A model generated the notes under the pieces. The model saw nothing but the letters and a program-made list of their open reading frames with translations. It was not told where the DNA came from and ran no database searches. 64,000 nucleotides of DNA, taken from NCBI GenBank assembly GCA_000182565.2, contig KQ257450.1. One strand, written 5' to 3'. The position numbers and the translations under genes were made by a program. The DNA is from Spizellomyces punctatus DAOM BR117. Its lineage: Eukaryota. Below are positions 1 through 64,000 of the stretch, in pieces; position 1 is the first letter of the stretch; each line of letters begins with the position of its first letter.

Positions 1-2002
1 TCATATACCATCAATCTCTTCTTGTTCGGTTGATGGCCATACTGGATGTGATTAGGGTACGACCTTACGACAAACCCAATTGAACAACAGCGAAATGGAA
101 AATGGTCCTTACTTCACGTATTTGAGAAGAAGAACATATCAAATGCTATGGAACAATGTCAGCAGATCGACTACAAATCAAACTCTATTCTGAATTGAAA
201 TGGTCCGGGGGGTTTTTTTCCTCATCTAAATGGACAATAGAAAGGAGTGGAAGGCAACTGCTGACATCACTGGCAATGGTATCGTCGCCTGCATCGGAGA
301 TTGATCTCGTTTTCAATTTTGCTGTGACGTACCATGGGCAGCAAGAAGGAAACCTTACAAAAGGTAATAGCGACGAGTATCCTGAGAATTGTTGCACGTT
401 ATTGGGGCAAGGTTTGGTCTTCAGATGGAGGAAAATGATTCTGAACCGCAAAGCGCAAGTACGAAATCGATCATCTTGTGCCAGCAGTTATTCGCGATAT
501 CAGATCCCTCTTCATCATCTATTGCACACATTTGAAATTCGTGTCGTTGCGAGAAAGCATCCGGCGGCCAACGTGGGATTACGACACACGCAATAGCATT
601 TTCGATAGCTCCCGAACAGACGACTTTGGCAAAAACGTCCCTCAGGTGGCGTGGCGTGGCATCGATGTGGCGCGGTTCACTTAACACTGTGCCACATGCG
701 CGTTTCTCCGGTCGCCGCGAGATCAGGTTGCACCTCTGGGCATCTAATGGTTAAGAAAGAGCAGTAAGTGTCATATAGCGCGCTGGTAAAGTGTGCCCCT
801 CCGCGGCAAATGAATCGCCGTCTTTTAGCTGTTGGTCGCATGTTTCCATCCTAAAGATAAAATATTAAATAGCAGTGGATGTATCGCCGGTCACCATTGT
901 AGTGTGCTCGATCTTAGATTGCAACTGCATACGACTGGTTGTTTATCTTGGCATTGCGTCAACGCCCCAACTCTACATGGAAATAACTCATACGTGCTGA
1001 ACTTCCGGTTGTTCATATTCCAATCAACGGCCACAACTAAAAAGGGGCCAGCTTTCCCCCTCTTAGCTACTCGGTACCTACGAAATGTACTTGTTCTCCG
1101 CAGCACACTTCTCGCCCTATCAATGACAAGATATCTCTACTTTGCTGTTTGTCCCGTCCCTGATGCTTTCTCCCAACCTTCGCATTGATCTTTCTACGAA
1201 GCGTCGTCATGGGTCTTAGCATTTCAGTCGAATGTCGGACGGTAAAGGACATAATAAGTGGTTAAGCAACGACTCAAGTCGTTTTCAGAATGTGGATATG
1301 GCAGAGGTTTTTAGAACGACCCGTGGCTGCAATCGACACTACCTCCTGTAGACTGCTGTTCTCACCACAGCGATGGCACTGAGGCACGTGCTCTGGATTC
1401 CCTTACTGACACTGTTTACGAATTTGAAGCATATTCAGGTATCGAACTTTTCCACACAAATATGCGCTATAGCCAAAATAGTAGGAATGCCAAAATCCAC
1501 CACCTGTTGAGAGATCAGATGAGATTTCTTATTCGCGACATTCTCCTTTAGCACACCGCCATCTTCTTTATTACGAAACATCATCCAGGTGAGGCAGTAT
1601 CGTGCAAATGTACTCGGCGGCCACCATTCACCTGCTAGTCGAGTTCGCATATCAATTTAAAATCAGCGAATGGGAGAATATTTGCAAAAACTTGCTCCAG
1701 CTGAAGAAAAATGTGAACCGGTACACATTTGAAAGAAGGCAGTAGCAATTCCATTAAATACTATGGTATAATGGAAGGAGTGGTGTTATTGTTCCCGCCA
1801 ATGTCGATCTGCTACCAGATCAGATCCCACTTACCTTCTATCTGGAGACCGCTTGCTGGCTTCTCTTTGGGATAGTGTAGGACACAATGACAGGTATGAC
1901 AGCAATGTAGCGGTTCTAAAGGACTAGGTGACCTAGCTAAAGACATGTAGTGGACTGTCGTCGCTCGTTGTAGTTGATCGATTACGTAATGATCGTAGGC
2001 TC

Positions 2003-2020
2003 TGAAATTTTTTTGACGAG
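2003..2020 (+). promoter_or_regulatory. RRPE-like element (TGAAATTTTTTT) followed by PAC-like GACGAG
   Basis: Motif lies about 100 bp upstream of the NOB1 ATG and resembles the fungal ribosome-biogenesis RRPE consensus TGAAAWTTTT. Confidence 0.35.
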
Positions 2021-2105
2021 AAAAGCAGGTCCATTAGGCTTGTCTGATCTCTTTTGCAAAAGCACATTAACGCTCTGGACGATGCCTCCAATACCAGAAG
2101 AGACA

Positions 2106-3873
2106 ATGTCATCACAAAGCTTGCACTTCACAGCTTCGGCTCCTGCTGCCACCGCCAAGTCCGTCTCAAAAGGTCGTGATACGGTGCTAACACTAGTCGT
2201 CGATGCAGCCCCGCTTATTAAAGGCACCCCATTGGGCCACTTGGCTGAGGGCTTCATCACAATTCCCGAAGTCTTAAAAGAAATACGGGATCGCCAAGCT
2301 CGGCAGGCACTTGCACAGTTGCATTTTGATTTGGAAACACGGGTCCCGTCAGAAGAAGCTATGGCGGCTGTGATTTCATTTTCCAAAAAAACTGGAGACT
2401 TTGCGTCTCTCTCGGCGACTGACCTTAAGGTGTTGGCGCTGACTTGGATGATTGAAAAGGAAGTTAGAGGAGTGGAGCATTTGAGGACTGAACCCGTGAA
2501 CCCGCATGCGCGGAAGGGTGGAAAGTCAAATTCTAAAACAAATCAGCAACCAGCAGCACAAAAGAGTGAGGAGGGCGCAGCGTCTATCAATAACGCTGAG
2601 GTAACAACACGCACTATAGAACAGAAGGATCCTGGTTTGAATGGCGAGCAAGATGAAAAGCGGGAACTGGAGCAGAAGCGAGAATTGGAGGAAAGCAGTG
2701 CGGAAAAGGCAGTGAACGAACACGAGGAACCCACGCATGATGCTGATGAGGAAGTAGAGGTGATAGAGTCGGATGAGGATGAGGAGGTGGAAGGGAATGA
2801 GGATGACCGAGAAGAGAGTGAAGAGGATGATGAAGATGAGGTAGTGGACGAAGAGGGCGATGCACCAACAGACGCGGAGATACAAGCAGCACAACAGAGA
2901 CTAGAAGCTTTGTCGTTAAGTCGTAAAGAGAACGAGTCAATCCCAACTCCTACTATGGATGAACATGAAGACGCGGATGATCAGGGAGAATGGATATCGA
3001 CATCCAGAAATGGGCGAAAGTCCAAATCCAAAGGACGGAATCTAGGAGACGAAGAGGGTTGGATCACACCCGCCAATGTGCAAAAACACAAAGCGCGGCA
3101 TTTGTTTGGAACCCCACAAAGCAAACAACAAAAGGCACCCGAGGTCATTCCGGTTGCTTGTATTACCTCGGATTTTGCTATGCAGGTAATGGCTTTTTTG
3201 TGCATGTCTTTGTTGCGACTCTTCGTCCTTCTCACACAATCATCTACCATGTTTTCATTAGAATGTACTATTACAAATGGGTCTACGACTTCTTTCTGTT
3301 GACGGAGTCACTATCACACGTGTGAAAAACTTTGTCCTTCGTTGTCATGCTTGTTACAAGTAAGCCCTCATTTGAGCAATTCCTCCCATCATCTCATGCT
3401 AATCACCGGATATGTACCATTAGAGTCACGAAAGATATGGAAAAGAAGTTTTGCCCGTCCTGCGGCAACAGTACTCTCATCCGCACGACTGTTGGCGTCG
3501 ATTCAGATGGGAAGGTTACATACTACTTGAAGAAGAACTTCCAGTATAATACCCGAGGGACAAAGGTAACATTCGAATGTATTTATATTTGAGTGTCCTC
3601 TTTATTTATATATACCTCCATATTCTCTAGTACAACATTCCACTCCCAAAAGGCGGTCGACAGAACGATGACTTACTTCTTCGTGAGGATCAACGAGAAT
3701 ATCAGCGTGCATTGAATTACCAACGACGGGCGAAAACCTCTGTGGATCCTTTTGATCTTGATTTCGTTCCATTGGATGGGAAAACTGGTTCTCATAGGGG
3801 GGGAATGCCCACTATTGGGCACGGAAGGAAGAATGTAAATGTGGCCAAGAAGAGTCGTCAGAAGCGAAGATGA
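2106..3873 (+). CDS. NOB1: 20S pre-rRNA D-site endonuclease NOB1 (spliced)
   Basis: PIN domain (LVVDAAPLIK...EVLKEIRD...KKTGDFASLSATDLKVLALT), acidic linker, GWITP, VACITSDFAMQ|NVLLQMG, Zn ribbon (RCHAC...FCPSCGN), RGTK|YNIPLPKGG. Ends KKSRQKRR* at 3871-3873. Confidence 0.95.
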
Positions 3874-4054
3874 GAATCTGTAGCATTGGTTGTTAATTAG
3901 CTGTTAGATATCTCGAGAAGTGTAGACAGCGTATATATAGAGATGTTGAGTGGTCTATTACTGCTTTATCATGTTGATTTTCTTTCTTTCAATCATCATA
4001 CTATGTGAATAGTCTCCTTATCCAAGCTTTCAATCTTACGTACGCAGATTTAAA

Positions 4055-5577
<1,523 letters not shown>

Positions 5578-5656
5578 CTTTGCAAAAAACAGATGGACGG
5601 CAGACGAGTTGCTCCTGGGTTCGTTTTTAAGCACCGAATCTCCAAACTGAGAGATC

Positions 5657-5665
5657 ATGACTCAT
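5657..5665. promoter_or_regulatory. Gcn4/CpcA-type bZIP site ATGACTCAT
   Basis: Perfect 9-bp consensus 80 bp upstream of the LYS1 ATG, in the short divergent LYS1/TBC intergenic region. Confidence 0.55.
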
Positions 5666-5821
5666 GAATAGTGCACTCGAATGTATCTTAATGCAATCCA
5701 TCCATGCACATGACATACGCGACGGTGCGTTGCTTTGCGCTTTCGTTGACGGTTGGGCAAGATTGCAAGGCAATTCACAACGACTTTGCTTCTTGGAGGA
5801 GAGTGAAGCCTCTTTTAAATC

Positions 5822-8800
5822 ATGCGGTCTGGTCAGGAATTATGGTATGCGGTTAATACTGGTCAATACTGGTGCCAACGCACAGCTTACACCCTACGCC
5901 CATAGCGTTGGCTGGAACAACGTATTCTCTGATCCGATGCTGTCGATGGACCGATTGAAGGAGAGAGGGATAGCAGGAGACATTGGGGATGATGACCTCA
6001 GAAGTCTTTACTGGAAGGTTAGCAAGAGATTATATGAAAATGCCCTCCCGGGAAGCATTAAAGAATAACGCACTCGACAAAACCTAGATTTTTCTCGAGT
6101 ACCTTCCTAGTTTGAGCAAAGATGCATGGCCTCTGATTTTATCCAAGGAGAGGCAGGGATATACTGATCTGAAGACCAAATTCATGTTTGATCCGAACAA
6201 AGCAGCGGAACAAGCGAATGACTGGTCTCTTAACAATCCACTAAGTTTAGCGGACGAGGTAGGGACGCGGGAAGACACTCTGAACGCAAGGCATCGGGCT
6301 TGTCTCTGTGGATTGATCGCACTAACAATCTGCTTAGAGTCCGTGGACTCAATATTTTAAGGACGTGGATTTACAGAAAGTGATACGACAGGACGTTGAA
6401 CGAACGTACGTACCGACTATACTGAGAGCTCAGCGCAAACGTAGGATCGTGATCTTACAGTTTTTTTTTCATTCATAGGTTTCCGGATCAGCCCATCTTT
6501 CGCACTCAGCAAATACAAGACATTATGACTGCCATTTTATTTATATGGTGCAAACTGAACCCAGATGTATCCTATCGACAAGGAATGCATGAGCTATTGG
6601 CTCCGATTCTCTTAGTCGTGGACCACGATAAACTAGATCCTCAAAATGATACCTCAGCGTACGAAAGATTTTGCATCGTTTAAGATGTTAAAGCTCATTC
6701 ACTCACGACATCGGTGATACCGAATGTTCCAGATTAGATCCTGTTCTTGTGACGACATTTGACGCCAAATATGTGGAGCACGACGCCGCGGTGCTCTTTT
6801 ATCGCCTTATGCGAGCTACAAAGCCATGGTTCGAAGTTGGCCCCGATTTAGGTCCTTCTCGGCCTTCGCGCGTGATTCAAAAGTCGAATTATGCAGAGCA
6901 CCGACGAGGACAAGAGGTGCATAGTGCAAGCTTATTACCCAAACATTCTAGATATTGAATATGAAACTTAGGATGCTGGTAAACAAGTTCCGATTGTCGC
7001 GTTTTGTCGGCGAGTCCAACACGATCTCCTTCGAGTTCTGGACTTTGACCTGTATCAGCATCTGGAGAAGCAAGGAATCGAGCCACAACTGTATGGAATG
7101 TACGTATCTCATCGTGACGCCCTTGCATATATCCTTGAATCCTTTCTCAGACGCTCTTTTTAGACGTTGGCTACGCTTGCTGTTTGGCAGGGAGTTCCCT
7201 ATCCCCGAACTCTTCGTGCTCTGGGATGGTATCTTTGCAGATGATCCTAACCTAGGATTGGTCGAATGGCTGTGCATCGCACTACTCTTGTACTTGAGGA
7301 AAGACTGTGAGTTTTCATGTCCCTGCTTTAGTATGCGTTTCTGTGCTGATACCTCACATGCCCCAGTGGTGGGTCAAGAATATGCAATTACCATGCATCG
7401 CTTGATGAAGTTCCCATCACCAGACAAATTGACCACTACGGTTTCGGAATTCATTCGAAGCGCTCGCGGCCTGCGCGATCGGTACAATCACCATGCTCTG
7501 TTCCTTAGTTCCAACTCTAGCCGTCCAAATTCCACCCCTTCTTCTCCTACCCGCGCTCAATACGCCGAGCCAAATATACGACCCCCATCCAAAAAGCGTA
7601 CCACAGTCCCATGGTCAAATCACACAGCCAATCCAATACCTGAGAAACCTGTCCGAAGCCCCTCTGCGTCACAGTTTTCGGGATCCGTTACAACTTCCTA
7701 TCCTCCAATGCGCAAAGGAAGCTACACGGAGACAGTGCCTGCATCGCCGACTCAAGTTCCGTCCTCGCCTGGTGCGGACGGCAAGCAGCAGCAGCTACAA
7801 TTGCAGCTTGCCCATCTCACACGGCAGGTACAGCAATTCCGAGAGCGGGACCGGGAGTTTGCCCGAAAGATTTCACGGTGGATCGACACAGTGTCTGACG
7901 TGCTGGATGATGAGACTGATGCTCGATTGGGGACAAGGGCTGAGCAGCTACGAGGGATTGTCGACGAAATGCAAGTGATTGCGAATGAGCTGCACCCTGG
8001 AAGACCAGAGTCCGCTCGACGTGCACCAAAAGAGGACAAGGACACCGCTCAACGAGAAGCAGGTGACGATGAAAAACATATGCCATCACCTATTCAGGAA
8101 TCCACACCAAGTGTTGAGCAAGCAAAAGCCGAAGGACCTGCAGCTGTTCATGTAGAGCAGGCCACTGTGCCCACGACCGGAACACCAGACTTGAGTGGTC
8201 CAGCGCAGTCTGCAGTCGAGGACTCAGTTGATAATGAGACTACAGGTGTCAATCCATCACGTGCACCTCCTTCAAATTTGCAGAATATTCGTTGGGGAAG
8301 CTCGACTGATATACGCAATGCCCCAGCCAAGCCCTTGACTTCGCATGCTGCACCTCCCGAACCGCTGAACAAGCAGCAATCTCAAAGCAGCATCCAAGGC
8401 TACACGAGCGCGCCATCCCCTATACCCTCTCCCTCACGAGTAGCAGCCAGTACAGATCCGTGGGCTTCTGAAACCACCGATATGATCGTCGGGACAGTAA
8501 AGGCTGGCGTCACAGGGATCAATAAGGTTCTTATGGGCCTTTTTGAAGACCCATGGGCTGATCACGGTGTTCTCGCTGGCAGAGGTGGAGGAGCGGGGCG
8601 TCGTCGGGGTAGTTCTAGAGATATAAGGGAAGGTCGAGAGCTCGGACCTGTAAACTACCCTAGCAATGTTGAGGATAAAGTTGACAACGAGGAAGAAGGT
8701 GGTAATGTTGTAAAGGAAGCCTCCTCAGTGGGGACAGCATCTGGTGGGCGACCAACTACAGCTCCAAAGGCTGCTTCGACGCTGGATGCTACGAGAGTTC

Positions 8801-8916
8801 AATCTCCGGCCCGAGATCCACTGGGAGCAGGCTTTGCTCGTGGCACTGCTGGCAGTACGACAGTTACACGGCGCCGAACAGAGTCTGCAGAGGTGGACCC
8901 TCTAGGTCTTCCATAA
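5822..8916 (+). CDS. TBC1D5: TBC-domain Rab GTPase-activating protein, TBC1D5-like (spliced)
   Basis: LRSLYWK|IFLEYLP, NNPLSLADESPWTQYF, IRQDVERT|FP (Arg finger), YRQGMHELLAP (Gln finger), RWLRLLFGREF, coiled coil, and a disordered tail ending DPLGLP*. Confidence 0.85.
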
Positions 8917-9246
8917 TATAACAGCATAGTCACCGCTGATGGCCGCACGCTTTTGAGCCAAATCTGCTATTGATGCTATTTCCAATGTTATTGATCAAAA
9001 GTGCAACTTATAAACACCAAAGCCCCTTAGAGTGATTGTTTAATGCAAAGTTTCTGCTTTTGAGTAGTAGACTCTTGGAAATAGATTATTATCCTGCAGT
9101 GTAATCTTGATACTGGTGTATAACGCTCTGATTGATGGCTCACAAAAGATTAAGGTTGCTGTGTTTCAAATATACAATGAGGGGCACTCCACAACACGTA
9201 TACACACACCCTGCCTATTCCCATCCTTTTCTACTTGTAAAAATGT

Positions 9247-11441
9247 TCAATGTGGACTATGCAAGTCACCAGTCTTTGGATCTGGATCTAGCAACTGCGC
9301 TAGATCTTCCTGTAGCACCTGCAGGTCATCAAATCTGAGATTCTCTAATGACGTTATTACGCCTGTGCTCCCGCTGTCAAAATACTCCGTTTCATACTGC
9401 TCTAGATATTTGGCTGTTGACCCACCGTAAGGTTCCGTATCTGGAGGTTCCCCCGAGATACTTGCAAAATCCGCGTTCAGGTCTGGATACGTATAATGCG
9501 TTTCGAATTGTGTGTCTTCTTCCTGTAAGACGTCCCCATGATTTTCCAGTTGGTCAAATAACGATGGTCTTCTGGTTGTCCCGTCCTCGGGCCAGGCTAC
9601 CATGTCTGGGTGAATAGAGGGCACAGTCGAAAATAAGGATGGAGGTCTTGATGAGTCACACGGGCGAACAGTAGCGTGACAATCCGTCATTCTTGCGAAT
9701 GCTCGCTCTAGGTTGAAGGAGCTTATTGTGGAGATGTCCACGGCTGACAGTTGTGAATCTACACCAGTGGCATCACTAAAGAGAGGTGTGGAGGGGATCG
9801 ACTGGCTTGATATCGGACGCACGGTAGCCTCATTATCCAAAATAGAACCTAGTCCTTCTGCAGGATCGAACGGTGTGGGAGGGGGAGGGGACGGTGTTTC
9901 GTCGAAAGGCGAGGATCCCGGCGCAAAAGATGATAATGACATAGGTGGTGCACTACTTGGCCGTACTGTCATTTCATTGTCCGCAACATTCGCCAACGCT
10001 CTTACAGTCATCTCATTGTCAGTAACGTGTGCCAACGCCTGCATGGCTCGCATCGCCAGGTCGTTTTCGACTGTATCTGGTAAATAGTTTTGGTCCGGAT
10101 GGGGTGGAAAGAGGAGGGTCTGGTCGTCAAATGCCACAGGACCAGATACAGATATCCGTGGAACATCCGCATCAGGCCATACAAACGGTGATTGTTCCCC
10201 GCTCGCACTCCCCGCAAGGCCGTCCACATCACCGAGTCCTCCAGAGAAAGTTGCCTCTCCAAAAGGACTTGAAAGCTGAGGGCTGAGAAGGCTTTCATAG
10301 TCACCATTTCCGTCAGGCATTGACGATGGAAGAGATATATCGGCCAAATATCGACTGAGTAGATGGACATCGACAGGATTGTACTCTTCGGGGACGCCGA
10401 CGAAATGAGAGCCCCGCTCGTCCCATTGCCCTTCGGACCAATCTGAATGATCGTCTCCTACAGAGGAGCCCGAGTAGACAGATCCATAAGACTATCATCG
10501 CATGCAGATATGTAAGTCAAAGGCCCACAAGGAAAATCTTCTCAAAATAAACTACACAAACCGCGGAATGAAACAGTCCAAGATCGTCCGATTCAATGTG
10601 CGGACTGCTTGCAGTATGCACGTCAGGTACAGGTTGGAGAGCCGGTGACGCCGATAGGTCGACTGACTGTGGCAGGTTGATACTTGAATGGGACGACCGA
10701 ATAGAACGCCGTCTGCTGATGGAACCTTTTCTGCTGACAGAACTCTTCCTAGAGGCACTACGGCTCAAGCTGGAAGTGTCTGACGACGCTCTGTCTCCTA
10801 CTGGACCATGCCCGGTCTTCATGTAATGTTTCCGTAGATCATGCTACAGGCGCACCTGTTGTCAGAGTTGCACCTTTGGCAAAGACGATCAGGGAAACGT
10901 GAATACATACTGGCCACTTGAATGATTTTGTGCATGTCTAGGCAGCAGAGAACGCAACCTTGTCAAAAAAAATTGCGCATTGCAAGACTACTTGTGCAAA
11001 ACACAGTGGTACCTCACAAGGATTTGCCTTGAGCGGCACATGAGAGCGCAAACTAAACGAATAAAGAGTTGATACAGAAGCTTGGTAGTAGGCTAACCAA
11101 GGTTATGCGCAACAGAAAAATACATACTGTGAAGTAATGTGATCCCTCTTTGAGAATGCCGTGGAACCCTGTGGACAGCCGTGGACCCTGCAATACAAGC
11201 ATAAGTTCCCAGTGGTCTTGCGCCCAACATGTTCTTCTGTAAGGTGAGTGTAGAGAGCTTCAGGATCCGTAAAGGGCCGACCGCATAACGTTGAGTCGAG
11301 TAACGTCCAAGCACAGCGGTGAACCGTTACTCGCGGGTAAGGACTGGAGCGCACACTAGAGTGTTCAGACCCAACGTCCGAGACGAAAGAAGGTTCGATG
11401 GTAAGTAGAGAGTGGTCGACGTTATCAGCAGGGGTCTCCAT
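9247..11441 (-). CDS. Three-finger C2H2 transcription factor, PacC/Rim101-like (spliced)
   Basis: Spliced fingers read CAW...LYTHLTEEHVGRKTTGNLCLYC...[42 protein letters not shown], matching PacC signatures HVGRKST.NL.L.C and [15 protein letters not shown]. Long acidic Ser/Pro tail with YPDL. Confidence 0.8.
9962..10039 (-). repeat. Imperfect 39-bp tandem duplication in coding sequence (ALAHVTDNEMTVR / ALANVADNEMTVR)
   Basis: Two adjacent 13-codon units visible at DNA and protein level. Confidence 0.75.
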
Positions 11442-11941
11442 TGTCTCGGAGACGGGCTGCCACCCGTGAAAACAACGACGCCGAATGCAAGTGTCAAAGA
11501 AACAAAACGACAACGAAAGGGCCAAAAAGCGGCAGTTGAAATGCCTTGTTTCGTTCCAAAACTGTGCCACAATATGTCATGTGACCAAATATCGGTGAGG
11601 CCCACGAATAACAATTATAGATATTTAATAACGAGGCTTTGTTTTGGGATATCTACTTGGATGCTACTAGCAGGCTACGAGCAGATATCAATGTCGACTT
11701 TGGGATAGCTATCGTCGTATTTCTGATAGTGCAGCATTGTAAAAAGAGCTAGAGAACTCGGAACGAAAGCTGCAAGTAGAGGATATAATTTCGGTAAATC
11801 TGAGTTGGGCTTTTTGGTGACGAAATCACGAACGATCCCATTTGGAATGCCAAATTCACCAACTCCAAACACTTGCAAATAAGACCAACGACTCGATAGA
11901 TTTTGGTACATGAACCGCTTTCTCCTTCTCCAAGATTCAAC

Positions 11942-14900
11942 ATGAGCGATAGACAATCAATCGTCTTTGTGCGCTCCAATCCCCGGACTGTTGTTCTCCG
12001 CCCGGCTGTAAATGTATCACAGACAGCATTGGTATTCGAATGCATAGAAGGTGGCGTTAGAACAAGGTCGACTGCCCGTTTCCAGCCGTCGGATACTCTT
12101 GATTTTTCAACCTTTGAGCTGCTCCAAGCGCGGCCCGTCTTTGGCTGCCTTGGTTTGGTACAAGTCGGCAACGGTAAGCACTTAGTTTGCAAGTCCTTGT
12201 TGTTTAAAGGCAGATACTCAACTGCGAATGTATCATTTTCCTTGCAAACAGACCTTTTTATTGGAATTGTTACAGAAGCTACCAAGGTGGGAGCGCCCTC
12301 TTGTTGGTTTATGGACGGCGATTCTCATTGATGCTTGGGCATGTAACAGGTCGGAGACCTTGAGAGTGCACCGATATATCGCATTCAGAGAGTTGCCTTC
12401 TACTCTCTCCTCTCCGATAGATATGACCTTTCGGCTCAAACTTTACCCATTGACGGAAATCCAGACGAAACATCTGTTGCGACGATACATCCATGCCAAC
12501 CTCTTATCAAGCTGCTGTCTACCGGTTCGTTCTACTTTAGCCCAACATTAGATCTGACCCGATCGGCACAGAAGCGTTCCGTGGATGTTCAGCAGGGGGG
12601 ATCGGCTGTGAATATTTTTGACAATGCCGATGCTCACTTTGTCTGGAACAAGCACTTGTTGAGTGGATTGCTGCAGATAAGGGAGCAGGAACTGTCAGCT
12701 CCGGAGAGAGAAGACCTTCTTGCGGGAGGTTTACTAGTATTGGCCATTCAGGGTTACGTTGGGATGGTTGACTTCACAATCGGGAGTTTACCTTGTCGAA
12801 TGGCTGTGATATCGCGGCTTAGCTGCAAAAGAGCTGGAACTCGTTTACTTTCGAGAGGGGTGAATGATGACGGGCATGTATCGAACTTTGTCGAGGTACG
12901 AGGCAGAATTACCTCCATGATGGTCGCGCTGAAGATCTCACACAGCCCATATTGTCTCTTTTCCCGTTAAGACGGAGTTCCTTCTGTATGGCGCGCATTC
13001 AACCTTTTCCTTCCTTCAGATTCGTGGAAGTGGTACGGGATGTCGTGTTGAGTAGATACCTTTTACATAATTGCAAATAATCTCACACGCTTCTTATCCC
13101 AGTGCCAGGTAGAGTGGCGGCTGTACATAACTGACTGAAACTTTCGTTGACCGCAGTTATATCCTATTTACATGTGCATGCAGTGTTTTGGGAGCAAACG
13201 GGGATTCAGGTTTGTGGAGTAAAAGAAATGTGGACTGTGTGCGTTTTTAACGATTATCCTGTAGATGACGCATAAAGTAACCATATCGAGAGGGGCCGAG
13301 TCTTCTGCTCCGGCGACAAGAAAACACTTTGAGGTACTACCTTTCCGTTACCAACACGATGTTGACGTTGACAACAGGACATGCTCTCACCGTATGCGAT
13401 TAGGAACTGATATCGCGATATAACAAAATCCATGTGATCAACCTGTTAGGACAAAAAGATGGCTCGAGTGAGCAGATGCTCAGTGAGCTGTTCCGCCAGA
13501 GCATATCCAAGATGATTGATCTTAGCGATGCTCTTGCATATACGGAATTTGATTTTCACGCCATTATAAAACGAGAGGGCTATGAACGGGTAAGTTTCCG
13601 CTTAGTCAAAGGACCCTTACAGTATCCTAATGGCGCTCTGGAATAGTTGAGCGAGCTAGTGGCTTTGCTCCGACGGCCGTTAGAGGACTATTCGTACTTC
13701 CTGGCAGATGCAGATGCGGGTAGTACGATCTTCAATCAGCAAGGCGTTGTGCGCACAAACTGCCTTGATTGCCTTGACAGGACGAATGTTGTGCAAACGT
13801 ATGCTTTTGATAAGAGTACGTAAAGTCAAACGGCTCTCTTACCTGTCCTTCTTCCGTAGGCGATTGGCACGACATGCTTTGGAAGGGTATTTGAGGCAGG
13901 TTGATCGCCGCTTTACACCGATTGAAGAGGACAACTTTGCAATACTTTTCAATGGGCTTTGGGCTGATGTACAGTGAAGTGCATACTAGATGTAACCATT
14001 CACACTTCCGTCGACTAATCCATTTCGTAATAGAATGGAGATTGGCTGAGCAAGATATACGGTGAGATCATTCAGATAGCTGGTCTTCATTTTGTCTGGG
14101 ATCGCAGTTTTAACATTATATTTAGCGGGCACCGGTGCACTAAAGTCATCTTACACCCGCAAGGGCAAATCGACCGTGTTAGGTAAGTCAGCTTCCTTGG
14201 ACTACAAGAGGCAGTGCGACCATGCAAATGAACATAATGTACAGGCTTTCTTGACGACGCTGCCAAATCGGTCAATCGGTTTTACATTAACAACTTCCAA
14301 GACAAAACAAGGTACGTTAGGCCACTACAGCGATACTCGCACGAATAACTCAATTTGCGGCCACATCAGACAAGAAGCGATCGATCTACTCCTTGGAAAG
14401 CTCGCAAATGCTGACACTGTCCTTCTGCGGAATCCATTGCACGATGCGGTGGCGAAGGAGATGCACAAGCGGTATGCTATAAGATTGAGAGTATCCGTAG
14501 GATGAGGGCGTTAACCCTTTATTTTTGGTTCGTCGCATCTTACAGCCTGCCAGAGGTACGTCCTGTTGTCTGCCTTTGGTTTTATGAGTAATACTCAAAT
14601 ACATCTGTTTATAGTATTCGTCTTCCGCTCGCGTCACGATGTTCCTAGGGACGTGGAATGTTAATGGGAAGCACGGTCGTGGGGAGAACATGGATTCGTG
14701 GTTAAAATCAGATAAAGGTGACTTGATACTCGTTCCAAACCATCTCGGAGGTTCAACTAAATGGTAACGCGTGAACTGTAGTCGAGTTTCCACATTTGTA
14801 CGCGATAGGCATTCAGGAGCTTATTGAGCTTACACCTGGTCAGGTATGACGTGTTTGAAATGGAGCGATGTCATTACACCAGAGCAATTAACGTCAGTTT

Positions 14901-16498
14901 AGTATATATCGGCTGATACAAATAAGCTACGACTCGACTGGGAGGCCACGTTGATGCGAGCCATAAACGGACGACCTGGAGCAAACTATGTTCTCCTGCG
15001 ATCCTTGCACTTGGTAGCGCTGGGCATTTTTGTTTTTGTCCGCGCAGATTCGGTGAACATGATTCGGCATGTAGAAAGCTCTACCAAAAAGACCGGTCTG
15101 GGAGGCATGGCCGCCAATAAAGGTGGCATCGGTATCAGTTTTAGCATCAATGACACCAGCGTCGCTCTGGTTACTGCCCATTTGGCGGCTGGTCAGAGTA
15201 ATGTGGATGAACGAAATCGAGATTACTGGACAATCCATGATGGACTGAATTTCCGTGGAAGGAGATTAGCAGAACATGATATGACGTTCTGGTTCGGTGA
15301 CTTCAACTACCGGATCAGTGCTCCAAACGAAGAAGTTCGCAGACGGGTCGGCCACAAAGAGCTCGACTACTTGTACCTCAATGACCAACTCAATGAGCAA
15401 CGAGCCTCTGGTGGCGCATTTGAAGGATACCAGGAGGGTGCTATAACCTTTGATCCGACCTACAAGTATGATAACGGTACGACCATCTATGACACGAGCG
15501 AAAAGGCTCGTGCACCGGCATGGACGGACCGGATACTTTTCAAAGGTCGCCATATACTATTGCGAGAGTATGCCAGGGGAGAAAGTCTCATATCCGATCA
15601 CAGACCCGTTCGAGCGGTGTTTGAACTAGACAGTGTCATTATTGACCGAGATCGAAAGGATGTACTTCAAAAGGAGATATACAAGGAGAAAATGGCCAGC
15701 AAAGATCTCCCACCACCTTTGCCCGTCCGGCCACAAGGTCCACCGCCAAAGATCCAGCGGCCTCCATCCACAGGACTCCTTATTGACCTCGCGGAGGATA
15801 CAAATCCACAACCGCAACAAACATCCATCTTTCCAAGCGAGACAACACGTAAGCCTTTCAGGTGATTAACGTTAATGGCACGCTGCATGCTAACATAATA
15901 GTTCCGTAAAGCCGCATCCACAAGCATCGGTGCTGCTCTCGGTTTCCGCGACTCTTTCCCACCAGCACGACCCGATTCCTTCCCACCAACCAAAAGCCTC
16001 GATTCCTCATTACCTCCTCCATCATCTGATACTTACAAATGGTGGGAACGGCAAATTGATGATGCATGGATACCTAGGGAAGGCGATGGCAAGGTTCGTG
16101 TTGGTATATCGCTCATGACCCGTGAGAGCATTAGATTAATCGGCTGCTCAATGCAGAACCCATTTTACACATTCCCATCCCAGTCTACGTCATCCATTAA
16201 CTCTCAGCAACCTCTGGCCCCCCAACTGCCTCCGGCTGGCCGCTCCTTCACCGTCCCTTCAAACACCTTCAACCGACCCCCACAGACAGCGTCTGCAACT
16301 CCACGATCATATACTGTGTCTTCATCCGTGTCGGCAAGTAAACATAACCCTTTCTTGGATCCACCCAGGAATACCAACCCTTCGATGGATGTGGCGACTG
16401 GCGGATTCCCCGACTCCACAGAAAATAGTTCACGGCAGGGAACGGGGCGTGGGAAGTTGAATCCTGAGCTCATACAGTTGTTTGGACAAGGTGCATAG
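11942..16498 (+). CDS. Synaptojanin-like polyphosphoinositide phosphatase (Sac1 + 5-phosphatase; INP52/INP53 family), many introns
   Basis: Sac1 motifs ISRLSCKRAGTR...RGVNDDGHVSNFVE, RGSVPVFWEQ, RTNCLDCLDRTN (CX5R intact). 5-phosphatase motifs GTWNVNG, NKGG, AHLAAG, FWFGDFNYRI, PTYKYD, PAWTDRIL, SDHRPV. Pro-rich tail with NPF motifs. Confidence 0.93.
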
Positions 16499-16613
16499 GA
16501 CGATGAAAGATTAGGGTTACCAGTTTTGGCAGTTTTAAACTATTATTTATCTGATACAAGCATCTGATAATCTCCTGTCCACAAATAGTTACCATCTAAA
16601 AAAAAAAAAAAAA

Positions 16614-19376
16614 TCACTGTTCCATTCCAATAATTACATTGGCCACCATATTCATAGGCCAGTACACATAGCAGATGAACGGCAACAACCAAGCGCCATA
16701 CAATGTCCACCCATCTACAACTTTGCCAGCAACACCTTGCGCAACGTCCAATCCCTCCCATAGTGACATAATACCTAGCAAACCAAGCGGGGAAGCCAAG
16801 GTAACAGCGGCCACGTTCAACAGAAATCGGTAATGACTTTCAGTTGGTCTCGCGAGGAGAAATGCTGGTACGCTGGGAATGGCGAGAAATACCGAGAGAC
16901 TTGGATTTAACGTTGATAATGCAATTAATGCGGCGCCCAGTTCCGCACACCCCAAGCACTTCAAGATCAGCCAAGCGGGTGCGGTGGTTCTCGTGCTTGC
17001 ACCTGAACCCTCCATCATTCGCTGCAGTGTTGGGATCATAAAGCTGTAGATTGTCGCTGTAACGACTACAACGGCTGCTGCCATATTAAATGGCTACAAA
17101 AAATGATGACTGAATGAGAATTTGCAATAACCTATTTCAGGCAAAACATCCATACGTACATTGACCTCCCCAATAAGCGCCATAAACCGCACAGTAGGTG
17201 CTAGGTAAAACGCAATCGCTCCCGCCGCATGACACAGGACTAGAGTCACAACCGGTAAAAACAAAGGGCGGATACGGATATTAAATGCCGATATATCGGC
17301 CGGATGATTCGCAACTTCTGTTCCTTCGATCAAGTTTGGTCGCGCCGGTGGACTTTGATGGAGGTCGCCAGACGCCCACCACATCACCAATGACTGTCCA
17401 TGAGATTACCATCAATTGCTGCGCATTCACGAATCGTCACTTTGTCTTCATACCTCAATAACCAACGTCACAGAGAGTAGAATTACAGGCGGTATGTAGA
17501 CCGATAATGGAATGAAAGACTGTGCAGTGGGCATGATATAGAACCAATACGCATGATGGAGTCTTTCAAGCAAGTTATTCAAGCTTCTCAAAGCTGATTC
17601 AATTGCTCTAAACAAGAATGAATAAGTACATGCAAATAAAAAGTAGATATCTCAGCCTTACCGTCCAATCTGATGCCCAGTGATCGGGTATTGGGTCCCT
17701 TTCACATCATGAAGACCCCTTACTGTCATGGCTTCAATGTGGTATCTAGTACTACATTAGGATCATACGCGGACTCTTGCAATATCCAGATGCAATACCT
17801 CGCATATAACGCATGGCTTGCAGTAGGAACACCAAGAGCCTGGCTCTTCATGTATTCAAGAATGATGTCCGCCTTATGGAAGTAGCTGGACCAGTTATCG
17901 TCAAACTTATTCGGTGAGACAACATTGTGAATTCCAACAGGGAGTCCCTCATATTGCGCGCATCGGACGACGGTGGTGACCAGATCGGCATTTGGCAGTA
18001 GGCCATTCAAACCATCTGAGATAAAAAGATAATTTTAATACCTATGGACGACTTTGATCGGCAAAACATTCCTAGAGTTTTTACCTACAAGGATTCCCAC
18101 CGCTGAATATGCTCCGTTACCATCAAATTCCAAATTAATAGCTTCATGAATGACACCCCCGTGTCTGTCAAGCGGATCGTATTGCAACCCTGAAACAATC
18201 GTCCTTTAGCCGATCAACCGATGGAAATCATCTACCAAGTTAGAGGAGCTTACATGATGAAAGGTCGCTCTGGACGCCATGGTAGGCTTCGAGCCATGCT
18301 TGAGTTCCAATCGGACTGGGGTGTGTGACCAAAAATATAAAGTCCTTGGCCCAATGCGAAAATCCTAGGGGTTTGCGTTAGGTAAAGTTATTTGCGTATA
18401 CAAGAACGGGATGTCTGATGCTTACTTGTCACGAATTTTGCAAACGCCAATACATAGCTAACCCCCTCGGCATTTACTAAAAGACGATTGGTAAAATCCA
18501 TACGAGCATTACGAATATGCATGGAGAGAAAGTGCTTACCGGCGCCATTTTCCAATAGCCACGGTGCCGATATGACAATCGCCTCTGTCCCATCGCCTCG
18601 GGGAGCGCGGAAAACCGCGTAAGAATTTGCTCCGGAAACTATTTCATCATGGCGCGCATGCAGAAAGTTCTGAGTTGACGCATCCAATCCAAAGCTGCGA
18701 AATTCCTGCTCAAGAAATTCTGCGTGCCTAGTTGAAAGATCTTTATATAAGCTCAACAGTTTCCATATGCGAATGAGATGCACAAAGTTCTAAGATCACG
18801 TTGACCAGAACAAAGCACCGCATTATCTCTTTCCGAAAAGGAGAGTCATTAATAGCAAGATCTCATACATACCCGGACACATTCTTGGAGGGATCCCCCA
18901 TTGTTCGTATCTGATCTCGATAGCTAGTGGCCACCCATAAGTCAAGATCGCCAAAATACTTTGAAGTCTGCCAACACACATCACTTGATTACTGCCGACG
19001 CTATGCAATGGACAGCACGCTCATAGAATAGCGCACTCACCTGCCCTGGTAGCAACGCATTTTCGTCGACCTTCGCGACGTGATGGAATTCGTCTCGGGG
19101 CAAGAGAAGCAACCACAAGAGTCCAACAACGTAAAATATCCAACTATTCATTGCAACCCATTAGTACTATTCCTGTTATCCCTGACAGACGGAAACAATC
19201 ATCCATAGTTCTTTAGGAGCCCACACTTGAACATGCAGTAAGACCCACCTCGAAGAAGAAATGACTTTCTGCAGGTAATACCCGACAACTCTGCGAAAAT
19301 GAATCCTCCTCAGCTCCTTTGCGAGCTTGGGCGGCGAAGGAGCCGCTGCCGTCGCGGACCGCTTGAAACGCAGCAT
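16614..19376 (-). CDS. GAA1: GPI transamidase component Gaa1 (spliced)
   Basis: [57 protein letters not shown]-terminal multi-TM region (LNPSLS...ICYVYWP). Confidence 0.9.
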
Positions 19377-19637
19377 TTCAGTTCCTTTAGCAGGTCCACC
19401 TCTAGCCTGGCTGGAAAGTTGACTCCATGTTGAGTGAGTCATGCTTATGTAAGCAGTCGGAGCAGAGGAGAAACAGCACTTGGTTTGCCCCTAAGCGATA
19501 CCATGGAATTGAGGGTATAGGCGACCCTTTTGAAAAATGCTATGTAGCCCGCTCTTCACCGTTTAATAGTGTACAGCAGACTCTTTTTCGAATAGTACGC
19601 AGCTCGGGACTACGTTTCCGATAGTGACTATTGGAAG

Positions 19638-21791
19638 ATGTCGTCCAGGAACGAACTCACCCCGAGCATAAGCTTATCGCCTGATTCGGCCATGAATCTT
19701 CCTGGACGATTTTCACGAAGCAAGCGGCCGAGCAAGTCAAAGAAAGAAGATCTACCTCCAAAGGAAACTCACCAGAAGATCGAAAGGCTCACGAAACGGA
19801 GTTTGTACGAACGGCTAACCTATGCTCTGGACATTCTTGTGCCGGAAGATGAGCCGGAGACTATGGTGGTCCCTGCTGGACATTTTTTGCAACAGGTCCA
19901 CTATGGAAAGATACATCGGTGGAGGGTGGCCCAGAATGAATTTGCGAATTTGCCGGAATATCTCATTGACCATCGAGAGAAAGAGCCCCACTACAATGTC
20001 TTTGTAAAGAGCGAAGGATGGTTCCCAATCTTTGACCTAACGTCAGCCTTTTTGAAGAGATGGGATATGCTATCCTTAATCTTGCTTATCTTCACAGCAT
20101 CGGTTACACCCTTCGAGACTGCGTAAGTAGGACGGGACATTGGATCTCTTGATTATGAGACAGGCTGGCTGTTTATCTTGCTTTCGCTACAAATCAAAAC
20201 TTATCAGCCCGCTTTTTGCAATAGATTCATCGCGAGCGACAACTCTATCAATATCATGTTCTTGATCAACCGCGTGGTTGACCTCGTCTTCTTCGTTGAT
20301 ATGTTCGTCCAAATTCGAACTCCCTATCGCGATCCTCAAACCGGGAGACTCGTCCGAGATGGCAAATCAATTCTGCTTCGGTACCTGAAATCGTGGTTTC
20401 TTATTGACTTGGTATCTGTAATACCTTTCGAGCTTGTGAACATGGGTCAAGGAGGGGGAAAGAAGAACTTGAATCAACTGAGACTTTTACGGTTTTTACG
20501 ACTTGCGCGTCTGTTGAAACTGCTTCGAGTCCTTCGAGCTAGCCGCAAGTTGAAACAATGGCAAGTGCATATAAACTTGCGTTACGCGACATTGAAGGTC
20601 CTCCAGGTAAGTCAAATAGAGTGTTTCGGAAATTTCAACAAGTTGACTGATTGAACGCATGTAGTATTGCATCATCATCATGTTCGTCATTCACTGGCTT
20701 GCATGCGGATACCGGTTGGCGGACGAGCAAAACGCTCCAACGGATCCTCCAGGATGGCTAGCAAACTACGCGACTTACGCCAACGTATCTCTTTCCTCTA
20801 TCTCACCCTGGGAAGCTTACGTCTTGGCAGTCTATTGGAGTTCGTCTACGTTCAGCTTGGTTGGGCCCCAATGGGAAGTCATCGCACCAACGACAGTTAG
20901 AGAAACCGGCTATGCGTTCTTTGCTACGTTTGTATCTTATATAACTGCGCTGTATTTGATTGGCTCCCTGGTCAACATATTGGGTATCGCCAATCGAGTG
21001 CAGAGGGAACATGATCTACGAGTCGATAACTATCTCGAGATGTTCGACCGTCTCAAGTTAGACCAGCGACTGAAGATCAAGGTGCACGAATATCTCTCGG
21101 ATCATTTTGCTGCTGCAACCACTCAGGCGTACACAAATCTTCTGAAAGACCTTCCTACCCAATTACATGGGTTTATTACAATGGAGATCTTTGTTGATTT
21201 TATTGGTCAAATACCCTACCTCGAACCATTTATCGATCGAGAGCCGTCCATGACGCAGGAACTCTGTCGCGGAATTGAGATTCGGACCATCCCAGCGAAT
21301 GCGCACATTTTCACTGAAGGGTATGAGGGAATCTACTACTTGGAACATGGAATTGTGGCAATCGAAGGAAGGGTGTATCCCAGGTAAAAAAAGAAAGTTT
21401 CTTATCGCGACATGCTCTCTCTCTCTCATTCCTCCTCTCACTGATATATTTCTGCAGCGGAAGCGTCTTTGGGCGAACTTCTCTACGTGAAAATATCAAG
21501 CAAAGCGAGTGCAGGGCATTAACCAACGTGACAATCCACGTCTTGCCCCTAACGATCTTGAAGAGCACTTTGGAAAGGAACCCAAAGATTCGATACTACG
21601 CCAAGCGATGGATAGCATGGCAGCTATTGAGGCGATACATATTCACGTATACGACTTTATACTACACTGCCGCGAAGAGGGGTGCAAGAATGATCCCGCC
21701 GCTCATGTCGATGAGGCCGAACTTGAAGGAAGGCGAATTCGACGATATTGACCTCGCGGTTCTTGAGCATATCAATGAATTCAATTATTAG
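19638..21791 (+). CDS. Voltage-gated 6TM channel of the CNBD superfamily (KCNH/HCN-like) with non-canonical pore (spliced)
   Basis: S1 WDMLSLILLIFTASVTPFETAF, S2-S3 VDLVFFVD...YLKSWFLIDLVSVIPFE, S4 LRLLRFLRLARLLKLLRVLRASR, S5 HWLAC, pore helix YVLAVYWS, C-linker LLKDLPTQL, truncated CNBD. Confidence 0.88.
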
Positions 21792-23014
21792 TTGTATCTT
21801 AATGATGGACCGATCGTTCATAATTGAACATGTGGCATTAGTGTAAAACATGGCCCTTCTAGAGGGAAAAAGCTTCAATGAATTGTGCTTTTATAAACAT
21901 GCTCGTTTGTAAGCAACATTTAGATGGAGATGAGGAGTCCTTTCACGATTGGCATCCGAAGCAAAGACTACAAAATCTAAAACGGTGACCCGCTAGTAGT
22001 GTGAAGCTTGGCCTTTTTTGAACGAGATAAACAGTAATATTAAAGGTGCGATATGTTGTTAGTCAAACAATAGGACAACGGGCGCACTGCTAATGAACAA
22101 TGGCAGCTGTATTGATGAATAATGGGCACTTAAGCACAGGTTGAGTTAAACTACTGTCAACAAAGAAAAGGAACCCGCATGTTTCTTGGAAATGGGGCTC
22201 ATGAACCTGGAGATTTCCAAAGTTGGTGGACTCTCCGATAGTCGAGATGGATGACGTGAGCTCACGGTATCGCACGATCTTGATCATGGCTTACGAAAAT
22301 CACCCTGCCGGTCTTCCCCACAGTTCATGGCATTGCACTTGGCATTCCAGTTTATACAAGAGCAAATATGATAAACGGCAGCTGTTTATGCGGCGATGTT
22401 CAATATGAATACACTGGGGAACTGGGAAGCATGACCGTTTGTCACTGCGGGTCTTGTCGCAAAGGTATAGGGCTGTAGTTTTTGGATTCGCATCTGCATT
22501 AGCCTCATATCAATAATTTTAGCGCAAGGACATAGTTGCGTTGCTGTAGTAGTAGATGCTACGCTTTTTAAATGGACGCATGGGCAGAAATGCATTAGAG
22601 AGTTTGAGTCTACGATCGGGAAGAAAAGAGCGTTCTGTGAACGCTGCGGAACTCCTTTGTATTCGCGTAGAGATGATCTTCCGACTGTCTTGAGGTATGT
22701 AATTCGTGGTTCTATAGTCGCATTTGTGGGTAGCTGACTCAATACTCGCAGACTACGGATGGGAACAGTGGATACACCCACTGACGCAACACCCGTTGCG
22801 CACATTTATGCCACAGACGTGCCAGCTTGGGCAGCACTGGACGATGACATTCCGCGGTACTCGGAACTAGAGCCAAGCCGAATGTAGTTGTCGCAAGGGA
22901 GTTAACTTCTGGCTTGCACATCAAGTGCAGTCTATTGCGATGCACTCTAATTCGCACTGCTATTTACATGCATTACAGACTAAGATATAACTAGAAACAT
23001 CGCCAACATACAAT

Positions 23015-24193
23015 CTAGATGATTTGCAAGTAATTTGACGGAGCAATTCCAACTGCTCCTGATGGTGTGCGAACCTGCCACCATTTGCCCTGACTGCTCA
23101 ACACCTCCAGCACGTCGCCTTTAGCGAATGAGACTTCGGTCGGGTCTTCAGGATTGGCTTCNNNNNNNNNNNNNNNNNNNNNNNNNNNNNNNNNNNNNNN
23201 NNNNNNNNNNNNNNNNNNNNNNNNNNNNNNNNNNNNNNNNNNNNNNNNNNNNNNNNNNNNNGCATATGCATTAGTATCGGCAGTAGATCTTTACGATTAA
23301 AGCATGATATGCTTACATGGGAAGAGTGCGTTGGCTTTTGTCACATTGGGCTTAGGACCAGTGTCCACAGCATATGGAGCGGTTTCAGAAGCTACAGGTG
23401 GGATCGCCGAGTCGCGGGGACCGGTGTAATCCTGGGGAGGAACGGCAGGAGCGATGCCGGGAGCGGGACCGTTGCGGGCACCGAAACGGGGTGTTGAGGC
23501 GAGGCATGGTGAAAGACAAAGCTATTGTCACCGTTCATGTTGTTCACGAAGGCTTTCTCGCTGGGAGCCAAAGAAGAATATCCAAGGAAAGCTACATCCG
23601 GGGACATTTCGGTTAAAATGTGATACCAGCAACTGTGAATGCATTAAGAGCATTAAGACACTTACATAGGCAAATGAGAGGAAGAATAGGCCCAGCAGCA
23701 AAGAGACCTCCACCGGATTTGGTACGACTAGGGACTCCAGGAATTGAAATATCTCCCAAGATGGAGTCCAAATCACTGGTGATAAAGACAAATCCAATCG
23801 CCAAAATGGCTACGAGCTACAGAGAAAAGGCTGTCAGTACCAGCTTCCATTGGTACCACAAAAAAGTATAGACTCACCGCGGTGCGGTAGTGTTCCATAG
23901 TAGCGGTGACAAGAAGCGCGGCTACACCGAGGAGAGTGAAAAGGTAGAAGAAGAGATGGAACCACGCGGCAGAGAGAGGGTTCTTTCCGCGACCGCGGAG
24001 GCCATCCTTGATATCGTCATACTGGCTTTGAAGGATGCATATACCGATGAAGGCAAAAAACCACCCCAGCTGATGAATAGAACAGCAATATTAGTTTTCC
24101 TCCCCAACTGTTTAACGCAAAAATGTCAAAGTCACCCACCACAGCCAAGATCAAGGTACCGAGGTATTTGTAATTCGACGTAATATTTTGCAT
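23015..24193 (-). CDS. SHO1: Sho1 osmosensor (4 TM + C-terminal SH3), interrupted by assembly gap
   Basis: TM exons MQNITSNYKYLGTLILAV|LGWFFAFIGICI...AWFHLFFYLFTLLGVAALLVTATMEHYRTA|LVAILAIGFVF...WIFFFGS. Beyond the gap: EANPEDPTEVSFAKGDVLEVLSSQGKWWQVRTPSGAVGIAPSNYLQII* (23015-23161), a Sho1-type SH3. Confidence 0.85.
23162..23261. other. Assembly gap (100 N)
   Basis: Run of N. Confidence 1.
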
Positions 24194-25516
24194 AGCGTAA
24201 GGCATAGTCTGTGGTGTTTCCCGCGAAAAGCTTTGTAAAGTTCAGACAACTTGTTTGTAAGGAGGGGAGGCTCAAAAGGCGGATTCCGTTTTATACCAAA
24301 AGGTGTGAAGATCAGATGATGGTACGTACAGCCCGGGCAAAGGCTCTGAATACGTTCCCAGTTTGAAAAAGTCAAGGGCCGTCAGGCGTAACCCGCCAAC
24401 TTTCTTTAAATAGCAACTGATTTCGATTTCTATTTTAAGTTAAATGGCGTGAGGCCCAGTCACGAAAGTGCAGCGGCAAGGCTGTTGCCCATAAAAGGCA
24501 AAGTCACGTTCATTCATTTAAATAAGAAATGCTGACAGCTGAGCGGAGATCTCCGAAAGGAGGTTTTGATAAAAAGCAAGATCTTTTTGTCCATGCATGC
24601 AGGAATATAAACAAACACAGACACATGCAAACAGGGCTGAAAGTTACGCACGCTGTGTGGATTGCCACAAATGATAATCTTATTCATACTCTGCTTGCAT
24701 AGTTTAAAACATGTGCGTTGTTCATCTGATACAAGCATCAATGTTCTGCCCACGCGGAAGCAGATGCACAGAGCCTATGATTTCGTTTGAGCCACTGCTA
24801 TATGTGACATTTGTAGTGTTTCCGATTGAAATACATTTGCAAAACTAAGTCGTGTGGTCTACGAAATAGTAGCACATGGACATATTTTAAAAAGGATCGC
24901 AATTGCTCTCAGCAAAGTGCCTCTTATGGTGACTCCAAGGAACTGGGTGCGGGTATATATTTAATGTTTCCCGCTCCTTGGGTCAAGTCCAAAAGGAGTT
25001 GAGTACACATTTGAGAACAAATTAGTTTTGTAAAGTGCATGGCACTTCTTTGACAGCATTCTGCAAGCTGTATAACCGCAACCAAACATTCACCTTCATA
25101 AAAAATACCTTGACACTAGAATGAAATGAGAAGAATCACCAAACATGCATGGCACATTAAAGGATAATGCGCCTTCAGTATTCACAGTTGCACCCATCCG
25201 CGGGTGGTGAGCATGGCTAATGGAAAGTGACCATCGTCAAGAGAAAGAATACGACAGTCCAGAGCAATTGGCGCAGCGACTAATCCTCGAGCTATAGGTA
25301 TGGCAATCTTGCACAAAGTGGAACACCAGCCGAAACCAGTTACAAATGCCCATATTACTCTATATGACGCTCTCAAATGGCGCATGAGGTCGCGGAAGAA
25401 AATCAAAAACAACGGGAGATCCAAGACTCGTCAGCAACAGCTTGTATTTTTCCAAGAGAACCGACGCCCAAGCCCATCACAGATACACCTTAATACAATA
25501 AGAACTCCATCGTAAT

Positions 25517-26455
25517 CTACTGGCGCTTTCCAGTCTTGGCAAGCCAGTCAGACCTTGAAAAACAGAGGACTGTTGAGAACACGTTCCAAGCACGTCAATA
25601 GCAAGAAAACGAAAACTCACCATTCCTGGTAGGGACTCTTGGAGAACTTCGTCTCGGCCCAGAGATCGGGGGTGAGGAAACCGTAAGTGTTACCGATCGC
25701 CATGAAGGTAGCCTTCACGAAGTTACCGAGAGTCTTGGTGGAACCCCTGGCGGTGGTGTAACAGTCCTGGATACCAGCGAGCTGAAGAAGCTTCTTGGGC
25801 ACAGGAGCGGCAACAAGGCCGGTACCACGGGGGGCAGGAACAAGACGAGCAGTCACGGAACCGCACTTGCCGGTCACCTTGGCGGGGACGGTGTGAGGTT
25901 CACCGAGAATGGTACCCCAGTAACCACGGCGAACAGGAATGACGCTCAACTTGGCGAGGATGATGGCTCCACGGATGGCGGTGGCAACCTCCTTGGAACA
26001 CTTGACACCCAAACCGACGTGTCCATTGAAGTCTCCAATGACAACGAAAGCCTTGAAACGAGTACGCTGACCGGCACGAGTTTGCTTCTGCACCGGCATG
26101 ATCTTCATGACCTCATCCTTGAGCTTGGGGAGGAAGAAGTCTACGATCTGGTACTCCTTGATGGGCAAAGAGAAAAGGTAAATCTCCTCAATCGACTTGA
26201 TCTTGCCGTCCTTGACGAGACGTCCGAGTTTGGTGACGGGGACCCACTCCTTGGCCTGGTCGTCCTTGCGGCCTGCAGTCACCACGTCAACATTCAATGC
26301 CTGTAGGCCAGCGAAGAGTTGTCAAAAGACTTACCACCCCGTCTTCCCCTGCCACGGTCACCACGACGGCCACGCCTGTCGCCGCCACGTCCACCACGGT
26401 CACCGCGACCAAATCCACCACGTCCGCGACCTTCGGCCGATACTGCGTCAGCCAT
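25517..26455 (-). CDS. RPS2: 40S ribosomal protein S2 (uS5) (spliced)
   Basis: RG-rich N-terminus [59 protein letters not shown]. Strong codon bias. Confidence 0.98.
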
Positions 26456-27079
26456 TTGCTGTAAAACCAGAAAAGGTAATGTTAGTCTACAGTGTCCAGC
26501 CATCATGTCCGAAAGGATCCGTTCCCCAATCCATTCCATGTCCCATGCGCTGGTAGCCTTTGCACTTCCTGGTCAGACTGCGCAAATGATGCTACAATTA
26601 CCAGTTACCGCCCTGAAAGGCACGCACACGCTATAGAACCAAAGAATCATTTCATCTCATCGTGTGCTCCAATTGTCCCCATGGCCCACATGTTCCCCCC
26701 GTTCCATCGCCTCCCCTTCCATCTAAACCTCTTCCATCCTTCCCATCATTCCACAGATAAAACATTCAACGCACTGCCTGAAGGATGGATGGATGGATGC
26801 GTACGTACAAGGATTGGATTGAGAGAATTGAGACCTATGAAAGGCTTTTGACGTTAACTTAGTCCTTCTTCATGCAAGTTGAGCGATTTGAGACCGCGCC
26901 GATCTCCGTTTTTGACTGGTAGACACGTGACTTTATGACTGGTTTGCATGCCGCTCACGTGGACTGCTTTTGTTGCCATGACAGTGCTGTTGGTCGCATT
27001 GGCAGCGAGTCTTTTTGCTTTCGATTTCTTCCTCCTCCTTGTTCAACGCCCTTCCCACCCCATAAAGTTGTAAAAAAAC

Positions 27080-27830
27080 ATGCCTGTCGACGAGAAGAAG
27101 CTCAAGAAGGTCATCAAGGAGGGTGGCAAGCGTGGTGTGGAGATTGAGGGAGCCGCCACCATGGGTAAGTCGTTTTGAATGGCACTTTTAAAAGGCGTAG
27201 CTAGCTCATTTGGACTATGTGAATATTTTAGGTGGTTTGGAGTTCTTTTGCACAAAGGTCGATGAGCCTGAGGGTGATGTGGATCTTTTGATCCAGTCCG
27301 TTGAGGCAATGAACGCTGAAGTCGACGAGAACGAAGAGGAGCGCAAGGGTGGATCTGGTGACATTGGCAAGATGATCTTTTCCACCAGCGATGAGCGCGT
27401 TGCCATCGTTGCCTACGTGCCCGAGAGCAAGAAGGACAAGGTGGGAAAAGTGTTGCTTATACCTTTCTTTGATGTTGTACATTACTCAATCTATACTTGT
27501 CTAGATCGACGCGAAGGCGTGGTTGGAGGCTGTCGTCAGCCAGTACGAAGGCAAGGTCCTTTCTGGAGACAACAAGTTGGCATCAGGAGGTGAGATCGGG
27601 GCTCGTTGTCTTTCTTTTTTTTTGGTTATACGCTAATGCTCATGTCCAAATGATCAGAAATCCGTGCCAACCCCGACAAGGGTATCTTCACCTTGAAGGT
27701 GCGTGATGAAGCCCTCACCAAGGGTGTCGAGTACCTTCGCAGCAAGGGATGCTTCCCCGAGGCTTCCAACGATGACTCGGATGATGATGTTGTGTTTGGT
27801 GACGACTTTGACTTTGACAATGCCGAATAA
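27080..27830 (+). CDS. Uncharacterised ~183-aa protein, 4 exons, C-Ala/DHHA1-like segment, acidic tail
   Basis: Exons 27080-27164, 27232-27440, 27505-27589, 27658-27830 splice in frame to MPVDEKKLKKVIKEGGKRGVEIEGAATMGGLEFFCTKVDEPEGD...KGGSGDIGKMIFS...VAIVAYVPESKKDKIDAKAWLEAVVSQYEGK...DDSDDDVVFGDDFDFDNAE*. Confidence 0.85.
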
Positions 27831-28125
27831 TCTTGTGGTCACTCAAATGATTTGGGGATATTAGTAACTGTACAGAAAATACAATGCATTCCATACTCGT
27901 AGAGACATGTTTTTGCCAGTCAACTTTTCTATATCTTGCTATCTATATCGTTCAATATCGACTGTTTGGTTTTTACCCCACAATGGGGCACGTGCCTTGC
28001 GTCATCTCGTAGCGCGCATCGATGGGCTTCCCAAAGGCTTTAAACAAGGCCTCAAAGCAACTTGCATCCCAACGTTTTTGCTGCAAAATATCCCAAACTT
28101 GCTATTCGGAAATTCAATGAATAAC

Positions 28126-30445
<2,320 letters not shown>

Positions 30446-30599
30446 AAACGCCTAGAGGAGGACTTGTAGACAAGCTGCTAGCACCTTTTGGACTGCTTTT
30501 GCCCAATACATGTCTTGTTGTATCCCATTTTCGTCAAACCTCCCCCAAAGCTCATCAGAATCGTTCCGGCAGCCAAAATCTCTACCTATGGTCTCTATT

Positions 30600-33500
30600 T
30601 TAGTTATCTATTCTACTTTTCGTCGCTGTCATCAGCGATTGTACAGAAGCCTTCCAACTGGCCAAAACTTGCGTTGCAATAAAATCCCGGATTGTTACCC
30701 CCTATGCACAAGACAAATTGTCAGTTAAGGAATGGTGCACATGGTACTATATTCTAATTACCTCATCTCCAAGAATATTCATCCATTCCGCTGGTTCAGA
30801 ACCAAACATGTCAGTCGCCAACAACTGTGGTTTGCAGTTTGATATCTCGCTGTTGCACCGAGCCAATTCCTTATGGAAGTCGGATAAAATGGATTGTAGA
30901 CCAGTTATGAAGGGAGCTAGTTTGGGGGAGGTGATAGGCTTTCCAGCTTTGCTTTTTTTGCCAGCTGAGCCAAGCGAGGGTACGAACGATGCCAATGCAA
31001 TGCCTGCATAACTGCAGCCCTGTTACCAAATCATCTGTTAGATATATTGAAAATCCGACAGGGAAGGATAACATGCCCACCTCTAACAAGAGAGTGTATC
31101 TCCGAAGCTTTTCATATGACAATTGCCATTTGTCGTCGGTCACTTTGGACAACAACGCTGGCAGATTCGAAGAAACGAAACTGATCATCAATGAAGACCT
31201 TAATGTCAAATTAGCCATGGAGACGTACCTCTCAAGTCTGATAAAACGCTATCTATCGGAGAAAGGTCCACCGTTTCTATACAATTGACACCAAGTTAAG
31301 GTCAAAAATGGGATTCAACATCAAACTAAGAACGCACTACCTCTTCGCGCGATATCCTCGGCAGCGCGGATCTGTAGGGCAACGCCAGACAGCTTAATGA
31401 GCACCTCCACTGGCGCGAGCTCTTCGCTGTCCTAGAATACCAAAGTCAGTTGAGCCAGAAGCCGGAGATGATCTTTGGGTCCATGAACTAACCAGATCTG
31501 CTGTACGGCATTGGTCTACGACTTCCTTCAAAGCCGCGTGCTGTAGCTCCCACCCCGAGGAATTCATTGTACACATCGCTTTCAGAACCAATGGTATGAT
31601 TGCGTGCAACTTTAGCCATTCGCCCTAGAGATGCAATGGCTTCAGTTGACCGGGTGCCTGACAGTTAACAATGACTGGTCGTAGCACATACTCGTTTCCG
31701 AGGAAACTTGCTTCCTCGTATTATGCTACCGATCGGTTGCGTAGATGGAAGCCAATTCGGCATCAGGCTAGTATCGCGATTATCAGATAAGGTCTCGATG
31801 TAATTATCTACGCAAAATATGGGATCAGCCACTCGCTTCGTATCCGCATATGTTTCAGGTGAATTGCTGTCCAAACCTGAGTATTGCAGGGCATCCTCGT
31901 CCAATATTTGCAGGTACGACGTCAAATTTTCTATATCTGGGAACCTTCGCAAGATTTCCACTCTGTAGAGCTGGCGTTTGAAAATGGAGTGCTGGAGCGA
32001 ACGTCTCACTCGATCCCGGAAGCGGATAAACTCTGGTATCTGCACCACGGCTGGACTAGTGAGCAGCAACTCGCACCCCCTTTGGGACAGTAGGCGAAAT
32101 GTTACCTTGGAGAAAGTCCCGTATTTGAACGCCTGGACAATCATTTCGGGGGTCTAGAACGGCAGAAGGTTAAGTTAAGATTTAGAGCAGATAGGTAACT
32201 TTGACCCGGTTAAGGTGTTCCTACCTCACGCTCATTTGAAGCGTATATGGTCATTGCTTTGATGAAGGATCTCAATGCTAGTTCAGGACAACCCAAGAGC
32301 TCCAAATCGTCTGTGAAGAGGAAACTAATCAAAATCTTCAGTTCACCCCACTTACGGTCGTAATGAGCAGTAAGTTCTTACGATACCTGAGAGTGTCATG
32401 CTGAATTTGTTTGACATCCAGGGACGCTGCTAGATCGAGCATCCTCTGAAAGACGCCTGGGAAGAGCAACAAGATTATGAATACGCTAAAGAACCAAGTT
32501 GCGCACGAGGCACCACTCACCTAACTCGAAATATAATCGAATAAGTAACAGCTTGATCTGGAAATTGAATTTACTGCGCTGCAATCCGTACTCAAGTACA
32601 GCAACCGCCTCAGCGAGATAATTCTTTCGGTCTTGAAGTCGCGTTGTGCCAGTAAGTAAAGAAAGGCCCATAGCGGTTTGAGCGCTGCTGCAATCACTCA
32701 CCGCGATCCCGCGAATACAGTTGAATCAATATATGGACGGCAAGTAACAGGTAGTCATCGCCAGGCTGAAGTTCTCGCTCATCAAATTGCTCTCCTGGAA
32801 ATGAGGGTTAAACAATCGCGTGGGAAGGATGAACCTCGCGACTGTACCTAGCGAAATTGTGTCCTTATATGCTTTAACGTAGGTGGAAACTGTGGCGTGC
32901 ATCTTTTCTTCAGATGGCAGAGGCATGCAGTAAGACCGGATTTTCTCAACATTCATGCTCCTCCTAACGTCAGCGACCGACGGCTTCTACAATATTATGA
33001 TTACTCGCAAGTTCAGCTAAGGCAGAGCAAAGGGTTGCAAGGCTCATACAGTAGGGCTCGGCTTCGCGGAAATCCTATTCAGTAAGGCCGCGGCGTCGGT
33101 CTCAGTCAATCGTTTCAAATAAGCGCATAGGTCGTCAAAGCACGAGATTGAACTGCCAAATTGTTCAAAATAGTTGGCAATCAGTTCAACCATTGTTTTG
33201 TAACCAACGGTTACTCCTGTCATATCATGAACGTAAGATCAGAATCTTCCGTCAAGTGCCGTAAAGGTGATTCATGCACGACAATGGCGGACCTTGCTCA
33301 GAGTTGAGTTGTCTACCTAATTCCAGTGCCGCCAAGAACGGACCGCGCTTTACATGTTTATCGCCCAACACCTTTGTCTGCTGCTCTTCAATAAATCTTT
33401 GGAACTGCAATATAAGATCATCTCTGGAGGATACGATTAGGTGCTGATAGCCAAATCCATACGAGGCTTGGCGTGATTTACCTTGAGGACAAGTTCTGCG

Positions 33501-34798
33501 TATCCAACTTCACCTTGAAGATTGCCTCAAGGTAGTTCGTATAGCTCAGCCAGTCATCTGGACTGTCAGGATCTCAGCATGTGCATCGAACGGACTGTTG
33601 GAAAGTTGCTCGTCACCTTACCTAGCCACAAGTAACTCTTTACTGATGCTGAGGACATCTTCCCATCGTCCTGCTGACTTTGACAGATCGACAATGATGC
33701 GTTTCCGCTCCGTCTCCACCTTACACAATCCTCCCAACTCTCCCTTCACCACGTCCAATGCCTCCTGGAATTTGCCTTGAGTTACAAGGATGTCCAAGTA
33801 GAGTTGCAAAGCTACATTTCACAAATCCAAAGGATCAGGCCTGCGGTTCGATTGCTGAAGTGACCTAGGTCCAGTACCTTCATACTCTTTCAGTCGGCCC
33901 TCCTGGGCGGCTTTGACGATCATCCTTTCGGCAAGTGTTGCCAGTATAGACTGACCTCCAGCGTTGTCGAGTTTGGCCTGTTGGAAAATGGACCATACTT
34001 TTACAATCTGACTGTTCCTAGGACATAGCTTTTTTGAAAGTACCTGAAGCCACACGGTCATAATCGTCCAAAAAAGGTAACGATTGTCCTTGAACTGCTT
34101 TTGCAGCTTCATTGCTCCCTGTGAAAATTATTGTGTAAGATCGATCATTGTCAACACCAGTGTGGAGGGACGCAGATGCTGCCAACCTGCTGCATACTCT
34201 TACGATCATCCGCCCGGGTCAGCGCCATGAACCAATGGTTTGCAAGCTCCTCGTTCTTTGGCGCCTGCATGTACGCACTTTCGTAAACGGCGATAATATC
34301 CGCATCTGTAAGGGATTGCGATTACGGAGGATCTGGTTCTGATCAATTCTCCACAACTACTTACGCTTCTGGTGCGCCCGATATACCATCATGATCGCTT
34401 GCAAGATCCCTTCATCCACAGGCTTGGCATTTTTAACCTCGTCGCATAGCTCGAAAGCCTCATCCTCCCGGCCCATACGATCTAGCGCTACGGCTTTCAG
34501 AGCCTGTTGCCTGTGTCAAACAACATACTTTGGGTTTCAGCCCCCAGCTTCAGCAATACAACTAACCTTCAAGATCAGTGCGTCCCCTTGCTTCTTCAAA
34601 CCTTTATTACATAACTGTATCGCCTGCTTGTAAGAATATGAATCGAGGGCGTCTGTGTATGGGAATCAGTAAGCATGAATGCTTTTATCGAGCAGAGTAA
34701 AAGTACTTGACCCAAATAGGCTCATTATTCATTCCAACAGAAAGCTTACCATAAATAGGCCTTAATCGCCGCTCTTGCACGTCCGTCAGACTAGCCAT
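30600..34798 (-). CDS. NAA25: NatB N-terminal acetyltransferase auxiliary subunit (Mdm20/NAA25) (spliced)
   Basis: MASLTDVQERRLRPIY|DALDSYSYKQAIQLC, TPR-like repeats, KRGPFLAALEL, YFEQFGSSISCFDDL, SKFNFQIKLLLIRLY, LDVKQIQHDTL, MIVQAFKYGTFSK. 3' end less certain. Confidence 0.88.
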
Positions 34799-34862
34799 CG
34801 GTGCTAGATCTCTTTTTTATTCTCAAGCTGTCCACCTTTGAAGATCGCGTCCAAGTTGAATG

Positions 34863-34874
34863 AATCACGTGATT
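34863..34874. promoter_or_regulatory. Palindromic E-box AATCACGTGATT (Cbf1/bHLH-type) in NAA25/UBX bidirectional promoter
   Basis: 12-bp perfect palindrome. Similar TCACGTG cores lie at 26924-26931, 26955-26961 and 38126-38133 in other divergent promoters. Confidence 0.45.
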
Positions 34875-35098
34875 GACTTCCGCGTCATCTCCTTTGGGAC
34901 GTCCTCCTCGCAAGTAATTCTTCTGACGAGATCCCCAAAGGAACGACTTGACCGTTACAACTGGGGACTTTTATTTAACGCGACAAAAGTTATAGCTTCG
35001 TAATATCTGGTATATCATCTGGCGGTTTCTGCGAGAGCTATGCGTCATGTTAACCATAAATCCCGTCGCAGTGCTTTTCAGCACCTCAACCGAGTACT

Positions 35099-37178
35099 AT
35101 GAGTGATTTTGTGGACGACGAAGCTATACTGAACTTTGTCGAGGTGACGGGGGCTGACCCTGATGTGGCAAAGAGCTATCTGACTGTTAGTTCGTCTTTA
35201 TCCTCTTCTTGATGGCATCCGCGTAATCAACATTGTGACGTTGCAGGTCGCGGAGGGTAGGGTTGAGCAGGCCATTTCTCTGTTCATGGAAAATGGAGGT
35301 GCTCCGTTGACAAGCGAAATACCTGAGAGACCGCAAACGTCCTCCAGTGCGGCTTCTTCTACAAGCTCATTACCTCGCGAACCAGAGGAAGTTCGAGCTC
35401 CGATAGCAGTGAGTTATCAAAAGACACAGCACAAAATAGGGCAGAATAGTAACGTCTTCCCCGACAGCCCAAAAGGGAGGCTCTCTTCTCGAATGACGGA
35501 CCTTCCTTCCATAGAGGCGGAGGTGAGTGGAGATGTCCGCAGTTTGACCATGCATTCAAAGTTAAATGATTTTGGCGGTTCAGGCAGACGGGCACAACCT
35601 GTTTCCACCATACCTGGATTGCCTCCCAGCCCTTTCATGCAAGAACCCTTGGGGCCAATCATACCATGTAAGTATAAAAAAGCCTAGACAAATTTCGTCA
35701 AATGCTTAACGATTGGGTAGCCATCGCCAATGACAGGAACAGCAGACTAGCGGAACTGTTCAGGCCTCCAACCGATATCATACATGATGCAAACACACTA
35801 GAGCATGTATGTTTTTGTCGCTCCAGTTCCGAGGTAGGAAAGCTTATCAGCAGTATATCCAGGCTCGCGAGTATGCCAAGCACCATAACAAATGGGTAAT
35901 TGTGACGCTGAACGATCCATCTGAATTTGGCTGCCAAGTGATGAATCGAGATTTGTGGAAAGATTCTGGTGCGATTATTTTTTTTTATTGGCGATTTCCT
36001 ACTCAGCTTACCCATGTACCCTTTCAGCTGTGCAAGATCTGATTAAGGAAAACTTTATCTTTATATATGTAAGCGGCAGGAGACGAGCAGTGCAAGCGAT
36101 GAACTCGACTCAATGACATATTTTCTTCTAGTGGGGTGCCGACAGCCCTCCTGGTAGAAACCATCGAGCACTCTATCCAGTTGATAGCTACCCTTATGTC
36201 GCCATAATTGATCCCATAACTGGTAAGGGTAATATTATGCTCCGATAATCCTGATTGAAACTATACCTTACACCATTTGTTAGGAGAGCGAATGAAAACA
36301 TGGAGCACAACCATGACCCCGGCAGAATTCATGCAAGATGGTAATAGAATTTGCAAAATGCAGCCATGGAGACATCGTACTGAATTATGCACACAATTTG
36401 CTTCCTAGCTTCGGAATTTTTGGCGAGGCATAGTCTTCACCTACCAGCACCTGCAAGAAAGAAAAAGAAGACCGTCACTCCAGCTGGGCAACGAGTACGT
36501 ACTGATTGCAGCGCTGGTGTGGTTGACGAAAGAATTGGATGGACCAAATTTTGATGATGTTTCCAGCCGGTCACAGAATTATCGGAGGAGGAGCAACTTG
36601 AACTTGCCTTAGCTGCGTCAATGGGTCAGACGAAAGTTGCTCCTGCTGCGGACCAGGATGAAACGGCTGATGAAGTGGAGGCCATGGAAGATGTTGTCCC
36701 ATCGACGAATGGTGCATATGTTACTCCTCTAGATATGGGTAGCTTGGCATCCTCCTAACCCATGGTCATAGTTTTCGACACCATTGAGCCCATTCTGAAC
36801 GAAGAACCGACAGGAAGTGATGCTGTCCGAATTCAATTCCGTTTACCTGGTAATGAATTGTAATTGTTTCTTGCGTGCCACGTGCCAATGCTCCTGCTGA
36901 CTCATTCCATCAAAAAGACGGAACACGCAAAGTCCGACGATTTAGAAAAACAGATCCGGTTCGCACCCTCTTCCAATATGTGCGAGCCGATGTTCCTGAA
37001 GCAAGGGCCAAGCCGTTCGAGGTATGAGTGTTGGCTCATTTTTTTGATTATAGTAGTTTGCTCATGAATGCATGCCTTCAAGTTGATGAACTTCCGGGAT
37101 CCTTTATTGCCGAGGATAAATGATTCAGTGGAAGACGCGAAGTTGGCTGGAGCCTCTATAACAGTCGACTTCCAGTAA
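35099..37178 (+). CDS. UBX-domain Cdc48/p97 adaptor, UBXN7/Ubx5-like (UBA-UAS-UIM-UBX) (spliced)
   Basis: N-terminal UBA-like (ILNFVEVTGADPDVAKSYL), VRAPI, RLAELFRPP, CQVMNRDLW, YPYVAIIDPITGE, UIM LSEEEQLELALAASM, UBX RIQFRLPDGTRKVRRF. Confidence 0.88.
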
Positions 37179-37712
37179 ATGGGAGTCCCTCGTCCCTGCT
37201 CTCACGGAGGTTGTTTCATAGGCCACAGTTGGTATTGCATAATAAATCAAGGTATATCTCTCAGTACCCGAACAAGCATTGGTAGATTGAAATTGCATTC
37301 CGTCGGTCAACGATAGCGGGAGAAAAAATTTCCGTGGTCCAACCATATATACACTGTTAGGCTTGCACAGCCGATTTCTGATGTTGTATGGGATGTTGGA
37401 TGTGCCTCGACGCCCCTTATGACAAGGATACTGTATCTTCTGCACATATTAAAAGTCGTTGGACGAGAGCTACAGAAACTGGCGTTTGAAACGCCGTTGC
37501 CGTCATTTTGTATTGTGGAGAAGATATCACACGAAGCCGATTCAGCCATCGCTAAGCAAATATCACCATATGGGTGGGACGTCCAGCCCCTTCCGTGCGC
37601 ATAGAATCGGGGGACAAGGGGGAGCGGGGTTTCCCAACCGGTTCAATGCTTTGGGCATAGCGTCACCAGGCGCTGAGGAGTTTTGATCAACATTTGTCTC
37701 AAGTGGTAGACA

Positions 37713-38029
37713 TTATTTTTTCATCTAAGGAATTAAAGCGATTATTATGAGAAAAGTAATACACAATCGGGCATATTTCATGTTTATGTACCGCTTTGAC
37801 AAAGCACTCGCGGAAAGCTTTAAACTCCTTGGCACACGAGTCTTTTTGAATGTCCGCGAAATGGTGACTAACGCACTTGCCGTACACCGATGCCTAAGAA
37901 CAAATATGGGGAGGAAGGGCGTTCAGTAAATGACCAATATCATACTGCCAGATCTCTGCATGCCTGTGCACCACATGAGGCAAAGCTGCTTGACAGCGTT
38001 TTTACAGTTCGCCGTACCGAGTGGGTCAT
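37713..38029 (-). CDS. Small twin-CX9C mitochondrial IMS protein, NDUFAF8-like (spliced)
   Basis: MTHSVRRTVKTLSSSFASCGAQ|ASVYGKCVSHHFADIQKDSCAKEFKAFRECFVKA|MKK*, with two CX9C motifs. Confidence 0.75.
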
Positions 38030-38224
38030 TATCGCCCTTGAAGTCTAGAGTAGGAATAAATACAAGGAAATGCTAGAGTTGAAGCAAGCAGCTGGTGCTT
38101 TCATCTGAACAGAACAGTCATCTAGTCACGTGATTACTTAACTGCGCACGTCCAGAACTGTCCGTTGTTAAAGTCTACCCTGATCTCACTCATCTCATTG
38201 GTTTGATTTGCTTTCATAGACTTC

Positions 38225-41112
38225 ATGGACAGAAGAAGGTATGTCTGACTACACTTGGTCGCACATTATGCCAACCAGAAGATATGCTTATACGATTGTC
38301 GAAAGCTATCGACAGGATGATCGGGGTCGTTATGATGGCCGTGACCGTGAGCGTGGCCATTCTGATATGAGAGACCGCCCTAATGAGCCGGACCGAGATC
38401 GTTATCGGGATAGGGATTATGATCGACGACGGGACTACGATGATCAGAGGCGGGCTGGCCACTATTATGACCGAAGGGACAACCGAGGAGATCGTCGAGG
38501 GGATGACAGAGGCCCACCTTCGTCGTACGACGATAGGAGGAGGGAGGATTCATATGGTCGCCCAAATGACCGAAGATGGGAAGAGAGGGACCAAAACAGA
38601 GACCGAGAGCAGGACGACAGGCATGATGAACCGCGAAAAGATCGGGATATGATGGATGTTGATGGCGAGCACAAACCAGTCTCAGACAGACCAGACGGTA
38701 CCAACGGAGAAAATGGTGTGACCAGCGCAGAAGAGAGTAAACCGCCACAGAAGAAAGTGCCAATCTCGCTGGAAGAGCTACTGAAAAATAGGACGGAAGA
38801 GAAGGCCGCTAACGATAAACCGGTTTTTTTATCAAAGGCAGAAAGAGCCAAGCTTGCATTAGAAAAACGTCAAAAGGAGGTGGAAGAGCAGCGAAAAAAA
38901 CAAGAAGAAGAGCGTCAAGCGCGCATGGCTTTCTTCTCAGAGTCTCAGAATGGCGATGGTAAGATTTTGCCCCTTCTTTCCGTGAATGATTCATTTGCTC
39001 ATCTTTCTTGAAAGCAGCTCGGATAAGGGAGGAGCAGCGGAATTGGCGGGACAATCGATATCACGATGACTTTGATAGAGGCGGGCGGAGAAATCGAGAT
39101 CGAGATTACGACCGAAGAGATAGAGATTGGGATCGTGGGTATGATCGAAATGATCGAAATAGGGATAGAAGGGAAAAGGATGTTCGTCGTGAGCGTGAAG
39201 AGAGCGTCACAAGCAATGGAATTGAAGAAGGTCTTGGGGAAAAGGAACTACAGGCCATCAGAGATCGGTATATGGGAACGGAGCGGAAGCGAAGAAAGAT
39301 CCGAAGGATGAATGATAAAAAGTTTGTCTTTGACTGGGACACGGGAGAAGATACATCTCAAGACATCAATCCCCTATATGCGAACCGACATGAACCTCAA
39401 TTTTTTGGTAGAGGGCACATTGCCGGAATCGACCTTAAGGAGCAGAAGAAGGCAAGGGCCGCCTTCTACGATCATATGCTGCATGAACGACGGACCACTG
39501 AGGAGGTGGACCGTGCCATCGCACTTGCGGAAATTGATCGTGCAAAGGAGCGCAAAACTGCGTGGGACGACCGTCATTGGTCGGAGAAACCTCTTACGGA
39601 AATGAAGGAGAGAGATTGGCGTATCTTCAAAGAGGATTTCAATATCTCGACGAAAGGAGGGAACATTCCCAACCCAATGCGCAGCTGGAGTGAATCTCCC
39701 CTACCACAAAAGCTTCTGGACGTTATCGCTAATATTGGTTACAAGGAACCAACTCCCATTCAACGGCAAGCTATTCCCATCGGACTGCAGAATCGAGACA
39801 TTATTGGAGTAGCTGAGACAGGTTCAGGAAAGACCGCGTCATTCGTCATTCCTATGCTGGTTTACATCAACGAGCTCCCACCTCTAACTGAAGAAAACCA
39901 GAGCCAGGGCCCTTATGCCCTCATTCTTGCACCAACGCGTGAATTGGCGCAGCAAATCGAGCAAGAAGCGAGCAAGTTTGCCAAAGGAATGGGATTCATT
40001 TGTGTCTCTATCGTCGGTGGACACACAATAGAAGAGCAGTCTTTTAACCTCCGTGATGGTGCCCATATTGTCATTGCAACGCCTGGTCGTCTCAAGGATT
40101 GTTTGGATCGGCGCATCTTGGTGCTTGGCCAGTGCGCGTACGTAGTCATGGATGAAGCGGATAGGATGATTGACATGGGTTTCGAGGCGGACGTTAATTA
40201 CATTTTGGATGCATTGCCCGTTTCAAATATTAAGCCGGACACGGATGAGGCGGAGAATCCAGAGGAGTTGCGGAAGGCGCTTGGAAAAGAAACTCGCTTC
40301 CGTCAGACTGTCATGTTTTCAGCTACTATGCCGGCGGCGGTTGAACGACTCGCCAAACGGTACCTTCGACGGCCTGCGGTAGTCACTATTGGTACTGCCG
40401 GTCAGGTTGTCGACACCATTGAACAAAGAGTCGAAAATATCAATGACGAAAATAAAAAGAAGCAACGATTACTTGAGTTGTTGCAACAAGGCTTTGAGCC
40501 GCCAATTATCATCTTTGTCAATCAAAAGAAAGGGGCCGATGTTTTGGCAAAAGCACTGGAGAAGCTCGGGGTACGTGGGATTTTAATGGTTCTCTTTGTT
40601 GATGCTGAAGAGCTAATGACAACCATTACCATTTTTCTAGTACAAATCCACTGTGTTGCATGGTGGAAAGTCCCAAGAACAGCGTGAAACTGCTCTTGCG
40701 GCTCTCAAGAACGGAACGAGGGACATCCTTGTCGCTACCGATGTTGCCGGTCGTGGTATTGATGTTAAGAACGTTTCGCTCGTCGTTAATTACGACATGG
40801 CCAAGAACATTGAAGATTACACACATCGTATTGGACGTACGGGTCGTGCTGGCAAGGCTGGAGTGGCCATCACATTCCTTAGTGAAAGCGATGCGGATGT
40901 CTTTTATGACCTTAAGCAGACGATTCAAAAGAGTTCAATATCAACGGTTCCCTCGTGGTTGGCGAGGCATGAGGTAAGCTGGTGATCTCTGGAATTGTTG
41001 CAAGTAACGTAGCTAACATGACATTCTTTGCCCAACTTAGGCTGCGCAAGCCAAAGCCGGGCAGTACAAGGCCAAGCGAAAGCATGAGGAGACGATTTAT
41101 AATCAACCTTGA
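38225..41112 (+). CDS. PRP28: Pre-mRNA splicing DEAD-box helicase Prp28/DDX23 (spliced)
   Basis: RD-rich N-terminus, [72 protein letters not shown]. Confidence 0.96.
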
Positions 41113-43666
41113 GCGAATCAAGGTGCATGATGGTACCGCAAAAAGCACAAGGCAAAAAGAAGTTATGGGCAGCATGACTGAGGCACCCTGTTGGATCAGG
41201 CATGAAAGTACACAATATAGAATAACTGCAATCTTCATTCTCAACTGAACAACCAATACTACAATGATCGAAAAATTGCCTTTCCCCGATGGTGCAGTGT
41301 CCGGAAGGATGGTCGCATGTCGATTGTATCCAGTGTCCTAATGACAGATTTGGTTAGTAAAAGGCCACGCCAAGCGGGGGTGAGTGTGAACGACTCACAT
41401 TCGGGAAAGTTGCTTTTCGAGTGAAATGGGTCGCAGATCTCCAGCGACTAGGACGACACCCAGTATGCACAACAAGACGCTAAGCAGACATTCCCCCACA
41501 ATCTGACGAGCCATCTGCCTGTTAGGAATGTATCCTATTTGCCGAGCCCACTGTGAAAAGAACCTACATCGATCGGTAGTTGAGCCTCGTGTTTGCCAAT
41601 CACTTTTATATATGCCAAGTCTGTGAATGCAAGCAAAATGGTTAAAGAGGAATCCCCATTCAACCTCCCAAATGCTTTTTTCAGCCCCCACTACAGAAGC
41701 AGACCCTGCACACATGAACCGTGGCGTCCCAACAGCATCATGGTCCAGTGCAAACACAGCATTTCAACTGACAGCACTTCGCCAATCCACCCAACCCATA
41801 GGTAAGGACCACTTACGTTCGAACGCCGAGTAACCAGAATGTACGAGGAGAATTGCTCCAATCTACAAGAAGGCCAGGATCTTCAGTTGAATGAAAACAA
41901 ACATAGAATGGTCTAGTTCTGCATGTACCGCCAAATCAAACCTACCGTATAAAATAGGCGGCCAATCCACGACGTCATGCCGATGCTGTAGTGAGTTTAT
42001 TGAGCACGCTTTGCCAAAATGTACATGCAGCAAGATCCTAGCATTCGTGGTGAGAGTAACAGTAGCACACCGCGAATGCATATGGTCACGTGCCATTGAA
42101 ATGGGACGTCCATTGCATGACTGCAAATCGACCTTCTTGATTTCATACCGCCAGGCGATTGCCTTGTAGGTCTATAAACGATTACAACTGAGTGAAAATG
42201 CAATTATGGGAGATCACAAGGTTGATATAAAGGCTCTGTCCCTCCTATCAAATTGGATTGGACAATGCCATCGCGCATGAACTGGTAACAATTATTATTA
42301 GGGCTGACGGGGACTGGCGTCATATTTGTCGCTCCAGAGAAGGGACCCGTACGGCTTATGAGCCAGGACAACGATGAAAATAACCATCCCCGTCATGATA
42401 TAACGGCCTCAGGAGTTTGACACTCGGAAGATATGTCGTTAGTGTCCAACGACATGGCCACCAATGCATATGACGGCAGAAGAGTATGTCAGGCCCAGCA
42501 ATGATAAAGGTCTTGATAGACCTGCAGTATAATGGAGAATGCGAAAAACATTGTCACAATATTTCTGGAGGATGCTGCGAACGACCAGAGAGAGGCGAAG
42601 CGCGTGAAACTGGCCACGGGAGAAAGCATGACATTGGCGAAGGAAACACAAAGGAAGCAGGAGGGCAACGTGATAGTCAGGAGTCGGGAATTCAGATTTC
42701 GAGGCTAGGCACTGCATACACCAAGAGCCGTCATGGTCTCTCTTACAAATGAGGCTCAACATTGTCGGTAAGGTATATGATGTTTATTGGATACGAGCGG
42801 AGCACGATATGTTCCTTTCGGCATGTTCAGCATAAACGGCTCGTAACAACTGACCGATACGGTACAACTATGTATTCAAGTAACTTTGAGATGGGAACAA
42901 AACGGTTCTTCTAAGCACCAATCGTGCGTCAGCTACTTGCTCAAGAGGCATAATTTTTTGGGCATGGTTGAAAGGTGTTTTATCCCAATTTCTGGCTCCT
43001 AGCGTGCTGGATATCTACTGCGGGTCTTGCTACAGTAGTTGCTCTGGTAGCCAAGCCTATTAGCTGGGTGTGTCCGGCTTGTCATTGGACATACCCTGCG
43101 GGAGCAACAAGACACTGTTTATTGATGATGCCCGACTTTCGCTAAACGGTGCAAATGCAGCAATCTGCAGCAATTCCACATCTAGTATATATATCCAATA
43201 TGATCATCTCAAACGCAGATTGTCCTTTCATCGTCTCTGGCTTTCGACCGTACAAGTAGATCCACCTTGACCTGGCGATTGGATGGGAGACAAGTGGATC
43301 GGAACCGTGGTAAGGTTGATTACGTCATCCAAATCCTACAAATTCAACTCTCCACTGCGACGAGATGTAATGATCGTGCAAGCCTTCATTAGAAACCCAG
43401 TACGTATGTAGAGGGAACGAGCCTTCATTGGAGATTAATATGTATGTCGAGGGAGCCGTCTCATTGTATTGAGTGCCCTTTCCGCATCACTTGCCTTACA
43501 CATTTCTGGTTCGGTGACCTTTTACAGTGTCGTCACCGAATTGCTTTGTTGCATTTATCACTTATATACATATCTACCGGACTTGCTCAATCAGCAAGTT
43601 TCCATCTGAGCTCCTTCCTTCTTTCTATCTATCTCTCAGACACCGCGGAGAATCTTAACCAAAGAC

Positions 43667-46337
43667 ATGGACATTGCGGAAGCCCGGAGACTCGCAGACG
43701 CGGTGGCAGCAAAGTAAAAAATGAATGAACCTTTATCGTTCGTCCTGGTCACCACATTCGCTAAGTCATGTGAAACAGCTACCTCACCTGGCGGAGAGCA
43801 CGAGCAGCGAGAGGACAAGCGAATGCTGCTGCAGCAAGCACGGTACATCCGGCCAACTTTGTAGCCGGTCAACGTGACATGCTCGAACGGTAAGCGCATG
43901 ACTAGAGTGTCCGCTGTCCTGTTATCAACAGTTCATCACCATATCTAACAATATGACAGCCTGCAGTCTACAGCCAGACATGTCATGAAATATGATGATA
44001 TTGAACTCCAGGTTGATATACATATTAGCCAACCATGGCAACGTATATCCTTCAGTTGCTGACACTGGGCATTCACGTCTCAATAGGATATAGCTCGGAA
44101 TGAGATACCAATCGACCGATTACACGAGGAAGCACACAAATTGGTAGATGCAAATCCTGAAAGCGATTTCCATGATCATCTTGTGAAAGCACTCTTAAAA
44201 TGGTTCAAGAATGAGGTGGGTGCATCGGTCAGCTTAATCTGTGGCCAATTGGATATGCTATGGATTGACAAGCTCGATCCAGTATTTTGTTTGGGTGAAC
44301 GAACCACCGTGCGATTACTGCAAGGTAATGTTAATTGCTGAACGAGGTTCCTCTACATGCTCTAAATGTGTCTTATAGAGTCCTACAACGAGTGTCGGGG
44401 GAGCCGCGCCTACCGATGCAGAGCTCCGACATGGCGGAGGTCGGGTAGAACTTTATGTATGCACGTCTTGCCGCCGGCATACCCGCTTTCCACGCTACAA
44501 GTACGAATCTGGCAGTGTGCTCTTTATCGTGCTTCACACACTCTGACGTTTGTGAAGTGACCCAGTGAAGTTATGTGAGACCAGACGTGGCCGTTGTGGC
44601 GAGTGGGCGAATGTAAGGCATTTCGCACCGTATGTACAAGGCCCTGATAATGACTTGCATAACTAGGTGTTCTGTCTTTTTGCCAAAGCCATGGGATTTG
44701 AGACGCGGTACATTCTGGATTTTACGGATCATGTAAGTTCACGGTTTCAAGGTACCGTGTATTATGAACCTTATGCATTAATATCGGCCGCCAGGTCTGG
44801 ACAGAGATATATAATGAAAGGGAGAACCGCTGGAGTCGGTATTAGTATTGCTTAAGACTCAAGGGGGGATGACATTGCTCAAACTACTTTGCAGTAAACT
44901 GCGATTCATGTGAAGGAGAGCAATCCTATGATCAACCTTTGGTGTAAGTTACTCTTCTGTCGCGGCTATCTTGTGGTTTTTCATGATTAATGGTGTTGGC
45001 AGATATGAAGCGGGCTGGGGAAAGAAGCTGAACTACATCTTTGCCTTTGGCAGCCATGAAGTGGTGGATGTAATTCACAGATATACGCGCAACTTTGGGG
45101 AGGTGCAGACACGGCGAACTATGGTTAGCGAAGACTGGCTGGAGAAGGTAATCATGGGACGAGGAATTTCGGCGAGCCTTTTTGACCATCATATTTCGAA
45201 TTAGACGATTCGCGACATGACAGCCCGGAAAAGAGCCGATTTACCTCCAAGTGTTCGGGCAGAGCTGGAGGAACGTGATAAGACGGAACAAAGCCAGTTG
45301 AAAACCAATTTCCAACGATCAGCACATTCAGAGGAGCTGGTTCCGCGACAATCAGGTTCACTTGAATGGCGTGCGGCAAGAGGAGAATTAGGGAGTGGCG
45401 GAAATCAGAGCACTGTCAAACCACAGCAAGGTATCTTCAGATCTGTTGGAGACTTTATATATGATCATTTCTTAACAAATGACAATAGGGGAGAATGTTG
45501 TCTTCAAGCTGGGGGATACATCTGCTGATTTTGTATTGTCAGGTAAGGAAAAATCAACCTGTGTCGGCATGGTGCGACTCCTGATCGCCATTATGGCAAA
45601 CAGGAGCGGCGAAGAAAACAGGTCAATTGGTTGAGCTTACTCCAGCTCAGCCAGACAAGATTGGCAGTGTCTTTGCATCAAAGAAAATCGATCTCGGAGC
45701 GCCTTGCATCGTTGACTTTACCTTTCGCATTTCAAACAAGGATGGACGTTCGGCGGAGGGCTGTGGTGATGGGTTTGCTTTTGTCATTCAGTCGCATGCC
45801 TCGAGTGCTTGTGGCGCTTCCAATGTCGGCGGTTCTGGGTTGGGTTATGAAGGGATTCCTCATTCAGTTGCCGTTGAATTCGACACGTATGCCAATGGTA
45901 ATCGCGGCGACCCGAATGGGAATCACATCAGGTATGTTCGACATGCACAACGCTATATAGTGGATGCTTGCAATTCCTCATCGATTCAGTATAGTGTGCA
46001 AACACGAGGAAATTTACCGAACAGTGCACACCATGATTATTCCAAAGGTCTTGCTACCCGTCTACCGCCATTTAACAATGGGACCAACTACCATTGTCAG
46101 ATTATATGGATGCCATCTGAAAAGTCTTTACAGGTGCTTCTAACCGATAGGAGTGATGCAGCTGAGGATGTAGGAACAGATTTTGAGAGAATATTGACAG
46201 TAAAAGACATAGATTTGATTGAGATTTGCGGTAGTCCGTTGGCTTGGGTTGGTTTTACTGCTGCCACGGGTGGGCTCTGTCAACGGCATGAGATTTCTAG
46301 ATGGTGTGTTTGGCAAGGAGGCAAATCTGACCCCTGA
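43667..46337 (+). CDS. PNG1: Peptide:N-glycanase (PNG1/NGLY1) with C-terminal legume-type (L-type) lectin domain (spliced)
   Basis: LLKWFKNE|YFVWVNEPPCDYC, RVELYVCTSC...RFPRYN, TRRGRCGEWAN, DFTDH|VWTE, CDSCE, YEAGWGKKLNYIFAF, PRQSGSLEWRAARGE. Then GDGFAFVIQ, GGSGLGY, VAVEFDTYAN, WVGFTAATGG. Confidence 0.9.
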
Positions 46338-46515
46338 ATAAAGAGCACTTTCGGAGCATTTCATGTCTTTGTTAAGGATCCATACCCTGTGTTGATCCCC
46401 AAATTTAGATCCGCATGTGATTTTTGTCCTCTACGGTGAATAAGCATTCCAAGTCCAACGTTTTGTTGCGAGGTCGGAACGCTAACGTTCTCAGTTTGGC
46501 TGTGAGATAGCCAAG

Positions 46516-49500
46516 ATGGTAAGTGATCCATGGCTCCTTCGCTCTCTTTGTGAATCAAGCTGCTTTCCCTCGTCTCTGACACTCCCTGGTAATCTCACAA
46601 ATCACAACAGAGTCAGGTATCTGAAAAGACCCGGTAAGAGATCGAACGACATTGTTCATTGGAAAGTCTCCTCGCTGACAATGCTAGTATCTTAGACAAG
46701 TCATTGCAAAATACGACCGGGATGGAGATGGATACTGGACAGAGGATGACTTTAGAGAGGTTCGGAGTGAGCTTTCTACCACGAGGTCACTTGCGACACC
46801 GCGCTGACTTTTTTTGCTCCTCTCTCTTTTGAATGCGAATCACTAGTTTATGAGGGATATGGGGCATGGTGATATCGGCGCAAGTCGGATGCATGCCTCG
46901 TTCCAGTATCTCGATACGTCAAAGTTGGGAAAGATTGATGCTGTGATGTTTGAAAAGTATGTGTGTGTGTGCTTGCCTTTGGGAAGAGATTTCTTTGTTG
47001 CATTGGACAGGAAATGAAAAACTGCTACGAATACTGGACATTTGCTAATGATCCCATCAAATTAGGGGAATCAATCTCTTGTACGAACGAGACTTTTACT
47101 TTGGCAAACCTCGCAGTGATGACGATCTAAGTTCGGTTCGACTAACTGTTCGGTCTCGTCGGTATCCTGTTATCGTGAAACCTGAAGTATGGGTTCTTCT
47201 TCTGGTGTGTGCCCAACCTCGTTGGATGAGATCTGACTCTTATGGAAAAAGGTGTCGGATCCTATGCTCCTCTATACTTTGGTGGAGAAAGTGGGTGAAG
47301 GGTCATTTGGGGAGATTTACAAATCGTACGTTGGGATATCCAAAGCACCATTTTTTTTTAGGAAGCGAGGCTGATGATTCGTTTTTTATAGCGTCTCAAA
47401 GCAGGATCCGCAACGGTTCGTCGCCTTAAAGATAATCGATCTGGAACAAACACAGGATGACTTGGAGGATCTGCTGTAATATCTTTTGACACCACGATCT
47501 TTTAAGATAACCTGCTTTGCTCAACTATTGGATGTTGGGATATAGGTATGAAGTGGACTTTCAAGCCAAGTGCTTTTCGCCACATCTTGCGCGGTATTTC
47601 GGATCCTGGCTTTGGCATAGCAAGCTTTATATCGCAATGGTAGGTCCAGTTGTACTTGCCCTATTTCGCATTATCATAAAATTGACAAGATAGCTATTAG
47701 GAATACTTGGGCGGAGGAACCGCTGCAGAATTGGTAAGTGCCTTACAATACTTGCAATGGAACTGACAGATCATCTCATTGACGTTGTGTCAAACAGATC
47801 AAGTTTGCAAAGCTATCAGAGGAGCAATGTTCATACATTCTTCGTGAGGTTCTGAAAGGATTGGATTACATGCATTCAGAGAAACGGATACACCGAGATA
47901 TCAAAGGTCGTTTCAATGGCTCGCTTTGGCGATTTTCTGACAACGGCCACTTACAGCACTTATTTGATACAGCTGAAAATATACTATTTGACAATAGCGG
48001 CTCGTTAAAGCTCGCGGATTTTGGGGTTGCTGGGCAGATTGCGCCGAATAGTACGTCGAGGTCTACTTTCGTTGGAACTCCGGTGAGTTTTGTCAAATAG
48101 GCAATTTTTTTTATCATAGCATTATTTTTGATTTTGTATCGGTAGCTCTATATGGCGCCAGAGATTATCAGAGGCGAGGAATATGGAGTTAAGGTTGGTT
48201 CTGGCTGAAATCAGGTAATCGAACATGATACAAACCTCACAAATGTTTTCTCCAGGTCGACATATGGAGTGTAGGAATTCTGGCGATTGAACTAGCAACC
48301 GGCGCCCCACCTCGATCACATCTACATCCGATGGACGTAAGTTTGCGTATTGAAAGGTCCGTTTCCCATTCCATATGCAAACGTCGACTTTGTTGCAGGT
48401 GTTATATGCAACTGTTTCCGAGGATGCCCCCATACTGAAAGGATCACAGTTTTCTCCCGAGTTTCGTGACTTTGTTAGCAAATGCTTGACCAAACAGTCT
48501 GCAGAGGTAAGGTATCAATTGGTACCTTTTCTTATGGCCCGCGTGCTCAATAGCGAAATATGTGTAGCGCCCATCAGCCCGGGACCTTCTCTCCCACCCT
48601 TTCACACAGAAAGAACGAGATAAGGTCGTTTTGAGAGATAATCTTGAAAACTATTGGAGGAAACGGAAGGAACTTGCTGGAATTGCAGCCAAGACGGTCA
48701 CGTAAGACAGTATGCTGTGTCAAGTATGCGATGTTGGAGTGGTATGATAATAGCTTTTGTTGTTCTTTTTCCTTTGCGTCGGTTGGGTAGCCGTGGCGAT
48801 GATTGGTGGCAGCAGTATAACAAGGTAATTTATTGAAAGTATGCCAAAGTTCCCAGTCAAGTATACGGAACCAACTAATTCCGTTCACTTGACGCCTCAA
48901 GTTCCAGAGTCCAAAACCATCGTCACCAGTCGGTCCACAGGTCTCGGCAGCCGCTAGAGCGTCAATCCGCGCGGATCTCGCCCATATTGATCCAACCGCA
49001 ACGTACGGGAAGAGATCAGCGACGCGGGTATCGGACGGTGCAATGATGGGGAAGAACGTGCCGCTAGGACGAGCTATGGGCGTCAATATGCGAGGTGTCC
49101 CAGGGGTCTCTATGGCAGTCATTGAGGCTGCGCAACACCGATTACGCCCGGTAACTACGGACATGGGGAGACCAAGATCAGATACTGTAGATGCTGGACG
49201 GGGACGACCGATGACCCCGGGAGGTGGGGCCTCACGGTCCAATCTGAGGGAACCAGGTGGTGGTCCTCCGGGTGGAATAGCATTGCCGGTACCAATCCAG
49301 CCTCCAAAATTTCAGAAATCCTCAGCGTCTTCACTAGAACCCTCGGCACCTCCTCTGCCGCTTGAATACCAACCCCATCCGAGGCCGGTCCAGCCCGTAG
49401 GGTACGCACCCAACATGCCATTGCTTGTTGTCCCTCCTGGCCCTCCTGGCCCTCCAATGGTCTCACGGTCCCCAAGTCCATCACCACAAGACTCTGCGTT

Positions 49501-51349
49501 TGTTTATTACACGCCATCACCACCTTCCCCAGCACCATACATGAGCAGTGCCCCATCTCCTAGTGCCTCACCGAGAATATCGTATGCAGAGTCATCATAC
49601 CGGCCGGCTTCCACCTTTGTACCCATTGAACCCCCTGCACTGATTCAAAGGCCCTCGTCGGCAGGTCCCCGAATGCATCCATCGCCCCTTCAATCCACTG
49701 TAGCTCAAAATCGACGTATCTCTGCGCCCCCAGGTCCTGTCCAACCACAGGGAGGTCACCGGCTGGGACCTCAACCCGCTGTACGTGGACAACTACCCGA
49801 CGGTGGGGCGTCCGAAGGGGTCATGCCCGGCCGAGACCGCTCAGCATCTACTTCCTCGTTTAATGCTCCTATTCAACCACCTCGATTGAGCACCGAGCCT
49901 CCCAAATTGAAGCCAGGCGGTCGACCAATCTCTACCATATCCGATCTACGTGAAGTAGATTTGTCAGATACATTCAAAAAGATCGTTCCAACGTCTTTGC
50001 AACATGCGCTCTCGTTTGATTCACAAGAGCGCACTCTTGGATTCCTCGGAGTTCTCGATGAGTTGTATTGTACTGAATTGCGTTACATGGAGACTCTCCA
50101 ATCCATTATGGAGGTCTATGTGCGACCGTTGATTGCCCCACCAAAGGGCAAAAGTCAGGTCTTGAAGGAAGATCAGATAAAGACGATTTTTGCAAACTTG
50201 AGTCCACTGCATTTATTTAGTGTGCAGTGGCAGAATGAGGTGAAAGGGGCTATGGAGATGGCCAATGCGGGCAATGTGGTCGAGTATTTGATGAAAGCCC
50301 TGGATGCTTTGGTCAGTTCAATTTTGTGAATATCAGTAAAAAACGAGGGCACCTGGTTTAACCTTCTTCACCTGTGCTGTACAGACCCCAACGCTTCAAC
50401 AGCTGTACACGCAATACGCTGACAATTTCTGCGCTGCAATGTGGGAAATTCAAAAGTGCTTGCGTGAGAGCTCCAAATTCCGAGACTTTGCGACGCATGC
50501 ACAGCTCGATAAGCAATGCGGCGGACGGTCTCTGTACGAGTTGATGAAGGCACCTTTTGGACGGTTGACTCAATGCGTCATGCTATATGAAGGTTCACAT
50601 CCGATATGGCTAGCCGATATGGGTCTAATCGAGATTTTTACTGACTGTCAGCTTTGCAATAGAACTTGCGGAAGCAGGCCAAGTGCAAGAATTCTTGACG
50701 ACAGTTAGCTACATTTCAAAGTTGTCCGCTGACATGGCGGCAGCACAGGATAATTGGGAAAATCTGATCTCAATGTTGGTGCATATAGCCAACATCCCAC
50801 CTGCAGTATGTCTAGTGTCGCTTATTCGTTGTCAATATTTTTGTTAATTTTCATATGATGGCATTCCCCGTTCAAAGGTCATTCTCAAACGAGGTCAGCA
50901 TATCCTTATTGAGGAGACAGTTGACAAGGTCAAGATAAACTCCAACGGCTCCGTAACCTCCCGCAAACCCGTTCGACTATATCTCCTCAAAGATGTTTTC
51001 ATTGTGACAAAAGTTTTAAAGGACGCTCATGAACCTGTGGATTTGGCGTTCTTGTTAAATCCGAGCAAAAATGTGAAGCTTCCTAAACCCACATTGCAAT
51101 ATCGGACACTGCAGTTGAGGGATTTTGTCAAGGCGGATGTAATTGCTGGGAAAGATGGTTAGAAATGAGCGATGAGGACTTTGTCGTCGTTTGCTGTGCA
51201 TCTCATGCTATGCATTTCTAGGTGATCGCGGAACAAGCATGTTTAGTGTTACGGTGACGTTGAAGAAGGGCAAGACATATCACTTCTCCGCCTCGTCAGT
51301 AGCAGCAAGGGATCGATGGATTGAGTCTTTGAATCCTGAGCCAGTATGA
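46516..51349 (+). CDS. EF-hand pair + STE20-family Ser/Thr kinase + Pro-rich linker + RhoGEF (DH) + PH protein (many introns)
   Basis: EF1 YDRDGDGYWTEDDF, EF2 LDTSKLGKIDAVMF. Kinase VGEGSFGEIY, VALKIIDLE, IHRDIKAENIL, LADFGVAGQ, RSTFVGTPLYMAPE, DIWSVG. DH ELYCTELRYMETL...IFANL...LYELMKAPFGRL. PH ending TYHFSASSVAARDRWIESL. Confidence 0.8.
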
Positions 51350-51528
51350 GATGGATGATGACCGTTGGAAAAAGACTCGAATTGGCGTGATGGGGGAATG
51401 GCCTTTTTTTTACGTACCGATAATTGCCCAATACACACATAGTTTGCTGTACATTGTTTCCTTTCCCCAATACGTTCCTCCTCGTGAAATAAGCAATCAG
51501 CAGCAAACGTATTCCGCATCACAGCAAC

Positions 51529-52092
51529 ATGAGCCGGCCTGACGAGAGTCCACTTGATGCCATGCTGGATCCCCAAAAAAATCCTGACGCTCCACTTCCA
51601 CCTCTGGATATCGTCGCACCCGTTTTGGGCGTCCCAGCTCCTTCGAGGGACAGACCTCCGCCGCTATCGGGCTCTCTCATCTATTTCGAGATCCCATGTC
51701 AACATGTTTCTCGAGCCAAAGCTTTTTACAAGTTGCTCTTTGATTGGTCGTACCAAAAGACGCCAGAGTATTCTGAATGGGACTACCTCTTGATCAACCG
51801 AGACAAGAAACACCTCCATCCTGTTTTTGGAGCATTCAAGAAGGTGGATGCACCCATTGCAGGGGCCGAAGGCACTGGCAAAGACGTGGAAGGGCCAATG
51901 CTTCACTTTTACGTGGATAATATTGAAAAGGCATGCGAGGAGGCGGTCAAGGTGGATGGGAGCGTTGTGAGGCCAAAGTTCAAGTTTGGGTGGGAGCAGG
52001 ATATCATTGGATATTGTGCCTGGTTGAGGGATACTGAAGGGAATAAGTTTGCTATATATGAGGTCGAGCCGCACGGCCCCGTCGAGGAGTAA
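51529..52092 (+). CDS. VOC/glyoxalase-bleomycin resistance family protein (intronless)
   Basis: GSLIYFEIPCQHVSRAKAFYKLLFDW, PMLHFYVDNIEKA...GSVV, GYCAWLRDTEGNKFAIYE. Confidence 0.85.
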   Translation: MSRPDESPLDAMLDPQKNPDAPLPPLDIVAPVLGVPAPSRDRPPPLSGSLIYFEIPCQHVSRAKAFYKLLFDWSYQKTPEYSEWDYLLINRDKKHLHPVFGAFKKVDAPIAGAEGTGKDVEGPMLHFYVDNIEKACEEAVKVDGSVVRPKFKFGWEQDIIGYCAWLRDTEGNKFAIYEVEPHGPVEE

Positions 52093-52513
52093 CGTATGAT
52101 GGGTAGCAATCTTTAGATGAGGTCCTGTTTGGCATTTTGTAACATGGCATACATCACTTTAGTTTGTTCATGTCCATTTCCTGCCATTCTTGCTATTACC
52201 TAGAGCTCTTGTCTTTCACGACCGACCGGCGAGCTGTGATAAAGACCATATGGGACGATGACTACCTCGCAACAAGGAATCAAGTCTGTGGTCTGTGCGT
52301 ATTCACAATGAAATTCACACTCTTGCTACATGTTGCAATGTTTCCCATAACTACTGCCGTACTTTTGAGTACTGAAAGACCAGAACCAAAAATGAATTGC
52401 TTCCTCTCCTTCAAGAGCGACCTGAACAAAAAGACCACTCTTCCCCTCGTCCAAATAGACGCCGTAGAGGACTTGAGTACCAGACTCAATTATGTACAAT
52501 TTAGTGTTCTGCA

Positions 52514-52828
52514 TCATTTGTTTGAGCCTACACCTTCAACGTTTATTGCCTTCTCCACAAGCGCCGGGTCGACTGACGCTTCAGGAACAGAGCATGCCGA
52601 TTTCTTTGGGCGGCCAATTCGCTTTTTTGGAGCGGCAGTTCCTGTCTCTTTGTACCTCTGGATGGTTGCCAAGATGGTACTCTTGGAAATACCAAATTCC
52701 TGACTGATGCGACGAGAGCTAGCCCCCATCTTGTGAGCGCCGATAATCTGCCATCGTACACTGTTGGGTAGCTCGGAGCGAGTTTTCGAACGAGCCAAAG
52801 CAGATTTAGGCTCTTCAATGGTCTGCAT
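52514..52828 (-). mobile_element. Tc1/mariner (IS630-like) transposase N-terminal HTH fragment, no catalytic domain
   Basis: RSELPNSVRWQIIGAHKMGASSRRISQEFGISKSTILATIQRYKETGTAAPKKRIGRPKK: paired-like HTH plus GRPR-type AT-hook. No DDE domain follows and no TIRs were seen. Confidence 0.6.
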
Positions 52829-53631
52829 TTGGAATATCGACTGTCAAATCAATGGGTATCTACGCAAGAGCGTTTTGTCATGTTTTGTCTTGCAAGGAAG
52901 GAAGAGCCCTGGACGACGGGATGACCTGAAGAGTCTACTCGACGTAACCTTACAGCTGCGCGATACAGTCACGTTTATCAAAGGCACAGTCACACTGAGC
53001 ATTCTGCATGTACGTTGGTCACTTGCCAATCGTCGCATGCCTTACCATAAAACCAGCCGCAGCATCATCACCCCATGCAGTGCTCTCTGCTCCCACCCTG
53101 TTCAACCAAGCAAATGTTCGACAAGCATCATCCTGTGGTAAATCAACGCCATGCCATGGTCGAACATTCTTGAACAGGCAGATTGAAATTTATTCGTCAC
53201 ATCAACTTGTCCGAAATGTCCGACCCACGTGCTTATGGTTTGTTCCGGAGTGACTGTAAAGACAACAATTGGAATGCATTCCAATGCCATGTACAAATCA
53301 CATGCGAAACACAGATATGCGAAATACGTCATCGTTACCTCTGATGGATACATTTCCATGGGCGCAGTTGAACCAATCGCCCCGTTTTCACAAGTTTTTT
53401 TGTCCCATCCTCCTATCCTTTTTAATTTCTCCTTTTTGAGAGTAATTAACCATGGATCCACCCAAATGACTCATCCTTCGTTGAAATCATTTTGGGATTT
53501 TCCCACGCGCGAGATTTTAAACCCTTTTGGTTGAAGGGGAGGAGGAAGGGCAGCAAGCTTCCGTTGTCTTTCGTTTTCAACTTTTTTCTACAAGGACCTT
53601 CCCTCGTTGCGAACCTTTTGAAAATCCTGCG

Positions 53632-55286
53632 ATGCAGAACGTCCGGGTGCTTGCAGGTCGTCACAGAATGTCACGTCCTGCGGATCTCCCCTTGCCTCCC
53701 GGTCCGAGCAGGAGAAAGAAGCGGGACAGGTACTTGCACGCTATGCTTGCTGCTTCCAAATCATGAGAAAACCGTTGATTAAATCGAAATGTCTTGTGTG
53801 TGTTGCAAGCAGGCCAAAGACCACGGGGAAACAATCTCAGCAAAACGCATCGAATTCCACGTTGTCTCGTACTCCCTCAACACTAAGCCGCCGATCTGCT
53901 TATGATCACCTTCATCGTTCCTCCTTTGCCGACTTGTGTCAGTTCCTCCGCGACTTCCTTGCCTATCCACGTCCATCGCGGAAATCATCACGTCGAGTGA
54001 GGCGGAAAAGATCTACGGCGAATGGACAAGCTCCTCTTTCTCAGCAGGACACGACCGCTACTGCCTCGGTGGTGGTAGTGTCCTCTGTTCCTTCTCGAAA
54101 GGATTTAGTCGATGACCAATGCACAGTCGCACGTAAACCGTCTACCGAGAGTAGATCTCGGGGCGGCAAGTCACTGTCAATACGAGCGCCGAGCATCAGC
54201 CTCCGTCGAAAACGCCCAACGACGACGAGCATTGACAATGGGAGAAACGGCAGTTCAGTAGATTTATCGCTTTCAACAAGCAGTTTACCCGAACAGGCTC
54301 AGACTGCAACACTTGAAGAGCAGTTGCGGGACTTGGCACTGAATCAACGAGATTCCTTTTCTTCAGCGACTACATCAGCGCCTTCCACAACAGCAGGCAG
54401 CATGTTGCTGAGCGGGTTGACATTATACGATGAACAAGTCCATGAAGACGAAACCAATACTGTAGTGAGTTTACCTCTTTCCCCTCCGCCCAAACCTCTT
54501 CCACGCTCCGTCACCCGCATGCAGTCATCACCATCAATGTCGGCCCTTGCTCAAATGCCGCCACGTCCTCGTGACAATGATGCTCTACCGAGTGCCGGAA
54601 GCAGGATGTTTTCACTAGACAGAGAGAGCATAGACACCATGGTTCCGCGACGTAGCACAGCCAGCTGCTCAATGCCGGTTCGTCATGCTACACCTAAAAA
54701 GAATGTTGTGGAAACCATGCGAAACATTCGACGCAGCATATCATCCTTTTCTCTCTTTCGTGCGCGAAATCAGCAGGGACAGTCGCTTAAAGGCAATTCA
54801 ATGGATTGGGAGACTCTGGATGCGACTCCTCCAAAGCTCAGAACGGGAGAACCGCGAACGTCAATGGTCATTAATGACATTTCACGGGATACCGCGGTTG
54901 TACCAGGGTCTTCATATGCCCAGTGCCTAGCGTCTCTTGCTGACGAGGATGCATCGGACTCTGATATCAGCGTGCTAGTCATTGATGATAGAGAAAGCGA
55001 CGATGATGATAGCTCCTCAGTGATTATTCACCAGCCATCCGAGGGATTAATTCGAAAATCTATTTCGGAGCCTCGTATGCGTGGACCCTGTTGTAGTCAT
55101 CAGAAGCCCACCAAGGATTCATCTTGGTCCTACGTGCAAGAATCTACGGACATGTCCTTTGATCGCAAGGGACACACATACTATTGCGGTGCGTGTGATG
55201 GTGCGCATAGTAAAGACAAGGACGTGCTTCCAAGGCCGCCACCCTGGAGAGTTCTTTGGAAGAGGCTCAATCGTGTAAATGAATGA
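53632..55286 (+). CDS. Hypothetical Ser/Arg-rich, largely disordered protein
   Basis: 507-codon open frame 53763-55286. Probable short first exon from ATG 53632 with donor at about 53730. No recognisable domain. Confidence 0.65.
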
Positions 55287-55434
55287 ATATTCTTACTAAC
55301 TAGTGTTAGATATTGTAGATCTAGATTAAAATCACAGTGTGTATGTACATAGAAGTTTGCACCTAAATAAATGGTGCTAGGTATCTTATATGCTTTTTCA
55401 TGTGGAGGTTGACCGTTGACGGTGGTTGGATGAA

Positions 55435-56475
55435 TCATTGAGCGTCCACAAGGACCACCGAGAGCGCACCTATGGACAATAGGAATGGCAAGAAGCGTCC
55501 ACGAAGTATGAAGCCGACATTTTGTTGTTGGGTTACAGGTGGACTCCACCCGTCGCCGGCAGAAGCTGAGCAGTTGCGAGCCTTTGGATCTGTCGATGTC
55601 ACTCGCATGACACTATCTGGGACGTACCCGCTCCCGCCCTGTCGTGTGCCAGCACTTTTTGGAGCGACAAGGTTCCCTTGTGAGGATGCTGAAATGGAAA
55701 TTCCAGTCTGCATGTGAAAGGATCAAAGCATTAGCCTTGCACTAGCAAGAGGAATATCTATAACTCCCACCTGTATGACACTCGAGCCATCTACAAAATC
55801 CACCTTGACATCCATCAGTTCTCCATCAATGTTCAGTCCCACTCCAACCCATCCGTTGGCTGCATTTCGCTGGAGGGCCTTGAACGAGTCCACAGTCCGC
55901 ACTGACAATCCTACGACGGGCAAGATGGGTTTCTCGACTCTAATCTCCAACCAATCCACCGTGCTTCCTTCAGTCACGAGGTACCGCATGTCGTTCAAGG
56001 AGGTTGCAGGACACGGCACGATTTGCCACGATATTTGGACTTTTCCAACATTTGGATCCGCGATCTGAGCAAATGTATCGGGGGATACATCTAAATCTCC
56101 TCTTGAGCAGCCTGGGCATTTATCTGTCATGCGAGCTGTGACGGTTGCGCCTGTCGGCCCTGTGATCTTTTAATAACAGTTGTTTTTAAAAAATGATCGT
56201 AGTTGTTAACTTTTTCCGCTGGAATGCCACACCTCGACGCAAGCCCCACACAATTCGCTCCCCATGTACTGCTCATGATTGACTGCAACAATATATCGCT
56301 GTGATTCTTCTTTAGGTGGTTCTATGGGGTATTGCAGGCCAGCTGCATCGAATCCGCACGCTCCCTGTCCGATCCACGGCGTGTAATGGGTCATGCATCC
56401 ATATTGGGCCTGTGTTGCGGAAACGATGCAAGGTAGTGATAGAATGAAAAAGATGAGGTTCTTGGACAAGGACAT
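55435..56475 (-). CDS. Secreted expansin-like protein (DPBB + CBM63-like domain) with hydrophobic C-terminus (spliced)
   Basis: Signal peptide, THY...GACG, IVAVN...CGACVE|ITGP, TDKCPGCSRGDLDVSP..F..IA, ISWQIVPCP, EGST..WLEIRV, C-terminal FLPFLLSIGALSVVLV. Confidence 0.85.
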
Positions 56476-57161
56476 GAGTGATTAAGGATGAGTAGGATTG
56501 ACATGTCCTTTGTTGATCGTTGTCTTTTTGCACAGCAGCCCTTTGGACTTTAGTCAAAAAAGTTTTATAAATTTTGATGTCCCCAAAAGCCCATTTAGAA
56601 AAGCAACGCGGCTTTTGCGGACATGTTTGGCCGAGGATGCTTTTTAAACATTCTTGTTATTTGGAAATATCATCACAATGCATAACGTATTTGATTGACA
56701 AAGACTTTTCATCGTCGTCGTTGCAGGTTGTCATAAAGGGGACTTAATCCGATAATCATTCCGCCCATGACAAGGAACTTTTATGGCATGGAATCGCAAT
56801 GATACAGCAACGAGCCCCTCAGTCTGTCTGGAACTTGGACCTCTTAATATTTGAAATCTTGATATGTGATGACAACAAGAATGCTTTACCTACACTCTAC
56901 GCCCAAATGTTGGAATTGAGGTCGTCCTTGGCTTTTGGACATCCAATAGCAACTTTGCCGAATTATGCTTACGTAACACAGTGCTAAACCACTGCAAGTT
57001 GCCATGACAATAGTGGGTAAGTCCAAGAGCGAAACTTGGCCGATCGTACAGAGCTTCACAGCTACCTGCTGGCAAAAAGTTCAGCAAAGGGAGACCTACG
57101 GCTTGCTTTCTTTTGAACTCGCTGCCTCCATTCCCCAGTTGCTCATTGAACTGCGAGGTGG

Positions 57162-60100
57162 ATGAATATGGGCAACCCGGCCGACATTCCTGACTATGTC
57201 GATATCGTGGGTGACGAAGACGAGGACCATGCACCGACAATGTTGACGGCTGCACAACTCGAGTTACCTTGGGAAGAGTTTGTTCCACATGTTTTTATTC
57301 CGGGCGTTGGCGCATCTAGTACGCGCAGGAGGGTATCTGTTCTTAAAGGACTCGCAAAGAAGATCAGTTCCGAGGGTGGGTTCGTTCTTGGCTGGTGTGC
57401 GGTATATTGTTAGATACCAACACCTTATCTTCCAATAGACTTTGCGGATGCACTCCTCCCTGCTATTGTACAGCACCTCCTCTTGACGGTGCCTCGGTTT
57501 GAGGACACGGCCTCGCGGAAAGCTGTTTACGCTGTTCTACAGGCCTTGTTTGAAAAGGCTCAGGCCAAAACTGGTCAGCCGCTAGATGCGCCGTTCATGA
57601 AAGGAACAGCAAAACTGTTGGAGAGAGAGTTGAAGGGCAACATGTGAGTTTTTATAAACTCATGATAGTGAAGGCAAGATCGCGTTTGACGTTCAATGTT
57701 TCGTTACAGCTCGACGATGGCCCCCTCGATACTGTACAATTACGCATCTTGGACTGCCCGCCTTATCCGATTCTTATTGTCATCGTCCTCAGCTTCCAAG
57801 CCAGATCTGTCGACCTATAGCGCGTCATATGTGTGGAAAACTTTGCTTGGGCTCCATGTGACATTACTTGATGCATCTGCGACTTCGGATGGATGCCGTA
57901 GCAAAGTCATGTTTGGCAGGACTGTTATTGCTACAGAAAAGGCTGTGCGGAGTGCTGGAGCGGAGGGTATCGATCTGATATTAGGAACGTTGTTAACGCC
58001 GTCGGTGGTGGATGGCAAGGAGGGCACAAAAGGTTGTGTGCTCCTTGGACATTGTCTAAAGGTTGCGATAGAGAGCAACTATTTGGATGTCGTCGATAAA
58101 TACAAGGTTGGTATACACTTGGTCCACTTTCAACTTAAGGAAACCTGACTTCTTACTGTTTTGCAGAGCGCCGTCATTACCTTCTACACCAAAGCTATCC
58201 TACCCTCCCGAGCAGCTGTCCCTGTACCGTATCTCACCAGCCTGTCTACATTCTTCCAGCACTACATCACACCGGACGTTTTTCAAGAGATCGTTGCGGC
58301 CGGTGAGCGCTTATTGCTCCGGTCTCCGGAAGTTGTTATTCGAGTTCTTGATCACACTGTCCGCCACGTGCAATTTGACCTCAGTAGTATTTTCCGCGCA
58401 AAGTTTGCTGATACGTTGCTCAACAACATGAAATCGACGAATGAGGTTGTTCGCTTTGATGCAGCGAATTTCTTCCAGACGCTCTGTTCCAAGAGTGCCG
58501 ACGAAGGAGAGCTTGCGAAGGTTGTAGATGTTGCTATAAAGGCTTTTGGGAGCAAGGCACCTTCTGCTGAACAGAGACAAATGTATTATACCGCATTATC
58601 CCAAATACCAACACTCCCTGCAGTTTCTCGGAAATTGATCGAGAGTGCACCTACCCTCTCCACTAAAGAGTCAAACGAGACTTCCTTACACGTGTTATTC
58701 CAAGCCTTAGCCCCGCATGTTCATGGATATTTAACATCACCGTCGCCCGATGCAAAGGTCGTCACCTCCCTCCTGCAGTATCTAACATCTGGAGTCAGCG
58801 ACGCGAAAAGTGGAACGCGGCGAGCATTTTTGGGATTATTGGCAAATGCTGTCAAGGGTGGTGCTCTAGTGGCGGTGCATGATGGGCTTTCGAAACTTGT
58901 TGATGCTGTCATCAAGATTGTTGGGAAAGTGCAGGCGGCTGGAGTAGCGTTGCTGGATCCGAAGAAGGAGACTCCCGCGCTCGTCGAAGGATACTATGGC
59001 GTGGGATGGCTACAAGAGGTGGTTCAATGGGAACGTGGGCAAAAGAAAGTTGTCGTTGGTGAGTGATGCGATGGATTGGCTGTAACAAATAGCGCGATTT
59101 GCCGATTCACCATGGGTTACAACTTTTTCTATCTAGGAGCTGATTTGGAGAAAACGTCCTTCTTCGCCAATCTCCTTACTTCCCCACCGCAAAAATCATT
59201 CTTACTAAACGACAAGTTTTACACTAAGCTGCTACCAACAGTCGATGAGCAGCGACAGTTTATGCGCGTTGTTATTGCAATCGTTGAGAACGACGAATGG
59301 TTCAATATGGCAGGCGCATCGGATAGTACGAAAAACCAGCTCTCCTTGGCAGCAGCTCTTACATGGGGGTTGGTCCAGTCTGCTCACCATCAAATCCGTC
59401 GGGAAACGTATGCGGCCGTGTCGCGGATGGTAAAGACAAACAACGTCGGGCTATTGCAGCGTTTGGTGAGATTAGTACGACTCGGCCTTGGCAATGTTAT
59501 TGCTGTTACGGGAGTCAAGGCACGGGATCCTCTCGGATGGAACGACAAACTTTCAAGAAGTTCTGAAAAGTTTGGGCATCGGGCTTTTGGTGCGCTTTGT
59601 GCAGTCTTGCCATCCGCCTCAGAAGAGGAAGACCATACTGTCGAATGGCGTCAGGCCGTGGAGAAGAGTCTAATGGACCTTGCTGTTTTGACTTGTCATT
59701 CGTCAATTACTGAGGTTATGGGGGAGGATATCTGGATCCGACTGTGTTTCCGCGCCGCTTTGGGACCTCACATCGTGGACGAATATGGCGGGATATACAT
59801 CAAGAAATGGTTGACCCAGGACCAATGTGATGATGTGGGCGAAGGAGGACTCGGAGAACTCGTCCCCGACACTATTCGACAGGCGACATTGTCCGCATTG
59901 GTTCTTTTCACTGACGTTGCAACGGAAGCCGTTGTTCGGGAAGCGATTCCGTGGTGCTTGGCGATTATGGATAATGACGATGTCAAACAGGTGACTCCGA
60001 CAGATGTAGACATATGGGCAACACCAGAGGGCACGCTCTTCCATGATCCGACAGCGAAAAAGGGCGCGGGACGAGCGGAAGATCGACCGAGAACAGCTGA

Positions 60101-63100
60101 AGAGAAATGGGAGCGGGAGCTGAGAAAAGAGCTGGAAAAGAAAGGGAAAGGGGGTGCGAAATCAGAAAAGCTGAGTAAGGCCGATCGTGAACTCCAGCAA
60201 CAGCAATTGGAGAAGGAGAGCCAAATCCGTCGGCGCGTTGGGATCATTCGTCGCAAGGTTTTGACCGGCCTGGACGTGCTTGATGCTGTAATCGACGGAG
60301 TGAGGAAAAGTGTCGGCGAAGAAGCACGAGAAGCGTTTGGCCAGTCGGTTGGCGATGTGGTACGTGTGCTTTTGGGTGAAGTGATCACGAGAGAGTTGGT
60401 TGTAGCCGGGAAGACATCAAATGGATCACTAGGCCCAGTATTAGCGGGGAAAAGGGCTATCGATACCTTTGCCAACTTGGGAGTTGTGGTGGGTAACAGA
60501 CTGGATGGATTGGTGGAGCCACCAACTCTTGCCATGGCAATCTTGAGAGCCATAGGAGTCATTGAAGGGAATGAAGGTGTAGAGCAGAGATTCTGCAAGC
60601 GGAGTGTTGCAGGTAACCTTGCGTGATGCGTGAGTGCTGTAAGACCAATTAGTTAACCGTTGGATTCGCACAGACTTTGCAGCCAATGTGCTGGGCAGCT
60701 TGAAGGAGCTTTACTCTGTTTCAGATCTTTTCGAGCCACCAACATTTGCCTACCTCTTTCCACTTCTCCGTGCGATCGTTCTCCGCCAAGGCCGAATCGG
60801 AACTTTGAACGAGCGAGCCGTCACTGACTTGGTCATGACCGCCTCTGATGTCCTTTTAGCCCATTGTGGTCTCGCGTCTACACCCGTTGTTCCTCGTCGT
60901 GAAATGCTGAGGTGCTTGTTAGAAATGCTGGGACGATACCCCCGGTTGCGCGGTGCCGGGCGGGAAGGCCTTTTGACTTTGGCTTTTGCGGTCGGTGCTG
61001 GTGACCATGATGAGGACGCCGACGAGAATGGTGAAACAACGAATGGTGATTCGGCTCAAACTGATGTGGAAGCTGTTGTTCGGGAACTTCTTGATGGTCT
61101 TTTGAGCTCAGAGGAAGCTGTACGCGAGAGTTGTCTTATGGCTCTATCGCATCTTCCAGTTCCTAGCGGCATTTCGGATCTGTTTGATGTCAGAGTATGG
61201 GTGGCCAAGTTTGATGAAATTGAGGACATCAGGAAACATGCGGACGCGCTGTGGGATGAATGGAATGGTGATTCGACCATTGAGTTTGAGGGTGTTCCGA
61301 GGCTGGTCGAGCTGGCTGGTGAGCCCCATGTTTTGTTCGTATCATAAGTCGATCATGTCTTTTAAAGTCCTGCAATAGTGTACAAGGTTGAAGCAGTACG
61401 CACAAGTGCCGGTCGCGCGCTATCGGGTGCCTTGAAAGAATACCCAGACGCAGTTACAGCAACGTTGGAGGATCTTTATCGCACTTATACGGAAAAGGTA
61501 AACACGTGCTCGTACTGACACGCAAGTGGGTTGTGAGATGCTGACAGAAAACCTTGCATTTTTCATAGGTTGCAATTCCCGAACCTGAATATGACGATTA
61601 CGGGATGGTAATACCAGAGTCGCTGAACAAACCTGATGAATGGGAGGCTCGAGCTGGCGTCGCTTATGCGTTGCAATCATGCGTTCCTGTCATCACGGAT
61701 CTGGAGCCCATTCAAAAGCTGTTCCATTTCTTGATTGAAGGCGAGGCTCTGGGGGACCGAAACGAAAGAGTGCAGCGGCTGATGCTGGACGCGGGGTTAG
61801 CGGCGGCGAATGCTGGCGGTAAAACCCATGTACGAGAGTTATTGGAGGTCATCGACAGTTATCTTTCGAAGCCCGCTATGGCGTCGGAAACGCACGATCG
61901 GATCCGAGAATCGTGTGTCATTCTTTTGGGCACATTAGCACAGCACTTGGAACCGACAGATCCATTGATTCCCGAGGTGATTGCCAAGTTAATGGACACT
62001 CTCAAAACGCCATCAGAGACTGTGCAAGTCGCGGTGTCGGAATGTTTACCTGCTCTCGTCAAAGTCAACAAGCAGGGCGCCCAAAAGCTGGTCGAGCAGT
62101 TATTACATCAACTATATACGTCGCAAAAGTACGGTGAACGACGAGGTGCAGCTTATGGTCTGGCGGGAGTTGTCAAAGGATGTGGAATATCATCTTTGAA
62201 AGATTACCAAATAATGTCAAGCTTGAAGGAGGCTGTGGAAGACAAGAAACGGGTCGAGAAGAGAGAGGGGGCACTTTTCGCCTTTGAGACGCTTTCGCAA
62301 ACCCTCGGGCGATTGTTCGAGCCGTACGTCATTCAGATCTTGCCGTTGTTGCTTGTTTGTTTCGGTGATAATAGCCGCGAGGTTCGGGAAGCGACTGAGG
62401 ACGCATGTCGTGTCATCATGTCAAAACTCTCAGCACATTGTGTCAAACTGGTTTTGCCCAGTCTTTTGAATGGACTGGAGGATAAGAATTGGCGGACAAA
62501 GACTGGAAGTATTGATGTGCTTGCCAGCATGGCCTTCTTGGCACCGAAGCAGCTCAGCGTAAGTCTGCCAACTGTGGTCCCCAGGCTTTGCGATGTCCTG
62601 GCGGATTCACATGCCAAGGTTCAAGAATCTGCAAAACAAGCTTTGAACCAATTCGGAAATGTGATCAAAAATCCTGAGATTCAAGCCCTCGTCCCTGTGC
62701 TGCTGGCGGCTCTTGTTGATCCAAACGGCAAGACCAGCGCAGCCTTATCAGCACTGCTAGATACGGCGTTTGTGCACTATATTGATGCACCTTCTCTAGC
62801 GCTGTTGGTGCCTATTTTGCATCGTGGTCTGAAAGAACGCGGCACCGATATCAAGAAGAAGGCGGCGCAGATCATGGGTAACATGGCGAGTTTGACTGAT
62901 CCCAAAGATCTGGTTCCCTATTTGCCGACACTGATGCCAGGATTGAAGGAGGTATTGGTCGATCCTGTGCCAGAGGCGCGCGCAACGGCGGCAAAGGCAT
63001 TCGGAAACATGGTCGCAAAGCTCGGGGAGGACAATTTCCCTGGGTTGGTGGGCGAACTTCTTGACACCTTGAAGAGCGATACTAGTGGGGTAGACCGTAG

Positions 63101-64000
63101 CGGTGCTGCACAAGGGCTTAGTGAAGTCATTTCTGGGCTTGGTCTGGAGAGGCTGGAAGGTCTTCTACCAGAGGTTGTTGCCAATGCGGACAGTCCAAAG
63201 GCGTACGTTAGGGAAGGATTCATGACACTGCTAGTCTACTTACCTGCCACACATGGCGAAAAGTTCCAGCCATATCTGGGTACTATTATTCCATCGGTGT
63301 TGCGGGGGTTGGCTGATGAAAGCGAACCTGTGCGAGATGCCTCTATGAAAACCGGTCAGATGATTGTTCGGAACTATGCTACAAGGGCCGTGGATCTTCT
63401 TCTTCCTGAGCTTGAGCGAGGCTTGTTTGACGAAAATTGGCGCATAAGGCAAAGTTCCGTTCAGCTTATGGGTGACCTCTTGTACCGTATTGCGGGTGTA
63501 TCTGGCAAGGTTGAGCTGGAGACGCCAGAAGATGAAGGTCTTGGTACGGAACATGGACGACAAGCTCTTGTCCACGCTTTGGGCAAGGAACGATTCGACA
63601 AGGTCCTTGCCAGTTTGTATGTTGCACGTGCGGATGCAAGTGCCATCGTCCGACAAGCATCTTTGCACGTCTGGAAGAGCATCGTGTCTAACACGCCCCG
63701 TACGCTCAAGGAGATCCTACCAATCATGATGGACATTCTTGTAGCGAGTCTCGCGAGTGAGAATGTAGACAAACGTGGATCTGCTGCACGGTGCCTGGGA
63801 GACCTTGTTCGCAAGTTGGGTGAGAGCATTCTGAGCGAGTTGCTCCCGATTTTGGAGAAAGGTTTGGATTCAGACCGTGAAGAAATTCGGCAAGGTGTCT
63901 GTGTTGCTATGACGGAGATCATGGCGTCTGCTGGAAAGACCCAGGTCGTGGAATTCGTTGGCGATTGTGTGGGACTGGTCAGGAAGGCGTTGGTGGACGA
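57162..64000 (+). CDS. GCN1: eIF2-alpha kinase activator GCN1 (HEAT repeats), 5' part; runs off window
   Basis: DIWATPEGTLF, EEKWERELRKEL, ALGDRNE.V...ML, LKTPSETVQVAVSECL, YGERRGAAYGLAGVVKG, REGALFAFE, WRTKTGSI, HYIDAPSLAL, LVDPVPEARATAAKA, NWRIRQSSVQL.GDLL. Confidence 0.95.

What the first reader, a model, noticed from the sequence alone, without database searches (positions are those of the whole stretch)
19638..21791. HCN/KCNH-like channel with long intact voltage sensor but no K+ selectivity filter
Seen: S4 has eight basic residues at every third position (LRLLRFLRLARLLKLLRVLRASR, about 20478-20550). Where the family has T(S/T)VG(Y/F)G(D/N), the pore loop reads YWSSSTFSLVGPQWEVIAP (20833-20890), with no intron to rescue it. 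The rest of the ORF is intact, so it does not look like a pseudogene. Known: the G(Y/F)G filter is needed for K+ selectivity, and zebrafish sperm HCNL1 has a degenerate pore and conducts protons through its voltage sensor. Inference: this may be a non-K+ channel, a VSD-conducting proton channel or a regulatory subunit, possibly in flagellated spores.
Basis: partly seen in the sequence, partly recalled or inferred. Interest (0 to 1): 0.72.

Follow-up and report, generated by a model that had tools for sequence, protein, structure and literature searches.

The report
Chytrid voltage-sensor channel lacking K+ filter
This is an intact, expressed gene for a voltage-sensing ion channel found only in chytrid fungi, in which the potassium-selecting part of the pore has been replaced by a shorter conserved motif, so it probably passes ions other than potassium alone.

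Summary
A 4-exon gene (19638-21791, + strand, 639 aa) encodes a channel of the HCN/KCNH/CNG/plant-Shaker superfamily. S4 carries eight basic residues at every third position. The pore reads S-L-V-G-P-Q-W-E where relatives read T-(V/I)-G-Y-G-D. A spliced contig removes exactly the three predicted introns. Independent raw DNA reads show no difference, so this is neither a pseudogene nor a sequencing error.

It belongs to a chytrid-only orphan clade: 27 orthologs, 26 named, from at least seven orders. None has GYG. Leu354 and Gly356 are invariant, and the seven residues after them are as variable as surface loops.

The voltage sensor matches that of the nearest GYG-bearing relatives. It has no gap in the arginine ladder, so an HCNL1-type proton path has no sequence support.

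The cyclic-nucleotide pocket is also altered (FGE to FGR).

My best reading (about 0.45) is a voltage-gated homotetramer with a truncated, NaK/CNG-like filter that conducts cations without K+ selectivity. A sealed pore remains possible.

I found no description in print. I file it as a new variant of a known kind, interest about 0.65.

The parts
19520..21912 (+). Transcribed unit (5'UTR, four exons, 3'UTR) as covered by one spliced contig. A poly(A) loose end in RNA reads lies behind 21848.
   Evidence: X1 record 1 (2159 nt, 0 other letters, 0 gaps); X18 loose end AAAAAAAAAAA behind 21848
19638..20122 (+). Exon 1 CDS (aa 1-162, last codon split): disordered N-terminus, family-specific N-terminal domain, most of S1
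20123..20224 (+). Intron 1 (102 nt, GT..AG)
20225..20606 (+). Exon 2 CDS (to aa 289): S2, S3, S4, start of S5. Pfam Ion_trans 1.8e-14.
20607..20664 (+). Intron 2 (58 nt, GT..AG)
20665..21383 (+). Exon 3 CDS (aa 290-529, last codon split): S5, pore helix, filter, S6, C-linker, first half of the CNBD-like beta roll
21384..21457 (+). Intron 3 (74 nt, GT..AG)
21458..21791 (+). Exon 4 CDS (aa 529-639 plus stop at 21789-21791): rest of the CNBD-like domain, long C helix, conserved acidic C-terminal tail
19761..20027 (+). Family-specific N-terminal cytoplasmic domain (aa 42-130), conserved in orthologs and absent from the profile matches of outgroups. Fold not identified.
20478..20549 (+). S4 charge ladder (aa 247-270): R248, R251, R254, R257, K260, R263, R266, R269, then K270
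20806..20853 (+). Pore helix (aa 337-352), with Y341 and W347 invariant among orthologs
20854..20865 (+). Remnant inner filter S353-L354-V355-G356. L354 stands where the Thr of T-V-G-Y-G stands. L354 and G356 are present in 27 of 27 orthologs.
20866..20889 (+). Remodelled outer filter and loop P357-Q-W-E-V-I-A-P364. It replaces Y-G-D, is two residues longer than in relatives and is variable among orthologs.
20896..20991 (+). S6 (aa 367-398). I388, G389 and V392 contact their counterparts in the predicted tetramer.
20995..21270 (+). C-linker (aa 400-491), helical, aligned to the C-linkers of hERG and HCN1
21468..21524 (+). Altered phosphate-binding cassette F533-G-R535 ... K543 ... R548-A-L-T551. 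The FGE Glu is Arg, and the position of the phosphate-binding Arg is Lys.

Best explanation
The gene encodes a subunit of a voltage-gated channel of the CNBD-channel superfamily. Its parts are six TM helices with an HCN-length S4, a pore loop, a C-linker and a cyclic-nucleotide-binding-homology domain. It belongs to an orphan clade seen so far only in Chytridiomycetes.

Shown here:
- The gene is intact, spliced and transcribed.
- The clade is old and under constraint.
- The voltage sensor is unchanged relative to K+-type relatives.
- The K+ signature is gone in a specific way. The Thr of TVGYG is an invariant Leu, the first Gly is kept, the Y-G-D half is replaced by a variable loop two residues longer, and the nucleotide pocket has lost its canonical contacts.

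Inferred:
- Four subunits form a central pore whose filter is cut down to its inner part (backbone carbonyls of Leu354 and Val355 held by Gly356). This resembles the two-site filter of NaK or the short filter of CNG channels.
- Such a pore can no longer select K+ over Na+, and perhaps Ca2+. It would carry a depolarising cation current gated by membrane voltage, not by canonical cAMP/cGMP binding.
- The polarity of gating is unknown. The S4 aligns without a gap to HCN1.
For: 1. Real gene. A spliced contig removes exactly the three introns. Independent DNA reads are identical. Poly(A)-ended RNA reads are present.

2. Family membership.
- Pfam Ion_trans matches 27 of 27 orthologs. cNMP_binding matches 15 of 27 at E <= 0.01.
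- Profile against PDB: hERG 2.6e-42, HCN1 9.1e-38, SKOR 1.2e-36, EAG1 2.6e-36, KAT1 3.1e-36, CNGA1 2.1e-28, aligned from S1 to the end of the CNBD.
- Foldseek on the AlphaFold2 model of the 95%-identical S. 'palustris' ortholog P0001 (pLDDT 72.7) puts EAG1, GORK, HCN1, AKT1, hERG, SKOR, CNGA1 and KAT1 all near E 1e-20.

3. Constraint on the inner filter. Mean agreement with the consensus is 0.88 for S353-G356. That equals S4 (0.89) and exceeds S5 (0.70), S6 (0.64) and the pore helix (0.63). L354 and G356 are present in 27 of 27. The next seven residues score 0.41, like the turret (0.50) and the S3-S4 loop (0.36). A plugged, functionless filter would not be expected to keep the Gly that shapes the filter backbone; HCNL1 did not keep it (passages of PMC7306766).

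4. Precedent. The non-selective NaK channel has only sites S3 and S4, and becomes K+-selective when TVGDGN is changed to TVGYGD. The CNG-mimic NaK2CNG is non-selective (abstracts of PMC9822992 and PMC3831281).

5. Voltage sensor.
- 27 of 31 family sequences covering S4 have 8 of 8 basic ladder residues. The other 4 lack only the outermost one.
- F184 and D187 are kept in 31 of 31 family sequences and D223 in 30 of 31. The GYG sister clade has F in 64 of 64, D187 in 63 of 64 and D223 in 64 of 64.
- The only conserved radical changes between the family and the sister clade in the membrane part are T161, L271 and L354.
- The S2-S4 exon matches HCN1 best (8e-15). S4 and the following QW motif align without gaps.

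6. Self-assembly. Four copies of aa 279-401 scored 0.63 against a best of 3 controls of 0.00.
- The mark was reached by 21 of 30 solved pairs and 0 of 23 single chains.
- The runs agree in at least 95% of contacts, and the partner pLDDT is at least 74.
- Residues 349-360 and 385-393 lie in the interface.
- K+-channel tetramers are solved many times, so this pass may come from memory.
Against: - The Thr-to-Leu change removes the hydroxyl ring of site S4 and puts four hydrophobic side chains at the inner mouth of the filter. I know of no characterised conducting channel with Leu there (recalled, not searched), and it could seal the pore.
- No acidic residue is conserved in the outer mouth. Position 357 is P 17, N 4, A 3, T 2, V 1 of 27, with no Glu as in CNG. 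Position 360 is acidic in only 13 of 27.
- Three divergent members of the clade from unnamed sources have lost even the Gly: P0029 ISFMES, P0036 LALTSPG, P0069 ITLSSTS. P0029 still keeps the full S4 ladder. So the filter is dispensable in some lineages while the sensor is not.
- No coordinates of the models were available, so I measured no pore radius.
- There is no electrophysiology.
Confidence: 0.45

Rival explanations
1. The central pore is sealed and ions, perhaps protons, pass through each voltage-sensing domain, as in zebrafish HCNL1 or in omega-current mutants.
For: - GYG is lost and replaced partly by hydrophobic or variable residues.
- An invariant Leu stands at the inner mouth of the filter.
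- Some clade members lost the filter Gly yet keep the sensor.
- HCNL1 shows that such a conversion can happen within this superfamily (PMC7306766, passages).
Against: - In HCNL1 the path depends on a Met that interrupts the Arg ladder, and filling the gap abolishes the current.
- Here ladder positions 2-8 are basic in 31 of 31 family sequences that cover S4. Even the position that is Ser in HCN1 is Arg.
- F184 and D187 (31 of 31 family sequences) and D223 (30 of 31) match the residues of the K+-type sister clade, so there is no sign of a remodelled gating pore.
- The inner filter is conserved, unlike in HCNL1.
Confidence: 0.12
2. The protein does not conduct. It works as a membrane voltage sensor that signals through its C-linker, CNBD-like domain and conserved C-terminal tail to other proteins.
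For: - S4 (0.89), S1 (0.84), C-linker (0.73), beta roll (0.74) and tail (0.73) are all strongly conserved.
- The N-domain and the tail are specific to the clade: outgroup matches cover only profile positions of about 82 to 590 of 616.
- Most conserved radical changes relative to relatives lie in the C-linker and CNBD, 9 of 13 sites.
- Filter Gly loss is tolerated in 3 of 34 clade members.
Against: - The conserved pore helix, the SLVG motif, Pro364, Glu369 and S6 would be needless detail for a mere scaffold.
- No partner or enzymatic domain was found; Pfam finds only Ion_trans and cNMP_binding.
- This is an argument from absence.
Confidence: 0.15
3. It is a silent or modulatory subunit that co-assembles with a GYG-bearing channel subunit, like Kv5/6/8/9, AtKC1 or CNGB.
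For: - Non-canonical filters are typical of some modulatory subunits (recalled).
- Chytrids hold at least one other CNBD-type channel. BeCNG1 is reported for S. punctatus in passages of PMC9616733.
Against: - The clade sits on a long stem (0.87 substitutions per site, support 1.0). Its nearest GYG relatives are about 25-26% identical.
- Among the named rows those relatives are green algae and Vitrella, not chytrids. Known silent subunits are close paralogues of their partners (recalled).
- The pore domain is predicted to assemble with itself: 0.63 against 0.00 for controls, possibly from memory.
- The family is present in Batrachochytrium, where BeCNG1 was reported absent.
- The chytrid genome itself could not be searched for paralogues.
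Confidence: 0.08
4. It is still a K+-selective channel that achieves selectivity with a non-canonical filter.
For: - The V-G of the signature and the pore helix are kept.
- One unnamed fragment of the clade reads S-L-I-G-Y-G (P0041).
Against: - Four contiguous sites built by T-x-G-Y-G are what gives K+ selectivity. Filters with fewer sites are non-selective (abstracts of PMC9822992 and PMC3831281).
- 33 of 34 clade members lack G-Y/F-G. The residues in its place vary freely.
Confidence: 0.07
5. It is a pseudogene, an annotation artefact or a sequencing error that hides a normal VGYG filter.
For: None found.
Against: - The 639-codon frame is open, and a spliced transcript contig is identical to the window.
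- Independent raw DNA reads show no differences or indels.
- The same pore occurs in 27 orthologs of 48-96% identity over exon 3.
Confidence: 0.01

Closest known systems
HCN channels (e.g. human HCN1)
   Same: - Six-TM, C-linker and CNBD architecture.
- The S2-S4 exon matches HCN1 best among solved structures (8e-15).
- S4 and the following QW motif align without a gap, so S4 has HCN length.
- The whole-protein profile gives E 9.1e-38.
   Different: - The filter is S-L-V-G-P instead of C-I-G-Y-G.
- The Ser that interrupts the HCN ladder is Arg here.
- The FGE Glu is Arg, and the phosphate-binding Arg position is Lys.
- The N-terminal domain and the C-tail are unrelated to HCN.
- Identity in the Foldseek alignment is only about 19-20%.
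KCNH channels (EAG, hERG)
   Same: - Best full-length profile match (hERG 2.6e-42) and top Foldseek hit (EAG1 3.2e-21).
- The cassette around C-R-A-L-T aligns with hERG V-R-A-L-T, in a domain that in KCNH binds no nucleotide (alignment; the KCNH property is recalled).
   Different: - No G-F-G.
- No PAS/eag domain was detected by Pfam in exon 1 or in any of the 27 orthologs.
- S4 is longer than the part that aligns with hERG.
HCNL1 (zebrafish sperm proton channel)
   Same: - A CNBD-superfamily member in a flagellated cell type's lineage that has lost the GYG filter.
- It is probably not gated by cyclic nucleotides.
   Different: - HCNL1's filter string is not conserved between species, and its proton path needs a Met gap in the S4 ladder (passages of PMC7306766).
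- Here the inner filter is conserved and the ladder has no gap.
NaK and animal CNG channels (truncated, non-selective filters)
   Same: - They keep the T/x-V/I-G start of the signature and lose the Y-G half.
- This is the proposed working model for the chytrid pore. The precedent for non-selectivity comes from the abstracts listed.
- CNGA1 is also a homologue (2.1e-28).
   Different: - NaK and CNG keep the Thr and have an acidic residue after the Gly (D in TVGDG per the abstract; E in CNG recalled).
- The chytrid clade has Leu for Thr, and 0 of 27 have an acidic residue at position 357.
BeCNG1, the cGMP-gated K+ channel of zoosporic fungi
   Same: - A CNBD-type channel of zoosporic fungi, proposed to act in zoospore signalling (passages of PMC4046227 and PMC9616733).
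   Different: - BeCNG1 carries the GYGD signature and conserved cGMP-binding residues.
- It was reported absent from Batrachochytrium, where this family is present.
- I could not see that paper's supplementary tree, so I cannot check which S. punctatus gene it scored as BeCNG1.

Membership tests
CNBD-channel superfamily (HCN, CNG, KCNH, plant Shaker-like) | Six-TM Ion_trans core with a charged S4 | tested here: met
   Pfam Ion_trans in 27 of 27 orthologs (best 1.1e-24) and in the window's exon 2 (1.8e-14). The S4 ladder is shown.
CNBD-channel superfamily (HCN, CNG, KCNH, plant Shaker-like) | C-linker plus cyclic-nucleotide-binding-fold domain after S6 | tested here: met
   The profile aligns to hERG and HCN1 from S1 through position 550 of 616, including the C-linker and the beta roll. 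AlphaFold2 shows helices 400-491, then strands 494-559 and C helices. Pfam cNMP_binding matches 15 of 27 at E <= 0.01, but P0001 scores 17.8 bits against a cut-off of 27.5.
CNBD-channel superfamily (HCN, CNG, KCNH, plant Shaker-like) | Non-domain-swapped sensor with a very short S4-S5 link | tested here: inconclusive
   The model has the S4 helix to 278 and S5 from 282, and all top fold matches are non-swapped channels. No coordinates could be inspected.
K+-selective channels (signature T-x-G-Y/F-G) | T/S-[VIL]-G-[YF]-G in the pore loop | tested here: not met
   0 of 34 clade sequences, against 55 of 64 in the sister clade. One fragment (P0041) has L-I-G-Y-G. The window reads S-L-V-G-P-Q.
HCN family | C-I-G-Y-G filter | tested here: not met
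   the motif as quoted in PMC7306766
HCN family | Canonical nucleotide contacts in the phosphate-binding cassette (Glu of F-G-E; Arg-Thr) | tested here: not met
   Arg535 replaces the Glu (family R 0.88, sister clade E 0.64). Lys543 stands at the Arg position, followed by a variable residue. The assignment of the canonical contacts is recalled.
KCNH family | N-terminal eag/PAS domain | tested here: inconclusive
   No PAS family in Pfam for exon 1 (E up to 1) or for any of the 27 orthologs (E up to 0.01). The model of the N-domain alone is poor (pLDDT 65.4) and its best structural match has Z 2.1.
KCNH family | S-V-G-F-G filter | tested here: not met
   Alignment to hERG: S-L-V-G-P... against T-S-V-G-F-G.
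HCNL1-type proton channels | Non-basic residue (Met) interrupting the S4 arginine ladder | tested here: not met
   Ladder positions 2-8 are basic in 31 of 31 family sequences covering S4. The criterion comes from passages of PMC7306766.
HCNL1-type proton channels | Filter string not conserved among orthologs (dead pore) | tested here: not met
   S353-G356 agree with the consensus at 0.88, and L354 and G356 are present in 27 of 27. Only the outer part (357-363, 0.41) is free.
Animal CNG channels | T-I-G-E filter with a Glu after the Gly | tested here: not met
   Position 357 is P 17, N 4, A 3, T 2, V 1 of 27. The motif itself is recalled.
BeCNG1 / K+-selective cGMP-gated channels | GYGD signature | tested here: not met
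   the feature as stated in passages of PMC4046227

The most novel reading that the evidence does not exclude
Chytrids evolved a channel type of their own in which a complete, HCN-length voltage sensor drives something other than a K+-type pore.

One possibility is a new kind of short filter built on a ring of four leucines and one glycine, with its own selectivity (for example Na+/Ca2+ entry that sets zoospore swimming). This would be a fungal stand-in for the sperm HCN/CatSper step.

The other possibility is a sealed pore, so that the protein is a pure voltage sensor or conducts through its sensor by a route unlike HCNL1's arginine gap.

Either would be a mechanism not yet described in the CNBD superfamily.
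Probability: 0.3. Interest if true: 0.85.

Novelty: new variant of a known kind. Interest (0 to 1): 0.65.

Why it matters
- Surveys of this superfamily describe the T-V-G-Y/F-G filter as highly conserved, with animal CNG and plant CNGC as the named exceptions. The survey I read did not sample chytrids (passages of PMC7576140).
- A third, fungal exception with an untouched eight-charge voltage sensor would be a natural experiment on what a K+-channel scaffold does once the outer filter is removed and the filter Thr becomes Leu.
- It is a candidate for the unknown voltage-dependent conductance in zoospore signalling. The published Blastocladiella model postulates voltage-activated cation entry after K+ efflux (figure legend of PMC4046227).
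- The gene occurs in Batrachochytrium and in the transformable Spizellomyces (title of PMC7213984 in the listing), so its function is directly testable.

Tried and rejected

- The listing of cluster members could not be queried. The unnamed clade members (P0029, P0034, P0036, P0041, P0042, P0069) and the outgroups therefore have no organism names.
- No whole genome is held for this window. I could not list paralogues in the same genome or search the genome for GYG-bearing partners. Within the 64-kb window tblastn finds only this locus.

**Sequencing runs**
- No RNA holder was listed by the index. Laying the reads gave the evidence instead.

**N-terminal domain**
- AlphaFold2 on 21 aligned sequences gave pLDDT 65.4 and pTM 0.41.
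- A search of 48,161 PDB representatives gave one match, at Z 2.1.
- The ESM Atlas feature search had low recognition (1761) and hit only unnamed bacterial clusters.
- The fold therefore stays unidentified. This does not show that it is new.

**Pfam on single exons**
- Exons 3 and 4 alone gave nothing. The CNBD appears only weakly in full-length orthologs.

**Selection and pore geometry**
- dN/dS was not computed, because no DNA of fungal orthologs is reachable with these tools. Constraint is argued from protein conservation only.
- No pore radius or Leu354 geometry was obtained, because the structure tools return no coordinates.

**Literature**
- Searches for a description of this family found none.
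- The chytrid developmental atlas PMC8887899 has no passage on ion channels.
They may hold the BeCNG1 tree of PMC9616733 and stage-specific expression tables.

**Context and error**
- Neighbouring genes are unrelated housekeeping genes, so the context adds nothing.
- A sequencing error or pseudogene was considered and rejected.
Full report
**What is in the sequence**

Reading 19560-22000 and locating the splice signals gives a four-exon gene on the + strand. The exons are 19638-20122, 20225-20606, 20665-21383 and 21458-21791. The three introns are 102, 58 and 74 nt, all GT..AG. The CDS is 1920 nt and encodes 639 aa.

The S4 segment LRLLRFLRLARLLKLLRVLRASRK is aa 247-270 (20478-20549). The pore loop YWSSSTFSLVGPQWEVIAP is aa 346-364 (20833-20889). 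It lies in the interior of exon 3.

**Is it real?**

I laid public reads on 19400-22000.
- One 2159-nt contig of run X1 covers 19520-21912 with no differing letter and skips exactly the three introns. X1's kind is only guessed as DNA, but a contig lacking three GT..AG introns is what a cDNA gives.
- X2 contigs keep the introns, so they are genomic.
- Raw ChIP DNA reads of another study (X19, 3078 reads laid, depth in 30 of 30 bins) show no other letters and no indels.
- RNA raw reads (X18, 305 laid from about 6% of the run) concentrate on 21488-21922. A poly(A) loose end lies behind 21848.

The gene is therefore spliced as modelled and transcribed. The pore codons are not a sequencing error. 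X1 may be the source of the assembly and is not independent for base accuracy; X19 is.

**Relatives**

Exon 3, searched against longer proteins, found 27 proteins among 742 candidates.
- 26 are named and all are chytrids. The best is Spizellomyces sp. 'palustris' (639 aa). It is identical to my spliced model at 609 of 639 positions with no indel.
- A second search from a divergent member added Batrachochytrium salamandrivorans, Lobulomyces angularis and Homolaphlyctis.
- The taxonomy look-ups place the genera I checked in six orders of class Chytridiomycetes: Spizellomycetales, Lobulomycetales, Polychytriales, Cladochytriales, Rhizophlyctidales and Rhizophydiales. Chytridiales is named.

A profile of the 27 sequences, run against 1.84 billion representatives, found 26,362 proteins at E <= 0.001.
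- Clade members score 618-1116 bits where full length. The best single-domain outsiders score about 230-285 bits.
- I built a FastTree tree (LG+gamma, midpoint root) of 180 channel domains. I kept domains covering at least 380 of profile positions 110-550, plus six clade fragments covering more than 200. All other hits were dropped.
- In that tree the 34 clade sequences are monophyletic (support 1.0) on a stem of 0.87 substitutions per site. Their sister is a group of 64 single-domain channels (parent support 0.937).
- Relatives of one sister-group member (P0055) that carry names are green algae (Mesostigma, Cymbomonas, Micromonas, Tetraselmis, Trebouxia) and Vitrella. No chytrid appears among the 120 rows listed of 216, most of which are unnamed.
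- Seen from clade member P0029, the best non-clade hits are 25-26% identical (E 2.9e-41 and weaker). Clade hits have E 3.2e-65 or better.

**What kind of protein**

- Pfam finds Ion_trans in 27 of 27 orthologs. It finds a weak cNMP_binding match in 15 of 27 (E <= 0.01; P0001 scores 17.8 bits, below the 27.5 cut-off) and nothing else.
- Against solved structures the profile matches hERG (2.6e-42), HCN1 (9.1e-38), SKOR (1.2e-36), EAG1 (2.6e-36), KAT1 (3.1e-36), AKT1 (about 2e-35) and CNGA1 (2.1e-28). The alignment runs from S1 to the end of the CNBD.
- The AlphaFold2 model of P0001 with the 27-sequence alignment (pLDDT 72.7, pTM 0.54) shows S1-S6, a pore helix at 337-352, an extended stretch at 353-359, a helical C-linker, a beta roll and a long C helix.
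- Foldseek ranks EAG1, GORK, HCN1, AKT1, hERG, SKOR, CNGA1 and KAT1 within one order of magnitude, near 1e-20, at 18-22% identity.

So it is a member of the CNBD-channel superfamily but of none of its named families.

**The pore**

In register with hERG and with the sister clade, W347 to G356 spans nine residues, as in GYG channels. That register gives four correspondences:
- S353-L354-V355-G356 corresponds to T-T/S-V/I-G.
- Leu354 stands at the Thr of T-V-G-Y-G.
- P357-Q358 stand at Y-G.
- The stretch from the Gly to the conserved Pro364 is two residues longer.

Among the 27 orthologs, L354 and G356 are invariant. S353 is at 0.85 and V/I355 at 0.93. Position 357 is P 17, N 4, A 3, T 2, V 1. 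Positions 358-363 have 5-9 residue types each.

Mean agreement with the consensus, by region:

| Region | Agreement |
|---|---|
| SLVG (353-356) | 0.88 |
| S4 | 0.89 |
| S1 | 0.84 |
| S5 | 0.70 |
| S6 | 0.64 |
| Pore helix | 0.63 |
| Residues 357-363 | 0.41 |
| Turret | 0.50 |
| S3-S4 loop | 0.36 |

No G-Y/F-G occurs in 33 of 34 clade sequences. The exception is an unnamed 244-aa fragment (P0041) that reads S-L-I-G-Y-G-W-S, still with Leu and the longer loop. In the sister clade 55 of 64 have the canonical T/S-x-G-Y/F-G. Three long-branch clade members from unnamed sources have lost the Gly as well (P0029, P0036, P0069). Nine sister-clade sequences also have odd filters, so filter remodelling has happened more than once in this part of the superfamily.

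**The voltage sensor**

- Eight of eight ladder positions are basic in 27 of 31 clade sequences that cover S4. The other four lack only the outermost. The sister clade has 8 of 8 in 56 of 64.
- F184 and D187 are kept in 31 of 31 clade sequences, D223 in 30 of 31, E160 in 29 of 30 and D143 in 30 of 30. D181 is D in 27 and N in 4. The sister clade carries the same residues.
- I scanned for positions conserved in both groups but radically different. It found 13 sites. Three are in the membrane part: T161, L271 and the filter Leu354. One is Arg535 at the Glu of F-G-E. Most of the rest are in the C-linker.
- The S2-S4 exon alone matches HCN1 best (8e-15). S4 and the QW motif after it align without a gap, and the Ser that interrupts the HCN1 ladder is Arg257 here.

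The long ladder is thus inherited from K+-type ancestors and has not been touched.

**The nucleotide-binding domain**

The cassette reads F533-G-R535-T-S-L-R-E-N-I-K543-Q-S-E-C-R548-A-L-T. Arg replaces the Glu of F-G-E (0.88 in the clade against Glu 0.64 in the sister). Five residues before the second Arg, several outgroups have Arg followed by Thr/Asn/Leu; the clade has Lys followed by a variable residue. The C-R-A-L-T stretch aligns with V-R-A-L-T of hERG. I read this as a CNBD-homology domain that no longer binds cAMP/cGMP in the canonical way. The identity of the canonical contacts is from my own knowledge.

**Assembly**

Four copies of aa 279-401 of P0001 gave a score of 0.63, against a best of three controls of 0.00.
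- The mark was reached by 21 of 30 solved pairs and 0 of 23 single chains.
- The runs agree in at least 95% of contacts, and the partner pLDDT is at least 74.
- The job used four copies, unlike the calibration, and my alignment was not used.
- The interface includes 349-360 and 385-393. Residues 354, 388, 389 and 392 touch their counterparts in the neighbouring copy.
- K+-channel tetramers have been solved many times, so this shows likeness to them and may be memory. It does not show that the pore is open or closed.

**Weighing the mechanisms**

The HCNL1 paper (passages) gives two marks of a sensor-conducting channel. The filter string drifts between species (WPFLE, WISTK), and a Met gap in the S4 ladder causes the conductance, which is lost when the gap is filled. 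Neither mark is present here.

Non-selective relatives with short filters are well documented. NaK has two sites and becomes K+-selective only with TVGYGD, and NaK2CNG is non-selective (abstracts).

- I take the combination of conserved inner filter, free outer loop and unchanged sensor to mean a voltage-gated, non-K+-selective cation pore (0.45).
- The invariant Leu, the absence of a conserved acidic ring and the three Gly-less members keep a sealed pore in play: sensor-only 0.15, sensor-conducting 0.12.
- A silent subunit (0.08) is disfavoured by the distance to any GYG relative.
- A non-canonical K+ filter gets 0.07.
- An artefact gets 0.01.

**Novelty**

- The survey of CNBD channels in eukaryotes that I read in passages did not sample chytrids. 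It names only animal CNG and plant CNGC as non-canonical filters (PMC7576140).
- Prole and Taylor found no CNG or HCN homologues in the fungi they examined, which were pathogenic fungi rather than chytrids (PMC3410928, passages).
- BeCNG1, the known zoosporic-fungal CNBD channel, carries GYGD (PMC4046227). It was reported absent from Batrachochytrium (PMC9616733), where this clade is present.
- Five full-text searches found no description of this clade. Subscription papers and supplements are outside what I could see.

**Surroundings**

Upstream lie an Exo_endo_phos2 phosphatase-like ORF (14903-15862, +) and Gaa1 exons (16617-18789, -). Downstream lies a ribosomal protein uS5 gene (25620-26321, -). 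None bears on the channel.

Noticed in passing
P0041 (unnamed 244-aa fragment): This is the only clade member with G-Y-G (S-L-I-G-Y-G-W-S-V-A-Q-P). It keeps the Leu and the two-residue-longer loop and sits inside the clade in the tree. It could be a relic of the ancestral filter or a chance return at two freely varying positions.
   Followed up: partly
window 21576-21677 (aa 569-602): A long, strongly conserved, basic and aromatic C helix follows the beta roll (PKIRYYAKRWIAWQLLRRYIFTY...). It looks like the amphipathic calmodulin-binding helices of other CNBD channels. That resemblance is recalled only and was not tested.
   Followed up: no
window 21678-21788 (aa 603-639): The clade-specific C-terminal tail has an invariant-looking PPL..RP..EGE.DDID.AV.EH motif and ends in E-x-G-F/Y in nearly all orthologs. 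It may be a docking or targeting motif.
   Followed up: no
sister-clade proteins P0079, P0091, P0099, P0109, P0128, P0129, P0156, P0172, P0174: A subgroup of the unnamed protist sister clade also has non-canonical pore strings (for example M-G-Y-G-D, P-M-G-V-G-D, V-L-G-Y-G-S). Filter remodelling is therefore recurrent in this part of the superfamily.
   Followed up: no
P0027 and P0288: Two orthologs are annotated or predicted as fused to protein-kinase sequence. P0027 from Nowakowskiella is named 'RAC-alpha serine/threonine-protein kinase'. P0288 from Homolaphlyctis carries Pfam kinase domains plus Ion_trans. These are probably merged gene models.
   Followed up: no
window 21140-22000 and 19400-19570: The ChIP DNA run X19 is 5-10 times deeper over the 3' end of the gene and downstream (up to about 70 per strand) than over 20100-20700 (about 3-7). 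The antibody is unknown, so I did not interpret this.
   Followed up: no
window 14903-15862 (+), 16617-18789 (-), 25620-26321 (-): The neighbouring ORFs match Exo_endo_phos2 (4.5e-72), Gaa1 GPI-transamidase (2.3e-14 and 2.3e-09, two exons) and ribosomal protein uS5 (1.7e-29 and 2.3e-24).
   Followed up: partly
proteins P0030-P0033, P0038, P0039, P0044 and others: Many of the strongest non-clade hits are tandem channels with two to six CNBD-channel repeats in one chain, most repeats with GYG. They are unnamed here. They recall the four-repeat K+-selective cGMP-gated channels of sperm (recalled).
   Followed up: no

Follow-up and report, generated by a model that had tools for sequence, protein, structure and literature searches.

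The Kxc proteins of Dictyostelium take their name from 'kinase and exchange factor for Rac'. An STE-group kinase carrying a RhoGEF domain is reported in the Dictyostelium kinome, where it is classed as STE-unique (PMC1420674), and KxcB is described as regulating the cytoskeleton and moving to the cortex upon stimulation (PMC3971484). In animals, Trio, Kalirin, and obscurin hold a DH-PH unit and a Ser/Thr kinase in one protein, and the Dbl types listed for fungi number eight (Cdc24, Rom, DNMBP, Tus1, FGD, ITSN, LRR, and DH/PH-only; Fort and Blangy 2017, PMC5499878). In mammalian cells MST3 is reported to bind VAV2, raising VAV2 phosphorylation and Rac1-GTP (PMC4924737). MST3 carries a W-I-F motif (residues 325-327) and fission-yeast Nak1 a WEF motif, each placed about 40 residues past the kinase domain, and the MO25 pocket accepting such a motif was demonstrated with the equivalent WEF of STRAD (PMC3725419).

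The locus described here occupies positions 46516-51349 on the + strand of a 64,000-nt window, the whole stretch of Spizellomyces punctatus DNA analysed. The kinase and RhoGEF that it encodes are confirmed to be one gene, a real fusion. The joint reading of a single gene for an EF/GCK-III/DDWWxQY/linker/DH-PH protein of ~1130 aa, together with the kinase-GEF mechanism proposed below, is considered probable.

Gene structure and domain order

The gene is composed of 21 exons, all on the + strand, which splice into a frame of 3399 nt, uninterrupted by a stop and encoding 1132 aa, with the stop codon at 51347-51349. All 20 introns have GT-AG borders and measure 61-109 nt. An EF-hand pair is followed by a STE20 kinase, a 34-nt microexon, a Pro/Ser-rich linker, and a DH-PH unit. 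The annotated protein of Spizellomyces sp. 'palustris' (P0001, 1137 aa) is collinear with this model, 1083 of 1132 residues being identical (95.7%), and the alignment is broken only at an alternative acceptor (2 aa) and at an indel in the linker (7 aa). The initial annotation had described one continuous frame through kinase and GEF, starting from an exon of ATG alone and crossing a bridging exon at about 48791-48824; the stop-free splice and the collinear orthologue bear this out, and all of its coordinates proved correct when the sequence was re-examined.

Exon 1 (46516-46518) is the start codon alone, followed by the donor gtaagt. In the reading frame of exon 2 (46611-46633) there is a TAA at 46590-46592, and the exon supplies no ATG itself. 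This 23-nt exon encodes SQVSEKT(R), the beginning of the EF1 entering helix, which is conserved in P0001, P0004, and P0006, and the N-terminus M-S-(Q)-V-S-E-K-T-R is common to the gene model, P0001, and P0006. Exon 3 (46696-46759) contains the entering helix and 12-residue loop of EF-hand 1, DRDGDGYWTEDD, exon 4 (46847-46956) the EF1 exiting helix, a spacer, and the degenerate EF-hand 2 loop, DTSKLGKIDAVM, and exon 5 (47066-47186) a conserved stretch of 40 aa that connects the EF pair to the kinase.

The kinase and its helical tail are encoded by exons 6-15 (n=10; 47252-48701), which are separated by introns of 61-70 nt. The VALK, HRD, DFG, and GTP/LYMAPE motifs are intact, the activation-loop Thr is present, and Pfam matches Pkinase on exons 10 and 11 taken singly (222 bits in P0001). 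Sequence scores are highest for STK24/MST3 (300 bits), with MST1/2 at 240 and PAK at 200, and the closest solved structures are STK24, STK25, and MST4. The complete GCK/MST-like STE20 kinase first proposed can be narrowed, on sequence similarity, to GCK-III (MST3/STK24-like), with catalytic residues that appear intact.

Following the microexon (exon 16, 48791-48824), exon 17 (1410 nt, 48902-50311) encodes the post-junction block, a Pro/Ser-rich linker of low conservation, some 340-380 aa long, and the first half of the DH domain, whose middle lies on exon 18 (50385-50592) and whose end lies on exon 19 (50663-50805), the latter collinear with P0001 and within the DH-PH module HMM. RhoGEF scores 31.7 bits on exon 17 (exon residues 384-451) and 33.3 bits on exon 18, against a Pfam cut-off of 27.6. 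The N-terminal strands of the PH domain (exon 20, 50878-51157; PH_19, 20.4 bits) and its final strands with the C-terminal helix and stop (exon 21, 51222-51349; PH, 19.8 bits) give weak Pfam matches under cut-off. In the structure model a PH-like beta-sandwich directly follows the DH domain, and every top Foldseek match is a DH/PH tandem, so that the DH-PH assignment made initially is upheld. The closest solved GEFs by sequence are matches too weak to assign a subfamily or a GTPase specificity (ECT2, 36.7 bits; ITSN1, 33.5; Vav, 18). Two features align to intersectin, the conserved T-E in the first DH block and the P..R..Y block.

RNA evidence comes from one 3'-biased run, about 6% sampled, with coverage of 0-0.3 over the gene body. 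It confirms the last intron, 51157-51221, through four reads with three start positions (GT..AG, 64 nt skipped), and junction support is limited to this intron, with none across the microexon or the 5' exons. A single strong 3' depth peak (16.8 to 42.5) covers 51079-51432 at the GEF end; depth is 42.5 in the bin 51256-51432 and 1.6 in the next, which places the approximate end of the 3' UTR at 51432 (51350-51432).

The junction between kinase and GEF

A TAA at 48703-48705 overlaps the exon 15 donor (AC/gtaaga) and falls in frame if intron 15 is kept, and the microexon, encoding (T)RGDDWWQQYNK, restores the frame into exon 17. Frame restoration by itself is no more than chance, since 7 of the 53 ways to bridge the gap with a single GT/AG-bounded exon keep the frame open. 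Across the six frames of the window the peptide motif is found a single time, and D402, W404, W405, Q407, and Y408 are invariant across six aligned homologues. Among homologues, identity is 50-73% over the microexon-equivalent residues and 39-58% over the following 36, which include the block SAAARASIRADLAHIDPTATYGK at 48944-49012, compared with 41-55% for DH-PH and 21-28% for the linker. By these alignments the junction is under coding constraint, conserved like DH-PH and unlike the linker. The earliest in-frame ATG of exon 17, at 49043, lies 3' of the conserved post-junction block, so a stand-alone GEF gene would be unable to encode it.

The fused architecture recurs in related fungi. Two word-based searches returned Pkinase plus RhoGEF in every match (5 of 5 from 140 candidates and 6 of 6 from 3268), and EF-hand_6 is found in four of the six named homologues, the models of the other two being cut within the kinase. 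These homologues belong to Spizellomycetales, Rhizophlyctis, and Quaeritorhiza, representing five genera in two orders and one unplaced family. A HMMER profile search over 1.84 billion representative sequences yielded, among its best 150 matches, P0007 (kinase and the beginning of DH), the divergent P0009 (EF, kinase, TDWWEQY, DH-PH), and P0024, a distant kinase-RhoGEF with DWWQF at the matching place. Module HMMs run over 154 proteins detected DH-PH in 11, the EF N-module in seven, and the junction strongly in eight and weakly in one; P0007 spans the junction, but with different residues at the microexon-peptide position. By predicted proteins the fusion is an old one, present in Spizellomycetales, Rhizophlyctidales, and Quaeritorhiza and also in a more divergent lineage, if not several. 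This comparative support consists throughout of gene predictions, probably from similar pipelines, and is not fully independent. Separate models also occur: P0010 (298 aa), from a close relative, is a kinase alone that ends 10 residues past the shared KELAG, and P0011 (620 aa) and P0012 (474 aa) consist of just linker and DH(-PH). All three are read, from their sequences, as probable fragments or missed microexons.

These separate models, the TAA placed exactly at the end of exon 15, the frequency of chance bridging microexons, and zero RNA reads across the thinly covered junction all favor two neighboring genes, an EF-hand kinase ending at TAA 48703 and a Pro-rich DH-PH GEF, with the single frame an artefact of splicing or prediction. 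This is nevertheless very improbable. The microexon peptide and the next 36 residues are conserved like the catalytic domains ahead of any exon 17 ATG, and the gap from TAA to microexon is just 85 nt, too short to house both a 3' end and a promoter. Fusion is seen in all six named models, which come from five genera, P0007 and P0009 also cross the junction, and the junction region matched no protein shorter than 625 aa among 222 candidates. The 3'-biased library, which displays the peaks of this gene and of the upstream gene, has no depth peak near 48700-48900, and depth is at most 0.3 over 48424-48954, where a kinase-only mRNA would end, although a kinase gene that is separate and silent would fit the single 3' peak just as well.

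A less remote but still unlikely arrangement is that the gene yields two forms, a kinase-only protein (...KTVT) when intron 15 is retained and the fused kinase-GEF when the microexon is included. Here the stop is embedded in the donor, ACG/TAA being read as AC/gtaaga, and the introns flanking the microexon measure 89 and 77 nt (83 nt via the alternative acceptor) compared with 61-73 nt for 15 of the 18 others. The tandem acceptors 48901/48907 also fit, the second (cag) lying 6 nt downstream, in frame, with an exon start at 48908; the closest annotated orthologue uses this acceptor, and its protein therefore lacks residues FQ. The kinase-only P0010 ends at about this position, but may be a prediction running into the intron, and a GTAAG donor overlapping a stop codon is common by chance. 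Were both forms produced, the microexon would act as a switch through which splicing leaves the GCK-III kinase free or tethers it to the GEF, an arrangement that is compatible with the single fused gene preferred here.

The EF-hand pair and calcium

The EF1 loop in exon 3 reads D-R-D-G-D-G-Y-W-T-E-D-D, with its exiting helix in exon 4, and the EF2 loop in exon 4 reads D-T-S-K-L-G-K-I-D-A-V-M. The initial annotation's near-canonical first loop with an acidic 12th residue, here Asp, and its degenerate second EF-hand are thus both present. EF-hand_6 scores 21.8 bits on exon 3 alone, where the Pfam match is clipped at the exon end, and 27.0-33.1 bits in intact orthologues against a cut-off of 25, which is exceeded in three of them. 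Between orders, identity over the N-module (residues 1-108) amounts to 63-72%, and the structure model, of low confidence (mean pLDDT 43 overall), predicts four helices at residues 6-74.

The proposed Ca2+-gated kinase/GEF switch is somewhat weakened by these loops, which are non-canonical. Position 12 of EF1 is Asp in five of the six module-bearing proteins and Asn in Rhizophlyctis rosea, with no Glu. Position 5 of EF2 is Leu or Ser and position 12 is Met, which leaves EF2 without ligands. Judged by sequence, a regulatory element of low affinity or of structural type is a likelier role for the module than a classical switch that binds Ca2+ with high affinity. Whether the pair is altogether non-sensing for Ca2+, serving as a structural or docking module or a constitutive Mg2+ binder while phosphorylation and partners (MO25, Rho GTPases) regulate the protein, is evenly balanced. 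In addition to these substitutions, the EF-hand_7 pair model stays at 16.8-25.2 bits in P0001, P0002, and P0004, under its cut-off of 30, and in centrins, sites that carry Asp or Asn at position 12 are described as being of low affinity, as lying outside the physiological range, or as inactive (PMC8622359). Conversely, Asp 1/3/5 and Gly 6 of EF1 are kept in five close orthologues and P0009, a retention that suggests selection for metal binding, EF-hand_6 exceeds its cut-off as noted, and the same centrin review cautions that EF-hand prediction and measured binding often differ, at times greatly (PMC8622359).

Proposed mechanism and comparison with known systems

In the fused protein a GCK-III kinase would always lie close to a Rho-family GEF. 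Acting in cis, or in trans inside an oligomer, the kinase could phosphorylate the linker or DH-PH and thereby set GEF activity; alternatively, the PH/GEF end may carry the kinase to sites of Rho/Rac/Cdc42 activation. The microexon motif sits at the GCK-III W-x-F docking position and, by analogy, may bind MO25 likewise, although it is W-W-x-Q-Y and not a strict W-x-F.

CDPKs consist of a CAMK-type kinase, an autoinhibitory junction, and then four C-terminal EF-hands. They share with the chytrid protein the presence of EF-hands and a Ser/Thr kinase in one chain, but in the latter a near-canonical and a degenerate EF-hand stand before a STE20 kinase. The kinase is most similar to the GCK-III group (human STK24/MST3, STK25, and MST4; fission-yeast Nak1), retaining its motifs and activation-loop Thr, and a helical tail is likewise followed by an aromatic motif about 36-42 residues past the kinase domain. 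The chytrid protein differs in its added N-terminal EF-hand pair, its variant of the aromatic motif, and the long linker and DH-PH that replace the usual C-terminal regulatory region. As a Dbl-family protein it has RhoGEF matches above cut-off but only weak similarity to any solved GEF, and it falls outside the eight fungal types as listed, none of which has a kinase (Fort and Blangy 2017, PMC5499878).

A full-text literature search found no paper on a fungal EF-kinase-DH-PH protein, in keeping with the initial view that none has been characterised. The architecture is uncharacterised rather than unseen, as it already exists in public chytrid annotations, under hypothetical proteins or the automatic name 'STK24/25'. 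Kinase-RhoGEF fusions are known from Dictyostelium, as stated initially and as the published descriptions attest (PMC1420674; PMC3971484), and from animals. The Dictyostelium fusion, compared by published description, also joins a STE-group kinase and a RhoGEF in one chain, but its kinase is STE-unique rather than GCK-III and an EF-hand is unmentioned in that description. In Trio, Kalirin, and obscurin, giant multi-repeat proteins without an N-terminal EF pair, the kinase lies C-terminal to the GEF, whereas the chytrid kinase is N-terminal; theirs is described as gained from SPEG/titin-type kinases and is therefore not STE20 (PMC5499878). In the MST3-VAV2-Rac1 partnership a GCK-III kinase and a DH-PH GEF cooperate as two proteins through a Pro-rich/SH3 contact (PMC4924737), and the chytrid protein, whose DH domain matches Vav weakly, may by analogy represent its covalent counterpart.

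Gene structure and splicing

The region 46000-52000 was read, its stop-to-stop frames were listed, and the splicing proposed in the initial annotation was rebuilt by script, with the result that every splice site and coordinate of that proposal was found to be correct. The rebuilt gene comprises 21 exons on the plus strand (46516-51349) that join to 3399 nt without an internal stop and encode 1132 residues, and all 20 introns are of the GT-AG type and 61-109 nt in length. It opens with an exon consisting of the ATG alone (46516-46518), followed by gtaagt, and ends with a stop codon at 51347-51349. The bridging exon described between the kinase and the exchange factor is exon 16, a 34-nt microexon (48791-48824) encoding (T)RGDDWWQQYNK, and the introns flanking it measure 89 and 77 nt as against the usual 61-73 nt. 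The in-frame TAA described near the end of the kinase is also present, at 48703-48705; it overlaps the donor of intron 15 (AC/gtaaga, 48700-48707, plus strand) and arises once that intron is retained, and because this donor carries a built-in stop, a kinase-only product would follow from retention.

Exon 17 is preceded by tandem in-frame acceptors (...caag/ttccag/agt, 48896-48910, plus strand), the second of which lies 6 nt on, moves the exon start to 48908 and drops residues FQ. The first acceptor is used by the rebuilt model and was also chosen in the initial annotation, while the second is used by P0001, the annotated 1137-residue orthologue from Spizellomyces sp. 'palustris' that serves here as the reference for identities. 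Microexons of 34 nt matter to gene models here, as the gene seems to be divided or wrongly spliced in some database entries.

Transcript evidence comes from X5, an RNA run labelled with the same species, from roughly 6% of which 286 strongly 3'-biased reads of at most 60 nt were placed. Intron 20 (51157-51221) is the only intron confirmed in this sample, by four reads with three start positions; the placed reads cross neither the microexon junctions nor the 5' exons. Three further runs, X1-X3, consist of unspliced contig pieces matching the window and are uninformative on splicing. Minority bases are seen in the 3' UTR at 51404 (T>G, 5 of 39 reads) and 51413 (C>A, 4 of 31); these may reflect variation between strains or alleles, or be errors.

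Kinase and exchange factor as one gene or two

That a single gene encodes both the kinase and the Rho-GEF had been proposed from the continuous frame, though frame restoration alone is weak evidence because the gap contains 53 candidate microexons bounded by GT/AG, of which 7 keep the frame open. The fusion is borne out instead by its homologues. The rebuilt model is collinear with P0001, with 1083 of 1132 residues identical and with two gaps, one of 2 aa from the choice of acceptor and one of 7 aa from an indel in the linker. In a word-based search among proteins of similar length, the DH-PH region of P0001 gave 6 matches in 3268 candidates, all six carrying both Pkinase and RhoGEF, and the DH part of exon 17, searched in the same manner among longer proteins, gave 5 matches in 140 candidates, again all with both domains. 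Proteins shorter than 625 aa were searched for the junction, and none of the 222 candidates matched, which at word-limited sensitivity is weak evidence.

The alignments place strong conservation at the junction itself, where the microexon residues D402, W404, W405, Q407 and Y408 are invariant, as are S423, A426, I430, R431, D433, A435, T442 and G444 in the block that follows. Identity to P0001 is 50-73% over the microexon equivalent, 39-58% over the next 36 residues, 41-55% over DH-PH and 21-28% over the linker. The conserved post-junction block (48944-49012) lies approximately 240 nt past the TAA and precedes the earliest ATG of exon 17 (49043); it must be translated and is reachable only from the kinase frame, which argues against two separate genes.

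A separate kinase gene would also require its 3' end and a downstream promoter to fit into the gap of 85 nt from the TAA to the microexon, which is implausible because the same-strand intergenic spacers around the gene are about 160-180 nt. Upstream, a legume-lectin-like (L-type lectin) gene (45585-46337, plus strand; Lectin_L-type_dom, 87 bits) has its 3' end at 46358, marked by RNA reads with untemplated A-runs, 158 nt short of the ATG of the kinase-GEF gene; downstream, a glyoxalase/VOC-like gene (51529-52092, plus strand), a single open frame of 187 aa in which Glyoxalase_6 scores 24.4 bits, barely over its cut-off, starts 180 nt past the GEF stop codon. Three cluster representatives from a HMMER profile search count in favor of separate genes and against the fusion, namely P0010, a kinase-only protein of 298 aa that ends 10 residues past the shared KELAG, and P0011 and P0012, which consist of the linker and DH(-PH) only; we read these partial models as fragments or missed microexons. 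RNA depth in X5 peaks at 51079-51432 (16.8 to 42.5) and is at most 0.3 at 48424-48954, a profile that agrees with one shared 3' end across the locus and is equally compatible with a silent kinase gene, which would produce the same pattern. Between these alternatives, comparative sequence evidence is judged decisive for a single fused gene.

Domain architecture and distribution in chytrids

The full architecture was scored on P0001, the closest orthologue among the matches returned, and the window was scored exon by exon, and this Pfam scan, one of the checks proposed in the initial annotation, recovered EF-hand_6, Pkinase and RhoGEF across the window exons and P0001 (27.0, 222 and 87.3 bits, respectively, in P0001). 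Pkinase was found on window exons 10 and 11 taken singly. The motifs VALK, HRD, DFG and GTP/LYMAPE, reported as intact, are so in the spliced translation, and alignment to MST3 confirms VAxK, HRD, DFG and APE together with the activation-loop Thr; the kinase is apparently active. When P0001, which is 95.7% identical to the window protein, was compared with solved structures by sequence search, the nearest relatives were STK24/MST3 (300.5 bits), STK25 (297) and MST4 (292), above MST1/2 (at most 240) and PAK (at most 207), and the kinase, described as a STE20 kinase, is thus placed in the GCK-III (STK24/MST3-like) type.

The DH-PH unit proposed to follow the kinase is upheld by RhoGEF matches and by fold comparison. 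RhoGEF scores 31.7 and 33.3 bits on window exons 17 and 18 against a Pfam cut-off of 27.6, while PH remains under its cut-offs on exons 20 and 21 (20.4 vs 23.2 and 19.8 vs 25.1 bits). An AlphaFold2 model of full-length P0001, built from a 6-row alignment, has a mean pLDDT of 43, with values below 50 in the kinase domain, and only its secondary structure and its DH-PH fold match were used. In this low-confidence model, the region after the DH domain is predicted to form seven strands and a C-terminal helix, and the best 40 Foldseek matches listed for the C-terminal part are all DH/PH tandems (E 2.6e-9 to 1.8e-6), consistent with a PH domain directly behind the DH domain. The DH domain is only weakly similar to solved GEFs (ECT2, 36.7 bits; intersectin-1, 33.5; Vav, 18), with the conserved blocks T-E and P..R..Y aligning with intersectin. 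Assignment of a GEF subfamily or GTPase preference by sequence was dropped, all matches being at most 37 bits.

The two N-terminal EF-hands are located as described, the first (EF1), with the loop DRDGDGYWTEDD, in exon 3, and the degenerate second (EF2), with the loop DTSKLGKIDAVM, in exon 4. EF1 fits the 12-residue D-x-[DN]-x-[DN]-G helix-loop-helix pattern, and EF-hand_6 scores 27.0-33.1 bits (cut-off 25) in P0001, P0002 (from Rhizophlyctis rosea) and a further orthologue, P0004, and 21.8 bits on window exon 3, which ends inside the motif. Asp at loop positions 1, 3 and 5 and Gly at position 6 are shared by the window, these three proteins, the orthologue P0006 and the divergent cluster representative P0009; position 8 of the loop is Trp, and position 12 is Asp in all of them except P0002, where it is Asn. 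EF2 has Met at position 12 in the window and four close full-length orthologues, with Leu or Ser at position 5, and a bidentate Glu at position 12 is absent from both loops in the window and the orthologues checked. The pair model EF-hand_7 reaches 16.8-25.2 bits in close orthologues against a cut-off of 30, and the EF region is predicted by AlphaFold2 as four helices (pLDDT about 45-63). According to a review of centrins, Asp or Asn at position 12 is associated with low, unphysiological or no Ca2+ affinity, and predicted and measured Ca2+ binding often disagree (PMC8622359). Since EF1 is without the position-12 Glu, EF2 is non-canonical and the centrin data concern just such Asp or Asn residues, Ca2+ binding by the module is possible but probably weak. 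Gating of the kinase or the GEF by Ca2+ is a hypothesis.

The architecture search likewise proposed in the initial annotation showed that EF-kinase-DH-PH recurs across chytrid lineages. Fused homologues occur in Spizellomyces sp. 'palustris', Thoreauomyces humboldtii, Geranomyces michiganensis, Rhizophlyctis rosea (two) and Quaeritorhiza haematococci, spanning two orders and one unplaced family of Chytridiomycetes. A HMMER profile from a five-sequence alignment, searched against 1.84 billion cluster representatives, gave 951,874 matches at E<=0.001, almost all of them kinases, of which the best 150 were taken further; module HMMs run over 154 proteins detected DH-PH in 11, the EF N-module in seven and the junction in eight, with one additional weak match. 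Among the representatives, P0007 comprises a kinase and the start of a DH domain, is cut at both ends and has other residues at the position of the microexon peptide. P0009, a divergent orthologue, contains an EF-hand module separated by a low-complexity Ser/Asn/Pro-rich insert of ~230 aa from a kinase that lacks part of the join between N-lobe and C-lobe, followed by the sequence TDWWEQY and then DH-PH; its DH domain has no Pfam match at E<=1 but scores 155 bits with the family-specific HMM. P0024 is a distant kinase-RhoGEF protein with DWWQF after the kinase, RhoGEF at 91 bits, a sub-threshold SAM-like stretch and a long Ala/Ser/Lys-rich tail, and P0090 combines an EF pair (EF-hand_7, 35.1 bits) with a kinase and a weak SAM-like stretch, the domain scan detecting no RhoGEF in it; together these two look like a second, more distant family. 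A metagenome scan with the P0005/P0003 alignment returned 80 loci, all generic STE20 C-lobe matches, and none of the 80 had a DDWW-type motif or a tblastn match to the linker or DH-PH.

By sequence comparison, the chytrid fusion is real, conserved and uncharacterized. Public annotations already contain its members, labelled as hypothetical proteins or automatically named 'STK24/25'. Domain shuffling is common among signalling proteins, and because the domains themselves are also ordinary, the fusion is only moderately surprising.

Possible function and relation to known kinase-GEF systems

Chytrids are fungi that still crawl and swim, and to our knowledge the wiring of Ca2+, kinases and Rho GTPases to actin in these organisms is largely unmapped; a survey of chytrid actin makes no mention of GEFs, Rac, Cdc42 or calcium. 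By Rosetta-stone logic, a GCK-III kinase and a Dbl GEF joined in a conserved fusion are predicted to belong to one pathway. In other organisms, the kinase-GEF link rests on scattered evidence such as MST3-VAV2, and Orb6-Gef1 in fission yeast is another such link. The fusion provides a single genetically tractable target for testing the connection between GCK-III kinases and GEFs. Phosphorylation of obscurin GEF domains by MST-family kinases is indicated by the title of one paper, and binding of VAV2 by MST3 is reported to increase both VAV2 phosphorylation and Rac1-GTP (PMC4924737). The fusion would, by analogy, hard-wire a partnership of the MST3-VAV2 kind.

The aromatic motif conserved after the kinase, D-D-W-W-x-Q-Y, stands at the distance of the W-x-F motif of related kinases and does not match W-x-F itself. 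In PMC3725419, W-I-F is placed at 325-327 of MST3 and W-E-F at 321-325 of Nak1, and MO25 is described as having a pocket that receives the equivalent STRAD motif. The chytrid motif occupies the same place after the kinase, and because it reads W-W-x-Q-Y the relation is one of positional analogy and not of a match. The linker behind it is of low complexity, with no Pfam match at E<=0.01, and this Ser/Pro-rich stretch would be the obvious substrate or autoinhibitory element.

These features raise the possibility, improbable with all its steps taken jointly, that the protein links Ca2+ to Rho as a polarity module complete in itself. The GCK-III kinase would be released by Ca2+, or by Mg2+/Ca2+ exchange, at the atypical EF-hand and, with MO25 docked on the aromatic motif from the microexon, would go on to phosphorylate the protein's Ser/Pro-rich linker; DH-PH would then open and act at the membrane to load Rac or Cdc42, with actin-based crawling of zoospores, encystment or rhizoid emergence as the output. 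Inclusion or skipping of the microexon would toggle the kinase between GEF-tethered and free forms, the upstream donor carrying a built-in stop. Were this Ca2+-to-Rho module real, the 'Rosetta-stone' fusion would imply that Dbl GEFs are direct targets of GCK-III/MOR-pathway kinases throughout the opisthokonts.

The initial annotation knew of no characterized fungal EF-kinase-DH-PH protein, and full-text literature searches likewise found nothing on this architecture in fungi, though the supplementary tables of PMC5499878 and PMC1420674, outside the scope of these searches, might list the protein. Fort and Blangy distinguish eight fungal Dbl types, none of the eight with a kinase, and describe the C-terminal kinases of animal Trio, Kalirin and obscurin as being of different origin (PMC5499878). 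The kinase-RhoGEF fusions that the initial annotation named from Dictyostelium are indeed documented in two papers (PMC1420674, PMC3971484), and KxcA and KxcB, compared through these published descriptions, share their domain combination with the chytrid protein.
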